Assembly: GCA_000002445.1 (NCBI GenBank)
Contig: CH464491.1
Span: 4,160,001-4,224,000 of the forward strand
Direction: 5' to 3'
DNA: 64,000 nucleotides
DNA from: Trypanosoma brucei
Lineage: Eukaryota
Numbering within the stretch: the first letter of the stretch is position 1; each line of letters starts with the position of its first letter. The notes beneath the pieces were generated by a model that searched no databases, had not been told where the DNA came from, and saw only the letters and a program-made list of their open reading frames with translations. This document shows, piece after piece, positions 1 to 64,000 of this stretch. Made by a program: the position numbers and the translations under genes.

Positions 1-1084
1 TGCTTCATTTTCCTTTTTTTTTCTACCATTTGTGTTGTCGCAAAGACAGTTGAACACAATGAACGACGACAACATGAACAACAATAAAAAAAAAGTGCAG
101 ACGAGTGGGCGCAGAGCCGCAGCACTCTTGCAAAAGAGTCAATAAACTCACAATGAAGGTTGGTGAGAAATAAGAGGTGTTAAGAAAAGCGTAAACTTCA
201 CACTTTTAATCTTCCAACTCTTTTTTCTTCCCTCCAGTGAGCAAAGACACATATAAATACATATATATAAATACATATAAATATATATTCCCAGCCACTG
301 TTAAGAACAAACAATTAAGAAAGCGCTTACCGAAACGGAAACAAACAAACAAAAAAGCAAAGCAGAAAAGAACAGAACAAAAAAAAACAAAAACAAACAT
401 CATTATTATTTCTAACATTAGTTTTGGGTACGGTGCGTAATGAAATACGCACCACATACACACGCACATACAAAAATATGTATATAAATGTATATAAATA
501 TGTGACCTAATACAACATTTATTATGAGAAAGTGCATGCATTCACCAACTCAAGCATTCCTTACAGTACGTCCCTCTTGCGTGGGCATAAATAAAACAAC
601 AACATAAGTGAAAAAAACGTGAAACAAAAAAAATGTTCAGGAACAACAAAAGAAAAAAAAGAATCAGAAACCCATGGAGAGGAGCGGAGGAGGAAGAGGA
701 AAGAAAGCTATTCGACTAATATGTAAGCGGCACATACTTCGACGCATATTTACATACACACAAGAACTCATATAAATATATTTGCACGAGTTCGCCAATC
801 TCTATAACAGCAAAAGAAAAAAAACGAAAACCGGTAAGGGAATAGTAAGAATATAACCGCGTGATTCTTATTTTTCCCCTGCCTCAGCTACACACACGCG
901 CACACATACACACACACATACATATACATACATACACGGCAAGAATTACTATGAATGCATCATGCAACTGTTTGTGGAGCGGAGTGAAGCGAAGAGAGGG
1001 GGGGAAAAAAACAAAACAAGAAAACTGACAACAACACGTGGTGGCGATGGAAAAGCAGAATAGAAAAGTGCGCACTCGAAAAAA

Positions 1085-1131
1085 AATAATAATAATAACA
1101 ACAACAACAATAATAATAATAATAATAATAA
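1085..1131. repeat. (ATA)n/(ACA)n trinucleotide repeat
   Basis: ataataataacaacaacaacaataataataataataataata. Flanked by other low-complexity A/T/C tracts across 230-1140. Confidence 0.9.
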
Positions 1132-1299
1132 AACGAATAAAAAACGGAAACTACAGCGTCGAACAAAAACAACAACGGCGGAGCAACGGGAAGGATGTAA
1201 TCATTCTCAGGGGTCAACTCACAAAGCAGTTTCGAAAGATACGGGTAGGAAAAATTTTTTTAAAAGGAGAATGTGAAAGAAAAAGAAGAAGAAGCATAA

Positions 1300-3240
1300 G
1301 TGCCGTTGAAGGTTGGTACACAAGGAAACCCATGTCACTTATGGCGTCGTAACTGTTTGCGCACTCAGCACTGAGTTTCCGGCGCCCTCACACGAACAAC
1401 TTCCACCTTGTTGGCGATAAGCGCCAAAATGTTTTCCGACACGACGGAGACTGTACCGAAGACGAGACCCACGACGCCAGCACATAAAAGAAAGTAGGTT
1501 CCAAAAAAGTGGAAGTTGCCCACATTCCGTCGAGTCCATTTGCCAGAATACATGTAGAATAGCGATGGGAATATGAAACTGAGGAACCCGCCACAAATAG
1601 CACCCACAATACCAAACACAGTGTTAATGTTAGGAATGAAGAGGCCAGCCAGCAACACAACGAGGGAAAGGGGAATCACGAAGGAAAAGTGCTTCCAATA
1701 AGGCAGCGTCTCTAATTCCCAGCCCAGAACATGATATATTGTGTTCCGCAACGCCATTGTTTGAAGGGCGTAAGCAACACAAAGTTTGACCACCATGCCA
1801 ATGAAACCTATCATCATCATCACCTCCGTGATGGGATTGTACATGAGAAGAATTGAGTTGTCGATAGCACCACCAAACTCACCATACGCAAACAAAATAG
1901 TGAGTGCGTACAGAATACCGCAAAACGCCATGGATATGGCAGCGTACACTGTGAACCTGGCACAGCTGCGCTTCTTCATCTCCCAGTAAACTTCATAGCA
2001 ATTGATCTGGCAAACATATGCAAACATAAAAACACCAACGGACGCAATAGCAGAGTTTCCAGTGTTGAACAACTTCACGCCATCTTCTTCATCACTCGTT
2101 AACTTCGGGAGTCCGCTTTGAGCTCCATGAATCACAATTGCGAAGACGAAGTACAGGACAAAAATAATTGCGAAACCGGAAACATAGCGGAGCGAGTTAA
2201 CCCTCTTCGGTAAAACGAGTGGCAACATGAAAACCATCCATGTGAGTGCAGTCAGGAGACGAATCCCACCCGGAGTCCTCAGGAACTCGGGAGCACCGCA
2301 CGATTTCTCTATGATGGGATTCAACACATGGCCGACGCTAATCACATAGGAAACCGTCGCACCGAACGAGTTGATCCATCGAATAACAACAACAAAATAC
2401 TCAAACCTTCGCCCCATAACCCCTCTTGCGGTGTGCTCAAACGTGCGAAGACCGGTCTTCTCCATCACAAGTGACAGGATATGCAGGGAAAAAACACCCA
2501 ACCCACCAATAACCACCAAATACAACATTGCCATCACAAGCCCACTGCGGTTTGCCGCGGCAGGAAGTCCAAGGATACCGGCACCAATGCACACTGAACA
2601 AAGGTTAAAAACACTTGACACTAATCCACCATATGGAACAACAGTACCTGCAATATGCTTCATCTTTGCACTAAATGATTGCCACACGGATGGCGGTGCA
2701 TCGCCACGAGCGTCAACCCTCTTGTTCTTATCATCCGTGTGAATAGGTTCACTCGCATCAACTATTCCTGAAGGTTCCGCAGGAAAAGTCTGTTGGGTTA
2801 CGGGTGAAGTGGTGTTCTCGACATCAGTGGCACACTTGCCTTTGTCAGACATACCTTAATGTGCGCGATGGCAACGTCAATAAATGGGTAACTTATTGGA
2901 TATCGCCTGTCTTATACCAATCGTTGTACAACTCACGAAAGAAAGCACCCTTGTGTTATTATGTTACTCGCACTTCTCGTTTCGCTAGTAAGTTACTACC
3001 TTCAAGTAGATTATTAGCCTTTACTGTCGGTGTGCAGGAGTAAACAGAAGAAACAACAAAGTGAAGACAATGAAGGGAAATGATAGATCAGTACGTGCTC
3101 AAACATAGACGAGATAAGTCGGTATATTGAAGGGAGAAATAGGAAAGATAATGAAACAAGATACCTACACTTTACGTAATAGAGACATATTTGGAAAAGG
3201 GTATTTTGCTTCCCACAGTTGATAGAAAAAATATATATAT
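1300..3240. repeat. Tandem duplication unit 1 (AAT gene plus conserved 5' and 3' flanks)
   Basis: 1308-1364 aligns to 3899-3954. 2853-3240 aligns almost base-for-base to 5440-5825, which explains the duplicated spurious +strand ORFs 2804..3043 and 5391..5630. Period about 2590 bp. Confidence 0.9.
1365..2852 (-). CDS. Amino acid transporter, AAT/Aa_trans family, 10-11 TM (tandem copy A)
   Basis: 495-aa ORF. Polytopic membrane protein with a hydrophilic N-terminus (MSDKGKCATDVENTT...). Near-identical paralogue 2.6 kb upstream. Architecture typical of trypanosomatid AAT genes. Confidence 0.85.
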   Translation of the reverse strand: MSDKGKCATDVENTTSPVTQQTFPAEPSGIVDASEPIHTDDKNKRVDARGDAPPSVWQSFSAKMKHIAGTVVPYGGLVSSVFNLCSVCIGAGILGLPAAANRSGLVMAMLYLVVIGGLGVFSLHILSLVMEKTGLRTFEHTARGVMGRRFEYFVVVIRWINSFGATVSYVISVGHVLNPIIEKSCGAPEFLRTPGGIRLLTALTWMVFMLPLVLPKRVNSLRYVSGFAIIFVLYFVFAIVIHGAQSGLPKLTSDEEDGVKLFNTGNSAIASVGVFMFAYVCQINCYEVYWEMKKRSCARFTVYAAISMAFCGILYALTILFAYGEFGGAIDNSILLMYNPITEVMMMIGFIGMVVKLCVAYALQTMALRNTIYHVLGWELETLPYWKHFSFVIPLSLVVLLAGLFIPNINTVFGIVGAICGGFLSFIFPSLFYMYSGKWTRRNVGNFHFFGTYFLLCAGVVGLVFGTVSVVSENILALIANKVEVVRVRAPETQC

Positions 3241-3889
3241 TTAAAAAAATCTACCAGAAACACAAACATTGTCACTAACCGCAGTGCGAAGAGCACACAA
3301 ACTATTTGTCAAGGGTTGAATGCGCACAACAAAAACAAAAAAGGGGTTGCACGCATAGAACGTCGAAAAGAAAAATAAAATAAAAGACAAATATTCACTT
3401 TTTAAAAACGCGGAGCGCAGGCTCCTTTTTACCGGTGAAACAAAAATATCTGAATTTTGCTGTGCATCAATCCATTCAAACGTGTGGTATTGCGCCATCG
3501 GTAAAAAAAAAAAATACAAACGAAACCGGACCGATTGGTAAAGCATGGTCAAGAGGGGGCATCGTGGTGGCAACTTGCATCAATAGTACAAAATAAAAAT
3601 AAAAATAATTTGACGTTTTCGTTTTGGCTCCACTAACCTATTGGAAACGAAACACAAATACAAAGAACCTTAAAATTCAATACACTGGTAGCAGTAGGTG
3701 TAACAAGGCCAGTGGTTACGTTTTTTTCTTTCTTTTGCATATATGTATAACTTTTCGTTTGGTTGTATTAGATAATATAAAATATTTAATAAGAAAGGAA
3801 GGTTAAGGTACCTTACGGCTGCGTAATTCACTTTACGGAGTTAACACGTCTTGTTTAAGGTTAAACAGGGAAGAGAAAAGAAATTTTAC

Positions 3890-5825
3890 CCAACGTCAAA
3901 GGTTGGTACACATAGAAATCGACGCCATAAGTGACGTCGCGACTGTTTGAGCACTCAGCAGACAGGCGGGGGCTTAATAACAGCAGCGCCACCACCACCG
4001 TGAATGAACGACATGATGGTGTTTGTTACAACAGTGACTGTGCCGAACACGAGACCCACTACACCAAGAATGAACAGTGCGTAGGTTCCAAAAAAGTGGA
4101 AGTTGCCCACATTCCGTCGAGTCCATTTGCCAGAATACATGTAGAATAGCGATGGGAATATAGCGCTCAGGAACCCGCCACAAATAGCACCCACAATACC
4201 AAACACAGTGTTAATGTTAGGAATGAAGAGGCCAGCCAGCAACACGGTGAGGGAAAGGGGAATCACGAAGGAAAAGTGCTTCCAATAAGGCAGCGTCTCT
4301 AATTCCCAGCCCAGAACATGATATATTGAATTGCGAATCGCCATTGTTTGAAGGGCGTAACTAATACATATCTTAACGACCACACCTATAGAGCCTATCA
4401 GCATCATGACCTCCGTGATGGGATTGTACATGAGAAGAATTGAGTTGGTCACAGTGCCGCCAAACTCACCATAGCCGAAAAAGGCAACAAAGCCGTAAAA
4501 AGTGCCGCAAAAAGCCATGGATATGGCAGCGTACAATGTGAACCTGGCACAGCTGCGCTTCTTCATCTCCCAGTAAACTTCATAAATATTGATCTGGCAA
4601 ACATATGCAAACATAAATACACCAACGGACGCAATAGCAGAGTTCCCACTGTTGAACAACTTCACGCCATCTTCTTCATCACTCGTTAACTTCGGGAGTC
4701 CGCTTTGAGCTCCATGAATCACAATTGTAAGTGCAAAATACAGGACAAAAATAATTGCGAAACCGGAAACATAGCGGAGCGAGTTAACCCTCTTCGGTAA
4801 AATGAGTGGTAACATGAAAACCATCCATGTGAGTGCAGTCAGGAGACGAATCCCACCCGGAGTCCTCAGGAACTCGGGAGCACCGCATGAGTTCTCTATG
4901 ATGGGTCTTAAAACATGACCGATAGTAATAATATAGGAGGTACTTGTACCGAACGAGTTCAGCAAACGAATTGCAATGACGAAGTATACAAATCGTCCAC
5001 CCATAACCCCTCTTGCGGTGTGCTCAAACGTGCGAAGACCGGTCTTCTCCATCACAAGTGACAGGATATGCAGGGAAAAAACTGTCATTAATGCCATGAT
5101 GATCAAATACAACATTGCCATCACAAGCCCACTGCGGTTTGCCGCGGCAGGAAGTCCAAGAAAACCGGCACCAATGCACACTGAACAAAGATTAAAAACA
5201 CTTGACGCTAATCCACCATATGGAACAACAGTACCTGCAATGTGCTTCATCTTTGCACTAAATGATTGCCACACGGATGGCGGTGCATCGCCACGAGCGT
5301 CAACCCTCTTGTTCTTATCATCCGCATAAACAGGTTCACTGACTTTGCTTACTCCTGAAGGTTCCGCAGGAAAAGTCTGTTGGGTTACGGGTGAAGTGGT
5401 GTTCTCGACATCAGTGGCACACTTGCCTTTGTCAGACATACCTTAATGTGCGCGATGGCAACGTCAATAAATGGGTAACTTATTGGATATCGCCTGTCTT
5501 ATACCAATCGTTGTACAACTCACGAAAGAAAGCACCCTTGTGTTATTATGTTACTCGCACTTCTCGTTTCGCTAGTAAGTTACTACCTTCAAGTAGATTA
5601 TTAGCCTTTACTGTCGGTGTGCAGGAGTAAACGGAAGAAACAACAAAGTGAAGACAATGAAGGGAAATGATAGATCAGTACGTGCTCAAACATAGACGAG
5701 ATAAGTCGGTATATTGAAGGGAGAAATAGGAAAGATAATGAAACAAGATACCTACACTTTACGTAATAGAGACATATTTGGAAAAGGGTATTTTGCTTCC
5801 CACAGTTGATAGAAAAAATATATAT
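3890..5825. repeat. Tandem duplication unit 2 (AAT gene plus flanks)
   Basis: Same alignment as unit 1. A unique spacer at 3241-3889 separates the two units. Confidence 0.9.
3955..5439 (-). CDS. Amino acid transporter, AAT/Aa_trans family (tandem copy B)
   Basis: 494-aa ORF. N-terminal 29 aa identical to copy A, with blocks of perfect identity interspersed with diverged blocks. 5' flank (5440-5825) about 99% identical to 2853-3240. Confidence 0.85.
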   Translation of the reverse strand: MSDKGKCATDVENTTSPVTQQTFPAEPSGVSKVSEPVYADDKNKRVDARGDAPPSVWQSFSAKMKHIAGTVVPYGGLASSVFNLCSVCIGAGFLGLPAAANRSGLVMAMLYLIIMALMTVFSLHILSLVMEKTGLRTFEHTARGVMGGRFVYFVIAIRLLNSFGTSTSYIITIGHVLRPIIENSCGAPEFLRTPGGIRLLTALTWMVFMLPLILPKRVNSLRYVSGFAIIFVLYFALTIVIHGAQSGLPKLTSDEEDGVKLFNSGNSAIASVGVFMFAYVCQINIYEVYWEMKKRSCARFTLYAAISMAFCGTFYGFVAFFGYGEFGGTVTNSILLMYNPITEVMMLIGSIGVVVKICISYALQTMAIRNSIYHVLGWELETLPYWKHFSFVIPLSLTVLLAGLFIPNINTVFGIVGAICGGFLSAIFPSLFYMYSGKWTRRNVGNFHFFGTYALFILGVVGLVFGTVTVVTNTIMSFIHGGGGAAVIKPPPVC

Positions 5826-7155
5826 GCGTTGTAAGAACGATATCAATGATCAGAAACTTTGTAAATTTATAACGAAAATCCTATTTTCCCGAAGAAAAAA
5901 GAATTCCCCCCTTTTTACTATGGAGCGCCCTTCTTTCACAGACGGACTTACCACCTCCATGGAGCACAAGCTGGGCTTATGGCTGAAGGACCAGGCGGGT
6001 GAGCAGACAAACAAACTCCGCGGTTGAAGGGTACGACGGACCCATCACTGAAGTCAAACACGCACCGTAGTGGAAAATAAAATAACGACGCCTTTGTTGT
6101 ACTCACTCCACCGTTTTGCTGTTGAGGGTTTCGAATGTATTGGAAACCTCCATTGGTATGGGTAAAGTTAACCAACACGCCAGAGGGCTGTGCATTCATG
6201 CATCCGCCGAAGCATTAAATCACGTCTTCCTTGCAGTCCCACCCAAACAATACTGGTGGTTCTTTTTTCCCCCGAATGCTTCAACTTGGGAAACGGTGCG
6301 ACTACGACCCGGGTAGTTGATTAAAAGCATTTCTTCCTTACCATCTTTCCTGGCGCTGAAAGGGACGGTGATGGGCTTTTAACATGGCCACTCATGCCAA
6401 ACCACACGCTGCCTTTGCTATCCCACCTTCTATCACGCACTTCATCAACGTTACGGGTAGCTAATATGTGAAATGTGAAGAAGGAGATCAGCAGCGGTCC
6501 TTTAAAAAAACGGGTAAAACACAGTCACAGCATAAGATGAAAATAATAATATCAATAACAATGATAATAACAATGGCGCTGACCTTCACAGAGGATGCCA
6601 ATACGCATAGCAGCCGTGTGCAAGCAAGGGTGGAAAGGGAATGGAAGGGAAAAAAAACCGTACAAAAAGGTTTCAGAAGGCAAAGGAGTCGAGCGGCGAA
6701 CGGTTGCGTTAACAACGTGCAGCGGGCGCCGATGCACAAATGTGGATTGGGAAGTCAAACAGAAAAAAACACAAAAACGCTTCCGTCGCGGTGACGTTCG
6801 AACACTGCTGTCTGCTCCTCCCTTCCACATATTTGTAGCATTCTTTCGGATTGCTCCTCTTGCATATTCTTCGTCGTGCACAGCTTTTCTTAACAATTTA
6901 GCCTCCACACATAGTAGTGCACAGCGGTGTTTCCCTCAATACTAATAACAGATGTTGCAACGAGAGTTTTAAGAAAAACAAGGCGCCACAACAGACAGGG
7001 AACAGTGCAAGAATACCTTATCATATCTTGCCGCATGAACACTCAAACACTTATGTCGACAAGCAACTGAAGGTTGAGGGTGATACCCCAAGTTGATTGT
7101 GCCTCTCCGGTAACCACAAAGCTAACCTACACAAATATCTGCCATTTATCAACCA

Positions 7156-10100
7156 TCACACAAGATTCATGAGCGGCAGGGCAAATGTCGCCCTTGTGGG
7201 AGGTGGGAGGTGACGAGTACCTCCCCTCAGCATGTAGTACTGAATTCTTTTTTCTACAGCCACATGCATTCCGGTGAGATTCACCGCAAAGGCAGCAACC
7301 AGGTCATCCAGCATGCTATACGTGTCGTGAAGCAGCCGAAGTATCGGCTGAACCTCAAGGACACGTAGACCTTTGTATATAGTAGCCGCGATTTGTGGGT
7401 ATAAGCTCAGCAGCATGGGTCGTACATGCTGGGCGTAATGTGGAATAGCATAGGGCTGCACACCACCGCGGTCGCCACAGAGTACGCGGTGCTCACGCTC
7501 GAGGCGCTGCAGGCACTGAAGTGCCAACTCAGCATACCGTTGGTGATAAGGCTCACGAGATTTAAATGTCTCCAACTCCTCCGTGTAGGGTAACATAGAT
7601 GCATCAAGCAGGGATGAATCGCTGTGTCCACTTGATCCAACAAAGTTTTCCAGTGAGGCGTCTCGCGTACCACTCCCCGAATGAGACAGTCCCGCTGCGT
7701 CCACAGTTTGACCCACAGCATCTGCGGGCGCTAGCTGCTCAGAAGATAAAACATGCTGTTGCCTCTGCTGATTGTATATATCAAGCATACGGGCGAGTCC
7801 AGGTGAAGAAAACTCCATTTCAGCCTGTCGGGGTGTCCGTTGGAACCTATCCAGCTCCCACTTACTTCTAGCCACACGCGTGTACATCTCACACATAACA
7901 TCCTCGGGAAACGGTACTGCGACACATTCGTTGCCATTCCTAACAAAATCCTTCATCGTCATCCGGGAAGATCTCACGTTCGCATTGTGAAGGCTTGTAT
8001 GAAGAAACAGAAGCACTCCAGCCATAGCGTTAGCATCATCAGGCGAAATACTGCGGGGGTTTTGTGCCGCGTATACTTCACCAAAGCGCTGTTGGATTAC
8101 TACCCACACTTGCGCCTCGAAAGTGGGACGATCCCAAGACATAAACTCGCACGTAGTGTCCCTCAGCGCAATGTCGATAGGCACATTTCTATATGAAAAA
8201 TGTTGCAAGTATTCCCTTAGAATGCGGTCGCAGTCCTTGTCCTTTAGCACGCGCTCGAATATTCCACATAAAGCTCCCCGCTCAACACCCTCGTACGTTT
8301 TGAGAAACAGTGCAAAGGCACTCCAGCCTTCTTCACCCTCTGCCGGAATATAATCTCGCTCCTTCAAGAAGCTCATCGCCTGCCGCCACTGACCCTTGTT
8401 GATTAGGCCTACAGCTAGCTGTGCTGTGCGCTTGCTATGCAGCAGGTAATGTATGTGCTTCCAGTGGTAACCAACACTCCAGCGTCTTTCAACTCCCTGC
8501 TGTTCGAAGAGGGATTCATCAGTCACTATGGGGGAAACGGGCATATTGTTGCCTGTCACCCTTTCCGAGACCCGATGTCCATCCTTCACGTCCCTCTCCG
8601 AGTAGTTGCGGTACACATCATACCAACGGTTATCTGATACCGTGTCACCGGGAAGCCTGGAAAGCACCTGTCCCACAACCTCACGTGTTTGCTGGTGGGA
8701 ATAGTCATCAGGATCTTCCGCGATCCAGCGCTGCAACGAGTGAACTAAATTGTGTATGGCACTCGCACAACCACTGCGCAGGAGTTGTTGTTGGTCGTCA
8801 GAAAGCCAGTCCGGTTCAATAAGATGCGTGAAGGTCATCTCGGCCACGAAATTTACCATGAGCTCCAGCATCCCACCGTACTTACCACCGGCGTCAAATG
8901 TTGGATTACAGTCATAGTTGATGAAAAGCGAAACACACAGATGAGGAACACTGAGAAGCTCCCGCACCATGTCCACAACTGCGTGTTTTTGAGAAAAACT
9001 TGAGTAACGCGACAAAGCTAACGGAAACAGCATTACAGCAAGAACTGTGTGCAGCTCTCGAGCAAGGTGATAATGACATTTTTGGAGTAGCAATGAGATT
9101 ATACGCACCGCAGAGGCGAAGAAAGAAGCTGGGGCCACTGCGGTCAGATTCCGTGCAAGACACCTTGTAAGGTCGTACTTTGTTGCCGTAATCACTAGAG
9201 ACAACCATGTCGCGCAGTGGTGCTCTGCACAACAGTTTGCCATTGGGAGAGCCTGAAATACCGCCTCAAGCATATCAAGTGCAAGCTGCCGCGCTCGTGC
9301 TTCGGGACCTCCCTCACCAGTTGAACCTGATCCGCTTACTGTGCGAGCCCCAAGACTACAGGTATGCTTTATCAGTAACAGTAAATCCTTCATTGCGTCA
9401 GGGAACCGGCCCATTTTCATAGAAGATAAGGCGCTTCCAATTATCTGCCCATTCAAAGTGCTTCGAAAGTAGTCAAAGGAGGAAAACGTGGTCTCAGCGA
9501 ATAACTCACACTCTGAATTATGGCTCAGTGACTGCGCTGCCCTTTCGTCCCCTGTCGTTTCACCCAATGAAGCTTCGACAAAGGGATCCGTGTTGTTCTC
9601 CACACTGATGGGGAGGTGCTTCGAATCGGGCTCCACATCATGAACGTAGTCGTCCAACGGCGTTAGAGACGTAAAGGTGCATGAACGAGAATCTGTAGGT
9701 GCAGATTCCAGGAAAGTTCGAGTCACGCGAAGAACACATAACGGTAGCAGGTCGCGGCTAATCCCCCGAGCCCCTTCACTCGCGCCCAACAGGGCGACGC
9801 GACAACACGTTTGGATGCACCGGGTAACACACTTACCGGTGAACGAAGGGAAACTGTCATCACTCACGAGATCATGCAAAATCTCTACGCTGGTCAGCTG
9901 TAATCCCGCGTCTGTGATGCGTGCAAGCACATCCCCCAACGCCTCGAACATCGCGGCCCCGCACGAAAGTACGCTGCTGCTACCATTGGCCCGATATAGC
10001 ACGATGGATGTCGTATACTGAATGCAATTATTGTGGATCATCCGTTGTAATAGTGGGAGTGCAGCCTCCGTTACGCGCGTCTTCTTGATATAGAGGGCAC

Positions 10101-10296
10101 CCAAAACGGAAGACATAACCGAATCGGTCACAAATCGTATTCGCTCGCTTTTCCAAGCACCACCGCGCCACCTGCCGACAGATGACTGGGCTTGCTTAAG
10201 CGCCTGCTTAAACTCAGGATCAATAACAAAACTCCCACCATCACCACGGGAAACCAGTGCCAACAGCGAATCAAGTGACCGCAGGAGAGCCTCCAT
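7156..10296 (-). CDS. Large conserved hypothetical protein, alpha-helical. Possible DCB/HUS-type (MON2/BIG-like) scaffold.
   Basis: 1046-aa uninterrupted ORF. Contains LFINYDCNPTF, which resembles the HUS-box N-Y-D-C-D/N of Sec7-GEF/MON2 N-terminal regions. No clean Sec7 FRLPGE motif (only RLPGD). Confidence 0.7.
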   Translation of the reverse strand: MEALLRSLDSLLALVSRGDGGSFVIDPEFKQALKQAQSSVGRWRGGAWKSERIRFVTDSVMSSVLGALYIKKTRVTEAALPLLQRMIHNNCIQYTTSIVLYRANGSSSVLSCGAAMFEALGDVLARITDAGLQLTSVEILHDLVSDDSFPSFTGKCVTRCIQTCCRVALLGASEGARGISRDLLPLCVLRVTRTFLESAPTDSRSCTFTSLTPLDDYVHDVEPDSKHLPISVENNTDPFVEASLGETTGDERAAQSLSHNSECELFAETTFSSFDYFRSTLNGQIIGSALSSMKMGRFPDAMKDLLLLIKHTCSLGARTVSGSGSTGEGGPEARARQLALDMLEAVFQALPMANCCAEHHCATWLSLVITATKYDLTRCLARNLTAVAPASFFASAVRIISLLLQKCHYHLARELHTVLAVMLFPLALSRYSSFSQKHAVVDMVRELLSVPHLCVSLFINYDCNPTFDAGGKYGGMLELMVNFVAEMTFTHLIEPDWLSDDQQQLLRSGCASAIHNLVHSLQRWIAEDPDDYSHQQTREVVGQVLSRLPGDTVSDNRWYDVYRNYSERDVKDGHRVSERVTGNNMPVSPIVTDESLFEQQGVERRWSVGYHWKHIHYLLHSKRTAQLAVGLINKGQWRQAMSFLKERDYIPAEGEEGWSAFALFLKTYEGVERGALCGIFERVLKDKDCDRILREYLQHFSYRNVPIDIALRDTTCEFMSWDRPTFEAQVWVVIQQRFGEVYAAQNPRSISPDDANAMAGVLLFLHTSLHNANVRSSRMTMKDFVRNGNECVAVPFPEDVMCEMYTRVARSKWELDRFQRTPRQAEMEFSSPGLARMLDIYNQQRQQHVLSSEQLAPADAVGQTVDAAGLSHSGSGTRDASLENFVGSSGHSDSSLLDASMLPYTEELETFKSREPYHQRYAELALQCLQRLEREHRVLCGDRGGVQPYAIPHYAQHVRPMLLSLYPQIAATIYKGLRVLEVQPILRLLHDTYSMLDDLVAAFAVNLTGMHVAVEKRIQYYMLRGGTRHLPPPTRATFALPLMNLV

Positions 10297-12082
10297 TGTA
10301 GATCAGTACACCGGCACTGAGAGACCGTACACAATGTCGCCCAAGCACTTACTCTAACGTTCCCACGATTCCCCCACCCACTAAACTTGCACTGTACAAC
10401 AGAAAGGAAAAAAACGAAATAGGAAAAGAAAAAATGGAGAGAAATATAAAGAGGGGAAAATATAGACTACGGTTGAGGCGAAAACGAAAAAGTGGAAAAG
10501 GATCGGAGAGAACGGTCGTTGAGGACGTGGTGATATCCACCCATGCGAGAAACGTTACCAGAATAACGGACCACTTCCACTGGAGCCGCCCGCCGTGACG
10601 TCTGTCATTATAGTCGCAACTTCGTCCCACAGCACCGCTTCATCTTAATCATTTCTGACGCCGTAACAACTACAACCACACACAACTTGAGCAGCCACGA
10701 CGATAATTACGAAAAAAAAAAAAAGAACCCGCTCCTCTACTATCTACACACATATATGCATAAGGGTCGATGGAAAGGAATTTTTCTAAAGTATTAGATG
10801 TTCTCCCACCCCCTCCGTTTCTTTGCATGACGCCACCGGGTAAACCAAAGGCAAGCGAGTCAAGCCGCAGTAAGTCGAGCAAAGCCAATGCCACAGCAGC
10901 CTTCACCCTGGCCATACAAATGTGGCACTCCAAAAAGGGGAACACACACAGAGAGAAAAGGGGCAATAAATGAACAGCTAAGCATCCCAAAATGTCTCTA
11001 CGACCACAGCACGAATAACGAAGCGCGAAACACCAAACTATGGCACTGATCAAATTGACAAGTTACAAAAAAAAAGAGTGGAAGAGGGAGAAATAGTGCG
11101 GAATAAAAGCAGGAAATGGAACATGTAAAGGGAGAACTCAACAAACACATATTCAGCGGAGTCATACCAAAGATTTCCCGACCCCACGTATGCACACTAA
11201 CTGGAATGAAGCGTAGGGGTGCGCGAAAATAAGTAACAACATTAGAATAAAAATTAAGGCGTAAGCAACTTTTGCACACCATACACCTCGGACCCAACAT
11301 TCCCCCTCCTCCACACACACCTCTTCCCCTCCAGTTATACTCTTTTTTCTTCTTTCCTTTCGTTACTTTTCCAACTACATATATTTGGACGGGCTCTCGT
11401 GACGCACAACAGATTCAAATGGGAAAGAACCGGAAGCTTGGAATCCAAGAACCCCAAGCGGGACTAGCGAAAGTACCTGCACAAACTGTACCCGCAGGCG
11501 GAGCAGCCGATAAGGAATGGAAGAAAGGAAAGTGAAGGAAACAAAGCATAGAAAGGCTCTCGTACAGAGCACCAAAGCGCAAAACAACAAAGTGACTCAA
11601 GGTAGAGAGAGGTAGTAAAATTAATAAAACAATAAAATCGGCCATCCCCCCTCTAGCGTGTTGAGAAGGCACACACCAAAAACACACAACCGACGGGGCT
11701 TCCGCTGATGAAATGTTTAAACCCCACACACACTCCCTTTCGCGCCAGCGCGTGTAAAGACAACGTTGTGGCAAAGGAGTGGTAACAAGTAAATACTGGA
11801 AATATTGGAAAAAAAAAAAGGTCGAAAACCAAAAAGACAAGAAAGCAAACAATCATTTGCGGCATACCATAAACTCTCCTTAGGTACATAAGGGCCCTCT
11901 TTCCTCCCTCCCCCTCCTTTGTCTACCAACAGGCAAATTCTGCACAACCCATCATTGCCGTTTACATGTGATGCAGATTAGACGACACGGAAGGGAAGGG
12001 GAATATATGATACATACCCTATCGTGCTCTCACTTCTACTGTATACGTTTATGACTACTAATATAAGAATTAGAAACATGGT

Positions 12083-13585
12083 TCACATCACCGAACAGCA
12101 TTTAGACGCTGCGCATTTATTCGTGTGCGGTTCCCTGGTCCGCGGGTTGAATCCTCCACCGGGGGAAGCAAAATTGCAGCTGGGTCTTGCCTTCTTAGCG
12201 TCTGATGCGCGTGTTTGAGGTCCTTCTTCTGTCACTTGAAATGGTTCAGAAAAACAACAAACAGCAGTCGGCTCTGCTATCGTTGAATTCACCACAACAG
12301 GTATCACTAGTACACCGCCCTCAGACGCATTATCAATGAGACAACCGGAGCTGCATAGTGTCTGGTGGACGCCACTTCCTGATACCTCAACCGCGCTTCG
12401 GCTCCCACGCGCCTGCAGTGTTGTAGGTTTAGGATCGGGTTTCTGCACAAAATCTGTCACAGGCGCTCTATCTATCAGTTTACTTTCACCCGAACCCTTG
12501 CACCGCCCTTCCGCCCCCATTGGGGACTGCGCGACAGGGGTTAACATCCTCTTCTTGTCGCTCACGCCGTTGTGCGCTTCGTGTTTCACCGTGGTGCTTG
12601 AGCCATTACACGGAGCACACCCCACCTGACTAGTATAAACAGCAGTACATTTTTTAGAGATTGGAGACACCGGGGCTCTCGTCACCTTTCCACGGGCCTG
12701 CGACACCCTACGTCTATCACCTTCCACAGACGCGTCCTTATGCTGAAACCTCTCCCGATGCGACTGCTGCCGTTGTTGGTTGTGACTATGATCTCCTAAA
12801 CCCACAAGACTCCGTACCTGCCCCGCGCGCACCTCCTGCTCCCTCTGCGAGCCGGCAGTTGATGCATATCTTAGTCTAACTTTACTATTCCTTGTAACAG
12901 AAACTACACTGTCGATTCCCTCCCGCCTATGATTTTGTGAGAGTTGCCTGGTATTTGGGGCCCCCATCCGCTCGTCCCTGTGGTGTTTCTCACCCGAAAT
13001 CCTTCCCTTATGTCGCAGCGTTGCCCGGCGGCTCCCCCTTCTAAGAGCGGGAGAGAATGAGTCATCTGCAGTAAACTTCTTTGGCGACGACTCATCACTT
13101 GGGTACGACAGGTCGAGCCAAATTGATGTCTTCTGCACCGCAGTATGTGAAGAGGACGACTCGGACACCCCGTCGTCCTCGGCCTGCAATGCACGCCAGT
13201 ACTCCTCACTCCAATATTCCTCATCTGCCGTCACATGCCGGCCCCGCTGCAACTCCTCAGCGATGGCATCCAAACCTTCACGCTCCGGCGCGCACAGAAA
13301 TGCACAAAAGGGGTTCGATGATGACACACATCTGTGAAAGTGGTCCGCACATGGAGCCACCTCTATAGCCAAAGTGATCGTGGGCAACGTGCCATGCAGC
13401 AGGGAAGTGCGGTTCCCCGACACAATATCATCAATGAGTGGGGTCAAATCGTCGGGTGGGCGATAGATGACTTGAGGGTCTGATAATCTGAAGTCACGCA
13501 AGAATGGGACAGTGGTGAACACGTTGCCATCAGGCTGTACGTCATCACCTGGGTAGTAGGCCACCGCGGCGTGACGTTGGGACAT
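12083..13585 (-). CDS. Hypothetical protein with Ser/Arg/Gln-rich low-complexity C-terminal half
   Basis: 500-aa ORF, co-directional with neighbours. No recognisable catalytic motif. Confidence 0.6.
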   Translation of the reverse strand: MSQRHAAVAYYPGDDVQPDGNVFTTVPFLRDFRLSDPQVIYRPPDDLTPLIDDIVSGNRTSLLHGTLPTITLAIEVAPCADHFHRCVSSSNPFCAFLCAPEREGLDAIAEELQRGRHVTADEEYWSEEYWRALQAEDDGVSESSSSHTAVQKTSIWLDLSYPSDESSPKKFTADDSFSPALRRGSRRATLRHKGRISGEKHHRDERMGAPNTRQLSQNHRREGIDSVVSVTRNSKVRLRYASTAGSQREQEVRAGQVRSLVGLGDHSHNQQRQQSHRERFQHKDASVEGDRRRVSQARGKVTRAPVSPISKKCTAVYTSQVGCAPCNGSSTTVKHEAHNGVSDKKRMLTPVAQSPMGAEGRCKGSGESKLIDRAPVTDFVQKPDPKPTTLQARGSRSAVEVSGSGVHQTLCSSGCLIDNASEGGVLVIPVVVNSTIAEPTAVCCFSEPFQVTEEGPQTRASDAKKARPSCNFASPGGGFNPRTREPHTNKCAASKCCSVM

Positions 13586-14098
13586 GAACGACTCTCAGTC
13601 CACCGCATGCGATGCCGCGGCGACACCGGGTAAACTACAACAAGTAGGGCAGAATAAAACACGCCCCAGCGAACAGAGGCCTAGTCACTAAATGGATGTC
13701 AGAAATCAAAAAGCAATGAAGGAAGAGAGAACAAAAAAGAAAATTTACGTACTTCGTAAGTCAGCACACGTGAAGACGCAGAAAAGGTTCCCGCTTGCCT
13801 GCTAATAGGCGAATGCCGGTGGTTCGTTGAGGTACCGAGAGCCTGATGCTTCAGCACAGCTTATACGGTACAACCGGCTCACTTTTTGAGAATCCCTCCC
13901 CATGTTCATCCGGTTCATCCGCCGAAGTCACTTCCCCACTTGATTCAAATCTCTCATATCCGTTTATTTCCTGTCTTGTCCACCACCTCCCGCACAGCAC
14001 CTTCGGCATTCCCACTCACACACTCTTATGGTCAGCTGTTTTTCTATTAACTTCTCCCTCTACCTCCACAAACCCAGTGATGTCGGACCAAACCGGCA

Positions 14099-17000
14099 TC
14101 ATTTCCTCACCCTGTCATGATACTCACATGGTCTCACACGCCCGCACGGCTTCTTGCTACGTTTCAAAATTGCCTCACAGTACAGCTGCTCGCGCTGCGT
14201 TGCTGAACCGACGGAAAACGTCACGGTTTCTGCCACTGCCGCAGAACCACTGGTAGCGGGTGCCTGTGTGAGCAACGAACCATCCAACGTGCTGATGCTG
14301 TCATTCCCCAAATGCGCGCCCGAAACTGGGCTTAAACACTCGGGTGCTCGCTCCTGCCCATGTGAAACCACGTTCGTCTCTTGAGTCTCCGCAACTGACA
14401 CGGAAGACGCTGGGACAGCATTGGCGCTGCTTCGGCTCTGCGAGTTGCCGAAGACTATGATATCAAGAGGCCTTCCCTCGTGTCGTAATGCAGAGATTCG
14501 CGAAGCGGCACGGGCGACATCCTCTTCTAACTGCTGCTCCTCGTTTTGAAGAGGACAGATGCTCAATGTAGCTGTGTGGGGCGGGGCGAAAGCAGCTTTT
14601 GTACTCAGTACAACAGAACCTGCCTGTCCCCCAACAGCTGAAAACATTTCGTCACATCGCCCCTCCATGGAGGGGCGATGTGAGTACGAAACATTACCAT
14701 TTGGCATCAGGCTACGTAGATGCGAAGCGACGACCTGTAGCTTCTGGGCATCTACTGAGCAGTTGGCCGTTATACGCTCACATACCTGCAAAGCATCCGC
14801 ATATCGCTGCATGAGAATGTAAAAATCCAGGCGAAGCACATCTGCGGCGGCGGGATCGGGGAAGCGTCGGAGAACGGTTTCTACAATTTCTTCCTCCGGC
14901 GACTGGGGCTTGATGAGGCCGCTGAATATTTTAATATCAGCTGTTTGCAGCGCCGCCCACGCCAACACGCGCGTTGCAACGCAGTGCCATGGCGTTCCGT
15001 CAGATCTACGGAACAATGTTTCCAGTACCGCAGTGCTCCCGCGCTTGTAGGCCAGGTAAAGAAGTTTCACCGCAACCGACGAAGGCAGTGTCCCCACAGT
15101 GGTGATTGCCAAAGTGCTGCCAATTAGGTGAAACACACTTTCGTATGCTCCACTGTGTGTGAGGCCGCTAAGAATGCCAGGAATTATGTCGAGAAACGGC
15201 GGGGAACCGATCTCGCGTGCAGGCAAGGTAGGGCAAATGCAGTGATCCGCTGCGTAGGCTAAGTAGGCCCATGAATCCACTGAAGCCGGAAGGCAAAAGG
15301 TACTGAGAAATTGCACTCGTGCAGACCTCTTTTCGTAGTCGTGGTAACAATGTGGTCCCGTAAAGGTGCAGTACAACACGAGAAGAGCTATTTCTGGTTT
15401 CAGCGACGCCACCTGTTGGACGATACTTCGCAACGGAGCACCATCTGTACAGTTTACGTGTGAAAGAATGGCGTCGATGCACATGGACGGTGCCGAACCT
15501 TCAGAACCCCATAATTTCAACGCTTCCATCGAAGAAGCGGGCTCAAGTAAGTCAAATTCCTGCTGAAATTGTTTGCGCAACTCAGTTTGTAACGTACACA
15601 CTTGTTGACGTATACTGTCCAAGCCTAGCACCTCGCGAAGAGGTACATCAAGGCACTCCTGAGCTCCAACAGTGTGAAGAAACTGATACACAGAGAGTCG
15701 AATATACACAATGTGAAGCCTCCGAATCAGGTGCATGGAAATACTCTGGTACGACATCAAGTCCCTGTTCAGCTCCCGTTCGCGGTGCAGTGTGGCAACC
15801 ATACAGTGTTGTAGGTCCAGTAGCTTCCTAATAGCGCTCTCCACGGAATGTTGATCGCGTACTACAGCAGCCTCGGTCTCCAACTCCCGAACTAGCGACT
15901 CACACTCTTCCCGCAATCCAGCAAGTTGAGTAGGCGCAGCGCAAACCACCTGATGGCAAAGTTGCTTGTTATTCAAGTCCCCGAAGATAAGCACACTGGC
16001 ATTCTGTCGCAGGGATATTATGTTCAGCGAAGAGCTTCCCAGCTCGTTCTGCACGAGCAACTCATAGGCTCGCTGCCTGAAGGCTAAATCATGTATGTGA
16101 CCACTCCACACGAAAACGCTATGGGACCACCCACCAACTGTAGGCAGTGTGCCCGGACCGCCTGAGCTGTGTAGTGGCAACGAACTAAAGTTCACTGATA
16201 CTGGCGTTTGCACAGCAAGGTGAATGCCGTACGCACGGCTTTCGCCAGCAAGGAAAATTCTTCCCACGTCCTCTGATCCAGCGGGTACCGACAGTTGCTC
16301 GTCAAGCAGCCGCACAGGCGTTACAGAACAGTCAGCCACCTCCTCATCTACCGCCATCATTGCCCCACCGCGCACGTTAGGGGGAAACCAGTAGGCACAC
16401 AGCGAGTAATCATCGCACATCACCCACAAGGCGGACCCTCCGGCGAAGGCAGCGTGAGTCGGGGTTGCAGAGGACGACACTCGTAGCAAGTGAGTAATGC
16501 GGCACAGAATAGAACGGTCACTGGACTCATACAGTTCAGCAACAGCAACACAGCCGTCATCCAAAAGGACAATCAGTTCCGCCGTTGTACGCCCACTAAG
16601 GATTCGCACTGGACACGTGTTACCAAAATCGTATAGAATCCGCACGTGGCACCCTCCCTGGCCACGCGTACAGCTGAACAACTCGCCGGTGCCAAGAATG
16701 TAAAGGGCCACATCACAAAATCCGTTCCGGATGCACACAACACTGTGCCGTCTCACCTTCGGCTTCCTCTTCATGCGAGGTAATTCATGCACCTTCACCT
16801 GTGGACCAGATACAAACGTGACGGTTGTCCTCTGCCCCTTATCCGGCTCGTGAGTAGCGCAGCAAACCAAGACATCACTCGAATTCGTGGCGGCGTCGAT
16901 ACCCCCATCGGGGACGTCCGGCAGTTTTGCCTGAGCAAGCAGAACTCCGGTATCAGAAAAAACTCGAGCCTCGGATACGCAACTGCCACTTGAGTTACCA

Positions 17001-17104
17001 ACGCTTTTGTACCCCCGTCTCCCTGTAGATACCGTCAGTACCTTACCGGCATCAAAAGAAGCCCAATCAACTGCCGCTGTCGTTATACGCCGCACCTCCG
17101 CCAT
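14099..17104 (-). CDS. Hypothetical 1001-aa protein. Probable N-terminal beta-propeller plus C-terminal alpha-solenoid.
   Basis: Long ORF. N-terminal half has short beta-strand-like segments with G/W/D periodicity; C-terminal half is helical with Leu-rich repeats. Fold inference only. Confidence 0.65.
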   Translation of the reverse strand: MAEVRRITTAAVDWASFDAGKVLTVSTGRRGYKSVGNSSGSCVSEARVFSDTGVLLAQAKLPDVPDGGIDAATNSSDVLVCCATHEPDKGQRTTVTFVSGPQVKVHELPRMKRKPKVRRHSVVCIRNGFCDVALYILGTGELFSCTRGQGGCHVRILYDFGNTCPVRILSGRTTAELIVLLDDGCVAVAELYESSDRSILCRITHLLRVSSSATPTHAAFAGGSALWVMCDDYSLCAYWFPPNVRGGAMMAVDEEVADCSVTPVRLLDEQLSVPAGSEDVGRIFLAGESRAYGIHLAVQTPVSVNFSSLPLHSSGGPGTLPTVGGWSHSVFVWSGHIHDLAFRQRAYELLVQNELGSSSLNIISLRQNASVLIFGDLNNKQLCHQVVCAAPTQLAGLREECESLVRELETEAAVVRDQHSVESAIRKLLDLQHCMVATLHRERELNRDLMSYQSISMHLIRRLHIVYIRLSVYQFLHTVGAQECLDVPLREVLGLDSIRQQVCTLQTELRKQFQQEFDLLEPASSMEALKLWGSEGSAPSMCIDAILSHVNCTDGAPLRSIVQQVASLKPEIALLVLYCTFTGPHCYHDYEKRSARVQFLSTFCLPASVDSWAYLAYAADHCICPTLPAREIGSPPFLDIIPGILSGLTHSGAYESVFHLIGSTLAITTVGTLPSSVAVKLLYLAYKRGSTAVLETLFRRSDGTPWHCVATRVLAWAALQTADIKIFSGLIKPQSPEEEIVETVLRRFPDPAAADVLRLDFYILMQRYADALQVCERITANCSVDAQKLQVVASHLRSLMPNGNVSYSHRPSMEGRCDEMFSAVGGQAGSVVLSTKAAFAPPHTATLSICPLQNEEQQLEEDVARAASRISALRHEGRPLDIIVFGNSQSRSSANAVPASSVSVAETQETNVVSHGQERAPECLSPVSGAHLGNDSISTLDGSLLTQAPATSGSAAVAETVTFSVGSATQREQLYCEAILKRSKKPCGRVRPCEYHDRVRK

Positions 17105-17875
17105 ATGAAAGAGTAAAAAAGGGAGGGGATGTTATGACGAGAGAAAAGTATCTCAAGCCGAGTTACTTGCCTCCTGCACACGTAACCCCCTCGCTTCTCT
17201 ATTATTGATTTCCTCTTCCGTTCTTACCCTTCCCACTGCACACTTCCCCGTTCCTCCTCCTGCTTTTCCTCTCTGCTATTATTCCTCTTTTGGATGTTTA
17301 CCTTCTCCTCCTCGTACTTCTGTATTTTCGTGCACTCCGTGAAAGTGTGCACACTCCTCGTTCCTTTGCTCTTCGGTGGAGTCCTACACTTTGAAAAAAA
17401 ATAAATAAAGGTCTTTTGTCAATCCCGAACCCCGTTCGCTCCTTTCTTCTTCCTGTTGTCTTTTCCGGAACGGCACCCCTTTCTGAGAGTGACCGGAGGG
17501 CGAGTTGAGCTAGTTACAATAGGCCTCCACCTTCCTTTGTGTATGTTTATGGATATGCGAGTGAGTGAGGGTGCCTGCTTCTTTTTTCTCCCCTTTTTTT
17601 TTCTGTTAGTCTGCTTCCACTCGCGCAAACTCCTAATATTTATACCCCTTGCGCCGCTAAGAGATAATGAGGTCGTGAGTTGAGAATAGGGATCAAGAAG
17701 GTAAACGAAAATCAAAAAGTCACGCACAGAGTTTTTGGTTGGGTGGAACAGGAGCGGTAACCACCGTCTGCATGAAAAGTGTCTTAACGCCACCGCACAG
17801 AAGAACACACAAAAATGCATAAACGTAGTTGTTGCTGCTGTTGTGCCTCTAAATGCAAATTTCAGGCGACCCAAC

Positions 17876-18991
17876 CTATACAGTTTCCGTATTATCGGGA
17901 TCCCTTTTGGAGCAAGATTTCCAAGCTTCAGTTAAGTAAATAAATAAATGTCCGCACAGTTGGGCATCTTGTAAAGCATCGTGTCGGTCCTCCCTTCCAG
18001 CAGCGTCAATGCCAGCCAAGCTACATGCTTTGGTTAAATTCGTAGGACATTCCGGATACAACGCACGGAACATTGACATCGTGCAGGTAAGAGGTGATTG
18101 CTTGTCCCACACCACTTCCCAACCATTGCGAAGTGCACTTTGGTACAGGAAGTTCCTATCGAAGGCAGCATTATGGGCTATAACAGGCGGGAATACAAGT
18201 GTCCTGTTGTTGCGACATGACGATTGGAGCGCCGTGAGGAAACCACCAACCTTTGCAGCACATCCTTCAACCTGGAAAGAGGGTCTGCTTACGCTGACGG
18301 TCGCAGCAGCTCCACCACTGCTGAGAGGTACACGCTCAACATTATTAGTACCGCCAGGACCTTTGTAATGGATATCTCCCGCTGCTGTCGATGTGGACCC
18401 GCTCCGAACATCGGACAAGAACGCGGCTAAATCTGGAAGGATGGCTGCAAAAGGTGGTTGGCGTTCAAGCACCTTTGATGTCAATTTGTGCACCCTGTAA
18501 GCAGAAGAAGAAACTTTTTTAGTTGGCTTCACTAAGCGGTGGAATGAACGGCCGCTCAACTCCCACTGGTTGTGACCAGCCGCACCGAAGAGCAACTCAA
18601 CGACCGCGATAGAAATTATCTCGTCTTTCGTGGGTGCAATGCCAGTTGTTTCAACGTCAATGCACACCGCAGAGAGGGGCTGGAGACGTTTAGAAGAAAG
18701 CACACTGCGCTCAACTATTGTTGGCGGCGCGGAAGAAGGAGGTGCATGTGGGGCACCAAGCAGTAACGAAACTCCCATTGCAGATGTCTGCACAGCATCT
18801 GAAGGATGAGCGGTCGTGTTTTCTCTCCGCTGTTTTTTTTGAACCTGCTCCCCGTCACACGGCCCGTCCCAACCGCTTAAAGCTTCGCTCCAGGAAGAAG
18901 GAAGGGAGTCAGGCAAGTCACTATCCATTGCCTCTGTGGAGCTCTTTTCGGAATGTCCGTGTTTATTGGCACTCATTTGGCTTCTCTCCAC
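17876..18991 (-). CDS. DEDDh-family 3'-5' exonuclease (DnaQ/RNase T-like fold)
   Basis: Exo I CIDVETTG, Exo II IAHNAAFD, Exo III HDALQDAQ (H-x4-D) in the correct order. N-terminal 90 aa low complexity. Confidence 0.8.
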   Translation of the reverse strand: MERSQMSANKHGHSEKSSTEAMDSDLPDSLPSSWSEALSGWDGPCDGEQVQKKQRRENTTAHPSDAVQTSAMGVSLLLGAPHAPPSSAPPTIVERSVLSSKRLQPLSAVCIDVETTGIAPTKDEIISIAVVELLFGAAGHNQWELSGRSFHRLVKPTKKVSSSAYRVHKLTSKVLERQPPFAAILPDLAAFLSDVRSGSTSTAAGDIHYKGPGGTNNVERVPLSSGGAAATVSVSRPSFQVEGCAAKVGGFLTALQSSCRNNRTLVFPPVIAHNAAFDRNFLYQSALRNGWEVVWDKQSPLTCTMSMFRALYPECPTNLTKACSLAGIDAAGREDRHDALQDAQLCGHLFIYLTEAWKSCSKRDPDNTETV

Positions 18992-19942
18992 AAGACTAGT
19001 GTATTATCAAGAAGTCGATAGTAAGACAATGATAAGGGGAACAAAAAAAAAAGAGATAAGAGTGAAATGTCGTACGAGTGAGTTTGCAAAAGAAAAAAAA
19101 AGAAATGTAACCACTCACCAGGTGCGTATAACTTGGTGCCCTTAGACACCAACGCAAATCGCACGCACGGAGACGATTCGGCGTGTTGCCGCAACAATAC
19201 CTGAGCTATCAAAATTTCGAACCCCGATGCAATTTTCATTGGAGTTTCTGTCGCTCACTTCCTTTTTGTGCCGACTTCCCTTCCTCCTCCCTTCATGTTG
19301 TTCTCCTCCTTCATCTGAAAAGGGGGAAAATCTCAAAATCATCGCCCCCCCCCCAGAAAAAATAAAACGACGAAACAAAATGAGGAAGACAGGACACCAC
19401 ACCACTTCTCACGACCTTTGACCGTCGGCCCTTTCCGACCGCTCGAAATACAGCACATGTTAATTCTTGGTATTCCGTGTAAAATGCCGCCGTCAAGCAA
19501 CACTGCAGAAACGCACACCCCCCTTGCCTTCCGCACACGTGCAAAAAAAAAAAAACTCTCCACACAATGGCGACTACAAGATGTGTCGACCACACCCCCT
19601 TATTCACACCATCTTTCTTTTGCCCTCGAAGAGCTGAAGCACCGTCCGAACTTGACCAACGTTCACTTACACCGACAATTTACGGTCACATTTGCCTCCT
19701 CCAACACGTTTTCCTTCCTTCCTTCATTGTTTTTTATGGGTGATCCACAATGCGGAAATACATCTCATTTTTGTTTTTTCTTTTCACTTTGCACCACAAC
19801 AAATTGCACAAACTTAATACTCGCCGAAGCTTTCCCCCTCAGAAAAGCAAGACCCCATCCCCGCTGCGACGCGCAGACGCAAATTAAGTACCCAAGTTTA
19901 CCAAAACCAACCACCTGACAGCGCAACCAATTAAACCATTAT

Positions 19943-22900
19943 TTATCGCACATCACTAAAAAAGCCCATGAGTTGGGCCTCTAAAAGACGCGCGCTGTGT
20001 CCACATATCCCTACGACTGCCATCCACTGCACAGCCTTCTGAGACGAGAATAAAAGTGTCATAATTCCAACGAGAACAAAGGCGACTGCTGGCCTAACCG
20101 AAACCCGTGCGGCTTTTTTGGAAGCATACACCAACGTCAGCAGTGAAATATGTGAAGGTGCCAAAGGAAGAGCACATAACACCTCCCGCAACACGGCAGC
20201 AACGCTGGAAGTTCGGGATCCTCCAGCTCTGTACGCATCGTGAATAAGACACCCCCAAAGCAGACCCAGTGCGTAAGCAAGCGGAGGGAAGTAGCGGTAG
20301 TTTTCTCGATCCAGTTCCAGGAACAATGTGTCGTCTTTCACCAGCAGAAGCAGTAGAAGCGATGTTACAACATGCAGTCCTGGTTCATAGTCATGATTCC
20401 ACATGTTCAGGACTGTCAAGCAGGTAACAGACAGAATGACGTTATAATTAACAACGACGCCTATATGCTCCATCAGCTCAGACGTTATGGGTACTGCGCC
20501 TGGCAACAGGGCCTCACCACCCAGGCGAAATCTCAATAATATAGCTGTGAAAAGACCTGTCACACTTACTACCGACAACAACCGCCGAAGGCCAACCACG
20601 TGCGTCTCCCAGATCAACAACACGTCACTGGTGTCGCTCTCCTCCATGCCGCCGCGGCCCATCAACGCAACAGAAAAAACAGCGAAACACACAGCAACAG
20701 TGCTTAACATCCATAAATACTGCATCCTCTTCTCTCGGTAATGTGCAACGTCAAGCGTAACAAATGTGAAATACACAAAAACGCCCAATGAAATGAGCAA
20801 CAGTACGCTAGGTGTCGGTAGAAGGTAAGTTCCAAGACCAGCCACCAGGAAAAAGGTTGCGACAAACCAGTATATGACGGAAATTGCCATGGGTAGGGAT
20901 GCCATCGGTAGATATCGACCCGCTGCAACAAGCAACATGCCGGCAAGCACGCACTGCTTGCTATAGCCTAGCTCCTCGGTTCCAAATTCTTCCTCATCTT
21001 TGGCGCTTTCTAGGTGAATAGCTTGCGAGGCGAGAACAATGATACCCAAGCCTAAAGCACCACGTGCAACAGAATTCAGGTGCCGCATTATCGGCCCCAC
21101 CCCAAGGTGACGTGCTGAGAAAGGGTATGTCAGAGCGCCAAAAACGATGCAGGACATACCTACAAACACATAAGCGGCCTCCCCTTCGGTGATTTGGCTC
21201 TTCGTGAGAAACTCGTACGTCGCACGCTGAAAATTCCGTACGGTAGACGCCACCATTAGCATGGCACTGAAGGCAAATAACACCACGGTAGCGACGATGG
21301 TTTTGTTGCCCATCTGCGATACTTTCTCTAGTTCAAAAAGCATGGCAACAAAACCACAGAGCAGTGCAGCCCACCACATTGTGGTGATCTCGACAGCAAA
21401 TAATGGCCCCGACGATTCCATCTCTGCGTCCTCCACGTAGTAAGAGCCTGTAACCTCCACCAAGAATTTAAAGAGTTTTGCAATATACGATGACGCCACC
21501 AGGGAGGCCCCTGCAGCGCCAAGCACACCGTTCCTGTGCAACCGTGAAACCAACAGCACACCAACAACACTCGTAAATAACACGAGAACAGCGGGATACA
21601 CGCCGTCCTCTTTCTGAGAGTAGAGAATGTGCTCCACCACAACAACATTTAATGACTGAAGAAAAAGCGTTAATGCATACAAAAACTTGAAGCCTGTGAA
21701 CGCGTGGGGGAATGACATGCAGCCTACGAAGTAGCTCGATAGTATGTTACCGGCCAAAGCAGGACTCGGAATCGTTCTTGATTCGCCAAATACATGCAGT
21801 CTGAGAATCACAAAAGAAAACGTCCGAGACATCCACCAGGCGAGGAGCAGGCTCGAAAAAAAGGCAAAGATGAACATAAGCCCTGCGTTACCGCGATCAA
21901 TGAGAAATAGGTTAAAGCTGCACAGGCAAATAACGAGGTTGAACATGAGAGGTCCCGGGAGCCCCACAACGAATCCTACAAATACGGCTGATACCGCCGC
22001 CGCCACAATGGCTACCATACGCTCTTTCATGTGACGGTCCGTCAGGACGCTCCGTCCCTCCTTATCCGCATCAAGTAGTTTTTTAGTCATATAAGCAGCC
22101 AAAAGTGCAGCGTACAGTGCAACAGATAGAAGAATACCATTGATCGGCGGAGCCACACCGTCGAACAGAAACCTGTATCGTGAGTTGAGTAGCCGATAAA
22201 CACACCAATTGGGTAAAATCAGCGCACCAAGAGCGTACATACAACTCCTATACCGGTATATAGTTACACACAGACCGAAAGAATCGTGCGCAAAGAACTC
22301 ACGTGAATTTTGCTTGTTGGACAGGAGGAACCATAGGCTACGCTCCGGTTTCCAAAAGAGGTACAGAATCTGTACGCAGACCATGCCAACAACGTTAACG
22401 ATGTTCGACAGCCATGCTTCGTACAGGTCCCTCTGGAATGCCACGTAGAGAGTGGCCGGTAGCACTAACAAAAGAACTGTGAAGACAACTGCTTCAGGTT
22501 TTCCGTTAATCTGCATCCAACTTTCCCCAGCCTCCTCCCCAACACCAGCAATACCACTACTCCGGTTACCGTCGTCATCCGCTTTGCCGCGCCTTTTTGG
22601 TGACTGACCAAGGTCTGCTTGTTCCCCTCGGGTCACACGACGCCTCAAGACAAAACTACTCTCCAGTGGACGATAGAAATAGCAATGAATAGCGCACATG
22701 CTCAGCAAGAACCACGCGGGGGCGTGACGCGAACCGACAAAGGCTGTGGTGCTGGACAACAGTGAAGGCAGTACCAACATTGGGGTAACGCCCAAGACAC
22801 TACGCTCCATCAAACACACAAGTTCCGGGTATCCAACCTGCAACCAATGAAAGTGAAGGAACGCGGCCATAGCGGTGGTTGTTAGCAACCCCTGCACAGT

Positions 22901-23626
22901 TAATATCATACAGAGGGGGCCTAAAAACGTAATTGATGCTCGCAGGTTAGACAGGAATAGCGCAAAGCCGAAACAGAGGGTGGTGGCAATTATGGCAAAC
23001 ACACCTCCAAGACGGTATCCAGCGTAATCCACCACATACGTCACAATGCATCCTGTGAGAAGAACCGCAAACGCGAATGATGACATCAACGGAATAGCAC
23101 CAAAAAGACCTACAGCCAAAAGCAGAGAGACCGGCAGTACGTACTTCGGTGACCCCGTGTGAAACTCCAACTCTTCCGAGGGAAATTCGGCCCTTTCCGG
23201 ACCGCGGAATTCCCCAGGGAGGGAACTGCATCCCGATCCTGTAGCCTGTTCCATCGCCACCCGCCGTGCTTGCTCACTTTTCCAGAAATCTGCTGAGGCC
23301 CGAATGGCCGCGTTAGCGTACCCCTCACGACCTGCGTAGGCGGCACCTTGCGGTTCACTGGGGAGTCCCGTATTGAATCCAACTTGAGATGGTGGCACGC
23401 CTGCAGCAGACACAGGTGCGGTAGCAACAGCGGGAGTTGCGGTTGCCCAGAGGGGCCTAGTTCCTCCATGAAATTGGAGGCCGCTGTCGGGAATACCACC
23501 GCCGCCACTGCTTGAATGACCGGGTGGAGGCGGAAATGCAGGAAGTAACGGTTGTGCCCCCTCACGAAGATCAGTGGGGTTCATAGTTGTTGCTCGTTTT
23601 CTGCCCTCACTCGTATATCTGCGCAC
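19943..23626 (-). CDS. Very large polytopic membrane protein (about 30 predicted TM helices), hypothetical
   Basis: 1227-aa ORF. Pro/Gly/Ala-rich N-terminal 150 aa followed by continuous hydrophobic helices. Start may be the downstream Met (MNPTD...). Confidence 0.75.
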   Translation of the reverse strand: MRRYTSEGRKRATTMNPTDLREGAQPLLPAFPPPPGHSSSGGGGIPDSGLQFHGGTRPLWATATPAVATAPVSAAGVPPSQVGFNTGLPSEPQGAAYAGREGYANAAIRASADFWKSEQARRVAMEQATGSGCSSLPGEFRGPERAEFPSEELEFHTGSPKYVLPVSLLLAVGLFGAIPLMSSFAFAVLLTGCIVTYVVDYAGYRLGGVFAIIATTLCFGFALFLSNLRASITFLGPLCMILTVQGLLTTTAMAAFLHFHWLQVGYPELVCLMERSVLGVTPMLVLPSLLSSTTAFVGSRHAPAWFLLSMCAIHCYFYRPLESSFVLRRRVTRGEQADLGQSPKRRGKADDDGNRSSGIAGVGEEAGESWMQINGKPEAVVFTVLLLVLPATLYVAFQRDLYEAWLSNIVNVVGMVCVQILYLFWKPERSLWFLLSNKQNSREFFAHDSFGLCVTIYRYRSCMYALGALILPNWCVYRLLNSRYRFLFDGVAPPINGILLSVALYAALLAAYMTKKLLDADKEGRSVLTDRHMKERMVAIVAAAVSAVFVGFVVGLPGPLMFNLVICLCSFNLFLIDRGNAGLMFIFAFFSSLLLAWWMSRTFSFVILRLHVFGESRTIPSPALAGNILSSYFVGCMSFPHAFTGFKFLYALTLFLQSLNVVVVEHILYSQKEDGVYPAVLVLFTSVVGVLLVSRLHRNGVLGAAGASLVASSYIAKLFKFLVEVTGSYYVEDAEMESSGPLFAVEITTMWWAALLCGFVAMLFELEKVSQMGNKTIVATVVLFAFSAMLMVASTVRNFQRATYEFLTKSQITEGEAAYVFVGMSCIVFGALTYPFSARHLGVGPIMRHLNSVARGALGLGIIVLASQAIHLESAKDEEEFGTEELGYSKQCVLAGMLLVAAGRYLPMASLPMAISVIYWFVATFFLVAGLGTYLLPTPSVLLLISLGVFVYFTFVTLDVAHYREKRMQYLWMLSTVAVCFAVFSVALMGRGGMEESDTSDVLLIWETHVVGLRRLLSVVSVTGLFTAILLRFRLGGEALLPGAVPITSELMEHIGVVVNYNVILSVTCLTVLNMWNHDYEPGLHVVTSLLLLLLVKDDTLFLELDRENYRYFPPLAYALGLLWGCLIHDAYRAGGSRTSSVAAVLREVLCALPLAPSHISLLTLVYASKKAARVSVRPAVAFVLVGIMTLLFSSQKAVQWMAVVGICGHSARLLEAQLMGFFSDVR

Positions 23627-24207
23627 CTCTGTGTACAGTCAATATTAAGTTGATCTCCCAGTGGTGCTTTTAAACAAGCAGGTTAACGCTCTCTAATCGG
23701 TGGATAGAAACAAGAAGATTTGGTCCACCAGACACAACTAAACCCACCAAAGGTGACAATTGATATTATTATATTCCGCTCCCTTGAAAACCTGACGTGG
23801 AGATCAACGTACAGCGTCATGGGTATCCGTGAAAAAAAAAACGGAAGAAGGAAAGAGTTTTAAGCGTGGATGAAGAAGCGAAGATCAGAACAACGGCAGT
23901 ACCGTTAGGCAAAAAAACAATGTTGGGATCAAAAAGGGGAAATGAGGAAGGCAAGCATGGCGTTGCACCTAGCAGGACCAACACAAACGCACGCACAGCA
24001 GCGCACACAAGTAAATAATGATTGAAATGGCCCTCTCCCACCTTTGGCATTACGGTTGCCGGCCCCCATCGGTTTTCCTTGCCTCAGCAGAACTTGCTTT
24101 GGCGTTACTTTGTCGTTTAATCGAATTCTAGTATGCATAGTCTTTCCTTTAGCACTTCACGGATAAAGGACACGACCTGCACCCCATCTTGGTACACCAA
24201 AGTACAT

Positions 24208-25509
24208 TTAGTTTGCCTCATTGTTGGAACTCTTGTTGAGAAGTGCAGCATCACGCTGTCGGCGCAGCTCCCGGATGCGTTTAAGCTTCTGCAGGGCGTT
24301 AATGTCTTCAATAGCGAAGGACACCAATAGGCGGCGATGGTCCCCAAAGATGGTCGGGTTGTTGTTGAGGGCTCGAAGTGCATGGAGGGCCACGGGGTGG
24401 TTAACGAGCTCAACGAAGGCGTAACCCTTCGACGTGCCCGCAGAGTCCTTCACTATCTTGACGTTTTTGATGGGGCCATACTTCCCCCAATTCGATTTAT
24501 CGGCAAAATTTTTGTTCTTTTTCAGGAAAGAACGCACGTGTGTGGAAAACAGCAGCCTCAATTCCTTCTCACCCATCGTTCGCGGCAGGTTACGCACACT
24601 AAGTCGCGTCGTACTAACGAACATGTTGCTATCACGCAGTTGATTCTTTCGAGATTCATAGTCCGCACGAATCATTTCGATATAACGGGGGTGTAAACCA
24701 CGGGCGGCAGGAGTGTCGGGGAGGATAAGCCCCTCTTGCAATAGATAAAGGTGCCGTGGGTCATCAGCAGCCACCTTTGTGCGCTTCTTCTTTTTCTGCT
24801 GGGCAGCAGTGGCATCGTGTGAATCCTTCCGTGACAGCACGCGATGGACGGTGAAACGTGTCTCACGGAGAGTCATGAAAGGTTCACGAGAGTTGAAAGC
24901 ATCAGCACGATTCTTGAACAACAGCCGCTTCGCCCTACAGTGTGAAAGATCTTTCGTCTGTTCGCGCCAGTCTGCACGATCATTCGCTGATAACTCCCGT
25001 GCGTTCTGTTGGGCGTGGTCAAATATTTTGTCAGCCATTTCCACAGTGCCGCAGTGTATAAAGCCTGTACCTGCAAGTGTTTTGGTTCGGCTGTTGCGCA
25101 CCAGGAGCACGCGGCGGACGCCACCGAAACGCGTCTGGAAAAAGTTTAGTAGCTCCTCCTCGCTTGTGTCGAGGGGAAGTCGTTTTAAGAAGAGTTGAGT
25201 TTCCAGCGGGTCCTGCTTATTTAACCGTTCCTGCTTCTCCTCATCGATATCACTCTGAACTTCCTCTTCCACATCCTCTGGAGTGCTGTGGGTCTCGTCA
25301 TCATCACCAGAACGTTTCTTTTTCCCTCGAAAGCGTTCATCCTTCTTCCCCTTTGCGTTACCGCTGTCGTACGTCTTCGCTATAGCGACCTTCCAGTTAG
25401 ACTTTTTTCTCTCAATCTTGCGCTGAAGCTTTTTGCGGATGCGCTGCTTGGCCTTCTTCCTCCTCATCATTGATGGTGTGGCCTTTCTCTTAAGTAACGC
25501 TGCTGCCAT
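24208..25509 (-). CDS. RNA-binding protein with two RRM domains and a Lys-rich N-terminus (Nop12/RBM34-like nucleolar type)
   Basis: RNP2/RNP1 pairs: LFLKRLP...TGFIHCGT and LSVRNLP...KGYAFVEL. N-terminal KKAKQRIRKKLQRKIERKK region. Confidence 0.75.
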   Translation of the reverse strand: MAAALLKRKATPSMMRRKKAKQRIRKKLQRKIERKKSNWKVAIAKTYDSGNAKGKKDERFRGKKKRSGDDDETHSTPEDVEEEVQSDIDEEKQERLNKQDPLETQLFLKRLPLDTSEEELLNFFQTRFGGVRRVLLVRNSRTKTLAGTGFIHCGTVEMADKIFDHAQQNARELSANDRADWREQTKDLSHCRAKRLLFKNRADAFNSREPFMTLRETRFTVHRVLSRKDSHDATAAQQKKKKRTKVAADDPRHLYLLQEGLILPDTPAARGLHPRYIEMIRADYESRKNQLRDSNMFVSTTRLSVRNLPRTMGEKELRLLFSTHVRSFLKKNKNFADKSNWGKYGPIKNVKIVKDSAGTSKGYAFVELVNHPVALHALRALNNNPTIFGDHRRLLVSFAIEDINALQKLKRIRELRRQRDAALLNKSSNNEAN

Positions 25510-26266
25510 CTCGCGTCAGGCTGATAACGATGCTTAGCAGTAGGTGTCGTATGTACTGTCCGACGCGTATTAAGCAAAAGAGAAAGTAAATTCAAAAGAT
25601 AAGAAAAACAATGGTCAGGTCGGGCATAAAGTTATGTAATATCCGGCGTGCAGTGTGAGAGAACAACCTCACAAAAAACAACACGAGCCGACACAGGACA
25701 AAGCAAACAATACCAAAATGAACGGTATATATATATTATAAGCAGGGGTAGGGTCGTTCCCTGCGACAGATCCACGCCCCAAGTTCAGTAGTTAACCCAG
25801 AACATCAAAAACAGAAATGAAGCGCGGTAAGGGAAAGAGAGAAATAGGCAAACAAAGAAATTTGCGACGCCACAGTGAAGAACCGGCCTCTCCAAACGTA
25901 CACAACCCGTGAATAAGCACGTAAAGGTGAGTAAAAGAAAAACAGTCATCAAGCGAGAGGGTATGGAAGAAGAAGAAAGCAGTACACCCTTCGCCCTCTC
26001 TCCCGCCTCACAGTGTTAAATTGGACGGCCCCTCACATCAGCACTATTGTTTGCTTGACTGGGTCGGAGCGCCACTCCGCTTATTTGAACTCTTCTACAC
26101 ATTTGATTTCCTTTGCTTTCCTGCTCGCTCCTTCTCCGGAGGTGGCAGCTGCGACCACCGGGGACCACGTAAAAACAATCGAACACCAACAACAAAAGAA
26201 TAAAGAGAAGGTGCCCTCCCCCTTCCCATATGATTCTCTTTTGTGGAATAACACGCGTAAGTTTCT

Positions 26267-27466
26267 TCACACTTCTGCAAGACGAGATAATTTCTGAATG
26301 CGGTTGAGCAACAAGTCACCATTCTTTACTATACGGTGATAGTCAAGGTTTGTTGTGTCTCCACGATATGTGGTAATACTATCCGAGACACGGTCCATCT
26401 TGCATGCGATGCGCTCATTTGATATGAGGGTTCCCAACATGCTATCCAGAACTGGGGAGGGAATACCAAATGCATTGCTCATTGATTTTAGCGTTACACT
26501 GCTGTATGAATCAAGGAATTGCTTGAACACAAGCACACGCACCTCGCGAAAGAAGTAATTAACATGCTGCGACAGGTACACAATACCTCGTAGTTGCTGG
26601 CACACAGCATCGAGGGTTGGAAAAACCTCCTTGTAGCGGCATTCGTATATGGCAGTAACGAGATGGAAAACATTCTTGATGTTGGCACTGTGCACTTCAG
26701 GGCTATCGAGTATGCATTTCTTCAGCTGTGAGCGACTCAACACGGGCAAACTAGCCACAACTGTGACGAGAATGAATTCGTTGAAGTCCATGAGCTCGCT
26801 AGCAGCAAAGGTGGAGATTGAGTCTAATAGTAGCTCGGAACCCTTCTTAAAGTCACGGATGTATACGTAGAAGAGACCTTCGTATACCTTGAGACGGTTT
26901 CGCCGTTCCCAATCACCCTCCTTCATCAGTCGGTGAGCGCTGCAAATGCCATTAGCAGCAACTTCATTGTCAGAGAACGCCAGTCCAAGAAGGATGCGCT
27001 GAAAGCAAAGGTCGAGCTTTGATCCGGCGGCAAGGGTTTTTCCGGAGCATTCGTTGTTAAATTTAAGACACTCCTCCATGTCCCCAATGCGGGCGAAATG
27101 ATGGCATCTAGCCAGCAGACCATCACGCACCTCCACATCACCGAGGTTTTCCTGCGCATCCTTAATGCGTGCATCCAACTCTTCAAGTTTCGTCGCATTT
27201 ATGGCATCCATCGCGCGCAACTGCTCCTCATCTACCGTCCAACAGAACATCTCCGACGCGAAGCGCAAGTAAGGAGCCATATTGTGTTCGTGCGCTATTT
27301 TCAACATGGCAGCCTTTACCTCCTCGCGCACAGCTTCGTCAACATACTGCGAGGTGTACGTGTGGCGCAAATGTAATAGTTTGATAAGGGGATCCATTGG
27401 AGGGGGTTCTTCAACTGGAAACTCCTCCTCATTGTCCATAATACCAACCGGTTGCTGAGGCGGCAT
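26267..27466 (-). CDS. RPN7: 26S proteasome regulatory (lid) subunit RPN7/PSMD6, PCI domain
   Basis: 399 aa. Collinear matches to the RPN7 family: HNMAPY, GDWERRNRLKVYEGL, IRDFK, YECRY, KNGDLLLNRIQKLSRL. Confidence 0.9.
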   Translation of the reverse strand: MPPQQPVGIMDNEEEFPVEEPPPMDPLIKLLHLRHTYTSQYVDEAVREEVKAAMLKIAHEHNMAPYLRFASEMFCWTVDEEQLRAMDAINATKLEELDARIKDAQENLGDVEVRDGLLARCHHFARIGDMEECLKFNNECSGKTLAAGSKLDLCFQRILLGLAFSDNEVAANGICSAHRLMKEGDWERRNRLKVYEGLFYVYIRDFKKGSELLLDSISTFAASELMDFNEFILVTVVASLPVLSRSQLKKCILDSPEVHSANIKNVFHLVTAIYECRYKEVFPTLDAVCQQLRGIVYLSQHVNYFFREVRVLVFKQFLDSYSSVTLKSMSNAFGIPSPVLDSMLGTLISNERIACKMDRVSDSITTYRGDTTNLDYHRIVKNGDLLLNRIQKLSRLAEV

Positions 27467-27689
27467 CGTTACTTCTGCTTATATCACTGAGGCTCTTGAC
27501 GGTTGATTTACCTGAAACTGTAACTATTAACCCTTCCCTCTTTGTCCTATTTCGATCCACCTTTTTTCAGCACTGTCTTCTTTTTTTTCTTTCTTTTTTA
27601 CTTGCTTCTAAACGTGTCTGTTCTCTCGCTTGATTACTTGCCTTGTGTACCCGCACTCCACCACATCGGATGCAGCAGCGGCAATTCGG

Positions 27690-27800
27690 ATTTAAAAAAA
27701 AAGAAAATAAAGAGTGATGAGGCACATTGAAACACAAAACAAAACACACAAGAACCAAAGATAAAACACGCGGAAGCAAAGGAAGAGGGTAAATGGGATC
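27690..27800 (-). promoter_or_regulatory. Polypyrimidine tract: putative trans-splice / polyadenylation signal between URI-like gene and RPN7
   Basis: Plus strand purine-rich (aaaaaaaaagaaaataaagagtgatgagg...aaggaagagggtaaatggg), so T/C-rich on the transcribed strand, about 230-330 nt upstream of the RPN7 ATG. Confidence 0.4.
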
Positions 27801-28670
27801 TGAGAGAACTGGCGCCGTAACTAGAGATCCCTTTACTTTGCTGCTTTACCGCCACGCACCGAAATAACACAGGTGAGGCAATAATTAGACAGCACAAATA
27901 CCAACCGGAACAGGCACAATTTTCCTTTCGTTGGCAATGAAAAAAAAAAAGGACATATTATAAGCACATGGGGGTGTTCTTGCCCGTGCCACGAGGACGT
28001 GGTGCGTCGATTGTGCAGCGTCAACAATGCATACAATAAGATGCGAAACCTGCATCAGCATAAATTTAAACGAAGGAAAAAACAGCGAACGAAAAGTGTT
28101 GACGCATAATAGGTTAGACGACCGTGCTGGAGCTTAAAGTTTAAGTAAATCACAAACTATAAAGGTATTTTTCACATGTATGTGCGTTTGCCTGTGAAAT
28201 ATGAATATACCGTCAACTTCGGATGTAAACGGCCCGCATTCTGGTGCGGTGAAACTTTCTCTCCTCTTCTGCATTTCCATATCCCACGATGTCTGCGCCG
28301 ATCGAAATACAATTAGAGTGTACTCACGGGCCATCCAAGCACATCACCTACGAGTTTGCCTGTACTCTTCCGCAAGGGATCCGCCGTTAGGTGGACACGG
28401 AACAACTGAACAAGACAAAGTGGTAGAGCTCCGTGAAGAAGTACTGTGCGTCAACTCATCACATTTTCTGGGCAGTGCACACCCTTCAACCCACTAAAGA
28501 ACACACGTTGGTACGGCGACATATCGGGAAAATATAAGATTGAAACAAGAATTAATGTCAAGAATTCAAAAGCCCAGCGAAGAGGTAAAGCCTACCCGAC
28601 TATCCTATATAGCGTAAACAGACATAGCGTGCGAAAACAGCATGAAATTAAGCCCCGCATCGCAAATACA

Positions 28671-29906
28671 TCATAAACTGCCTACACCACCCATCGCACC
28701 ATTCTCCATCTCAGCGCGAAAGATGGACTTCTTAGTTGTCGATATGATCCCTGTGACAGGACCAGGACTTAAAGGGTCTCTTGCATTGCGCTCCACAACG
28801 TCCCCAAAAACATGCGAGGGGACATCCCGTTTGAGGACGGGAGCATGTTCATCCGGCGGTACTATATCCACAGCATCGCTGAACCTAACGCGCCTCTTGG
28901 GAGTTTTCATATTCGCCTCCACAGAGGGCATAGAACCTCCAGACTTCTTTTCGTCAACTATCAGTGTAGCCGCAAACCCAATATCTCCGGGAGATGTATA
29001 TTTGAACGCGGGTGGTACTGCCAACGACGGGTCATGGGGAATTAGCTGTTGCCCGCACACCTCAAACCCCTCCCCCTTAACTGACTCGGTGGCCGCAGAT
29101 GGGGTTATTGTCGTTACCCGTTTGCGCTCCATCTCCTCGCGAACTCGCCTCTCCTTCTTTGCGATTAGTCTCTCCGTCATGAGGCGCTCCGCCAATTCAT
29201 CATCATCAATCCGATCCCCCAGCTCCCGCTCGATTTCCAAGAGTTCTTCCTCTGTAAGTTCATCAAGTTCATCAAAAATTGCCATATCTTCTTCCTTCAG
29301 TCCCACCTCCATCGGTGCTGCCCTTGTGCCGCCTTCCACAGGATCCAATCCAGAGAAGTTCGGGCGCTCATCCACTTGTGCCAATGGGAAAGATTTCATG
29401 GGTGCATTAGCGGCAGCCCCCTGGCACGATTCACTTGCCACCGGCACGCGCTTCTTGCTGTAGTTTTCCATGGCTGCTTGTTTGGTGGCTTCAACCTCTG
29501 CCATTGCCTTTTCTGCACTGGGTATCTCTGTCAGGAATAATTGCTGGCGCTGCGCCAGCGCGCCCTCCTCCGCTATCAACGCGGCTTCCTCCCCACGTAA
29601 AAAATCCAAACGCCTCTCGGCAATTTCTCGCGCCTGCTTCGCGCTGCGCTCGGTGAACCAATTATCTCCCAGTAAAACAAGAATGTTATTCGTATAGTCG
29701 ATGATGGCTTCAAAGTACGCCGCACCAGATGCTACAGGGGCGAGTACAGGCACTCGGCACCGGTCCGTGATGCACTGCAGAACATCCTGAAGTTGTTTGT
29801 ACTCACCCATTTTTCGCCTGCATCGCTCTAACTGTTCCTGATTCTTTTTCGTGAGATAGTAAAACAGTTCGGCCCCCGTAAGAACCTCCCCTTCGTCCGA
29901 GTCCAT
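28671..29906 (-). CDS. Prefoldin alpha-like domain protein, URI1/Bud27-like, with acidic tail and RVxF motif
   Basis: N-terminal prefoldin-alpha-like coiled coil / beta-hairpin (VLAPVASGAAYFEAIIDYTNNILVLLGDNWF). Acidic DE-rich segment. C-terminal KRRVRFSD (PP1-docking type). Confidence 0.6.
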   Translation of the reverse strand: MDSDEGEVLTGAELFYYLTKKNQEQLERCRRKMGEYKQLQDVLQCITDRCRVPVLAPVASGAAYFEAIIDYTNNILVLLGDNWFTERSAKQAREIAERRLDFLRGEEAALIAEEGALAQRQQLFLTEIPSAEKAMAEVEATKQAAMENYSKKRVPVASESCQGAAANAPMKSFPLAQVDERPNFSGLDPVEGGTRAAPMEVGLKEEDMAIFDELDELTEEELLEIERELGDRIDDDELAERLMTERLIAKKERRVREEMERKRVTTITPSAATESVKGEGFEVCGQQLIPHDPSLAVPPAFKYTSPGDIGFAATLIVDEKKSGGSMPSVEANMKTPKRRVRFSDAVDIVPPDEHAPVLKRDVPSHVFGDVVERNARDPLSPGPVTGIISTTKKSIFRAEMENGAMGGVGSL

Positions 29907-30197
29907 CGAATTCGCTATCCGCGGCTACTGTAGCCCTACTGAAACGTAAGGGGTGAAACAGGATATGAAAGAAAGCAAAGAAGGTTCCGTGAAAAAGATG
30001 GAAAAACGAAAGGGACGTAATTGAAAGAAGAACTCAAACAAAACACAAAAAGTCCTTTAGGGTGCGTGTTGGGTGGAAATCAGAACCGCGAGCACGCGCG
30101 TAGATGTGTATGTGCACATCCAAGGATGTATCACGCGTACGTATATATCTATGCTACAATAAACCCACGAACCAACCACTAGCGGCTCATCTTCACG

Positions 30198-32006
30198 TCA
30201 AGTGGCAATCGCTGGTGGTGGAGCCTCAGCCGTCTTCGACGGTGCCTTCTCCAATTTCCCACTGGAAGCCGCGAGCAGTGTTTCCATTCGCATTTTCTCC
30301 ACCACGCGATTGTAATCATCGTGAAGATCATTGTCGTATGGCGTAATACGCATTGCCTGCTCTAGCAATTCCAGAGCCTTGCGATAGTCTTTCAGCCCGC
30401 AGTGAGCGGCGGCCCCCCTCACACAAGCTTTGAGAATAGCGTATACGTGACCACTTTTCTCCCCCACTTTCCTCGCAGCTGCATTCCGCTTGCGCATGAC
30501 CTCATCTTCACCACAGCCACCACCATCACCCCCAACTCCATCTTCGCCCCCGTCCTCGTCATCGCTATCCACTAAATTCGTTGAAAGGGCTCCAGGACAA
30601 CTCAATGCTTCCGCCACTTCTCGGCAAAATTCTAGCACATGAGAAGATTCCATCAAAGCTTCCTTGAAACAACCCTGATGAAGAAGAGCTGCGCTCAAGT
30701 TGTTGCGCGCCCGCACCTCGTAGGGATCCTCCTCCAAAACCTGACGGTAAACATCGGCAGCCGCGGCATAGTCGCCTTGATAGTACATGGAAGAAGCTTC
30801 GTGCAGTTTGGCAGCAAGTGGGTCCCTCGTTTCTAACATGCCACGTTTCTTCATGTATGATTCCACTAACTTGTAATCTGCTATGACATCTGCATCCTCT
30901 TCCGCGTCACAGTAAGCAGCCGCCATCCGTAGATCCTCTATGCCGCGCTCAAAGCACTTCCCCCAGCAGTAAGCCGCACCGCGGCGGGAATGAAGCTTCA
31001 TCATTAGATAGCGATACCGCTCTTGTGTGAGGTCACTTGCCGGAGTATTGGACAGCATCGTGAGGGCCAACGTACAGTCCTCAATAGCACGTTTATATTC
31101 AAACAACTGAATAAAGCAAGCGGCACGGTTTGATACGCAAATAAGAAACGCACCATCACGCTTGATAGATTCCGTGTAGGCGTCTGCGGCTGCTTTCCAC
31201 TCACGGCGTTGATAGTGTTTATCCGCCCGCTCTTTCCAAAACATAGGACTATCTTCAACGCGGGTCGGTTTGTAGCGGCTTCTCCGGTAGTACTCATCCT
31301 CTCCACGCGACCGCGTGGGTATTGCCGCCATTTTCGATGTGAATTGTACAGGAACGACGACAGTTTCTGTGTGGCGCACGCATGGGGTCATCTCCTCTTC
31401 TTTTCTTTCTTCCATACTCCCTTGCATCGCACCAATATCCCCGGGACATTGGGGTGCTCGTTTCTTCTCCTCATGTGCCTGCTGTTCGGCCCGCTGCTGT
31501 TCTTCCCATGAATACAACTCCGCCTCCGCAGAGTCCTTCTCCTCCTTCATTCGCCCCTCTATGAGACGCCGCTGTGCACGGTCCACTTCCCACTGTTCCT
31601 CCGTCATTCGTCGCTTCTCCTCCTCCCTTTTACCAACACGTTCCTTTAGCCGCCGGTTGTAGGACTCCTCCGCCCGCTGAATAGCACCAGCCCGCCGCTC
31701 CCGTATGGCTTCGGCGCCAATCTCCCCTTCGTTGATACAAAGAGATTCCCACAGTTCCGGAACCCGTTTTCGTAAACGCACGCGTAAACACGTTCGGTCC
31801 TCCGGATCCATAAAGTGGGTAGACTTCGCTTCATCTATGGGATGCAGCAGGTCAAGCACCAAAAGATACGTCGGGGAAGCATTTACCTTCACTAAAAGAT
31901 CTGACACAAAGATATCAATGGCCTCCTTCTTAAACCCCTTGATCGTGATGCGGAGGAGGACTTCGGTGTTGGTCTGTTCCCACTCGTATACAGGTTTGAC
32001 TGGCAT
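30198..32006 (-). CDS. CS (p23-like) domain plus TPR-repeat protein, DNAAF4/DYX1C1-like
   Basis: N-terminal CS domain (VKPVYEWEQT...LLVKVN...LRVRL), then a charged coiled coil, then at least 5 TPR-like repeats. The ORF-caller start at 32069 lies inside a polypyrimidine tract; Met at 32006 is preferred. Confidence 0.65.
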   Translation of the reverse strand: MPVKPVYEWEQTNTEVLLRITIKGFKKEAIDIFVSDLLVKVNASPTYLLVLDLLHPIDEAKSTHFMDPEDRTCLRVRLRKRVPELWESLCINEGEIGAEAIRERRAGAIQRAEESYNRRLKERVGKREEEKRRMTEEQWEVDRAQRRLIEGRMKEEKDSAEAELYSWEEQQRAEQQAHEEKKRAPQCPGDIGAMQGSMEERKEEEMTPCVRHTETVVVPVQFTSKMAAIPTRSRGEDEYYRRSRYKPTRVEDSPMFWKERADKHYQRREWKAAADAYTESIKRDGAFLICVSNRAACFIQLFEYKRAIEDCTLALTMLSNTPASDLTQERYRYLMMKLHSRRGAAYCWGKCFERGIEDLRMAAAYCDAEEDADVIADYKLVESYMKKRGMLETRDPLAAKLHEASSMYYQGDYAAAADVYRQVLEEDPYEVRARNNLSAALLHQGCFKEALMESSHVLEFCREVAEALSCPGALSTNLVDSDDEDGGEDGVGGDGGGCGEDEVMRKRNAAARKVGEKSGHVYAILKACVRGAAAHCGLKDYRKALELLEQAMRITPYDNDLHDDYNRVVEKMRMETLLAASSGKLEKAPSKTAEAPPPAIAT

Positions 32007-32110
32007 TACTTTGTAGAGGCCTCCACACAAAAGAGGGGGTGAATTGGGAAGAAAAAAAAACAAGAGCATCAGGGGGAAAAAAAAATTATTACCACATTCA
32101 AAAACGATAA
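32007..32110 (-). promoter_or_regulatory. Polypyrimidine tract plus AG: putative SL trans-splice acceptor region for the CS/TPR gene
   Basis: Minus strand reads TTGTTTTTTTTTCTTCCCAATTCACCCCCTCTTTTGTGTGGAGG...AAAG immediately upstream of Met 32006. Confidence 0.5.
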
Positions 32111-32743
32111 CAGAAAAATGTCACCATGTAGTTGACCAGTACTTACCTTCCCACATATCTCTCCTACCTCCTCCATACTCATACGTTGAAGCACTCACAG
32201 CGCATTGTCAAAAGGAAGAGCAAAAAAAAAAGAAAAATAAAAAAACTCTCCCCTAAGCAGCCACAAAGGGAAGCGGAGAAAAGATGTCAATAATCAGCCT
32301 CAGAACGTGGCATCAGAAACAGTAATGTGCACGCCAGAGCGCTGTTTTTTTTTTCCCCTCGTGCGTGACCTCACAGCAACCAAAGTGAGAGGGAAAAGAC
32401 ATCGAAAGAAGCAAGGAAAAGGGGGAAAAAACTAAAACTAAAGATCCTAGCGTCGTACGACACGCAGGTTTGCGTTTACTTATATAGGCAAGAAAATACA
32501 GAGGAAGGGTAAAGGAAAAAAAAAAACTGCTACCGTCATTCCCGAAAGGTTAAATATGCTTTTCGGACACTCGTTAAACAAAAAGTAAACAACGTTAGCG
32601 GCCCGTTGACTGTCGGGCGAACTAGCGCACCTCCCACATATACTTTTACACTTCTTTAATATGGTACCTTTCTCCCCCTCCTCCCCCCCCCCAACAAGTG
32701 CCTGAGTGATGCGGCCACATCCCCTACCTCGTCCATATGATTC

Positions 32744-34336
32744 TTACTTCCACCGCTCCTTCGCTCCATAACCACTTATACTCTTCACAGTGCCAATAGT
32801 GCTTGTGAGGAGCTCCTGGAATTTTGGTGCAGAAATACGGTACAAGGCAGCAGCACCATCCTCAGCCAGCCCAAAAAGCCGGTGTGGCCCCTTGTAGAGC
32901 GCGTTTGCCCATAGCGACAAAACCGTTGTGCTGGGTGAGTAGCTTTCCTCGGGTAAAACTACGTAAAAGGGAGGCATTCCATCCGTAAGAGTCCCTTTGC
33001 CGTTCTTGCAATACAACGGTAGCGATAAGCATGGATCTTTAGGGCTGTTACCTTCCCGCTCGTGGCACGAGGGCGGTGGAGGAGGGGGAATAGAGTTCAC
33101 ATAACGGCGGTGCTCACAGCATACCGTGTAACAGCCCTCGCAGACACGAACCCAATTCCTGGATGATTCTAGACAACCTGCCCTATCTGGCAGCTTCCCC
33201 AAGAAGGAAGAGCAGTCGTGGCAGTAAATAAGGCCACATCGGCGGCAGTGATGACGTCTCACAAGGTGTGTAAAAGAACGGCTGCAAGCATTGCAGGAAG
33301 TAACTGATTCATCCCGCTCCCACGGCTGCACCCGAAAGGGGTCGCCAGCGTGGTCGGCAATAGCCTGGCGGTGAAGCTGCCGCATTAACACAAGCAAGTG
33401 CACCAAATCCCCCCGTATCTCCTCATTCCGCTTCACGTAGCGTCGAACTCGGTCGTCACGCCCCTCTACTGCCTCGCGAACACTACCCAGTACCTCCCTT
33501 GTAGCAATCTCCCTCGCCCTCTCTGCTACACGATCTACCAGCAACTGCAAACGCACCTTGTCTCGTACATACGAATCGAAATCCCCCCCAATATGCGGAG
33601 AGGAGGACAATCCCTCACGCGTGATTTCGGGTACGGGAGCGGCAATATGTGTGGAGTCAGTGGAAGGGTTCGAGCCGAAGTCGGGCTCAAGTGGCGCACT
33701 ATCCTTTTGATGGTCAAAGGTGTACACGCCACCATCAGTCGCGCCTCCCATATCTGGCCTCCACTCACAAGAATGCGTAAGCTCCACTATACCCCCAAAG
33801 TAAAGGATGTTTTCATCAGCTTTTTGATGCACACTACAATCACCGCCCGCTCGCCTAATGCTTTCTACTTCCTCCCCAGATTGTGTGGGGTCAACATTTC
33901 CCGAAGGAGAACACCCAGAACCCTTATTTATCAGCACAAAACCAGCGTCATTTCCACTTCGATATTGTTCCTCATATTGTGCGCGCCGTTCGGACGCCAA
34001 ATTTGCTACTGCAGCATCAATTTCTGCATCACTAATATCAGCCAACAAATCCAACCATTCGTTTCCATCTGCGGAGTCAACACCCTCTCTAGGTATACAT
34101 CTTTCGTCTGCGTGCCCCGAGCCACCGCATAGATACCTCTCGTAGACTCCACTCAAGCTCTCCAGCCCAGTTCCTGAACTCACGTTTGTGCTCAACACAT
34201 CTCCCTGTGCATCAGGCATACAAGCAGCCGGTAATAAATCCACATGGCCGCCCTCCACCTTGCGCATAAGGGCAGTGGCAGCCTCTCGTATCATCTCCAC
34301 GGTGACACCCCTGTCCGCACCGCGCAACATCGCCAT
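32744..34336 (-). CDS. FYVE zinc-finger domain protein (PI3P-binding type)
   Basis: C-terminal WERD...RRHHCRRCG...RVCEGC FYVE signature. N-terminal 400 aa low homology. Confidence 0.8.
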   Translation of the reverse strand: MAMLRGADRGVTVEMIREAATALMRKVEGGHVDLLPAACMPDAQGDVLSTNVSSGTGLESLSGVYERYLCGGSGHADERCIPREGVDSADGNEWLDLLADISDAEIDAAVANLASERRAQYEEQYRSGNDAGFVLINKGSGCSPSGNVDPTQSGEEVESIRRAGGDCSVHQKADENILYFGGIVELTHSCEWRPDMGGATDGGVYTFDHQKDSAPLEPDFGSNPSTDSTHIAAPVPEITREGLSSSPHIGGDFDSYVRDKVRLQLLVDRVAERAREIATREVLGSVREAVEGRDDRVRRYVKRNEEIRGDLVHLLVLMRQLHRQAIADHAGDPFRVQPWERDESVTSCNACSRSFTHLVRRHHCRRCGLIYCHDCSSFLGKLPDRAGCLESSRNWVRVCEGCYTVCCEHRRYVNSIPPPPPPSCHEREGNSPKDPCLSLPLYCKNGKGTLTDGMPPFYVVLPEESYSPSTTVLSLWANALYKGPHRLFGLAEDGAAALYRISAPKFQELLTSTIGTVKSISGYGAKERWK

Positions 34337-34799
34337 GTTAATCCCCCTCTCACCTGTGTTATCTACGTTAGCGCAAGCAAACGTATACTAAGGTAAACAA
34401 GAACAACCCGAAGAGAAAGAATAACTATAACTGGTCACTGTCAAAGTTGAAGGAAGGCAGAATGAGCACAAAGAAAAAGGAAGAGAAAGGTAACGAAACG
34501 TAAAGGCAGTTACACCACCCAGAACAGGCAACGGCTGAACAATGGGCAATGAGAGAATAACACAGGAATTTCCCAACGCGCAGCAGCGGACTTCATTGAG
34601 TGGGAGACGTAGAAAAAAAAAAAAGAAAAAAGGCGGCATCGTTCCTCCACTGTAAGTGAAATGAAACTATGGAAAACACTCACCGTAGTGACGACGTCCA
34701 CCATCAAATGGGTCCGTCATTAACCTCCCCACTCCAAGTGGTTATCCCCACACACTCACATCTTGTTCAAGGCAAAAAACAGCTAAGAGTTTGGCAACT

Positions 34800-35801
34800 T
34801 CACTTAGAAGCGGCGCAGTAGGGACACATTCTGATGGCCCCCACCTCCTCATGTGGGTGACGCACCAAGGTTGCCAAACAAGCGGAGCAAAGCCACGCCA
34901 AATAACTCACGTTCTCCCCACTTGCAACGCCGGTTTGCGCGGGATCCTGAGGTAAGCAGGCAGGTGGCACCACGTAGCGCTCAACAAGAAGCTCCCGCTG
35001 CCGACGACTATTTGTAGCGCTGTCCATCTCCCGTTGGCCGTTCCGCCTAACAGCCAACTCCATCAAGTAGCCCACATGTGACAGTGCGAACTGAGGCGCC
35101 CAAATCCCTCCCGTAGTATTCGCAAGAGCCTGAAGACGCAACCCAAGTGCGCTAGAAACAACCGCCGGCCCGAAGACATGAACAGCAGTACGGAGTCTCG
35201 TAGCAGCTGTAACAGCTGCTGAGAAAGGACACTCTTCCGAGAAGGATAATGGCCGCGTGTCGCACACACCGCTAAATATAATCATCGCCACACCAGCAGG
35301 GACGAATGCGTCGCACACCTCTGCACCACACTCATCGAAACTCTCGCTAGGACACGTGGAATATGACCGAAGAAAGCAGCATGCAGCCAGTATGGCTCCA
35401 GCAAGACAGCGCCACACGCCCACAGGCTCGGCATCTTGTTTATCACTCACACGGATATCACCACACTGTAGAATCGCCCGCTGCAAATTCACCACCGAAC
35501 GGCCACTGAACCTGGGAGAAGCACGGTCACTGCCATCAGCTTCGTTAACGTTGCCGCTGTACTGCATCACAGCATCCTCTACAAACGAGTCGTACCGATT
35601 GTCGCTAACAGTCGACGTGTACGCATACCGCACACCTTCAACAGGGTTCGCGCGAATGACAGCTACCGTCGGAACGAAATCTGAAGAACATCCACGGACC
35701 GAACTGAAAAGTGCGGAGGCACAATGAGCTGCCTGAGAGAGAAGCGCAGAATCACACGAAACACCAGATGAATGCAGGATGAAAATATAGGATGGCATCA
35801 A
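34800..35801 (-). CDS. Possible TFIIH core subunit p34/Tfb4-like (vWA-like domain plus C-terminal C4 zinc finger)
   Basis: C-terminus YVVPPAC...YLAWLCSACLATLV...CPYCAASK parallels Tfb4/p34 ILPPP...YVCSVCLSIFC...CTTC. N-terminal YIFILHSS is like LLVIVVD. Confidence 0.5.
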   Translation of the reverse strand: MMPSYIFILHSSGVSCDSALLSQAAHCASALFSSVRGCSSDFVPTVAVIRANPVEGVRYAYTSTVSDNRYDSFVEDAVMQYSGNVNEADGSDRASPRFSGRSVVNLQRAILQCGDIRVSDKQDAEPVGVWRCLAGAILAACCFLRSYSTCPSESFDECGAEVCDAFVPAGVAMIIFSGVCDTRPLSFSEECPFSAAVTAATRLRTAVHVFGPAVVSSALGLRLQALANTTGGIWAPQFALSHVGYLMELAVRRNGQREMDSATNSRRQRELLVERYVVPPACLPQDPAQTGVASGENVSYLAWLCSACLATLVRHPHEEVGAIRMCPYCAASK

Positions 35802-36259
35802 TCTTGAAAGAGAGGCCAGATCACCGCAGCCCTTTGTCCAAAAAAAAAAAACTCACGATGTTTTTAATCACCCCCAGACACGATGGTGCCACGCCGTCGT
35901 CACTTCAGCTATCAATATACCTTCCCTGCCACTTACGCTCCGCACTACCGGCAGCACGGTCACACACAAAGCAAAAATGTTTAAAGGTGCGGATATATAC
36001 AAGAAAAGGTTAGAGACTGGATGTCACAAGAAAAAATAATTTGAGCGGTCACGCTCACCGAATACCCTCGCCGTTTATGTTATCCCTACAGACACCCAAG
36101 GGACTTTGTAACCCCATACCCAGAAATACATATAACAAAATATGGATATATGAAATTCAAAGGATTTTTCCGCCTTCAAATGTAACTGGGAAGAAATATG
36201 AGCGGGGTAACCTTTTTGTCGCATGTCTCCGTACCAAGTTTTGGGCAAATTAGCACACG

Positions 36260-37141
36260 CTACATGATGCTTTCACTGCGGCCCTCCAGCAACTTCACAG
36301 CGCGGGCAAATATTTGTTCCTTGATGTCGTTGACGGTACACACCGTACTGTAGTCGTCTATCGCCTCCTTTAGCTTCTCCGGGCTCTCGCACTCCATTGC
36401 CTCGATAATGGCTGTGATGAGCATATGCTCACGTGTGTACTCATTAAACTGTGGGTCAAGCTCTTGGTATTCAGTGAAGCGCTCTCGCACCGACTCCACG
36501 CCTACAGAAACGTTTTCGCTTGTCAATGTGGATAATTGCGATAACAGCGCCATGAAAAACAAATTCCTTGCGCCCAGTCGTGCTGCACGGTCGTCGAGTG
36601 CCTTGCGTGCCAGTCGGTCGTACATCATGAGTGCTCCTTCATAGTTCCCCCCCTTTATCATCTGCTCCGCCATCGACTTCAATACGTCAGCCGCCATTGT
36701 GTGTGATCCCTGAGCCTCGTAATATTTGGTAGCCCGATCCAGCCACTCCACCGCACGTTCATTAGAACCGAGGAGTTCGCTAAGGCTCAAGCATGCCTTT
36801 GCTGCCTTGACGTTTTGTCGCTTCCTGTCGTAGGTATCAACGATTTGCTCGTACAAGCGCGTGGCAGCTTTCACATCACCAGCCTTCGCATGACACCGGG
36901 CCGCTTCCTCGAGATCCACGATAAAGTCCACCTCGTTTTTATCTTTCTTGCATAACTCAGCCGCTCGCTCAAATACACGCGCAGCATTTGCAAAGTCACC
37001 GGCCGCCTTGTACTGTGTGCCCGCGGAAACAAGCTTTTCGTGGGCCTTCTCGTAGTTGCTGCCAGATCCCAAAAAGGAAAGCCAGCCCTTGTGGAGCAAC
37101 TTTTCCGCCTCCGCCACCAACTGTTCCGGGGGTTTAGACAT
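36260..37141 (-). CDS. Soluble NSF attachment protein (alpha/gamma-SNAP family)
   Basis: 293 aa, all TPR-like helical pairs. N-terminal AEKLL...GSNYEKAHEKLVSAGTQYKAAGDFANAARVFERAAEL pattern matches SNAP family. Confidence 0.65.
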   Translation of the reverse strand: MSKPPEQLVAEAEKLLHKGWLSFLGSGSNYEKAHEKLVSAGTQYKAAGDFANAARVFERAAELCKKDKNEVDFIVDLEEAARCHAKAGDVKAATRLYEQIVDTYDRKRQNVKAAKACLSLSELLGSNERAVEWLDRATKYYEAQGSHTMAADVLKSMAEQMIKGGNYEGALMMYDRLARKALDDRAARLGARNLFFMALLSQLSTLTSENVSVGVESVRERFTEYQELDPQFNEYTREHMLITAIIEAMECESPEKLKEAIDDYSTVCTVNDIKEQIFARAVKLLEGRSESIM

Positions 37142-37272
37142 GTACAGAAAAGGATGACTTCTCCTGATTGCAGCTTCAGCAGTATCAGATATTATGTCGA
37201 ACCCTTGTGTTCTTTATCCCTGAAAGGTTTCTCTTATCAGCCCCCTCACACTTCCCTTAATATACTTATGGG

Positions 37273-37297
37273 TATATATATATATATATATATATAT
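37273..37297. repeat. (TA)12 microsatellite
   Basis: Perfect run in the alpha-SNAP upstream intergenic region. Confidence 0.95.
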
Positions 37298-37923
37298 GTA
37301 CAAGCTCAATAAATCAACTTATGATAGGAGAAACGCTATTATCCAATCACCTTGCTTATATACTTATTTCCCTCTCCCTACTTTTGGTACTACTCGAGGA
37401 TTAGTTCCTCCTCTCGCCGCAGAGCAATGCCTTCGAAAGTGGCCCGCAGAGACTCTTTCAGCACGTTACAACTAAAAGAAAGGGTGAGCAAACAAAAAAA
37501 AAGAGTAACGGGGAAAAAGAGAAAACAAAAAAATTATTAAGAGGACAAAGCGATGAGTACCCGAATAATAAGAATATCTTAGGGAAACTTTGTGGTCCGC
37601 AAAAGACTCGCAACTTACGGAACGCACGACAAACTGCTCCTTTTCCCCATGGGGGAGCTCACAACCACACGCAACCCCCGAGAACATAATACACATGTGA
37701 CCCGAGAAGGGAACAGCAGCATAAATCGTGTGCTTCATACGTAAGCGTTATGCATACAAGAGCTTTTGAACATCCAGACTCAATATACATAGCAGGTAAC
37801 AAGTGATAATAAAGGCAGAGAAAGAAATGAAGAAGGGACCGTAATGGTTTGCAGACAGCCCCTCCCTCCTTCACGCACCCTTTTCCGCAGCAGCCATGAC
37901 ATTAAAAAAAAAAAAAACTTTCC

Positions 37924-37967
37924 CACACACACACACACAAACACACACAGAGAGAGAGAGAGAGAGA
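37924..37967. repeat. Compound (CA)n(GA)n microsatellite
   Basis: cacacacacacacaaacacacacagagagagagagagagaga. Confidence 0.95.
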
Positions 37968-38986
37968 CACTGACACAACAGAACCACGCCGACTCATGGA
38001 CACTGTTGCAGGCAGTGAAGGCGCACACACAAAAAAAAATGTACGTGGGACGCGACTTTTTCCTCCTCTGTGCTCTGTTGTTGTTGTTGCCTTTTCACTC
38101 CACTCTGTAATCGTCTACATTTCGTTCATCCTCCCCCCCCCGCTCCCTTTTTTTCCCCGCCAGGACAGTTCGCGAAGAATTGGAAGAAGAGAGCAATAGG
38201 GACCTCAGCTCACAGCTGCAGATTTGTGCAATGAAGCAAACAAACAAAATAGAGCCCCATGTACAACCGCAGGAGGTGGGGAGTCAATGATCAAGAAGAA
38301 AAAGTGAGGCAGCGGAGGTAACGACACACTTCAGTGAGCGCAGAGAAAATAATGAAAGACTGAGATGAAGTACAGGAGAAAAAAGAAAAGTTCGGACGCA
38401 CTACCTGAAAAGGGCATATTCCACCTGGCGTCACCATATAAGAAGCAGTCCACATACCTGCTACTGGTCACTCTTCTCCTTCCCCCTCAATTATTATTAC
38501 TCTCCCCTCGATACTTTTCTTATCTTATCCTTCTCACTCTTTTTCTTTTTTTTTTAATTTTCTCCCTTGCATTTTCTTTGATTGCTGCCTCAATTTCCTT
38601 TACATTCTCTTCCTTATAAAGCGGATAAAATCATTTTGCTGTGGGTGGATTCGTAGTCCGCTTAAACGCAGCGTGATTTCAAAGTTTCTTTCTCTCTTCT
38701 TCCTCTCCCAGGGGATAAAAAGAAATATGAGTACGAAGCGCCCAACAGGAAAAAGACACATAAACGCATACACATAACGCACAAAACACAGCGGCTGAGG
38801 CAGCGAATCACACACCTTGACGGTTATTCGTGCCCGCAGCAAACAGCTGGACGGATAAAGGGGAAGAGAACGTAAACAGAGTACAGAAAAGTAAAAGGTC
38901 AACATCACGGAGGCACAAAAGGGTAGGATCACCGAGACCTGTCGTACAGGTGGGTACGTTTTTTTTTTTGAAAAACTGACATGGCT

Positions 38987-40891
38987 TTACTTTCTGCGGA
39001 GTATAGGCGGAGCATCGGCAAACTGATCCTTCAGGTCACGCTTTCGGCGCTGTCCCTTTTCTTCACGCAGCCGCTTTGAAAGTAGACGCTGCTGCATCTG
39101 CTGTCGCAACTCCTCATGCGAGACGACGGGATCACCGTCATGGTCATCCTTCCCCTCAACACTTTCGTCCCCGTACAGTTGAGCGCTTGGAAGGACTGAA
39201 CAACGGACAAACTTCGCTGCAGTGCCGTCCTTTCTTACAGGCAAGTTCAGTACGGGACTAAAGTCTGCTGTTCCCTCAACCAATGCCTGTAATAGACGGA
39301 CGTCCACTTTACTACCAGAACTACCTTCACCGCCCTCCTCCTTAACCGCACTCACAATGCCCCTAGTGTTTTCCGCCCCACCGGCCGCCGCCGCGTTTCC
39401 GCCTCTGTCCCCATCGGTTTCCTTCTCCTTACCAGGGAGATAAGTCTGATCATCGCCCGCGCCAATCGGCAAAGTCCGCTTGGAACCATCCGCCCCTTCT
39501 TCTGCGGCCTTTTGTTCTTGTAGCATCGCCTCCGTTCGTTTATATAGCTGGTAAGTGCACAATATCCTCGTAGCTCGTTCCTCTATAAGGCCAAGAAACT
39601 TCAACTGAGTGGATTCCGTACAGTGGTCCGATCCGACCAGGCGTCGGGCTTCCTCCGCTGAGCATCCAATCCGCTTGAAAACACCCTCTGTGGTCTCGCG
39701 AATCCTGGCGAGAACCTCTTTGTGAACTTCAGCAGAGCGATTAAGACGATCTAGCATGAGCTCTGTCTCGGCCAGACGATCTTCGTATTCCTTGATGAGG
39801 CGGCGCTGCTGAACGTCATGCTCGTGTTCTTCCGCGATTACCTTCTTCAGCGTGTGTATATCCCGTTCCATCTCCTCTCGACTGGTAGTTAGTTCGTTGA
39901 TACGCTTGTAAAGGGAGAAGTTACTCTCACCAACAACCTGGTAAGTCTGAGCCAGCTTTTGCAAATCACCATCTGGAGCGAACATGGACAGTTGCGCGGG
40001 AATGTCCATAATCTCTGATCCCACCTCAGCGGAAGACATACCATCGGAAGCATCCTCTCCATCTTCCGTAAATGGGGTAGGGGCATGAGTGTTTGCAACA
40101 GGGAGGTTTTTGCCCACGCCGCTGTGATCTACCGTAGGGTTTGGCATGTAGGAACGCGCCTCAAATTCAATTTGCCGCCGGTGGAGTTCATCTCGCATTC
40201 TGTTGATGTCGATCATGCATACATCCAAGTTACGCACAGCGGTGTCATATTCCTCCTTCTGCTCGCTAAGCGCTGTTCTAAGCTGCTCCACCTGCTGCAG
40301 GTAGCCGTCTCGTTCATCCAGGTCGTGGTTTGACTGTTCAATCCGTTCCGACATGATTTTTTTCTTAGATCTCAGATCGTCCTCCATCTTCTTGTGTACA
40401 CGTTGAAAAACGCGCCGTTCCCCGCGAATTATATCGATGTGATCGCGCAGCTCTTTGTTATAGGAAACAGCGTCGTTAAACCTCGCGAGCGCTTGATCTA
40501 GGCGGTTTTCTAGTATCTCCAGCTGGCGTTGTACCGCTCGAACATTTTCTTGCTCTGCGTTCACACCCCCCTTTAGCTTGGAACCCTGCATAAGGTCAAT
40601 GCGAGCTAGCTGATACTGCTTGGTAAGCTCGTTCAAATGCATCTTTTCAAATTGATACCGCTGCTCCAGTGAGTCCACCTCAGTTTTTAGGGCTGCATAT
40701 TTATCCGCTTTAACATAATCATACTGCTCCCCGGAGGCAACAGCTATTTCCTTCTTCAACCTTTCATTCTCGCTAGTCAGTTTCTGCACCGCCTCTTGCT
40801 GACGCATAATTTCATCCTGGGCAGCAACAATGTTACTCGCCATCAGGCAACGGCGCTCATCCATGTCTTTTAACAGCTGGCTCGGAGGCAT
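38987..40891 (-). CDS. Coiled-coil protein, axonemal docking/regulatory-complex type (ODAD1/CCDC114-CCDC63-like)
   Basis: Almost entirely heptad coiled coil. GGVNAEQENVRAVQRQLEILENRLDQALARFNDAVSYNKELRDHIDIIRGERRVF block resembles ciliary CCDC63/114 family. Confidence 0.5.
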   Translation of the reverse strand: MPPSQLLKDMDERRCLMASNIVAAQDEIMRQQEAVQKLTSENERLKKEIAVASGEQYDYVKADKYAALKTEVDSLEQRYQFEKMHLNELTKQYQLARIDLMQGSKLKGGVNAEQENVRAVQRQLEILENRLDQALARFNDAVSYNKELRDHIDIIRGERRVFQRVHKKMEDDLRSKKKIMSERIEQSNHDLDERDGYLQQVEQLRTALSEQKEEYDTAVRNLDVCMIDINRMRDELHRRQIEFEARSYMPNPTVDHSGVGKNLPVANTHAPTPFTEDGEDASDGMSSAEVGSEIMDIPAQLSMFAPDGDLQKLAQTYQVVGESNFSLYKRINELTTSREEMERDIHTLKKVIAEEHEHDVQQRRLIKEYEDRLAETELMLDRLNRSAEVHKEVLARIRETTEGVFKRIGCSAEEARRLVGSDHCTESTQLKFLGLIEERATRILCTYQLYKRTEAMLQEQKAAEEGADGSKRTLPIGAGDDQTYLPGKEKETDGDRGGNAAAAGGAENTRGIVSAVKEEGGEGSSGSKVDVRLLQALVEGTADFSPVLNLPVRKDGTAAKFVRCSVLPSAQLYGDESVEGKDDHDGDPVVSHEELRQQMQQRLLSKRLREEKGQRRKRDLKDQFADAPPILRRK

Positions 40892-41873
40892 AGCGTAACG
40901 GTCACAAGTTGTGTGTTTGATAGAGTTAAATAGCTCCTGTTCCTACTTCAACGAATAAAAAGGGAGGAAAACACGTGGGAAGGAAGAGGATGAAAACAAG
41001 TAGACGACGGCGAGCAGAGTAAACAACAGGGAAAGAACGTGGCATCATTCAATACGGGATATAGAATGTGCGCAAGACATTTAATTTGCTTCGTATTCTC
41101 TATCGCAACCTTGTCCAAAGATTGTGAAGGAGTAGCCGCATGCATCACCGTAACGAATATTCACTTGTGCACACCCATGAGCAGGAGAGCCACTTCGGAC
41201 GGCAGGGTTCGATTATAAACAGGTTCAGCGGATAAGGTGAAGCCTGGCAGCCTACAGCATCGCATCGTTGCCCGCATCTGCGCACAACGAACATACCGGA
41301 TTCGGTGGCACACACGCTTACTTATATTTATGTTCACAACTTCCCTCATTCACTGGCATAAACTTCCCCTAATATTTCTCCTCCACATATACACGCGTCC
41401 GCGCGCACCCGTTTCCTTTCAATCAGTTCATTCATTAAAGCTCCACCACCACCACCTTCCAACGCTTCATTCCCCGTCCCATCCACAGCGTCCTCCACCC
41501 GCCTGATGGTTATAGAATGAACACACAAATAATTACAGTGGTAACAAAGAAAATGGGGATAAAATAATAACAATAGCAACGGAAAAGAGGGGGGAAAGAA
41601 TTTTCCTCGTCAAAATGATATTTAAAAAAAAAAGACAAAAAGTTTTCGGGTGTATTCCACCACCACCACGCACACAAAGAACACACGAAGCACACCAATT
41701 GGGGAACTAATAAGAGGAGCTTTAGGGAAAGAAATTGAATGGCAGGCCCCGATGAGGAGGGGGCGTGAAATAAATAAGCATAAACAAGTAAGCAGACGAA
41801 TAATAACCGTGGAGCGCGCTGTTCATAGACAGCTGCCTACGCCCATGCTCCGGCTCATATCATGTCTCAGCCG

Positions 41874-44800
41874 TCAGCCCTCAACTAACTGCTCGTAGCA
41901 CAAAATATACGCATCTCCTGCAGCGGGCCATGCCCACGGCCCTTTGTCCCTGACCATCACACTAGAATCATCGCAGCAAAACCACTGTTTGGTGGCTTTG
42001 CTGAATCTCGCCGCTGTGTAGTGCCCATATGACAAACCCCCTCGGTGGAAGACAACGCCGACCAACTTGTACTTTGTGTGCTTTTCTGGCGATTCCTCGT
42101 CCATGAACTGTTTCATGTCCAGTTCTTCGCTAAACCTTACAAACGCAGTATCCTTTGTTACTCCACGTATGTCTAATTTGAACCGCTTGAGAGAAATAAT
42201 AAGACACGGTGGAAGACGGAATAGTCGTCTTTCCACGCGCCCATCACAGAAACCCCCACATTTACTGCAGTTTAAACTATTCTCCCCGGTGAGGATGTCG
42301 GACGAAAAAGTACTTTTCAGACACTCATGAACGTCAACCGCCTCCTTGTTAGTTCCATTGCAACTATAAAATGTGGGCTCACCTGGAAAAGGGCTGCTGC
42401 CCACCGAATGAAAGTTCGTGACACGGATCGCATCACTAAGTTGCATCATTTGATCATCGTACTGTATGACAACGCGGGAGTCCATCGAGAGAGTAAGTGG
42501 CAGATCGCCCGAATCAATCCAGTCGCGGCCGTCCCCAGTGTCTTCAAGATTGAGATAGTAGCCGTTATCCCCCATGGTGGAACAGAACCACACCCTGAGA
42601 TTTTTTTTCGGACCGCGCTGCAGATGTTTGTTTTCTCCACCATCCTGTTCAAGCGACGTACATTGGTCAACGCAGCCCAGTTTCCAGCTCAAAAAGTGAT
42701 CACCCAAATTGACACTTCGTTCGATAATGTAGGCCAGGGACGATTTTCTGTCACCCAAAGCATCAACCGACGAACACTCCACATGACAGAGCAGTGCATC
42801 GCGGGGGGACGAACTACCTTGGGGTTGAAGAAAGTACCAGATGTACACACACTGATCTTTCATCTCCCTTTGCTGCTGGAATTCATTGCACATTGGCTGC
42901 GCTTCTGCAAATTCCTCCGTACTGTTCCTGTTGGCTAGCGACGGCCCCGTCGGAAGAACACGCTTTTCCCCCGCCCCAAGCCCTGCACCCCTCCAAAGGA
43001 CTGCGGCGTGAAGTACGTGTCCCCCATCTGAAAAGCACGTGTGGGAATCCGCACATAGAACAGCCCGATAATCCCCAAGTGATTGTTTGTTGTCTTGTCC
43101 CTTCCCTTTAAGGGGCGCCTGAGCTTCGGGGCAGCCGACTGAGGTAGCCATGGAAGAAAAGAAATCCGTATTCGTAGAGTGTAGGCGTTCCCATATTTCC
43201 TTCTCGATATCCGACGCACGAACACGGTCGTCGGAACCGCAGGCCACCTTCACCTGCACTCGACGCACAAGCTCTCCCGGTAGAAGAACATCAACGTCAA
43301 ATACACGTCGGGTTGGTGGCGCTATAGTGGCAACTAACGTAGAGCCGTTGTCAAATACTGTACTCGTCCCCTTGCAATTGCAGCAAACGAAAAAGTGAAC
43401 TGACTGATGAGAAAAAAGTTGTGGAACAAAGCTTTGGTTGTTGGCCTTTGCATCCTCCCAAAAGCAATTCGCCAGCTTACTTTTGGGAATGTCCTTGTCA
43501 GTATCTAGGCGTTCCCTATAGCGCTTCCCGTACACGTGGTTCATTTCCTCATGTATGCGGTCAAGCAACACTTCAATAAACTCAACGGCATCCTGTTGCT
43601 CGTACGTATTGAAGCGTCTTTCCACGGACCCAATGGCCGTCTTCAAGGGGAGGGTCTTCGCAACTCTTCTCCCAGCGAGCATATCACGAAGAAGGTTGAC
43701 AAACTCACGTGTAATTGATAGATTGGCGTACTCTGAGAGACGAAGGGAGAAAAGTAAACGGCACACGGCCCCTAAACTTAACAGACATTGTAGAGCGCTG
43801 TTCATGTAACACGTGTTGCCAACGTTCGTTAGGCCACAAAAACCAGGTCCTGCAGGTGATGTCAGTCCCGCTGGGTGGCGAACAAGTAGCGACACTCGAA
43901 GAACTGGCCCACAATGGTCAGTGACCACTTCGGTAGAGCTACGAAAGTCACCAAGTAAATCTTCTACTGTCTTTCCATCCACAACTTCCACCAACCGAGA
44001 AGCCTGTAGCTCCTTACCGTGAACGTGGGTGACGCACATCTCAATAACATTGTCCGGGCGCGTAAGGCCGAAAAGCTCCATCCCATTCTCCCACCCGTAC
44101 TGGTGTTTATCCAGTAATTCACCTATAGCGCGCCGCGACACCTCCGACAACGACGCCCGCGGTAACACATCATCCAAGAGCAAAGAATCCACTCTCAGCT
44201 GGCCTTCTCGATCGGATCCCTCAAACGTGACGGCAATGGATACACGCTTCGGCTTCAGCAGCTCCATAATCTTACTCTTGTTACGAAATTTACCCATCAC
44301 TATGTATTTTGCCCCTCCACCAAACAGCGACCACAGGTAGTCAAACAGATCTTCAGGGATAACATCTACGCCACCGTCATCATACTGGACCATATGTTTG
44401 CTTGGATCCTCAGCAGTGACCCTCAACACACGCGAGATGTCAAAAGGACCTGGAGCACATGGGACGGGAGAATAATCCATCTGTGAGACTGGTGTAAGCG
44501 ACTGTGATGGGCATCGAAGTGGCAACAACGGCACCTCATCGCGATCTGTGAGCCACCGCAGGAGTTCGTCCATCCATTCAACGGGAAAGAGTATGCCCCT
44601 CCCCGATCCAGTCTCCTCCTCCCACCGATTGATTCGAGCTACCATATAGTAAACATGAAACGCTAGTTCTGCCTTATCGACCGTGGCATCATTCCAGACC
44701 AACTGCAGAGGGTGGCGCGAAGAGACCGCGAACACTAAATAAGGAAACGTGCTTAGCCCCCATCTGTTGACGTCTTGAAGAAGTAATGCCTTAAGCTCTT

Positions 44801-45428
44801 CCATGCTTAACGGTACCTGGGCGGTTGAAAAGGGACCACGACTCGACCCTATGTCACCAACAAACCGCCTACTGATGGAAAGCAGACGCTCGTGTACATC
44901 ATCGAAAGAGCACAAGGGAGCCGCCCCCAAGGCAGAATAACACCTCCTTAAAACGCCTGCCAACTCCGTCATGCCACAAACAAGGTTACCTCTGGCGTTA
45001 TTCAAGCTGGCCCCGTTATCCGCTGCGGGGAATGTATCCCTACTCACGAGTTCCTCCAGTGCAGGGTCCACTGACGAGAAAGCCTTCTCAGAAGCATCGC
45101 GTAGAAGAGCAACCCACGGCAAATCAAATACAGCCACACCTTCCTTGAAGGTCGTTACAACGTGGCTGCTGCGCAATAACGCCCCGGCTAAGCCCAGTGG
45201 ATCCAAAGCTTCCCCGAGTCGCTTTACCAGTGCTTCTACATACCCGTCCAGTGGGTTCACTAGAGGATCTTGGATGGGTGATTTAGGGCAAACAGACCCT
45301 TTAAACGCTGGCATTCCGTCCATGTCATACTGAACACAACCGGAGGCATGTGGCGCAACGTCTGATCCCTCATCTGCGGTGGTCGTGTCACCTGATGGCG
45401 CTTCGGAAGCGAACCCCCCCGACCGCAT
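41874..45428 (-). CDS. Ubiquitin carboxyl-terminal hydrolase (USP/UBP family, C19 peptidase) with about 520-aa N-terminal extension
   Basis: Cys box GLTNVGNTCYMNSALQCL. His box YGHYTAARFSKATKQWFCCDDSSV near C-terminus. Confidence 0.9.
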   Translation of the reverse strand: MRSGGFASEAPSGDTTTADEGSDVAPHASGCVQYDMDGMPAFKGSVCPKSPIQDPLVNPLDGYVEALVKRLGEALDPLGLAGALLRSSHVVTTFKEGVAVFDLPWVALLRDASEKAFSSVDPALEELVSRDTFPAADNGASLNNARGNLVCGMTELAGVLRRCYSALGAAPLCSFDDVHERLLSISRRFVGDIGSSRGPFSTAQVPLSMEELKALLLQDVNRWGLSTFPYLVFAVSSRHPLQLVWNDATVDKAELAFHVYYMVARINRWEEETGSGRGILFPVEWMDELLRWLTDRDEVPLLPLRCPSQSLTPVSQMDYSPVPCAPGPFDISRVLRVTAEDPSKHMVQYDDGGVDVIPEDLFDYLWSLFGGGAKYIVMGKFRNKSKIMELLKPKRVSIAVTFEGSDREGQLRVDSLLLDDVLPRASLSEVSRRAIGELLDKHQYGWENGMELFGLTRPDNVIEMCVTHVHGKELQASRLVEVVDGKTVEDLLGDFRSSTEVVTDHCGPVLRVSLLVRHPAGLTSPAGPGFCGLTNVGNTCYMNSALQCLLSLGAVCRLLFSLRLSEYANLSITREFVNLLRDMLAGRRVAKTLPLKTAIGSVERRFNTYEQQDAVEFIEVLLDRIHEEMNHVYGKRYRERLDTDKDIPKSKLANCFWEDAKANNQSFVPQLFSHQSVHFFVCCNCKGTSTVFDNGSTLVATIAPPTRRVFDVDVLLPGELVRRVQVKVACGSDDRVRASDIEKEIWERLHSTNTDFFSSMATSVGCPEAQAPLKGKGQDNKQSLGDYRAVLCADSHTCFSDGGHVLHAAVLWRGAGLGAGEKRVLPTGPSLANRNSTEEFAEAQPMCNEFQQQREMKDQCVYIWYFLQPQGSSSPRDALLCHVECSSVDALGDRKSSLAYIIERSVNLGDHFLSWKLGCVDQCTSLEQDGGENKHLQRGPKKNLRVWFCSTMGDNGYYLNLEDTGDGRDWIDSGDLPLTLSMDSRVVIQYDDQMMQLSDAIRVTNFHSVGSSPFPGEPTFYSCNGTNKEAVDVHECLKSTFSSDILTGENSLNCSKCGGFCDGRVERRLFRLPPCLIISLKRFKLDIRGVTKDTAFVRFSEELDMKQFMDEESPEKHTKYKLVGVVFHRGGLSYGHYTAARFSKATKQWFCCDDSSVMVRDKGPWAWPAAGDAYILCYEQLVEG

Positions 45429-45853
45429 CGACGAAACGTCACTCGACAGTCTGAAGCAGCCGCGGGGAGATGTGAACCGTAGAAACGGTAGTATATGATG
45501 CCTGCAAATCTACCTACGACCGCCCTGCCTGTTTGGTAGGTTCAGAGTCGGGAAGTGCTTGAATATTATGGGACCTCTTCCCTGTAGTGGTGACTCTGGT
45601 CGTATGAAAAATTATTGGATGAAAGAGTTTCAGAAAGGCAGCAGAGCAGCGGTTAATGCACAAGGAAACGTGTTGTGAGATATTAGGGAGAGCAGTAGCT
45701 TTCACAACCAGGCTGAGGCACGAAATGAAGCAGGGCGGTCTGCCCTATTCGCGTCCGTGTGTGAAGAGACATAGCCCACGAGGAAAGGTATTTGGTACCG
45801 ATACCATACTAAAATCGGTCCCTTCACATCTCACAGCTCTTCGAATAATGATT

Positions 45854-48007
45854 TCAGTCCGTTGCACGGCCCGACTTCCTTTTAGCCATACGGTACAAAT
45901 CCTGAGTAGTGGTGGGCAAAATATCATCCTCACTCCAGACTCCACCACCTAACTGTCGGACCACAAAAAGGACGACAAGCAGCCCAACCATTAGAATCAT
46001 CAGTGCAGTGACGGTGTCTGATGATGTACGCGTTCCTATCACGAATCCGTATATTCCACCCTCCGTCACGACGATAATGTCATTGATACCGTCCCCATTG
46101 AAATCCTGCACGATTACGGGAGCCACCGCTGGTTCCTCCAGCTCCACTACTCGCATAACACGCCCCGTCCTGGAACTCAGTATGGTCAGCTTCCGCTCGC
46201 CTACAGCAACAATGTACGGGTCCACCCGAAGATACCGTCCAGGCCCCCCTACGTGACCAACGGTGTCCTCATTAACTTGGTAAAAATTGTACGAAGCAAG
46301 ATGTGGGAAAGGGAACGTACGTTGCTTGTGCTCTGTCTCAGAGGAGGCTGCTTCCCCTACATCTGCCTCACGTTCACTGCGAAGCCTCCAGAAGGATGAC
46401 TCGGTTTGTGAACGCCAAACAACTCGACGTCGCGATGGATCTACGCATGTGACCAACCCTGAATCGGTCATAAAGACTGCAAGCCGTTCAACTTGAAACA
46501 AACCTCTCCCTCTCAACGTGTGTAGTTGCACCACAAGTGGAGTAACGCTCTTTGTAGTATGCGAGAGGGTGTTGTGGCTCCCAACAAGCTCGAGGGCGCT
46601 CAGGACCTCTGGAGTGCCCTCTCCGCGCGTGTCGCCATCAATGAAGCGGTGAATTAGTTCCAAACGGCCAAAAATCCCCTCGGTGTTGCAGATTGACGTC
46701 TGGAACAGTGAGTGATCGGCCGCAGGTGCACCTGTTGAAATGACACCGAGACAGTCGAGGGTAACGTCCACATCAAAGTGCGAATGCTTCTCCATCCGCC
46801 GACCTATGAGGGTGCTGACAGCGTCGATCTCGAAGTCGTCGTTGATATCATGATAGTAAACACCAGCAGACTTGAGCGGCGCCACGCGCGTAATCAAGTT
46901 TCCGGTGTATAGATGTACCACTTCTATTCCATGTTCTCCATGAAAAGCCAATACGTTGGCGGACTTGCGCTCCTTTTCCCCATGAGAACTCCCTTTTTTT
47001 TGAGGTTTACTCACAAGGCCGAGTCTCTCCGCCAGTTCGCCGTAGTCTTCACTGTTCATTCGAACAAAGCGATCCTTGTATTTCACTACAACTGTGTTTC
47101 CAGCTTGTGCCTTAGTTTTCTTTCTGTTTTTCGTGTGGAAAAACACGTGCGGACGGAGGCACTCATCCCAGGGATGAGAATAACGGTGGGGAAGAAGTGT
47201 CGAAACGGCCTCACGGTAAAATGTCCACGGTTTTTCGTACAATCTAAAAGATTCAGTGGCCTGGGAACTCACCACCACGGAGGCACCGGACGGTGAGCTG
47301 CCTCCCACCCCAACGGCATCCTCCGGGTCCAGCACTTCTCGAACTGAACTCTCCGCGTCGGAAGTGTAACGCCACCTCAGCTTGCCATCCGCACCATTAA
47401 ACGCTGCGAACAGCATCAATTTTGTGTGATTCGGTCCCGGGACTTGGGTGGCAATCACGACGGTTCCCTCGTCTCCTTCGTAAATGCGTTCACTGAGAAC
47501 ACTGACAGACGTATGGAAAGACTCCGACAGCACATTATGGATTGGTACACTCCATACTTCGGAAAAATCGTGGGGCGACAAACGGTACAAAAGAAAGTCA
47601 CTCGTAACCACAAAAATCGCATAATCCTCACCCACGGCGAGTCTTCCGGCTCCGATTGCTGTAATTCGCGAAAAGAACGACCTCTGATACATAGAGACGG
47701 GAGTTGCATACGTTTCAGCTGCCCCACTCGTTGAGTGGGTCTTGAACATTTCAAGAGACCCGTACGAAGTGGTTGCGATGAGGACTGGTCGACCATCACC
47801 CATAGGGTCAAGGACAACGGGTTTTGGAATCATGTACCGCTGCGACTCCAGGTCGGTAATTGGTATCTCAAAGCCCTTCCATACGGCCAGTCCATCTTCT
47901 TGATGCCACCCAAATATGCAAAAGATAATCGCGACACCCACAATGAAAACATCACGAAGTCGCATAGTGACCGACTGTAAAAACAGCCACAGCGCACTGC
48001 CAGACAA
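45854..48007 (-). CDS. FG-GAP / beta-propeller repeat membrane protein (ITFG-like). N-terminal signal-anchor and C-terminal TM.
   Basis: FNGDGINDIIVVT and similar FG-GAP-like repeats. Hydrophobic segments at aa about 20-35 and about 670-690. Confidence 0.55.
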   Translation of the reverse strand: MSGSALWLFLQSVTMRLRDVFIVGVAIIFCIFGWHQEDGLAVWKGFEIPITDLESQRYMIPKPVVLDPMGDGRPVLIATTSYGSLEMFKTHSTSGAAETYATPVSMYQRSFFSRITAIGAGRLAVGEDYAIFVVTSDFLLYRLSPHDFSEVWSVPIHNVLSESFHTSVSVLSERIYEGDEGTVVIATQVPGPNHTKLMLFAAFNGADGKLRWRYTSDAESSVREVLDPEDAVGVGGSSPSGASVVVSSQATESFRLYEKPWTFYREAVSTLLPHRYSHPWDECLRPHVFFHTKNRKKTKAQAGNTVVVKYKDRFVRMNSEDYGELAERLGLVSKPQKKGSSHGEKERKSANVLAFHGEHGIEVVHLYTGNLITRVAPLKSAGVYYHDINDDFEIDAVSTLIGRRMEKHSHFDVDVTLDCLGVISTGAPAADHSLFQTSICNTEGIFGRLELIHRFIDGDTRGEGTPEVLSALELVGSHNTLSHTTKSVTPLVVQLHTLRGRGLFQVERLAVFMTDSGLVTCVDPSRRRVVWRSQTESSFWRLRSEREADVGEAASSETEHKQRTFPFPHLASYNFYQVNEDTVGHVGGPGRYLRVDPYIVAVGERKLTILSSRTGRVMRVVELEEPAVAPVIVQDFNGDGINDIIVVTEGGIYGFVIGTRTSSDTVTALMILMVGLLVVLFVVRQLGGGVWSEDDILPTTTQDLYRMAKRKSGRATD

Positions 48008-48195
48008 CTTCCAGGGTTCGCTATGTGTTTTGACTCCCGTTCACCTAGCTAAAGTCTCAAAAGAGAAACAGAAAAAAGAAGGGTAGCTGCAACCTGGGAG
48101 GCGTTACCAGAGCAAACACGACCAAATAGAAACGTCACAGGGGTGCGAAAGAGTATTGAAATAGGGAATCTTCCAATATGAAAATTCCAATAGTG

Positions 48196-48359
48196 ACCTC
48201 CGATACGTATCTCGCCACATCGCCAGCGGAAAGTATCATGGTGCCTTAGCGATACCACCGCTGTACTGATGCTGCTTGGGTCACCAAAAATCTCACACCA
48301 CACTTTGGCCACCATTGTGGAAACTACCGCACAGAAAGGGGCTGGTTGGTGGGTGTTGA
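48196..48359. repeat. 164-bp intergenic direct repeat, copy 1
   Basis: About 98% identical (3 mismatches) to 48590-48753. Generates the shared spurious ORF N-terminus MVAKVWCEIFGDPSS... Confidence 0.9.
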
Positions 48360-48589
48360 GCCAAATGAAAATGTCAGGAAACCGATAGAGCATTTCTCAT
48401 TCATGCACACAATGAGACACAAATTAAACAAATCTTGGTCAGCTTTTGAACCACATTGCACTTACAATGGTACAAGTACTGGGCCTTCGAACTGACCTTA
48501 AGGAACCATCAGGGTCACCGCCGGGAACTTTGTAGGCGAAAGGAACACGAAATAGAGGGGAAAAAACGCAAGGAAGACGAAAACAGCAA

Positions 48590-48753
48590 CCTCCGATACG
48601 TATCTCGCCACATCGCCAGCGGAAAGTATCATGGTGCCTTAGCGATACCACCGCTGTACTGATGCTGCTTGGGTCGCCAAAAATCTCACACCACACTTTG
48701 GCCACCATTGTGCAAGCTACCGCACAGAAAGGGGCTGGTTGGTGGGTGTTGAG
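48590..48753. repeat. 164-bp intergenic direct repeat, copy 2
   Basis: See copy 1. Start-to-start spacing 394 bp. Confidence 0.9.
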
Positions 48754-50332
48754 GCAAAAAGAGGGAGCGGGGGGAGGAATTCAGCTCCGCGGCATCTCGT
48801 TCCGCGACCCGGCAGGTACAGGTTGGAGTTCCACAAAAGACATCACCCACGCACGCACACACTCAACACGTGCGATGCACGATCGCCGAAACGAACAAAG
48901 GTTCAGAAAATTTTCGTACTATGAAGCTGGGTGTTTTGCGACGGAAGAAAGGGTAGAGTGAAAAGGAAGGAAAACAACTTCAACGACCGAACACGAAAGC
49001 ATAAACAGATGTGAGCACCGGTGTCCATATGGTAAATGATTCACGTAGGCGAACTGCCGCGTCACCTACGGAAGAAGGCGAAGGCACAACAGTTTTGGTG
49101 TCACGTGACCTTGCACTAAGCACCTCGTAGGAAGGGTACAGCATCTACATCCCTTGCCTTCACAAACATGTGCGCAGTATGTGGGGGCACGATCCCCACG
49201 GTCCACGCACAGCACCGCCTAACACATAGACTCAATGACATTTCGAAAGTTACTCACCCCACACAGAGCTTCCTGAAGCGGAGGAAGGGAAACCTGTTGC
49301 CACGTGGTTTCGATAAGCAGACGCACAGGCTCTGCTTCTTGACCGCAAGTCTGGTCACCTTCCTCGTGCCCCAGTGAGTGGTGCAAAACAAGTCGGAAGG
49401 CATTTCCACAAGGTATCCACAACGCTTCTCGAAACTGAAGCGCCCACCGATGAAGATATGCAGTCAGCCTTTCACAAAAATCAAACCCGCTGATTGTCCC
49501 TGGCATCAGCAGGGATGCCAAAAGATGGAATACTTATATACCACTAACAACAAATTCCATGACTCTCCTTGCCCAAGTTTGGTACAGAAACAAAGGACCA
49601 GAAGATCACGCGGCATCAACGTGCGTTGTGCCTCCATTTCTTTCGATCATTCCCAACGAGGAAAAAGAGTGAGCGATGTAATGAGGATCGTAATAACAAG
49701 CACGTATAACACCAAACAACCGAGAAGGGTGACCAACATGAAGCAGTGCAACGAGGAAAAGTTCACAGAAATTGACCTTCCACGATACGCACGTGGGTGC
49801 GGCCCTTATTCAGGGAAGATAAAACAAAGATAGAGAAGGGAGCAAAGAGAGGAAAACTTAGTCCTACTGGGACCCACACACAGACACACACACGTACAGG
49901 TACAAAGGCAACGCCGCACTTCCAATATTCCCCACTGCATATTGGAAGAAATAATGGCAAGTAGCTCGACCCCACAGCAGCGTTATTTTTCTATACCTCT
50001 ATCAGACCTTAGTCACATACATCCCATTAACCAGACACGAACGCGCGGACGCGCTCCCACACGCCGCACCATCGGGAAGATGCAAGCTTCTCCAAACGAA
50101 AGTAGTAGTCAAGCAACCCCCTCCACCTCTCGCTGGCCCCATTAGCATTTTCCCCGTTTAGCTCCGTTGGTTTCACTTGGGGTTTCTATATGTGTCAATT
50201 TGTTGTGCAGATATCATCGAGTTATATTTATGGAACGAAACGGAAGGGGTGTTGGCAGCTAGGAAAAACAGCTACAAGCAGAAAACCAAACAACAGCAAT
50301 AGTATAACACTGGCAACCACATGTCATTGCGG

Positions 50333-52189
50333 TTAGAGTGTGGTGCCCTGGGGTCTTGTGTATATTGTGGCCAGCCCTATAACACGCACAGGGTCGGTTG
50401 TAAATTGCGAATTGTACAACTTGTGACCTCCCTCAACACCGCCACCTTTCTTTGCCACGGGAAAGGAAATGGGCTTCACTTCGGGGAGTGCCTGAAAACC
50501 GGACATGAGGCACTCGCTCACGGTCACCCAGAGAGGGCTCCTACGCTTAAGGGACGTCAAGAACGCTTGACGCTGCTTGCCGAGAACGGGGCGCCACTTG
50601 GAGTCAAGCATGAAGTGTGCCGACTTGCTTGACTTTGGAAATATGGAGAGAACTTCATCGGGGTTCACCAGGTCGTCTATGTTGTAGAACTCTTCATTCG
50701 TCCCACCACCTGAATCATCGTCATATTCTTCTATGGAGGCACTGCCAATAAGAACATAGTTATTGATATGCTTTTTCTCTATACCTACGCCCATTCGTTT
50801 CGCACCGAGAGGAGTCACCCAAATGGGACTAGACAACTTGTGCTTAAGTGCAAAGGCGCGCAACTTCGCTTCATCGCGGCGACCAACAAGCTTTCCATTG
50901 AGAACGGCTATCGAGCGGATAGCGGGAACAGCCAAGTGGGGCTCTGTCAAACATACGGCGTTGTAGTAACGACGCAACGTGGCGTCTTCGGCCAAAAACC
51001 CGCGGATGGGGACTGGTGAACGGCTAGCGCCCACAGTAATACTAAAAGAGCGTACAATGGAGCTCGCGTCGAGCTTGTGGTTCTTGGCATCCTCATCATG
51101 GGGCTCGGGAGGTTTGCGCACCGACTTACCTCTAAGCAACTGCACCTTATGATCACAGGCTTCAGCGAAAGCGGAGTACTTGGGCTTTTGTAACCCAAAA
51201 TCCCTGACGTTGACGAAGTGGTAAGGGTACCTAGGATCATTTACCGCCGCCATAGACTTCACGAGTACACGAGACCTCATCACTTCCCACCCATTCACAC
51301 CGTATATGAAGTACAGATCATACCCAAAAGCATCAGGATGATCCTCCTGCAGTTCCTTCAGCAGTTCCTTCTGCGCTTCCTTCGGGATGCTGGACAAGGA
51401 AACAACAAACCCGGTCATATTAGGGGCGAGTACACCCTCATTTTCACACCCTTTATTTACCTCAAGGTTCAGATGTTTGAGCTGCTTTTCGGCCACCCAC
51501 ATGGGTGAGGTGTAACCTCGAAGAATACCAACAGCCAAAAGGATGTCATGTGCGGGCTGACCAAGCCTCTTCCCGGTTGCAGCGTTCAGAGTTATGCCCC
51601 TTTGTGGCTCCCCTTTATACGGATCATCTAACTGCTCAGCACTGTACACTGAAACGGAACTCTGCTTTCGAATATCAATAACGTCCTTCCGGTTTACCTG
51701 CACACCCAGCTCGGAAGCAATATCGGTGTCTATGTACAATACACGATCAGACTCTTCTTCGTTCAGAAAGCGGCGAAGACGATCACCAGTGACAGATTTC
51801 CATTTCATTCTTGTGGAAAGAATACCCACACCAGACCCGAAGAAGGGCGGGTGTTCATCCATTATGCGCTTCTGCACACTTTTCGGTACCGAAGAAAATG
51901 GAATGACGCTCTTTACGTTCAAGTGTATTATGGTCGGAGCCTCCCCAGGAAGCACCACAGCGTTACATGAACGACGGGACTGTGCCAATGTCAACCAGTG
52001 CCTCTTCACGTAGTGTCTCTCCTTAGCGACAGAGCGAAGCGCGGCCTGACACGAAGGGGAGAAGGGCGCGTTCGTAACAGATGATAGCACACTTACCTCG
52101 GTATGGACAGTTGACAAGCGCTTTCGCTTTAATAACACTCCGGTAAGGTAAAATACACCACGCATATCTCGTGTGTCACCCTTCGTCAC
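50333..52189 (-). CDS. Hypothetical protein with three degenerate basic-SP[ILM]WV modules
   Basis: 618-aa ORF. Repeated ...SPMWVAEKQLKHL / SPIWVTPLGAKRMG / SPLWVTVSECLMSG modules. No known catalytic motifs. Confidence 0.65.
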   Translation of the reverse strand: MTKGDTRDMRGVFYLTGVLLKRKRLSTVHTEVSVLSSVTNAPFSPSCQAALRSVAKERHYVKRHWLTLAQSRRSCNAVVLPGEAPTIIHLNVKSVIPFSSVPKSVQKRIMDEHPPFFGSGVGILSTRMKWKSVTGDRLRRFLNEEESDRVLYIDTDIASELGVQVNRKDVIDIRKQSSVSVYSAEQLDDPYKGEPQRGITLNAATGKRLGQPAHDILLAVGILRGYTSPMWVAEKQLKHLNLEVNKGCENEGVLAPNMTGFVVSLSSIPKEAQKELLKELQEDHPDAFGYDLYFIYGVNGWEVMRSRVLVKSMAAVNDPRYPYHFVNVRDFGLQKPKYSAFAEACDHKVQLLRGKSVRKPPEPHDEDAKNHKLDASSIVRSFSITVGASRSPVPIRGFLAEDATLRRYYNAVCLTEPHLAVPAIRSIAVLNGKLVGRRDEAKLRAFALKHKLSSPIWVTPLGAKRMGVGIEKKHINNYVLIGSASIEEYDDDSGGGTNEEFYNIDDLVNPDEVLSIFPKSSKSAHFMLDSKWRPVLGKQRQAFLTSLKRRSPLWVTVSECLMSGFQALPEVKPISFPVAKKGGGVEGGHKLYNSQFTTDPVRVIGLATIYTRPQGTTL

Positions 52190-52729
52190 GTATTGCCGGG
52201 GGAAACGCTAGAGCTATGCGCTAGCTAGTCACACACTTTCAGCTACTTGAACACCCACGCGTAGGGTTAGCCAAGATCCCAAGGAACAGCCCCACGAGAA
52301 ATCTACACCCCTAGAAGTAACAATAATGTGCAAGTCAAAAAAAGCGGAGAGAGAGAGTGAAAACATGTTTTAAAACAAAAAAAGCGAGAGTCTTTTCCTC
52401 AGGAAAAAAAAAACACCACTGTGCGACCACAGTGCTAAATTTTGACTTGTAAGGGAGTTTAAACTATCAGTGAGTATTACCAAGAATTCATCCCACTCTA
52501 GAGACCAACGTTTTCATCTCCTTCCACGCCTCTATCTGATCCTTTTCGGGAGATGTCGGGTTCCTTTTTGTTCTTTTCGAAGTAGAAAGTAAAAAATAGA
52601 CCGGTCTTTAAGGCCGCACTACGTTCCCCTCGTTTCATTTGAAAATCATCCGCTTTCCCCCAAAAAAAAATTAATACAGTTTCATATACTGTCCTTAAAG
52701 TAAGAAATCCCCAGCGTTCCCCATGCACA

Positions 52730-53191
52730 TTATGCCCTTTCATAAATTTGCTTGACGGAGTGGGACGTCCAGCTTACCAGCTCCTCCGCCTTGAACCAGA
52801 ACGCGATTTCGCGTTTGGCGCTTTCCACGCTGTCGGACCCATGGCACACATTGCGGCCAACATCCACGGCGAAGTCACCACGAATGGTGCCAGGGAGCGA
52901 GTCTGCGGGGTTCGTTGCGCCCAAAAGCACACGGCCGCCCTTTACAACACCGAGGCCCTCCCACACCATACCGACGATAGGGCCAGAGGAAAAGTACGAC
53001 ACAAGGCCACTGTAGAAGGGTTTCGATGCGAGATCAATGTAGTGCTGCTTGGCTTGTTCCTCAGTGGGCTGGAGAAGTTTGAGACCAACAAGTTTGTAGC
53101 CCTTGTTCTCGAAGCGCTTGATGATTTCTCCCACGAGATTACGCTGCACGCCATCGGGTTTGACTGCAATGAAGGTCCGCTCGCTGGGCAT
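52730..53191 (-). CDS. NDPK: Nucleoside diphosphate kinase
   Basis: 153 aa. [21 protein letters not shown], active-site NVCHGSDS. Full-length NDK. Confidence 0.95.
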
Positions 53192-53631
53192 GGCGCACTT
53201 AAAACTTACTTCGGAGAATAGTGTTGTTTGATAGCTCGACTTAAAGTTATAGAGGAGAGGAACGAAATTTTATTTTCAAAAAAGAATGTCACTGAAGCGC
53301 AGGCGGTCACGGTCGCATGAATATCCACTCTTGAAACCGACCAGCCCCTGGGGGAAACCCGCAAAAGAGGACGTATGCGTTGAAGGAAAAGGAAAGTCCT
53401 TCATGAGAGCACAGAGAAGGCTCCGATATCCAGAACGGCGACAACGACAACAAATGGCGTGGGCCCCCGTCCATTCGGAGTTGAAACCAGAGCAACCTTA
53501 ACGTCCCACAAGGATCCGCCCTTCTCACTACTTCAAGGCTTGTATTTGGATCTTGCCGAGTCTCTTCTCTATCCAGTGTCATGTACCTCTTCCTTGATTT
53601 ACCAACGGAAAAATTAAAGTCTATGGTGCTT

Positions 53632-55848
53632 TCACTCCAGTGAAAAGTGAACAGTGTTCCCGCTCACTTCCCACACACCCACGTCCGCGTAAGTGTTCAA
53701 ACAGCGTTGTAAATGTGACTCGTCAATACCTTTTATCATAAGAGCCGGTCGCACCTCAGCCAAATCAATCGACCCCCTGGAACGAGCCAATTCCTTAATG
53801 GTCGAGAAAATTGCAGCATCAGATGTTGTCACCATGCGCCGCCCACCGGTATCCACACGTTCTTGTAGCGAAATCTTACTACAGTCTAAAAGCCGACCAG
53901 CCTCTCGTACATCAGCTTCAACGACACGGTCGGAGAAGCGGAGTCGCGCGCATGCTTGCGAGAGGCGAATGATGCTGAGTAGTGTCCGCGCGGTAACAAC
54001 GTTTGTGTGACGAACACTCTGAGCCCGCATTTCACAATAAATGTCACTGATAACCTTTGCTGCAGAGCTGTCAACAATAGGGTGAATTTTTTTGGCTTCA
54101 CCAACGTATGCCTGCAGGAAATCCTTTCCAAAGTAGTCACTTGACAAACCGTAAAACCCATTGTCGGATACCGTCCCTGGTGCCACACCGTGCAAATGAA
54201 CATAGGTTACGTGCATCGAAAGTTCTGCATCCCGTTCCCGGTTTGATTCGTCAAGCAGAAGCCAAAGGACATCGAAACGAGAAAGTAGCGCGGGAGGTAA
54301 ATTTACATTCTCACTCGGTGTCAAGTTGCGGCGCCAACGTCCATACTTGGGGTTTGCGGCGGCTAAAATAGATGTGCGGGCATTGAGCGAAGTAATTATC
54401 CCAGCTTTAGCTATAGACACCATCTGTTGTTCCATTACCTCATGTAACGCTGTCCGATCGCTATCGTCCATTTTGTCAAACTCGTCAATACAGCAAATAC
54501 CCCGGTCCGAAAGAACCAATGCGCCACCCTCAAGCATCACCTCTCCGGTGTAAGTATCTCTAGTCACAGCCGCCGTTAAACCAACACCAGAACTGCCCTT
54601 CCCTGTTGTAAAAATAGAACGAGGGGCTACCGAAGCAATCCATTTCAAAAGCTGACTTTTGGCGACCCCGGGATCCCCCATCAAGCATATGTTGGTGTCA
54701 CTTCGTATGCGAATCCCGTTGGCAATGGAACTTCCCCCAACCAACAAACAGAGTAGTGCCTTTTTAACATCCTCCATTCCCCAGATTTCTGGTGCCACGC
54801 TTCGCGTCAGCTTCTCAATAACAACCTCCTTGTCGGGATGCTGCTTCACATTATCTACCTGAATCTTCAGGTCATCTGCAGCCTCCTGATAGCTGCGCCT
54901 TTCCAACTCAATGCGCAGAGCGCGAAATAGAGTCTTCACCATTGTTGATGCCCTAAATGCTTCATGGCCTTGCCCAGTAGACGGATCAGGGCAATACGTC
55001 CCCACAACCTTTACAACCTGTCCTGGGGTTGCTATTCGTGTCTGCTCACCCTCACAAATGACACGAATCGTACGAGGAATGGCACCTCGGGGCACGTACT
55101 GGGGAAGTTCCTGTAAACGAAGCTCCTGGTGCTTGGTGAACTTACTTGCCTTATACTGAGGGAGCAGACGACCTACGGTATTGTTCAACCTGCAGCGCTG
55201 TGACTGGCACACCATTAGCGGGGTCAGGCGATCCCCAATAACTTGCTGAAATGTGGTCTCAGCACACACCTCGCAGACAGATACTAACATTGATAGCTTG
55301 GGGCGTACAGCTGTTGCGGCAATACAAATTCCACGCAACACAACGAGTGTGCCTATCAAACCCCCCTTTAACTGCCTGAGAGGCACAGGCTCAGAGAAGC
55401 TAGTTAAGGGCATCACAACCAGTTCGTAACGTCTCGTAAGTAATGGAGGAAGATGCTGTCCCGCTGTCTGCGCCTCTAAAATAAGGTGATCAATCATATC
55501 TTCTTCGAAATAAGCCTCCGGAATTATCTCATCCACAACGCGATACACCTCTTCACGGTACCCCATGACATTCATTTGGATTCGCTGCGCCAGGTACAAC
55601 TGCCCATAAAGTTGTATGTCATCTAGATCAACAGTGAAAACGTTTGTCTCCCTACGGGCTACCCGAGCCGCCATATCCATGTATTTCATCCCGCCAGACG
55701 CATCACGAAACTCTTCAAAGAAACGTCTGCACAAATCACGATCGGCCAAGTAGTTGGGATACTTGGAGGTAGCAGCTACAGCAAATGCCGCCTTTTTGGT
55801 CTGCTCTTGCGTCGGCCCGTCCGCCATAGGCAGGACGATCTTGCACAC
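53632..55848 (-). CDS. MCM7: DNA replication licensing factor MCM7 (MCM family AAA+ helicase subunit)
   Basis: Walker A GDPGVAKSQ, Walker B CCIDEFDKM, arginine finger SRFDVLWLL. N-terminus FFEEFRDA...VFTVDLDDI matches the MCM7-specific FLQEF...YVDLDDV. Start could be Met at 55827. Confidence 0.8.
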   Translation of the reverse strand: MCKIVLPMADGPTQEQTKKAAFAVAATSKYPNYLADRDLCRRFFEEFRDASGGMKYMDMAARVARRETNVFTVDLDDIQLYGQLYLAQRIQMNVMGYREEVYRVVDEIIPEAYFEEDMIDHLILEAQTAGQHLPPLLTRRYELVVMPLTSFSEPVPLRQLKGGLIGTLVVLRGICIAATAVRPKLSMLVSVCEVCAETTFQQVIGDRLTPLMVCQSQRCRLNNTVGRLLPQYKASKFTKHQELRLQELPQYVPRGAIPRTIRVICEGEQTRIATPGQVVKVVGTYCPDPSTGQGHEAFRASTMVKTLFRALRIELERRSYQEAADDLKIQVDNVKQHPDKEVVIEKLTRSVAPEIWGMEDVKKALLCLLVGGSSIANGIRIRSDTNICLMGDPGVAKSQLLKWIASVAPRSIFTTGKGSSGVGLTAAVTRDTYTGEVMLEGGALVLSDRGICCIDEFDKMDDSDRTALHEVMEQQMVSIAKAGIITSLNARTSILAAANPKYGRWRRNLTPSENVNLPPALLSRFDVLWLLLDESNRERDAELSMHVTYVHLHGVAPGTVSDNGFYGLSSDYFGKDFLQAYVGEAKKIHPIVDSSAAKVISDIYCEMRAQSVRHTNVVTARTLLSIIRLSQACARLRFSDRVVEADVREAGRLLDCSKISLQERVDTGGRRMVTTSDAAIFSTIKELARSRGSIDLAEVRPALMIKGIDESHLQRCLNTYADVGVWEVSGNTVHFSLE

Positions 55849-58136
55849 AATTCAACAACCAACTGAGAGGCGGAAGAGTAAGAAAAAAAAGGTCCTGTAT
55901 AACATGAAAATTGTGGATAGCAACGGGCAAATGATGACTCATACCCTCAACACCAAGAAGGGAGAGATGTGCCGAAACACTTGATGTTTTCAAAGTCCTC
56001 CTCAATATTCGGATGGATTCATTACGCTGCACAGAAGTCACACCCCACCATCATCCTGTCCCGTATCTCCATTCGGTGTGCAATATCTTCCCTTCCACAA
56101 AGATAGATAACAAATGAAAAACTTGTTGAACCAACCATAATTGTCAAAGCGGAAAGAGAAACCAGCTCAGGGAAGGTGAAAAGGGGAAATAGTAAAAAAA
56201 AAAGGTAGCGATCATTCACAAGCTGCTAAAATAGTAAAATAAACAACCTCACGCATATACACAAGACTCCTACTACATGGTCAGGATCCTAGAAATTTAA
56301 ATATATTCCAGGCCTGGAATATAAATATCAGTTTTGTCGTGAGGTGGATATGTTAAATCACCTAGCAACAACGTACCACCGACGAAACACCGTCCCCCCC
56401 CCCCTTTAGGGATTCTACTGAAGACAGAAACATAGGGAAAGTACACACATAAGCACACACACCGAGCATCCAATCCTTCAGTTTAATTAAAAAAGAACGA
56501 ACGCACTTCCTTCTCCCCCCCCCCGCCCCCGATCACAGGGTTCTAGCGGTAAGTCCCTTTGCCACCACCACCACCACAAGGTGCTCTCATGAGCAAAAAA
56601 AAACGTGTCCCTCGTTGAAGTAGTGCCCAAGACCACGAACATTAAGGAATGAAATCACCCATTGTCATATATTACCTTTAATAGGAACGAACGGTTTTTC
56701 TTTTTCTTTTTTTCGCCACAACGCACTAATCAACAAGCAACACACATAAAGAGGGGAATCAAAAATAGTAGGAGTTTAGTGAGAGGTCAGCGAGCCTCAT
56801 TAACACATTCACTTCAAGACAATATTTTATATGCCACAACACCGACAACAACGCCGCATCTCGTTTCCGTGTAAAAACGAAACGCGATGTCGGGTTTGTG
56901 TAACCCTACCCCCCCCCCCCCACACACACACACACGCACGTAGAAAAGGGGGTGGATGACATACTGAGAATAACCTGGCACGTATATACGTATATAGGCC
57001 AGCGGCATAAATTTGTTCGCGCTCTTCAAACACGGACGCACATCTGTCTTCAAGTGGCACCAAGGATATTATCGAATACCATGGAAACGAAAGTAAGCGA
57101 GAGAACCCGGTACCATCGGTTACTTACTGAACGCGGGTTTTCAAACCGCATAGCGCACTCTGAAAAGTGGCGAAAGTGCTCTATGCTATGTAGGAACCTT
57201 CATCCCACCTCCTCATGCTTACGCTGTTGGATAGTTATCAAAGCGAGAAATAATAACAATAATACGGAACCTTTCATTTACCAACAACAACCGCCGATCT
57301 GTCGACTTATTTGGTGATTCCGCGGACAGAACAAAAAGAAAGGGGGATATCACAAAAAGCAAACTGCAGCGGTGTTGAGTAAACATGCACAATGATATTA
57401 AGACACGGGGTCACAGTATTCACATGAACTGTCTCAAAGAAGCGGTCAACATCCCTTGGTATTACCTTGATCACTCAAAACCAACCAACCGCCTAGAGGG
57501 TACAAGGGGGGAGCAACATTCAATTCGGTGCCTCGTTGAAGAAACACAACCATATTCGGCAAACGAAGTGCCATCGGAAACACCCCGTGCTACAGCTGAT
57601 AAACACATTTTGGGCCGCTTCTGTAGGCAAATTACCAAAGCGTCTCAGACGCTAAGGCAACGTATATTTCGAGCGTAAAATTTAAAAGATTGGTCGGGAG
57701 AACAAATAAAATGGACCAAACTTACCTGCAGATGACAGCGCTCATACGCTTCATGCAGATGTTATTGCCCTGATCACCGCAGAGCATATGCAGTACATAA
57801 ACAATAAGTGAAATCAGATACAATCCTGAAGTACCAGTGACACTAAGCATTTAGGTATGAAAGTATACATTTGCAAATAGAACTTTCCACTTATTGGTTA
57901 CTTCTTCCAGAGTGTTAGCTCTCTGAACTACGGTAAAGTTCAACACCGCCCTTGCCTTTGCAACAATGAACATAGAAGAAAGCAGAGCGGAGTACCCAAC
58001 ACACGAAAAATGGTGAGACACATGTGTTAAAAAGATGTAGAGCGCAAAAAAACTTAAGTAAATTAATCTGAGAACACATGCCTCACTTCAATTAAAAAGG
58101 CAACACCACCGCTAAGGTTTCGTACTACCGATTGTA

Positions 58137-58535
58137 TTATTGTTTAGACAAAGTTAGCTGTGCACTTTCTAAAGTTGTACGGGCATCTTGCATTAACTCC
58201 CCTTCTTCCGCGTCGTTTTCGTGGGTGTCCAAAAAATCTTGCAGGTCTTTTATAGCGGCCCTCACTCTGTTTTCAGAGTGGGGAATCATCATTTGTGCCT
58301 CAGCTATGACATTCTCTTGTTGTTTTACTCGATCCGGGTTGGTATCCCTGATTGATTCTAGGCGTGCTGTTTCGCACACAACCTCCTTCTTTGCAAACTC
58401 CAGGTCCTTCATGTTACGTTTGAGTCCATTGACTTTGATTCTCAGAGCCTTTACAAAAGGATCTTCAGCCTGCTTTACTCGACCAGCAAAGCGATTAGCA
58501 GCATTGCCCTCACTTGTCGACATTTTACTCAGCAA
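58137..58535 (-). CDS. TBCA: Tubulin-specific chaperone (folding cofactor) A
   Basis: Three-helix coiled coil. MMIPHSENRVRAAIKDLQDFL matches TBCA MMIPDCQRRLEAAYLDLQRIL. Probable start Met at 58523 (MSTSEG). Confidence 0.75.
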   Translation of the reverse strand: MLSKMSTSEGNAANRFAGRVKQAEDPFVKALRIKVNGLKRNMKDLEFAKKEVVCETARLESIRDTNPDRVKQQENVIAEAQMMIPHSENRVRAAIKDLQDFLDTHENDAEEGELMQDARTTLESAQLTLSKQ

Positions 58536-58773
58536 TCTGAGACCTGTCGTAGGAAAATATCACAACTGTCTCGCCGCTCGGGGCTAGGTCTGTCTCCGCG
58601 CTCGACCCTACAACTTAAAAAGGGATGAGATATGCAAGCCCGCACACAAACAGATATATATTACCCAAGTAAAAAATATATACGAGTATACGAGAAAAAA
58701 TCTAGCCGAACCACAAAAGGATGGGGCTGATTAAGTACATCTTAGAAAAACAACCACATGATCTTAGGAGAGA

Positions 58774-59343
58774 TTAGTCATTACCCTGATCCGCCGCAAA
58801 CATCCCTTGTTCATTCAACATCCCATAGCTTGCAAGTACCTTAATTACAGTCTCGGAGGCAAAATCGTCAGTTCCACCAAACTCATCAAACCCAATAATA
58901 CTGTGGAAAGTGTTCTTGTTTTCTACTAGCATAAGCGTCGGCAGCATCAGAACATTAAATCTTTCCGCAAGAGAAGGTATTCTCTCCACGTCAACATAGC
59001 AGAATCGCGTTTCGAAATGTTGAGGTGCGATTATCTGAAGGTGGCGCTCCAATATGGAGCACCTTGATGTGCTTCTTCTCATAAAGTGAACGACAACCCG
59101 CTCAGATTCCTGCACAAACTGAAAGAATTCTTTCGGATCGGACACTTCATGAAGTCTTCCATGTCCCTTCCTTATCCATGCCTCCCTGCGTGCTTCCATC
59201 TCCTTCAGTGCCTTAAGCCTCTTTCGACGTATGTCCAGCAGCTCCTCGTCATCCATATTGTCAACACGCTCCATCTCATCGTCCACAGCACGCTCTATTG
59301 TCTCTGCGATCCGCAGAAGCGCCTGTTCTGCTGGATTTGTCAT
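58774..59343 (-). CDS. Phosducin-like protein 3 / thioredoxin-domain protein 9 (PhLP3/TXNDC9)
   Basis: MDDEELLDIRRKRLKAL, WIRKGHGRLHEVSD-KEFFQ, VVVHF..RSTSRCSILERHL, IPTLMLVENKNT and GGTDDFASETV are collinear with human TXNDC9. Confidence 0.85.
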   Translation of the reverse strand: MTNPAEQALLRIAETIERAVDDEMERVDNMDDEELLDIRRKRLKALKEMEARREAWIRKGHGRLHEVSDPKEFFQFVQESERVVVHFMRRSTSRCSILERHLQIIAPQHFETRFCYVDVERIPSLAERFNVLMLPTLMLVENKNTFHSIIGFDEFGGTDDFASETVIKVLASYGMLNEQGMFAADQGND

Positions 59344-59605
59344 TCCTTGTAAAGTAACCTTTAAAAACTGAACAAGAGGGAGAAAAAAATTTTTTTACCA
59401 AACGCAAAAATGCCTCATCCAAAAGGCATACATATATCAACAAAGGAGTCAGTTGGCCTTCTGCACTCGCAACCTCAGTGCTCAATCCCCAACAAAGCTG
59501 AGTCTTGCGCGACACATCTATCCTCCTACCGCTTGGAAGGGCGGCCTACATCGACATCCACACCGGGTTACTTTCTCCGGGCTGCAGTTTAAACGCTCAA
59601 CAATC

Positions 59606-60286
59606 CTACAAATGGGTATTGTAACTAGGATCTGTCGTTGCACACGAGGCTATAATATCAGCGTCCGTTTTCTCTCTAACATTGCGAAGAAACGAATACG
59701 ACGGGCAGCCCGTCGAATTGACAGGTGAAAAGAAACATACACGCATCTGCTTGACCACCAGTAACGTGCGGCGGAACGACACACCACCGCTGACTGAATC
59801 GGTTATATCGCTGACAATACTTTGAATGATGTATTTGAAGGAGTGAACATACGCATCCCTTAACTGAAGCACAACGTCAGTTACCCATGGGACGAAATAC
59901 GATCCATCCCTTGAGCGCGCATATAGTCGGATTTGCCACCTTATAGCGCTACAGAGCATTGCTCGGTCAGCAGCGGCTAATATTGCAAACGCACCATCCG
60001 TGTCATTTTTAAGATTATATACAATGGAAGAATAAAGCATTCTGGTCTCGGTATGATTAAGATTTCTCCCCGAGCCATATAAACCGCTCAATCCTTCCTG
60101 TGAGTAGTTCTCAGGGAGAACCAAAGATAAAGGTTCAGGCGTCAAAAGTTTCTCCCAACCTAAACCGAAAAGAATTACAACAATACACATGCGATACAGG
60201 CGCCGCATCGTAAATTGCTTAAATAACGAAAAGATAGTAGAAAAAACAATAGTACAAGCGACAAGACAAAAAACAAACCAAGCCAC
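59606..60286 (-). CDS. Hypothetical small membrane/secretory-pathway protein. Probably first gene of the transcription unit.
   Basis: 226-aa ORF with two N-terminal hydrophobic segments. Co-directional. No homology recognised. Confidence 0.45.
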   Translation of the reverse strand: MAWFVFCLVACTIVFSTIFSLFKQFTMRRLYRMCIVVILFGLGWEKLLTPEPLSLVLPENYSQEGLSGLYGSGRNLNHTETRMLYSSIVYNLKNDTDGAFAILAAADRAMLCSAIRWQIRLYARSRDGSYFVPWVTDVVLQLRDAYVHSFKYIIQSIVSDITDSVSGGVSFRRTLLVVKQMRVCFFSPVNSTGCPSYSFLRNVREKTDADIIASCATTDPSYNTHL

Positions 60287-60289
60287 TTT

Positions 60290-61065
60290 TGGATGTCAAA
60301 ATACCCCACCACCCACTGTTACCAACTCCCAACGAACGTGGCCACCTTCAAACACCACATACGGCACAAGCCTCATCACTTACGAGACAACAACAAGCGA
60401 TAAAAGACGTCCATCAACAGTGACGCATCAAACAATTATTATACGCCGTCACTGCAACAAAAACATAGAGACGAAAAATCCGGTAATTCCCACTTCCGAG
60501 AAGCATCCATGGTGGAGAGACAACCGTTGATATAATAAAAACAAGACCAATGCCAAAAAGGCAGTGACAAAAACTACAACTCACAACAGCATGCGCGTCT
60601 CCTCACCACCATCACCTTTCGCACAAAGAGTAAAAAGATAAAGGAGCATAGGACCACAATGCTAAACAACACACACACTAAAAAAAAAACGACAAGCAGT
60701 ATACAACAAACATTCCAAATCGCCAATCATTACACAATCACCTAAATGAAAACAATAAAACAAACAGTAAAAAGGGAGTAAACCACTACACGAAGAGACC
60801 AGTAACCCTTCCAACTGCAGCAACATACGCAGCCAACGGAAAAAATGAGCAAATAAAAAACATCGACACAAACGAACATTCAAATACATCACACCAACAA
60901 AAACAAAAGATAGGTGAAAAGCGCCAGCACAAGCCAACTACAAATACACCCTGACACGGAAAACCACAAAAAAATTAATAAAAAACTAGATACGATACGA
61001 AACAAACTCTACAACAATGCACCTCGCCCCTATACAAAAGATAAGCGACACATGCTTTCTTTTTT
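60290..61065 (-). promoter_or_regulatory. GT-rich (on minus/coding strand) tract upstream of first gene. Candidate Pol II transcription start region.
   Basis: About 780 bp of almost pure A+C on the plus strand, so G+T on the minus strand, immediately 5' of the most upstream minus-strand gene. Confidence 0.5.
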
Positions 61066-61068
61066 TTT

Positions 61069-61148
61069 GGGGGGGGGGAGGGGCCTCGAAATGCACATAA
61101 ACATTTCCTCCTCTATGAGGACTAAATGATGAGTCCCTCCCCCCCCCC
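61069..61148. other. G14/C14 inverted repeat (potential 14-bp all-GC hairpin with about 52-nt loop, or G-quadruplex / i-motif former)
   Basis: GGGGGGGGGGAGGG at 61069-61082 is the reverse complement of CCCTCCCCCCCCCC at 61135-61148. Confidence 0.85.
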
Positions 61149-62890
61149 TCCAATCAAATGAAAAAGGAAGTAGTGCATACACAAAGTGATGAATCGTAGA
61201 TACAAAGGAAAAAAAAAGCAAACAAATCACTGTGGACAGATGTATTTGTAAGGCCAGAAACATCCTCCAGTGCAAATATTGTTTCCTTCGGTACGCTGAG
61301 TAAAAGAGTAGATGGGTAGCGAAATGCCAGAAGATTATCATACAACTATTGTTCAGGGAGGGTGTGTCACTGTAGATGGTACCGTGAAAGTTACCGGAAA
61401 GAAATAAAGGACGGATCCGTGTGTAAGACAAAAGTAGCCATATTTTACAAACTACATGTCATTCTTTGTAGCCCTTTAAAACAAGCTCCACTCGAATTCA
61501 AGGTGGGAACCGCCTGCCACACATGGAAGTTGACTGACTATGAAACTAGTCAGCAGAGGCATACGCATTCGTATTAATTCATTCCGCTTTTCCCCACTGC
61601 GCGGCGGACCGGAATGAAAACGAGGGCGGCATCATTGCTGCTGGAGAGTGGGAAAAGACTGCCCCATAATATTCCCGGCTCGAATCGTGAACATTACTAT
61701 GAAGGTTACCGTGAGGCAAAATCGCAGCACCCCGAGAAGGTACAACTCACCACGGTGGTGGAGGGAATCGTCCCTGTGCGGTTTTTATGCAATCATTTCC
61801 AGTAACTTTAGCCGCTTTCACGGAGAAGCACACCGGAGGGTGGAGCCGAGAATGTGGATGATACAGCCGTTAGAATCAACAGCGGAAGTCGGTAAAGGGT
61901 GGACCAAACCTAGTAACACCTCCTGAAGGATTCACGACACTTCCACCTCACTAATCAAAGGAAGAGAGGACTCGTGATCCAGCGGTACGTTGCGAGTGCA
62001 ATTTGCTTCACTCTCGATTCGACTCGAAAGTAAAGCATACGGCGGGGAAAACATTGGCAGGCTGAAAAGAAACGGGTAGGTGGGAAATAAAATATGGCTC
62101 CGAAGCCACTTGTGCACACAGACGCCCTTATTGCCACGGCGCCCTCATGATCATTCTTACACATTTGTATAGTTTTGAGGGAGTCCGTAAACACAGAAAA
62201 GGGAACGATGATTCCGGACGGCACGGATAGCAGGAAGTAAAAGGGAAAGAAGCAATGGGGCCACATCAGCAAATACGTGCTAAGGCACTCATAGCGACCG
62301 AAACCAAACCGGTTACAAACTTGCTTTAGGTGCCAAGTTGTATCCAAGCGTGTTGATAATTGAAAGGGATTTGCGCAGCAAAATGGAATAGGAAAAGGGA
62401 CTCTCACTGAGCAAACAATGATGCCAATAGTAAGAGCATGAGCGCAAATAAGTAACGGATTCGGAGAGTCGTGCAATACATGGCAACGCTGGCTCGTGTA
62501 ACGCCTCTCATTTCTTCTTCAACAGGGAGTGAGCAGAGATGGAATGAATCCAAGGAGGGGGAGCGCCATCATGAAAGTGCGTTACTGAAAGTTGTTCACG
62601 AGAGCTTTGCTAAATTTAACCAACCGGCTGGCCGATAGAGAGGGCGTCACTTCCCACAACATCGCTTGTGTGGGTTGCGTACGGCACCTGAAGATGGAGA
62701 GATACGGGATACTTCTTCCGATATAACTGAAACATCATGTGATTGCCGCATGCCATTTACTCCGGAGCAGAAGGTAAAGGGATGTGGGGTGGCACCATGG
62801 CCCAAGGTAGTGTTGGCCGAAAGCGTCTTAAGTGTAGCCAAGTATTTCTGAGGCAGGTGGGCCCCACCTGGCGTATTTGCAAACAGGGGA

Positions 62891-62892
<2 letters not shown>

Positions 62893-62924
<32 letters not shown>
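62893..62924. repeat. (AT)16 microsatellite
   Basis: Perfect dinucleotide run, followed by C10 and (CAAA)n at 62937-62975. Confidence 0.95.
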
Positions 62925-62927
<3 letters not shown>

Positions 62928-63339
62928 GGAGTGACGCCCCCCCCCCAAAAAAAAAAACAAACAAACAAACAAACATATAGAAGAGAGAGCCTTTGGAAGA
63001 AGGGAAAAAATTGCCGAGCATATCAGCAGTCAACCCCTAAAAACAAATTGGAAGCGCCATCACATCAATAGTGTAGTGGGGAGTTGAAAACAACAATCGA
63101 ATGCAATTGGGCAAGTGACAACTACGAACAAAAACTGCAAGTGGAAGACGGCTGCACTGCCCTAGACAACACTTATCAGGAAGCGCCCAACCATGTATGC
63201 GACATATGCGAATTTTGGGCATCATGTAGGGAATGTGACAAAAAGACCAATTTCTCCCGCACTTAACACACCTTTGGCCCCCACAAGTACTCCGCAATGG
63301 CTGAGGTTATCTCTACTGCGGAAATACAGGGACGTCGGG

Positions 63340-63700
63340 CCATGGGTGCAACAGATGCTTAAGGTAGGGTAAGTGGTGATGGGGGAGCGTTTGATTTTAT
63401 TTATTTTTAATAATTCGATACGTTCGTGCATATAGGGATTAAGAGGTGGAAGGAAAAGTGTGTGTGTGCGATTTTTTTTTTTTTGAGATGACGGAGCAAA
63501 AAATGTTTGTCCGTACATGTGTGCTAAGCAATATAAAAGGGTGGGGGTTAATATCAAGTGGCAGTGACAGTTGTTATCGACGTTTGATCAGCAGGAGGGT
63601 TCTTCCAGATTTTCCTACATTGTTGGAGGCAATATATTTTTTTGTGTTTTTGTGGTGGTTTATAGCAGATATGTGCTGTTATGCTTAGAGGAGAATATCG
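63340..63700 (+). promoter_or_regulatory. GT-rich tract on plus strand. Candidate divergent Pol II start region for a plus-strand unit beyond the window.
   Basis: Plus-strand G+T-rich (ggtagggtaagtggtgatggggg..., gtgtgtgtgtgcgattttttttttt..., ttgtgtttttgtggtggttt). Mirror image of the minus-strand GT tract at 60.3-61.1 kb. Confidence 0.4.
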
Positions 63701-64000
63701 TGATCCAGGCCAGTACTGACGGAGAAAAAAAGCTCCATGATTTTTTCCTATCCGGTGGGCAGTGGCCTTCTGTCAGTCACTGCTGGCCGTTGTCATCTGC
63801 GGCAATTTGGCGTTTACCCTTTGCGGTTATTTTGTCAAAAAAAAATCAATTGAACTGAAACAGGCACCGCATAATCTTTAAAAAAACGTGTTCCTTGTGT
63901 GCTGCTTGCCTGCTATTCACGATGTAAGGAAACATAACGATACAGCTGAATATACTTAAATTTTCTATAAAACATACAAGTGCCCCCCCCTGACGAGATG

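What the first reader, a model, noticed from the sequence alone, without database searches (positions are those of the whole stretch)
1300..5825. Tandem AAT transporter paralogues with mosaic (block-wise) divergence and near-identical 5' flanks
The two 494/495-aa transporters share perfectly identical stretches (N-terminal 29 aa, several internal blocks, 388 bp of 5' flank with 1 visible mismatch). They differ in discrete blocks: a loop after the N-terminus, TM regions (e.g. LVVIGGLGV vs LIIMALMTV) and the entire C-terminal 40 aa (...ENILALIANKVEVVRVRAPETQC vs ...NTIMSFIHGGGGAAVIKPPPVC). This patchwork suggests recurrent gene conversion plus diversifying selection on substrate-facing segments, as seen in trypanosome AAT arrays that influence drug and amino-acid uptake. 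Further array members may lie upstream of position 1.
Basis: seen in the sequence. Interest (0 to 1): 0.5.

Follow-up and report, generated by a model that had tools for sequence, protein, structure and literature searches.

The report
Gene-converted tandem amino-acid transporter pair
These are the two known, annotated AAT17 amino-acid transporter genes of Trypanosoma brucei chromosome 11: an old tandem duplicate whose front parts are still being copied onto each other by gene conversion, a process already described for this gene family, so the finding is real but mostly ordinary.

Summary
Two minus-strand ORFs (1365-2852, 495 aa; 3955-5439, 494 aa) are XP_829652 and XP_829653 of T. brucei TREU927, locus AAT17 (Tb927.11.15950 and Tb927.11.15960).

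A 1790-nt repeat (1449-3238 vs 4036-5825) is 91.8% identical, and the differences are strongly clustered. The 386-nt 5' flank has one mismatch. About 160 codons lie in divergent "islands", and the 3' flanks are unalignable.

Gene conversion is supported:
- Synonymous and non-synonymous differences co-cluster (islands pS 0.60; the rest 0.034).
- Eight TREU927-versus-gambiense SNPs are changed identically in both copies (0.07 expected).
- Small patches switch type between strains.

Diversifying selection is not shown. dN/dS is 0.16-0.34 in the large transmembrane islands. The 494-aa copy does evolve about 3.5 times faster, and it carries unique residues at otherwise invariant sites.

No further array member exists: in gambiense and equiperdum the next gene is a 960-aa non-transporter.

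The locus, its copy number and a rate asymmetry were published in 2007, along with gene conversion in sister AAT arrays. The 494-aa copy is the published starvation-induced "AAT17.2". Its unrelated 3' UTR is a plausible basis for that regulation, but this is inferred.

Interest is low to moderate.

The parts
1365..2852 (-). Copy A. CDS of the 495-aa amino-acid transporter (XP_829652/EAN80540; by order and length Tb927.11.15950, 'AAT17.1' in current usage). This is the conservative copy, close to T. congolense and the outgroups.
3955..5439 (-). Copy B. CDS of the 494-aa transporter (XP_829653/EAN80541 = Tb927.11.15960, 'AAT17.2'). This is the fast-evolving copy, induced by starvation in procyclic forms according to the literature.
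2853..3238 (-). 5' flank of copy A, 386 nt, homogenised with 5440-5825 (one mismatch at 3046). It contains a pyrimidine-rich tract (about 3163-3034) and the first downstream AG at 3025-3024, which is a candidate trans-splice acceptor giving a 5' UTR of about 171 nt (inferred).
5440..5825 (-). 5' flank of copy B, the partner of 2853-3238. The homology stops abruptly at 5825.
1449..3238 (-). Repeat unit, copy A, as delimited by blastn (91.8% identical to 4036-5825).
4036..5825 (-). Repeat unit, copy B.
2301..2412 (-). Island of old divergence, codons 147-184 (predicted TM3). B coordinates 4888-4999. 69% nt identity, pS 0.63, dN/dS 0.18. It includes W159L and A165T and keeps Tyr169.
1861..1949 (-). 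Island, codons 302-331 (predicted TM7). B coordinates 4448-4536. 71% identity, dN/dS 0.34.
1742..1821 (-). Island, codons 344-371 (predicted TM8). B coordinates 4329-4408. 74% identity, dN/dS 0.16.
2496..2516 (-). Small island, codons 113-119 (predicted TM2; VVIGGLG vs IIMALMT). B coordinates 5083-5103. 14 of 21 nt differ.
2738..2765 (-). Small island, codons 30-39 (N-terminal cytosolic loop). B coordinates 5325-5352. dN/dS about 0.8. Its copy type differs in the T. b. equiperdum assembly.
1304..1493 (-). 3' end of the CDS (codons 454 to stop; TM11 plus C-tail) and the first ~60 nt of the 3' UTR. It is homologous to 3894-4080 at only about 56-65% identity. This is the least converted part and gives the baseline age of the duplication.
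3239..3954 (-). 3' flank and UTR of copy B, which is also the spacer between the copies. It has no detectable similarity to the 3' flank of copy A beyond the first ~60 nt.
1..1364 (-). 3' flank and UTR of copy A. It is T-rich on the coding strand, unique, and holds no transporter ORF.

Best explanation
The two genes are an old tandem duplicate of one AAAP-family (Aa_trans, LeuT-fold) amino-acid transporter. They form locus AAT17 of T. brucei chromosome 11.

The duplicated unit ran from 386 nt upstream of the ATG to somewhere in the 3' flank. Since then, short-tract non-reciprocal recombination (gene conversion) between the neighbouring copies has repeatedly overwritten the 5' flank and most of the first ~450 codons. 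It has acted in both directions and continued into the period when T. brucei lineages diverged. Those parts are therefore nearly identical.

Some segments have escaped conversion and keep the original, nearly saturated divergence (dS about 1.2). These are the islands in predicted TM2, TM3, TM5, TM7 and TM8, a few single codons, the TM11/C-tail region, and the whole 3' UTR.

The 3' part is now too different to pair, so it lies permanently outside the conversion domain.

The result is two mRNAs with the same splice-acceptor region, 5' UTR and N-terminal phosphorylated tail. They differ in core helices, C-tails and 3' UTRs.

Shown here: the mosaic, the heterogeneity in age, the concerted SNPs, and the faster evolution of copy B.

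Inferred:
- The unrelated 3' UTRs are what let copy B (AAT17.2) alone be strongly induced on amino-acid, proline or glucose starvation.
- The large islands persist because selection keeps B-specific residues.
For: Identity:
- Exact matches to XP_829652 and XP_829653.
- The 494-aa copy is Tb927.11.15960.
- Phosphosites T14/T15/S16 and S59 listed for AAT17 fit the shared N-terminus.

Mosaic.

Age heterogeneity:
- Islands have pS 0.60 and pN 0.28. The rest has pS 0.034 and pN 0.010.
- dN/dS is about 0.3 in both partitions.
- Synonymous and non-synonymous counts per window correlate (Spearman rho 0.89).

Non-coding evidence:
- The 5' flank shows 0-1 differences in 386 nt between paralogues within a genome, against 2-3 between strains.
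- The 3' flanks are unalignable.

Ongoing conversion:
- Eight sites differ between TREU927 and DAL972 in the same way in both copies, against 0.07 expected (P 2e-14).
- At the protein level, C7S and R45G occur in both copies of DAL972.
- DAL972 copy A carries the B residue at 426. DAL972 copy B carries the A residue at 113.

Asymmetry:
- With T. cruzi as outgroup there are 25 B-unique against 7 A-unique replacements (P 0.0015).
- The T. congolense fragment matches A at 38 sites and B at 2.
- By my count from the table, B alone differs at 12 sites that are identical in all available outgroup sequences and, where it is available, in T. congolense.

Regulation: AAT17.2 mRNA rises from about 40 to 190-450 TPM on starvation. 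3' UTR control is the established mode of regulation in trypanosomes.
Against: - No direct evidence links the 3' UTR difference to the differential expression. No expression data for copy A under starvation were found.
- Selection maintaining the islands is not demonstrated. dN/dS is below 1, island edges are not preferentially non-synonymous, and small islands flip between strains.
- Timing relative to the T. brucei / T. congolense split is unresolved. Three sites favour an (A, T. congolense) grouping, one or two do not, and no T. congolense DNA or second copy was available.
- The equiperdum assembly has 1-nt deletions at three variable sites in copy B, so its patch switches may be consensus artefacts.
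- Islands were defined from the differences themselves, which inflates their pS somewhat.
Confidence: 0.85

Rival explanations
1. The duplication is recent and the divergent blocks are where positive (diversifying) selection drove rapid amino-acid replacement. The identical parts then simply reflect the young age of the duplication.
For: The divergent blocks hold most amino-acid differences. Copy B carries unique residues at otherwise invariant positions. Isolated whole-codon replacements (C285I, V398T) are flanked by perfect identity.
Against: - Synonymous divergence in the blocks is near saturation (pS 0.60, dS about 1.2) against 0.034 elsewhere.
- dN/dS is 0.16-0.34 in the large TM islands.
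- The 3' UTRs are unalignable while the non-coding 5' flank is 99.7% identical.
- Strain-specific SNPs occur in both copies.
Confidence: 0.04
2. The mosaic is neutral. The islands are only the segments that conversion has not yet reached, and copy B evolves under relaxed constraint, so the paralogues are functionally redundant or B is decaying.
For: - dN/dS is the same (about 0.3) inside and outside the islands.
- Island edges are not enriched for non-synonymous codons.
- Small islands change type between strains.
- AAT17.2 supported growth on no substrate tested in yeast.
Against: - The large islands are fixed in all three genomes while the flanking sequence is being converted.
- The B ORF is intact in TREU927, DAL972 and Lister 427.
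- dN/dS of about 0.2 in TM3, TM7 and TM8 indicates purifying selection on B-specific sequence.
- B is specifically regulated.
Confidence: 0.25
3. The divergent blocks of copy B were imported by ectopic gene conversion from another AAT locus elsewhere in the genome.
For: T. brucei has many AAT loci, and very dense micro-blocks occur (14 of 21 nt differ at codons 113-119).
Against: - At about 61 A/B-different sites, five other T. brucei s.l. AAT paralogue clusters match B no more often than A (7-16 against 14-20), and mostly match neither.
- All those paralogues are only 39-44% identical overall.
- Jackson 2007 found no ectopic conversion between AAT loci.
Confidence: 0.03
4. One copy is a chimeric or collapsed assembly artefact.
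For: Tandem arrays are prone to collapse. The T. b. equiperdum long-read assembly shows 1-nt deletions at variable sites in copy B.
Against: The same two copies, spacing and fixed differences occur in three independent assemblies. A 494-aa orthologue is annotated in Lister 427. Each copy has its own unique flanks.
Confidence: 0.02

Closest known systems
Tandem AAT arrays of T. brucei analysed by Jackson 2007 (BMC Evol Biol 7:26, PMC1810246): concerted evolution in AAT2, AAT5 and AAT7, and partial gene conversion in AAT4, AAT7 and AAT9
   Same: Same gene family and same genome. These are tandem duplicates with distinct sequence types that persist despite gene conversion. The AAT17 locus itself is catalogued there (Tb11.01.7590, two copies, one T. 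cruzi homoeologue, none in L. major), and a rate asymmetry between its two copies is reported.
   Different: [quoted passage not shown] The strain-shared SNPs, the island map and the 5'-flank / 3'-flank contrast shown here are additions. Jackson calls the faster copy AAT17.1, whereas the faster copy here is Tb927.11.15960, now called AAT17.2. This numbering discrepancy is unresolved.
Leishmania AAP3 arginine transporter tandem pair (PMC3218042, PMC7554669)
   Same: Two tandem AAAP transporter genes with similar ORFs but distinct UTRs. According to my recollection of these papers (abstracts only were displayed here), essentially one of them responds to substrate starvation.
   Different: There the ORFs are almost identical, the 5' UTRs also differ, and the substrate is known. 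Here the 5' UTR is shared, the proteins differ in about 75 residues, and the substrate of the induced copy is unknown.
Differentiated terminal copies in trypanosomatid tandem arrays, such as the Leishmania beta-tubulin array with a divergent 3' UTR (PMC1533823; review PMC4413820)
   Same: Coding regions are homogenised by gene conversion, while a copy with a divergent 3' UTR acquires its own expression pattern. Paralogues with unrelated 3' UTRs show the largest expression differences.
   Different: The family is different, and in those arrays the proteins are essentially invariant.
Human PAT1/SLC36A1 (PDB 9v3t; PMC13473456), the nearest solved structure
   Same: LeuT-fold, 11-TM AAAP relative (hmmsearch E 7e-8). 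In the HMM alignment, the TM1 G-x-G segment, the TM3 carboxylate-binding Tyr (PAT1 Y158 = Tyr169 here), the TM6 Phe (F267 = Phe277) and the TM7 Tyr (Y303 = Tyr315) are conserved in both copies.
   Different: Only distant sequence similarity. Copy B differs from A at the equivalents of PAT1 L65 (I93F) and F154 (A165T), and next to the equivalent of M274 (C285I). The substrates of AAT17 are unknown.

Membership tests
AAAP / Pfam Aa_trans (PF01490) amino-acid transporters | Match to the family HMM above the curated gathering score over nearly the full model. | tested here: met
   157.8 and 165.7 bits against a cut-off of 25.6, covering model positions 5-408 of 410.
AAAP / Pfam Aa_trans (PF01490) amino-acid transporters | LeuT-type fold with 11 TM helices and conserved pocket residues in TM1, TM3 and TM6. 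| tested here: inconclusive
   The AF2 model has 11 long helices but only pLDDT 53, so no fold search was run. The profile hit to human PAT1 has E 7e-8, and the G-x-G segment, Tyr169 and Phe277 align to PAT1 G62/G64, Y158 and F267.
Locus AAT17 of T. brucei (Jackson 2007; Tb927.11.15950/15960) | Sequence identity with the annotated proteins, position on chromosome 11, and two tandem copies. | tested here: met
   Exact-sequence look-up gives XP_829652 and XP_829653 on a 5.26-Mb record. The 494-aa copy is Tb927.11.15960. The published phosphosites fit. There are two copies in DAL972 and equiperdum, flanked by a Sec7-domain gene and a 960-aa gene.
Concerted evolution by gene conversion between tandem duplicates | Lineage-specific substitutions are present in both paralogues of the same genome. 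| tested here: met
   Eight sites for TREU927 against DAL972 (0.07 expected, P 2e-14) and six for TREU927 against equiperdum. C7S and R45G occur in both DAL972 proteins.
Concerted evolution by gene conversion between tandem duplicates | Strong heterogeneity of synonymous or non-coding divergence along the repeat, showing segments of very different age. | tested here: met
   pS is 0.60 in the islands against 0.034 elsewhere. The dispersion test gives P < 2e-4. The 5' flank has 1 difference in 386 nt, while the 3' flank is unalignable.
Concerted evolution by gene conversion between tandem duplicates | Short tracts switch paralogue type between strains while both flanks are unchanged. | tested here: met
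   Window 1578-1575 (codons 424-426) is B-type in DAL972 copy A. Codon 113 is A-type in DAL972 copy B. The equiperdum switches at 2765-2738 are discounted.
Concerted evolution by gene conversion between tandem duplicates | Cladistic criterion: paralogues cluster by species rather than with their orthologues in a sister species. | not testable with these tools
   Only one partial T. congolense protein (358 aa) and no T. congolense DNA could be retrieved.
Positive (diversifying) selection between paralogues | dN/dS above 1 in the divergent segments. | tested here: not met
   One search gives dN/dS of 0.18 (TM3), 0.34 (TM7), 0.16 (TM8), 0.29 for all islands, 0.79 for the N-terminal loop and 0.60 for the C-terminal part.
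Positive (diversifying) selection between paralogues | A lineage-specific excess of replacements by a branch-site or McDonald-Kreitman test. | not tested
   This needs orthologue DNA and population samples. Only a relative-rate asymmetry was shown (25 against 7, P 0.0015).
Differentially regulated tandem transporter pairs (Leishmania AAP3 type) | Unrelated 3' UTRs, with only one copy responding to nutrient starvation. | tested here: inconclusive
   The 3' flanks are unrelated beyond ~60 nt. Induction of Tb927.11.15960 is published. No data for copy A under starvation and no UTR-swap experiment were found.

The most novel reading that the evidence does not exclude
Copy B (AAT17.2) is a neofunctionalised paralogue, either a transporter with a new substrate range or a non-transporting nutrient sensor. 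In this reading, the residues that define its new function survive as selection-protected islands in a gene that is otherwise continually overwritten by its neighbour. The island map (TM3, TM7, TM8, I93F, A165T, C285I, V398T, F426A) would then be a natural read-out of the specificity-determining positions of a trypanosome AAAP transporter. The private 3' UTR would be the element that senses proline or energy starvation.
Probability: 0.3. Interest if true: 0.4.

Novelty: new member of a known kind. Interest (0 to 1): 0.22.

Why it matters
The genes, their tandem arrangement and a rate asymmetry are published. Gene conversion in sister AAT arrays of the same genome is also published. The finding therefore adds one more documented case rather than a new principle.

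Its practical value is for people working on trypanosome nutrient uptake:
- It explains why peptides and primers cannot distinguish the two AAT17 genes over most of their length.
- It shows that the starvation-induced, still orphan AAT17.2 is the derived copy, and which residues distinguish it from its conservative neighbour.
- It points to the 3' UTR (window 3239-3954) as the place to look for the proline/energy-starvation response element.

Tried and rejected
- **Island edges and selection.** I tested whether island edges are preferentially non-synonymous. They are not (15 N against 10 s, permutation P 0.76).
- **Ectopic donor for the B islands.** Other T. brucei AAT paralogues gave no B-like match.
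- **B-type orthologue outside T. brucei.** A search with the C-terminal 200 aa of B returned nothing at all, not even B itself, which looks like a tool quirk. The full-length search found none.
- **T. congolense DNA.** None could be retrieved. The TCIL3000_11_15860 protein is not on record with a contig, and an exact look-up of the TREU927 protein also failed. The species-level concerted-evolution test and the dating of the duplication could therefore not be done.
- **Polarising with the T. congolense protein.** The result is inconclusive. By my own reading of the table, B retains the ancestral state at 3 of the 12 sites where A and T. congolense share a derived state.
- **Structure prediction.** The AF2 model from an 11-sequence alignment is of low confidence (pLDDT 53). 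I used it only for helix boundaries and ran no fold search.
- **T. b. equiperdum copy B as a pseudogene.** The copy looked frameshifted. However, three of its four 1-nt deletions (two of the three inside the CDS) lie exactly at sites that vary between copies or strains. I treat them, and the equiperdum-specific patch swaps, as probable consensus artefacts.
- **Third transporter in the window.** None was found among ORFs of 250 aa or more.

Full report
**What is there.** Window 1300-5825 holds two minus-strand ORFs: 1365-2852 (495 aa, "copy A") and 3955-5439 (494 aa, "copy B").
- Both match Pfam Aa_trans far above threshold.
- An exact-sequence look-up identifies them as XP_829652/EAN80540 and XP_829653/EAN80541 of Trypanosoma brucei brucei TREU927, on a 5.26-Mb record (chromosome 11). 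The next gene, 7156-10296, is the Sec7-domain protein EAN80542.
- A supplementary table of Haindrich et al. 2021 lists the Lister 427 orthologue of Tb927.11.15960 as 1485 nt / 494 aa. Copy B is therefore Tb927.11.15960 ("AAT17.2"), and copy A is Tb927.11.15950 by order.
- The phosphosites published for AAT17 (T14/T15/S16, S59) fit the shared N-terminus.
- This is locus AAT17 of Jackson 2007: two copies in T. brucei, one in T. cruzi, none in L. major.

**Checking the observation.** blastn of 1-8000 against itself gives one repeat, 1449-3238 vs 4036-5825, at 91.8% identity.
- A global alignment with 50-nt windows shows an abrupt start of homology at 3238/5825. Identity is essentially 100% through the 386-nt 5' flank and the first 29 codons. 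Blocks of 96-100% and 66-86% then alternate.
- Over the 386-nt flank plus 492 codons there are 189 differences.
- They fall into clusters at codons 30-39, 113-119, 147-184, 234-238, 302-331, 344-371, 424-426 and 454 to the end. There are also isolated codons in which all three bases differ (C285I, V398T).
- The longest identical run is 280 nt. The permutation mean was 54 and the maximum 140 in 20,000 trials.
- Past codon 454 identity falls to about 56-65%. It remains detectable until about 60 nt after the stop codons (1304/3894), and beyond that the 3' flanks share nothing.
The flank is 386 nt rather than 388, and the C-terminal 40 aa retain a 10-aa identical run.

**Not an artefact, and no further copies.**
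- The loci of T. b. gambiense DAL972 (L001) and T. b. equiperdum (L002) are collinear with the window at 97.9% identity. They have the same two copies and spacing.
- Most A/B differences are fixed in all three genomes.
- In both other genomes the gene downstream of copy A is a 960-aa protein with no Aa_trans hit.
- The window contains no other transporter ORF.
- The array is therefore two genes. The separate AAT16 lysine-transporter pair (Tb927.11.15840/15860) lies further along the chromosome.

**Why the mosaic exists.** Nei-Gojobori counts show that synonymous and non-synonymous differences rise and fall together (Spearman 0.89 in 15-codon windows).
- The islands have pS 0.60 (dS about 1.2) and pN 0.28. 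The remaining 332 codons have pS 0.034 and pN 0.010.
- Synonymous differences alone are over-dispersed (index 2.9; none of 5000 simulations reached it).
- The non-coding 5' flank is the most similar part, while the non-coding 3' flank is unrecognisable.
- The blocks therefore differ in age, not in the rate of protein change. That is the signature of gene conversion acting on an old duplicate.

**Direct evidence that conversion is ongoing.**
- Between TREU927 and DAL972, eight sites (A coordinates 3182, 3033, 2838, 2833, 2720, 2478, 2241, 1722) carry the same change in both copies, against 0.07 expected by coincidence (P 2e-14).
- In the 5' flank, the paralogues within a genome differ at 0-1 sites, whereas orthologues between strains differ at 2-3.
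- At the protein level, C7S and R45G occur in both DAL972 copies.
- DAL972 copy A has the B residue at 426, and DAL972 copy B has the A residue at 113. Conversion therefore goes in both directions and in short tracts.
- The equiperdum assembly shows further switches. Its copy B has four 1-nt deletions, three of them exactly at sites that vary between copies or strains. I treat that evidence as unreliable.

**Selection.**
- dN/dS is 0.18, 0.34 and 0.16 in the three large islands and 0.29 over all islands. It is 0.79 in the N-terminal loop and 0.60 in the C-terminal part.
- Island edges are not enriched for non-synonymous codons.
- Diversifying selection in the dN/dS sense is therefore not shown.
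- There is, however, a clear asymmetry. At sites where A and B differ, T. cruzi agrees with A 25 times and with B 7 times (P 0.0015). T. grayi gives 26 against 6. The partial T. congolense protein gives 38 against 2.
- By my count from the table, B alone is changed at 12 positions that are identical in all available outgroup sequences and, where available, in T. congolense (for example I93F, W159L, C285I, V398T, F426A).
- No other T. brucei AAT paralogue resembles B in the islands, so an ectopic donor is unlikely.
- Whether the duplication predates the split from T. congolense could not be settled. No T. congolense DNA was available, and no B-type protein occurs outside T. brucei in the database.

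**Where the differences lie in the protein.**
- A low-confidence AF2 model (pLDDT 53) predicts 11 long helices. The islands coincide with predicted TM2, TM3, TM5, TM7, TM8 and TM11 plus the C-tail. TM1, TM4, TM6, TM9 and TM10 are almost identical.
- The nearest solved structure is human PAT1/SLC36A1 (E 7e-8).
- I mapped the published pocket residues through that alignment. The head-group-recognising residues are conserved in both copies (G90/G92, Tyr169 = Y158, Phe277 = F267, Tyr315 = Y303).
- B differs at the equivalents of L65 (I93F) and F154 (A165T), and beside the equivalent of M274 (C285I).
- This is compatible with an altered pocket. It rests on a weak alignment and on three residues out of about 75.

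**How it most likely works.** The shared 386-nt flank contains a pyrimidine-rich tract followed by the first AG at 3025-3024 / 5612-5611. This is a plausible trans-splicing signal giving a 5' UTR of about 171 nt (inferred).
- Both mRNAs would thus share processing signals, the 5' UTR and the phosphorylated N-terminal tail, but have unrelated 3' UTRs.
- Trypanosome gene expression is controlled mainly through 3' UTRs, and paralogues with unrelated 3' UTRs show the largest expression differences.
- AAT17.2 is one of the transcripts most strongly induced by amino-acid, proline or glucose starvation in procyclic forms. It complemented no yeast amino-acid transport mutant tested.
- Copy A has been seen in bloodstream-form proteomes.
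- I infer that the private 3' UTR of copy B (3239-3954) carries the starvation response. I also infer that the 3' region, once too diverged to pair, permanently escaped homogenisation.

**Comparison with what is known.**
- Jackson 2007 described concerted evolution and partial gene conversion in T. brucei AAT arrays. He catalogued AAT17 and noted a rate asymmetry between its copies. He reported no conversion event there and did not test two-copy loci for concerted evolution.
- His faster copy is called AAT17.1, whereas the faster copy here is the gene now called AAT17.2. I could not resolve this numbering mismatch.
- Functionally the closest analogue is the Leishmania AAP3 tandem pair (similar ORFs, distinct UTRs; that essentially one copy responds to starvation is my recollection of these papers, of which only the abstracts were displayed).
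- Another analogue is the Leishmania beta-tubulin array with a differentiated terminal 3' UTR.

**Verdict.** This is a further, well-documented instance of a known process at a known locus. It offers some useful leads for the orphan, starvation-induced AAT17.2.

Noticed in passing
window 48210-48751 (-): A tandemly repeated snoRNA cluster, TB11Cs5. An H2-H1 pair lies at 48210-48358 and again at 48603-48751 (period about 393 nt), and H3 occurs once at 48433-48498. All are well above the Rfam gathering scores. This is a known family.
   Followed up: no
L002 (T. b. equiperdum) 3400-4902: Copy B is split into separate reading frames by 1-nt deletions. Three of the four deletions in the repeat sit exactly at positions that vary between copies or strains, while copy A has none. 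This looks like a consensus or polishing artefact at ambiguous sites rather than a pseudogene. Real decay in a parasite without an insect stage is not excluded.
   Followed up: partly
window 1365-5439 versus the literature: There is a nomenclature mismatch. Jackson 2007 says AAT17.1 evolves faster than AAT17.2. Here the faster, derived copy is the 494-aa Tb927.11.15960, which Haindrich 2021 calls AAT17.2. The copies may have been numbered in transcription order in 2007.
   Followed up: partly
window 1-56000: All large ORFs are on the minus strand, forming one polycistronic unit. They include Sec7/GBF1-like, RNase_T exonuclease, RRM, RPN7, prefoldin-like, TPR/CS and FYVE proteins. GC skew changes sign only in the last 2 kb (62001-64000), which could mark a strand-switch region.
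   Followed up: no
T. congolense protein P0015 (TCIL3000_11_15860): The only AAT17 homologue from T. congolense in the database is a 358-aa fragment that starts inside the gene. This is consistent with an assembly gap within a tandem repeat. Its C-terminal tail is extended, as in both T. brucei copies, and unlike T. cruzi, T. grayi or T. theileri.
   Followed up: partly
window 2371-2742 (+) and 4976-5329 (+): Antisense ORFs of 123 and 117 aa lie inside the two transporter genes. They are a by-product of the duplicated coding sequence, and there is no evidence that they are genes.
   Followed up: no

What the first reader, a model, noticed from the sequence alone, without database searches (positions are those of the whole stretch)
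60290..63700. Mirrored GT-skew blocks bracketing a gene-free 3.4 kb: candidate divergent strand-switch / Pol II initiation region
All 23 genes are on the minus strand and coding stops at 60286. Immediately upstream, 60290-61065 is almost pure A+C on the plus strand, i.e. G+T-rich on the coding strand. A second block (63340-63700) is G+T-rich on the plus strand, in mirror orientation. In African trypanosomes GT-rich elements have been reported to drive Pol II initiation and H2A.Z deposition at divergent strand-switch regions. The sequence shows exactly that strand-asymmetric signature, with (AT)16, C10 and a G14/C14 palindrome between the blocks. This places the start of a long transcription unit inside the window.
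Basis: partly seen in the sequence, partly recalled or inferred. Interest (0 to 1): 0.55.

Follow-up and report, generated by a model that had tools for sequence, protein, structure and literature searches.

The report
Transcription-unit boundary carrying a known inverted repeat
The gene-free stretch is a previously mapped restart point for RNA polymerase II on Trypanosoma brucei chromosome 11, and about half of it is one arm of a published small-RNA-producing inverted repeat (IR7), so the sequence signals are real but the locus is not a classical divergent strand-switch region and is largely already known.

Summary
Block 60290-61065 is 71.8% A+C and block 63340-63700 is 64.8% G+T. Each is the single most extreme window of its size in the 64 kb. 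(AT)16, C10 and the G/C hairpin are all present.

The window maps to T. b. brucei TREU927 chr 11 (Tb927_11_01_v4) 4,160,001-4,224,000.

Published 5'-triphosphate RNA-seq (Kolev 2010, Table S14) does start a minus-strand Pol II unit here, at Tb11.01.7840. It labels that start 'Internal', not 'Divergent'.

The next ORFs (Tb11.01.7860 LRRP and Tb11.01.7870) are on the plus strand, but gave no detectable transcript. Beyond them CAP17, CARP1 and further genes are again on the minus strand.

Window 61039-62957 is one arm of the ~1.9 kb long inverted repeat Tb927_11_IR7 (Tschudi 2012), a source of DCL2-dependent siRNAs. The second GT block lies in the 3.8 kb spacer between the arms.

That spacer is inverted in the T. 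b. gambiense assembly. It also carries an ingi retroelement at 63307-63317 in two other assemblies.

In Leishmania infantum the orthologous first gene sits at a true divergent strand-switch region. In T. cruzi the array is continuous.

The locus is essentially already known. The possibly new points are the spacer flip and the concerted evolution of the two arms.

The parts
59606..60208 (-). First CDS next to the gene-free region: a 200-aa conserved hypothetical protein (EAN80562 / Q381G9; inferred IDs Tb11.01.7850 = Tb927.11.16170). The ATG is at 60208.
   Evidence: ORF. The exact protein is found in TREU927, DAL972, OVI and GCA_003543875.1. Orthologues in T. cruzi, T. vivax and L. infantum were found by tblastn. 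No Pfam domain.
60209..61038 (-). Unique upstream region of the first gene. It is 72.5% G+T on the coding (minus) strand. It is the candidate GT-rich, promoter-proximal / 5' leader segment of the unit.
   Evidence: Unique compositional maximum of the window. Eleven Wedel EV1 10-mers hit the minus strand and none the plus strand. Function is inferred, not shown.
61039..62957 (.). Proximal arm of the long inverted repeat Tb927_11_IR7 (~1.9 kb). Composition is balanced (GT .48). No coding or known RNA family signal.
   Evidence: A second, inverted copy lies next to CAP17 in DAL972, CM010682 and OVI at 99.3-99.6% identity. Tschudi 2012 Table 3 gives IR7 at 4219000/4231000 with a repeat length of 1,814 bp. 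The offset of 4,160,000 comes. The stretch 61079-62892, between G10 and (AT)16, is 1,814 bp. Pfam and Rfam were negative.
61060..61078 (+). T9G10 at the outer end of the arm. This is the only plus-strand G run of 9 or more in the 64 kb. It is the reverse complement of the C10A9-11 at the inner end of the arm.
   Evidence: pair I7: 19 nt, 100% complementary. It matches the top TSR 10-mers TTTTTTTGGG and GGGGGGGGGG.
61069..61148 (.). G10AG3 / C3TC10 hairpin with a 52-nt loop.
   Evidence: pair I17. DNA fold -24.7 kcal/mol, z = -4.28. Rfam gives only sub-threshold miRNA-like matches.
62893..62924 (.). (AT)16 microsatellite near the inner end of the arm. Its length varies between strains: (AT)6 in DAL972 and CM010682, and an assembly gap in OVI.
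62937..62975 (-). Inner end of the arm and the arm/spacer junction. On the coding strand it reads (GTTT)n T11 G10. This is the densest cluster of TSR-type 10-mers in the region. It is also the breakpoint of the spacer inversion seen in DAL972.
62958..64000 (+). Start of the 3.8 kb spacer between the two IR7 arms. It continues beyond the window into the LRRP gene Tb11.01.7860, whose ATG is at window-equivalent 64158.
   Evidence: Collinear with L002 and L007. Kolev Table S2 coordinates. The spacer's G+T skew follows the LRRP orientation.
63307..63317 (+). Empty target site (TTATCTCTACT) of a 5.2 kb ingi retrotransposon that is present in CM010682 and DAL972.
   Evidence: an 11-bp target-site duplication, element 5' end CCCTGGCGATG..., 3' end A12, with RVT_1, RNase_H and Exo_endo_phos ORFs.
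63340..63700 (+). GT-rich block 2 (64.8% G+T on the plus strand), with (GT)5 and T13. It is the upstream flank of the LRRP gene.
   Evidence: Unique maximum of plus-strand G+T in the window. T13 at 63472-63484.

Best explanation
The 3.4 kb gene-free stretch is the proximal half of a composite boundary between two minus-strand Pol II transcription units on T. b. brucei TREU927 chromosome 11.

Shown or published:
- The upstream unit (Tb11.01.8780 -> CAP17) runs into the distal arm of the long inverted repeat IR7.
- A spacer of ~3.8 kb follows. It carries the LRRP ORF on the opposite strand.
- The proximal arm is window 61039-62957.
- An 830-bp unique segment, strongly GT-rich on the coding strand, then leads into the first gene of the next unit.
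- Kolev 2010 lists a Pol II start here and classifies it as 'Internal'.

Inferred:
- Initiation uses coding-strand T(n)G(n) and GT-rich sequence: (GTTT)n T11 G10 at 62937-62975, G10AG3 at 61135-61148 (minus strand), and block 60209-61038.
- Both arms are transcribed in the same direction. This could be read-through on one RNA, or two separate RNAs. Either way the complementary arm transcripts would form the dsRNA that nuclear DCL2 dices into the published IR7 siRNAs.
- The second GT block is the upstream flank of LRRP. Its mirrored orientation follows from the orientation of the IR-flanked spacer, which recombination between the arms can flip.
For: Locus identity:
- Trypanosomatid snoRNAs TB11Cs5H1-3 are in the window.
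- The Tb11.01.7860 coordinates (4224158) equal the predicted LRRP ATG at window-equivalent 64158.
- Four Kolev novel transcripts all fall in ORF-free gaps of the window.

Unit start: Kolev Table S14 lists Tb11.01.7840 -> 7040 (minus strand) as 'Internal' and Tb11.01.8780 -> 7880 (minus strand) as a separate unit.

Inverted repeat:
- A second inverted copy lies next to CAP17 in three assemblies.
- Tschudi Table 3 gives IR7 at 4.219-4.231 Mb, 1,814 bp, 9,296 AGO1-bound reads, falling to 2% in dcl2-/-.
- Inverted repeats are H3.V-enriched siRNA loci.
- The minus-strand transcript Tb11.NT.204 spans the distal arm.

Composition.

GT-rich and G-run signature of TSR 5' ends.

Conservation of the boundary: a divergent SSR with mirrored G/C runs in L. 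infantum, and a gene-free region of more than 9 kb in T. vivax.

Spacer orientation and arm homogenisation.
Against: - No TSS, H2A.Z or Pol II track could be read at base resolution, so the exact initiation site within about 60.2-63.3 kb is unknown.
- Kolev names Tb11.01.7840, not 7850, as the first ORF. Initiation could therefore lie nearer the first gene than assumed, or the 200-aa gene may have been left out for another reason.
- The Wedel 10-mers and coding-strand G runs are not specific to this region. Similar densities occur in ordinary intergenic regions inside the unit.
- In T. cruzi the orthologous genes are co-directional with only 1.7 kb between CARP1 and the first gene.
- The TREU927 distal arm itself was not seen here. 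It rests on Tschudi's table and on other strains.
Confidence: 0.72

Rival explanations
1. Classical divergent strand-switch region. Two long polycistronic units diverge from a shared bidirectional initiation zone, and each GT-rich block is the promoter of one unit.
For: The next annotated ORFs, Tb11.01.7860 and 7870, are on the plus strand. The GT blocks are mirrored. Plus-strand T9G10 lies at 61060-61078. The orthologous site in L. infantum is a true dSSR. Pol II initiation sites in T. brucei are reported to be intrinsically bidirectional.
Against: The plus-strand stretch is only ~3.8 kb. Both of its ORFs are in Kolev's list of ORFs without a detectable transcript. CAP17, CARP1, a 187-aa gene, Suf/HAT and RINGv genes beyond it are all on the minus strand. 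Kolev labels the start 'Internal'. In DAL972 the LRRP gene is co-directional with the array.
Confidence: 0.1
2. No dedicated initiation here. The minus-strand array is transcribed continuously from the far upstream dSSR through the IR7 cassette. Block 1 is then just an unusually skewed 5' flank or UTR, and block 2 is the flank of an inverted passenger gene.
For: IR7 siRNAs imply that both arms are transcribed. Tb11.NT.204 shows minus-strand transcription through the distal arm into the spacer. In T. cruzi the array is continuous and co-directional. The GT 10-mers and G runs are common in ordinary intergenic regions.
Against: Kolev 2010 assigns a separate unit starting here, based on 5'-PPP reads that coincide with the histone marks. 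Block 1 is a ~4.6 sd outlier relative to all other intergenic regions. The same gene heads a unit in L. infantum. Inverted repeats are H3.V-enriched, which is a termination mark.
Confidence: 0.13
3. The mirror arrangement is a by-product of a spacer inversion. The ancestral state was co-directional, as in DAL972. Block 2 is the ordinary GT-rich upstream flank of LRRP. Arm-to-arm recombination flipped the spacer in the TREU927 lineage and so created an apparent dSSR/cSSR pair. This concerns the origin of block 2 and is compatible with initiation at block 1.
For: The spacer orientation differs between DAL972 and TREU927, CM010682 and OVI. The spacer's G+T skew follows the LRRP orientation along most of its length. 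The arms evolve in concert, which implies ongoing arm-to-arm recombination. T. cruzi is co-directional.
Against: Three of four assemblies show the divergent orientation. The arms (1.9 kb) are longer than Sanger reads, so the DAL972 orientation could be an assembly choice. There is an N gap inside the DAL972 ingi. No outgroup carries the cassette, so the polarity of the change cannot be determined.
Confidence: 0.35

Closest known systems
Non-divergent ('internal') Pol II transcription start regions of T. brucei (Siegel 2009; Kolev 2010; Wedel 2017)
   Same: Head-to-tail boundary between two same-strand units. Listed as an 'Internal' start in Kolev Table S14. GT-rich sequence and G10 runs on the coding strand, as in TSR 'region 1'.
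   Different: The boundary contains a 7.6 kb inverted-repeat cassette and two opposite-strand ORFs. No tRNA or snRNA gene is nearby.
Tb927_11_IR7, one of seven siRNA-producing long inverted repeats (Tschudi et al. 2012)
   Same: Chromosome, coordinates, arm length and near-identity of the arms all match. Window 61039-62957 is one arm.
   Different: The paper treats IR7 only as a small-RNA source. It does not link it to the unit boundary, to the GT-skew blocks, to a spacer inversion or to the ingi polymorphism.
Divergent strand-switch regions of Leishmania and T. brucei with mirrored G/T skew and poly-G tracts
   Same: Mirrored strand asymmetry, and G runs on each coding strand. The L. infantum orthologue of the first gene sits at such a dSSR.
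   Different: In T. brucei one 'unit' is a two-ORF spacer with no detectable mRNA in procyclic cells. The flanking genes on both sides share one strand.
Inverted-repeat-flanked invertible segments (e.g. plastid IR flip-flop, the yeast 2-micron plasmid, the human Xq28 FLNA-EMD inversion). Cited from general knowledge.
   Same: A unique spacer between long, near-identical inverted arms. Both spacer orientations are observed. The arms evolve in concert.
   Different: No site-specific recombinase is implied. Flipping within a clone has not been shown. One orientation could be an assembly artefact.
ingi/RIME retroposon insertions at unit boundaries
   Same: A full-length ingi with an 11-bp target-site duplication sits at 63307-63317 in two assemblies. 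ingi 3'-end 10-mers appear in Wedel's TSR-enriched list.
   Different: The window (TREU927) has the empty site, so the retroelement is not part of the feature here.

Membership tests
T. brucei divergent strand-switch region (dSSR) start region | Two polycistronic units pointing away from each other | tested here: not met
   The nearest ORFs are formally divergent: the 200-aa gene on the minus strand and Tb11.01.7860 on the plus strand. However, the plus-strand side is two untranscribed ORFs in a 3.8 kb spacer, and CAP17, CARP1 and the genes beyond are again on the minus strand. Kolev labels the start 'Internal'.
T. brucei Pol II transcription start region (any type) | Enrichment of 5'-triphosphate RNA ends / a mapped unit start | tested here: met
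   Taken from the literature, not recomputed. Kolev 2010 Table S14 starts the unit Tb11.01.7840 -> 7040 here. Base-level positions are not available.
T. brucei Pol II transcription start region (any type) | H2A.Z/H2B.V nucleosomes and H4K10ac/H3K4me3 enrichment | not testable with these tools
   No ChIP tracks are accessible. Kolev states that all listed sites coincide with the Siegel 2009 marks. Siegel 2009 is not held.
T. brucei Pol II transcription start region (any type) | GT-rich sequence and G runs on the coding strand at the 5' end (Wedel 2017) | tested here: met
   Block 1 is 72% G+T on the coding strand and is the window maximum. T11G10 and (GTTT)n lie at 62937-62975 and G10 at 61139-61148 on the minus strand. 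Specificity is weak, because similar 10-mer densities occur inside the unit.
siRNA-producing long inverted repeat (Tschudi 2012) | Two long, near-identical arms in inverted orientation on one chromosome | tested here: met
   Arms of ~1.9 kb at 99.3-99.5% identity within DAL972 and within CM010682. OVI also has the distal arm. The TREU927 distal arm lies outside the window and is known from Tschudi's table.
siRNA-producing long inverted repeat (Tschudi 2012) | Identity with the published locus IR7 (chr 11, 4,219,000-4,231,000; 1,814 bp) | tested here: met
   Window offset of 4,160,000. The cassette is predicted at about 4,221,039-4,228,620. The stretch 61079-62892 is 1,814 bp.
siRNA-producing long inverted repeat (Tschudi 2012) | AGO1-bound 22-25 nt RNAs that depend on Dicer | not testable with these tools
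   Published values: 9,296 reads in wild type, 52% of that in dcl1-/-, 2% in dcl2-/-.
IR-flanked invertible segment | Both spacer orientations exist | tested here: inconclusive
   DAL972 is inverted relative to TREU927, CM010682 and OVI. The arm length exceeds Sanger read length, so an assembly artefact is not excluded.

The most novel reading that the evidence does not exclude
The IR7 cassette could be a recombinational flip switch at a transcription-unit boundary. In one orientation the spacer gene LRRP (Tb927.11.16180) is co-directional with the array and expressed. In the other it is antisense and is silenced through convergent transcription and DCL2 siRNAs. Flipping, or loss of the spacer, would then explain its all-or-none behaviour: no transcript in procyclic YTat1.1, and the most decreased mRNA (log2FC -8.6) in an acoziborole-resistant Lister 427 line.
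Probability: 0.1. Interest if true: 0.6.

Novelty: already known. Interest (0 to 1): 0.3.

Why it matters
The start of this unit, the GT-rich promoter concept and the inverted repeat IR7 are each published, so the finding adds no new kind of element.

What this analysis adds is that they are one locus. A head-to-tail termination and re-initiation boundary is built around a concertedly evolving inverted repeat. Its spacer differs in orientation and in retroelement content between Trypanozoon genomes.

If the flip is real, it is a compact natural case for asking how promoter direction, convergent transcription and RNAi interact in an organism thought to lack gene-specific transcriptional control.

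Tried and rejected
- tRNA scan of the window: none found.
- Rfam at gathering thresholds: only the TB11Cs5 snoRNA cluster at 48.2-48.75 kb.
- Rfam at permissive E-values on 60200-64000: only far-sub-threshold miRNA-like matches on the G/C hairpin, read as shape coincidence.
- Pfam on seven ORFs of the region: no hits. The 173-aa and other ORFs in the arm are treated as spurious.
- Wedel's TSR 10-mers as a discriminator: rejected. They mark the coding strand of ordinary intergenic regions across the whole unit (213 minus-strand against 32 plus-strand hits), and block 1 is not richer than other bins.
- A retroelement remnant as the explanation of 61.2-62.9 kb: rejected. The ingi lies elsewhere, at 63307-63317, and only in other strains.
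- Look-up of the TREU927 distal arm: not possible.
- Siegel 2009 is not held.
- No TSR coordinate lists in the supplements of PMC8559703 or PMC12227686.
- The gambiense genome paper's main text does not mention this chr 11 inversion.
Full report
**Observation.** The two compositional blocks are real.
- 60290-61065 is 71.8% A+C on the plus strand. It holds the maximum of all 776-nt windows in the 64 kb (mean .549, sd .037). It exceeds each of the 22 other intergenic regions (.49-.61).
- 63340-63700 is 64.8% G+T on the plus strand, likewise the unique maximum (mean .452, sd .047).
- (AT)16 lies at 62893-62924 and C10 at 62937-62946.
- G10AG3 (61069-61082) pairs with C3TC10 (61135-61148). The DNA hairpin folds at -24.7 kcal/mol, z = -4.28.
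- Large ORFs are all on the minus strand.
- The last CDS most likely begins at ATG 60208 rather than 60286.

**Where the window is.** Rfam finds the trypanosomatid snoRNAs TB11Cs5H1-3 at 48.2-48.75 kb. The 200-aa and phosducin-like proteins are identical to those of T. b. brucei TREU927, T. b. gambiense DAL972, T. equiperdum OVI and assembly GCA_003543875.1.

Kolev et al. 2010 (PMC2936537) place Tb11.01.7860 at Tb927_11_01_v4 4224158-4224826 on the plus strand. I had predicted the LRRP start codon at window-equivalent 64158 from the collinear locus L002. The offset is therefore exactly 4,160,000.

Kolev's novel transcripts Tb11.NT.200-203 all fall in ORF-free gaps of the window, and NT.201 covers the snoRNA cluster. 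This confirms the mapping.

**Surroundings.** Loci fetched around CAP17 show the wider gene order. The genes beyond the gene-free stretch (CAP17, CARP1, a 187-aa protein, a Suf/HAT protein and a RINGv protein) are on the same strand as the window's genes.

Between them lies a cassette with these parts:
- A distal arm next to CAP17.
- A ~3.8 kb spacer carrying the 222-aa LRRP ORF.
- A proximal arm, window 61039-62957.

The arms are inverted copies, 99.3-99.5% identical within a genome. Each arm ends in T9G10 on the outside and C10A11 on the inside, which are themselves reverse complements.

Tschudi et al. 2012 (PMC3447711) list Tb927_11_IR7 at 4219000/4231000. They give a repeat length of 1,814 bp, 3 mismatches and 9,296 AGO1-bound small-RNA reads, dropping to 2% in dcl2-/- cells. 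The position fits, and the stretch between G10 and (AT)16 (61079-62892) is exactly 1,814 bp. Half of the 'gene-free 3.4 kb' is therefore one arm of a published siRNA locus.

**Transcription.** Kolev's Table S14 is built from 5'-triphosphate RNA-seq that coincides with the histone marks. It lists two minus-strand units:
- Tb11.01.8780 -> 7880, labelled 'Divergent'.
- Tb11.01.7840 -> 7040, labelled 'Internal'.

Table S2 lists Tb11.01.7860 and 7870, the only plus-strand ORFs, among ORFs with no detectable transcript. The minus-strand transcript Tb11.NT.204 (4228989 -> 4226009) spans the whole distal arm and 0.7 kb of spacer. Inverted repeats are reported to be H3.V-enriched, and their siRNAs rise when H3.V is lost.

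**GT-rich promoter signature.** Wedel et al. 2017 (PMC5579346) showed that TSR 5' ends carry GT-rich 10-mers on the coding strand. GGGGGGGGGG is by far the most frequent (132 against 17), and synthetic GT-rich elements drive directional transcription and H2A.Z deposition.
- On the minus strand the window has (GTTT)n T11 G10 at 62937-62975 and G10 at 61139-61148.
- On the plus strand it has T9G10 at 61060-61078.
- The list as a whole is not discriminating. It hits the minus strand 213 times against 32 over the whole window, and block 1 is no richer than several ordinary intergenic bins.
- Coding-strand G runs of 9 or more occur at six other places inside the unit.

Overall G+T content, not motif density, is what makes block 1 exceptional.

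**Variation between genomes.**
- CM010682 is collinear with the window. It carries a 5.2 kb ingi at 63307-63317 with an 11-bp target-site duplication.
- DAL972 has the same ingi, but the whole spacer is inverted, so LRRP is co-directional with the array.
- OVI has the TREU927 orientation and no ingi.
- About 25 substitutions separate the TREU927/OVI arms from the CM010682/DAL972 arms. Yet the two arms within CM010682, or within DAL972, differ at only ~4-5 sites. This is concerted evolution, and so implies arm-to-arm recombination.
- The arms are longer than Sanger reads, so the DAL972 orientation could still be an assembly choice.
- The gambiense genome paper's main text does not mention this inversion.
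- The spacer's G+T skew follows the LRRP orientation. Block 2's mirror orientation may therefore simply reflect the orientation of the spacer.

**Comparison with other trypanosomatids.**
- In T. cruzi, RINGv, Suf, CARP1, the 199-aa orthologue, phosducin, TBCA, MCM and NDK are all co-directional. Only 1.7 kb separates CARP1 from the first gene, and there is no CAP17, LRRP or repeat.
- In L. infantum the 198-aa orthologue is the first gene of a unit at a true divergent SSR. Three G runs lie on its coding strand, three C runs lie further upstream, and G+T flips from .35-.43 to .60-.69.
- In T. vivax more than 9 kb upstream lacks long ORFs.

A unit boundary just upstream of this gene therefore appears old. 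The IR7/LRRP cassette was not found in T. vivax, T. cruzi or L. infantum; T. congolense could not be examined.

**Mechanism (inference).**
1. The upstream unit enters the distal arm and largely terminates within the cassette.
2. Pol II re-initiates on the minus strand somewhere between the inner end of the proximal arm and the first gene, using coding-strand G-run and GT-rich sequence.
3. Because both arms are transcribed in the same direction, their transcripts are complementary and give the DCL2-dependent siRNAs.
4. Block 2 is the LRRP flank and may support weak antisense or divergent initiation.

**Verdict.** The exact start site and the chromatin marks could not be checked here. The element is already known in its parts. 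The spacer inversion, the concerted evolution of the arms and the link between IR7 and the unit boundary are modest additions.

Noticed in passing
beyond the window: window-equivalent 64158-64826 (Tb11.01.7860 = inferred Tb927.11.16180): The LRRP gene in the IR7 spacer behaves all-or-none. Kolev 2010 detected no transcript in procyclic cells. Tb927.11.16180 is the most decreased mRNA (log2FC -8.62) in an acoziborole-resistant Lister 427 line (PMC8648117). The ID mapping is inferred from two anchors: CAP17 = 16200 and CARP1 = 16210.
   Followed up: partly
window 63307-63317; L002 1670-6929; L009 13938-19194: Polymorphic full-length ingi insertion with target-site duplication TTATCTCTACT. It is present in CM010682 and DAL972 and absent in TREU927 and OVI.
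   Followed up: yes
Wedel 2017 Dataset EV1 compared with L002 (ingi 3' end): Several 'TSR region 1' 10-mers (GGTGATGGCT, GTGATGGCTG, GGCTGATGGC, GGGGGGAAAC, CGAAGAAAAT, GAAGAAAATT) are contiguous in the ingi/RIME 3' end seen here. Part of that published list therefore probably reflects retroposons sitting at the 5' ends of start regions.
   Followed up: partly
window 55849-58134: A 2.3 kb ORF-poor gap between MCM and TBCA, with three C runs (C11 at 56394, C10 at 56515, C13 at 56909) and (CA)7. It corresponds to Kolev's novel transcript Tb11.NT.203 (4217955-4215991, minus strand). T. cruzi has a 492-aa gene at the equivalent place.
   Followed up: no
window 48210-48751: Duplicated H/ACA snoRNA cluster: TB11Cs5H1 x2, H2 x2 and H3 x1. 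It lies inside Kolev's precursor transcript Tb11.NT.201.
   Followed up: no
L007 5509-5685 compared with L003 1-173 (T. equiperdum OVI): Two OVI contigs share the outer 173 bp of the arm and then diverge, one to CAP17 and one to the 200-aa gene. This is the assembly-graph signature of the two arms. It shows how short-read assemblies break at this locus.
   Followed up: yes
arm alignment columns 581-951, i.e. roughly window 61620-61990: The DAL972 distal arm carries a patch of 5 differences from its own proximal arm. Three of them match the TREU927/OVI haplogroup, which suggests a gene-conversion tract or a collapsed heterozygous allele.
   Followed up: no
L015 (L. infantum CP029531.1) 1872-9117: A 7.2 kb gene-free divergent SSR upstream of the orthologous gene, with three G runs and three C runs arranged in mirror fashion. 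It is a clean comparator for the T. brucei locus.
   Followed up: partly
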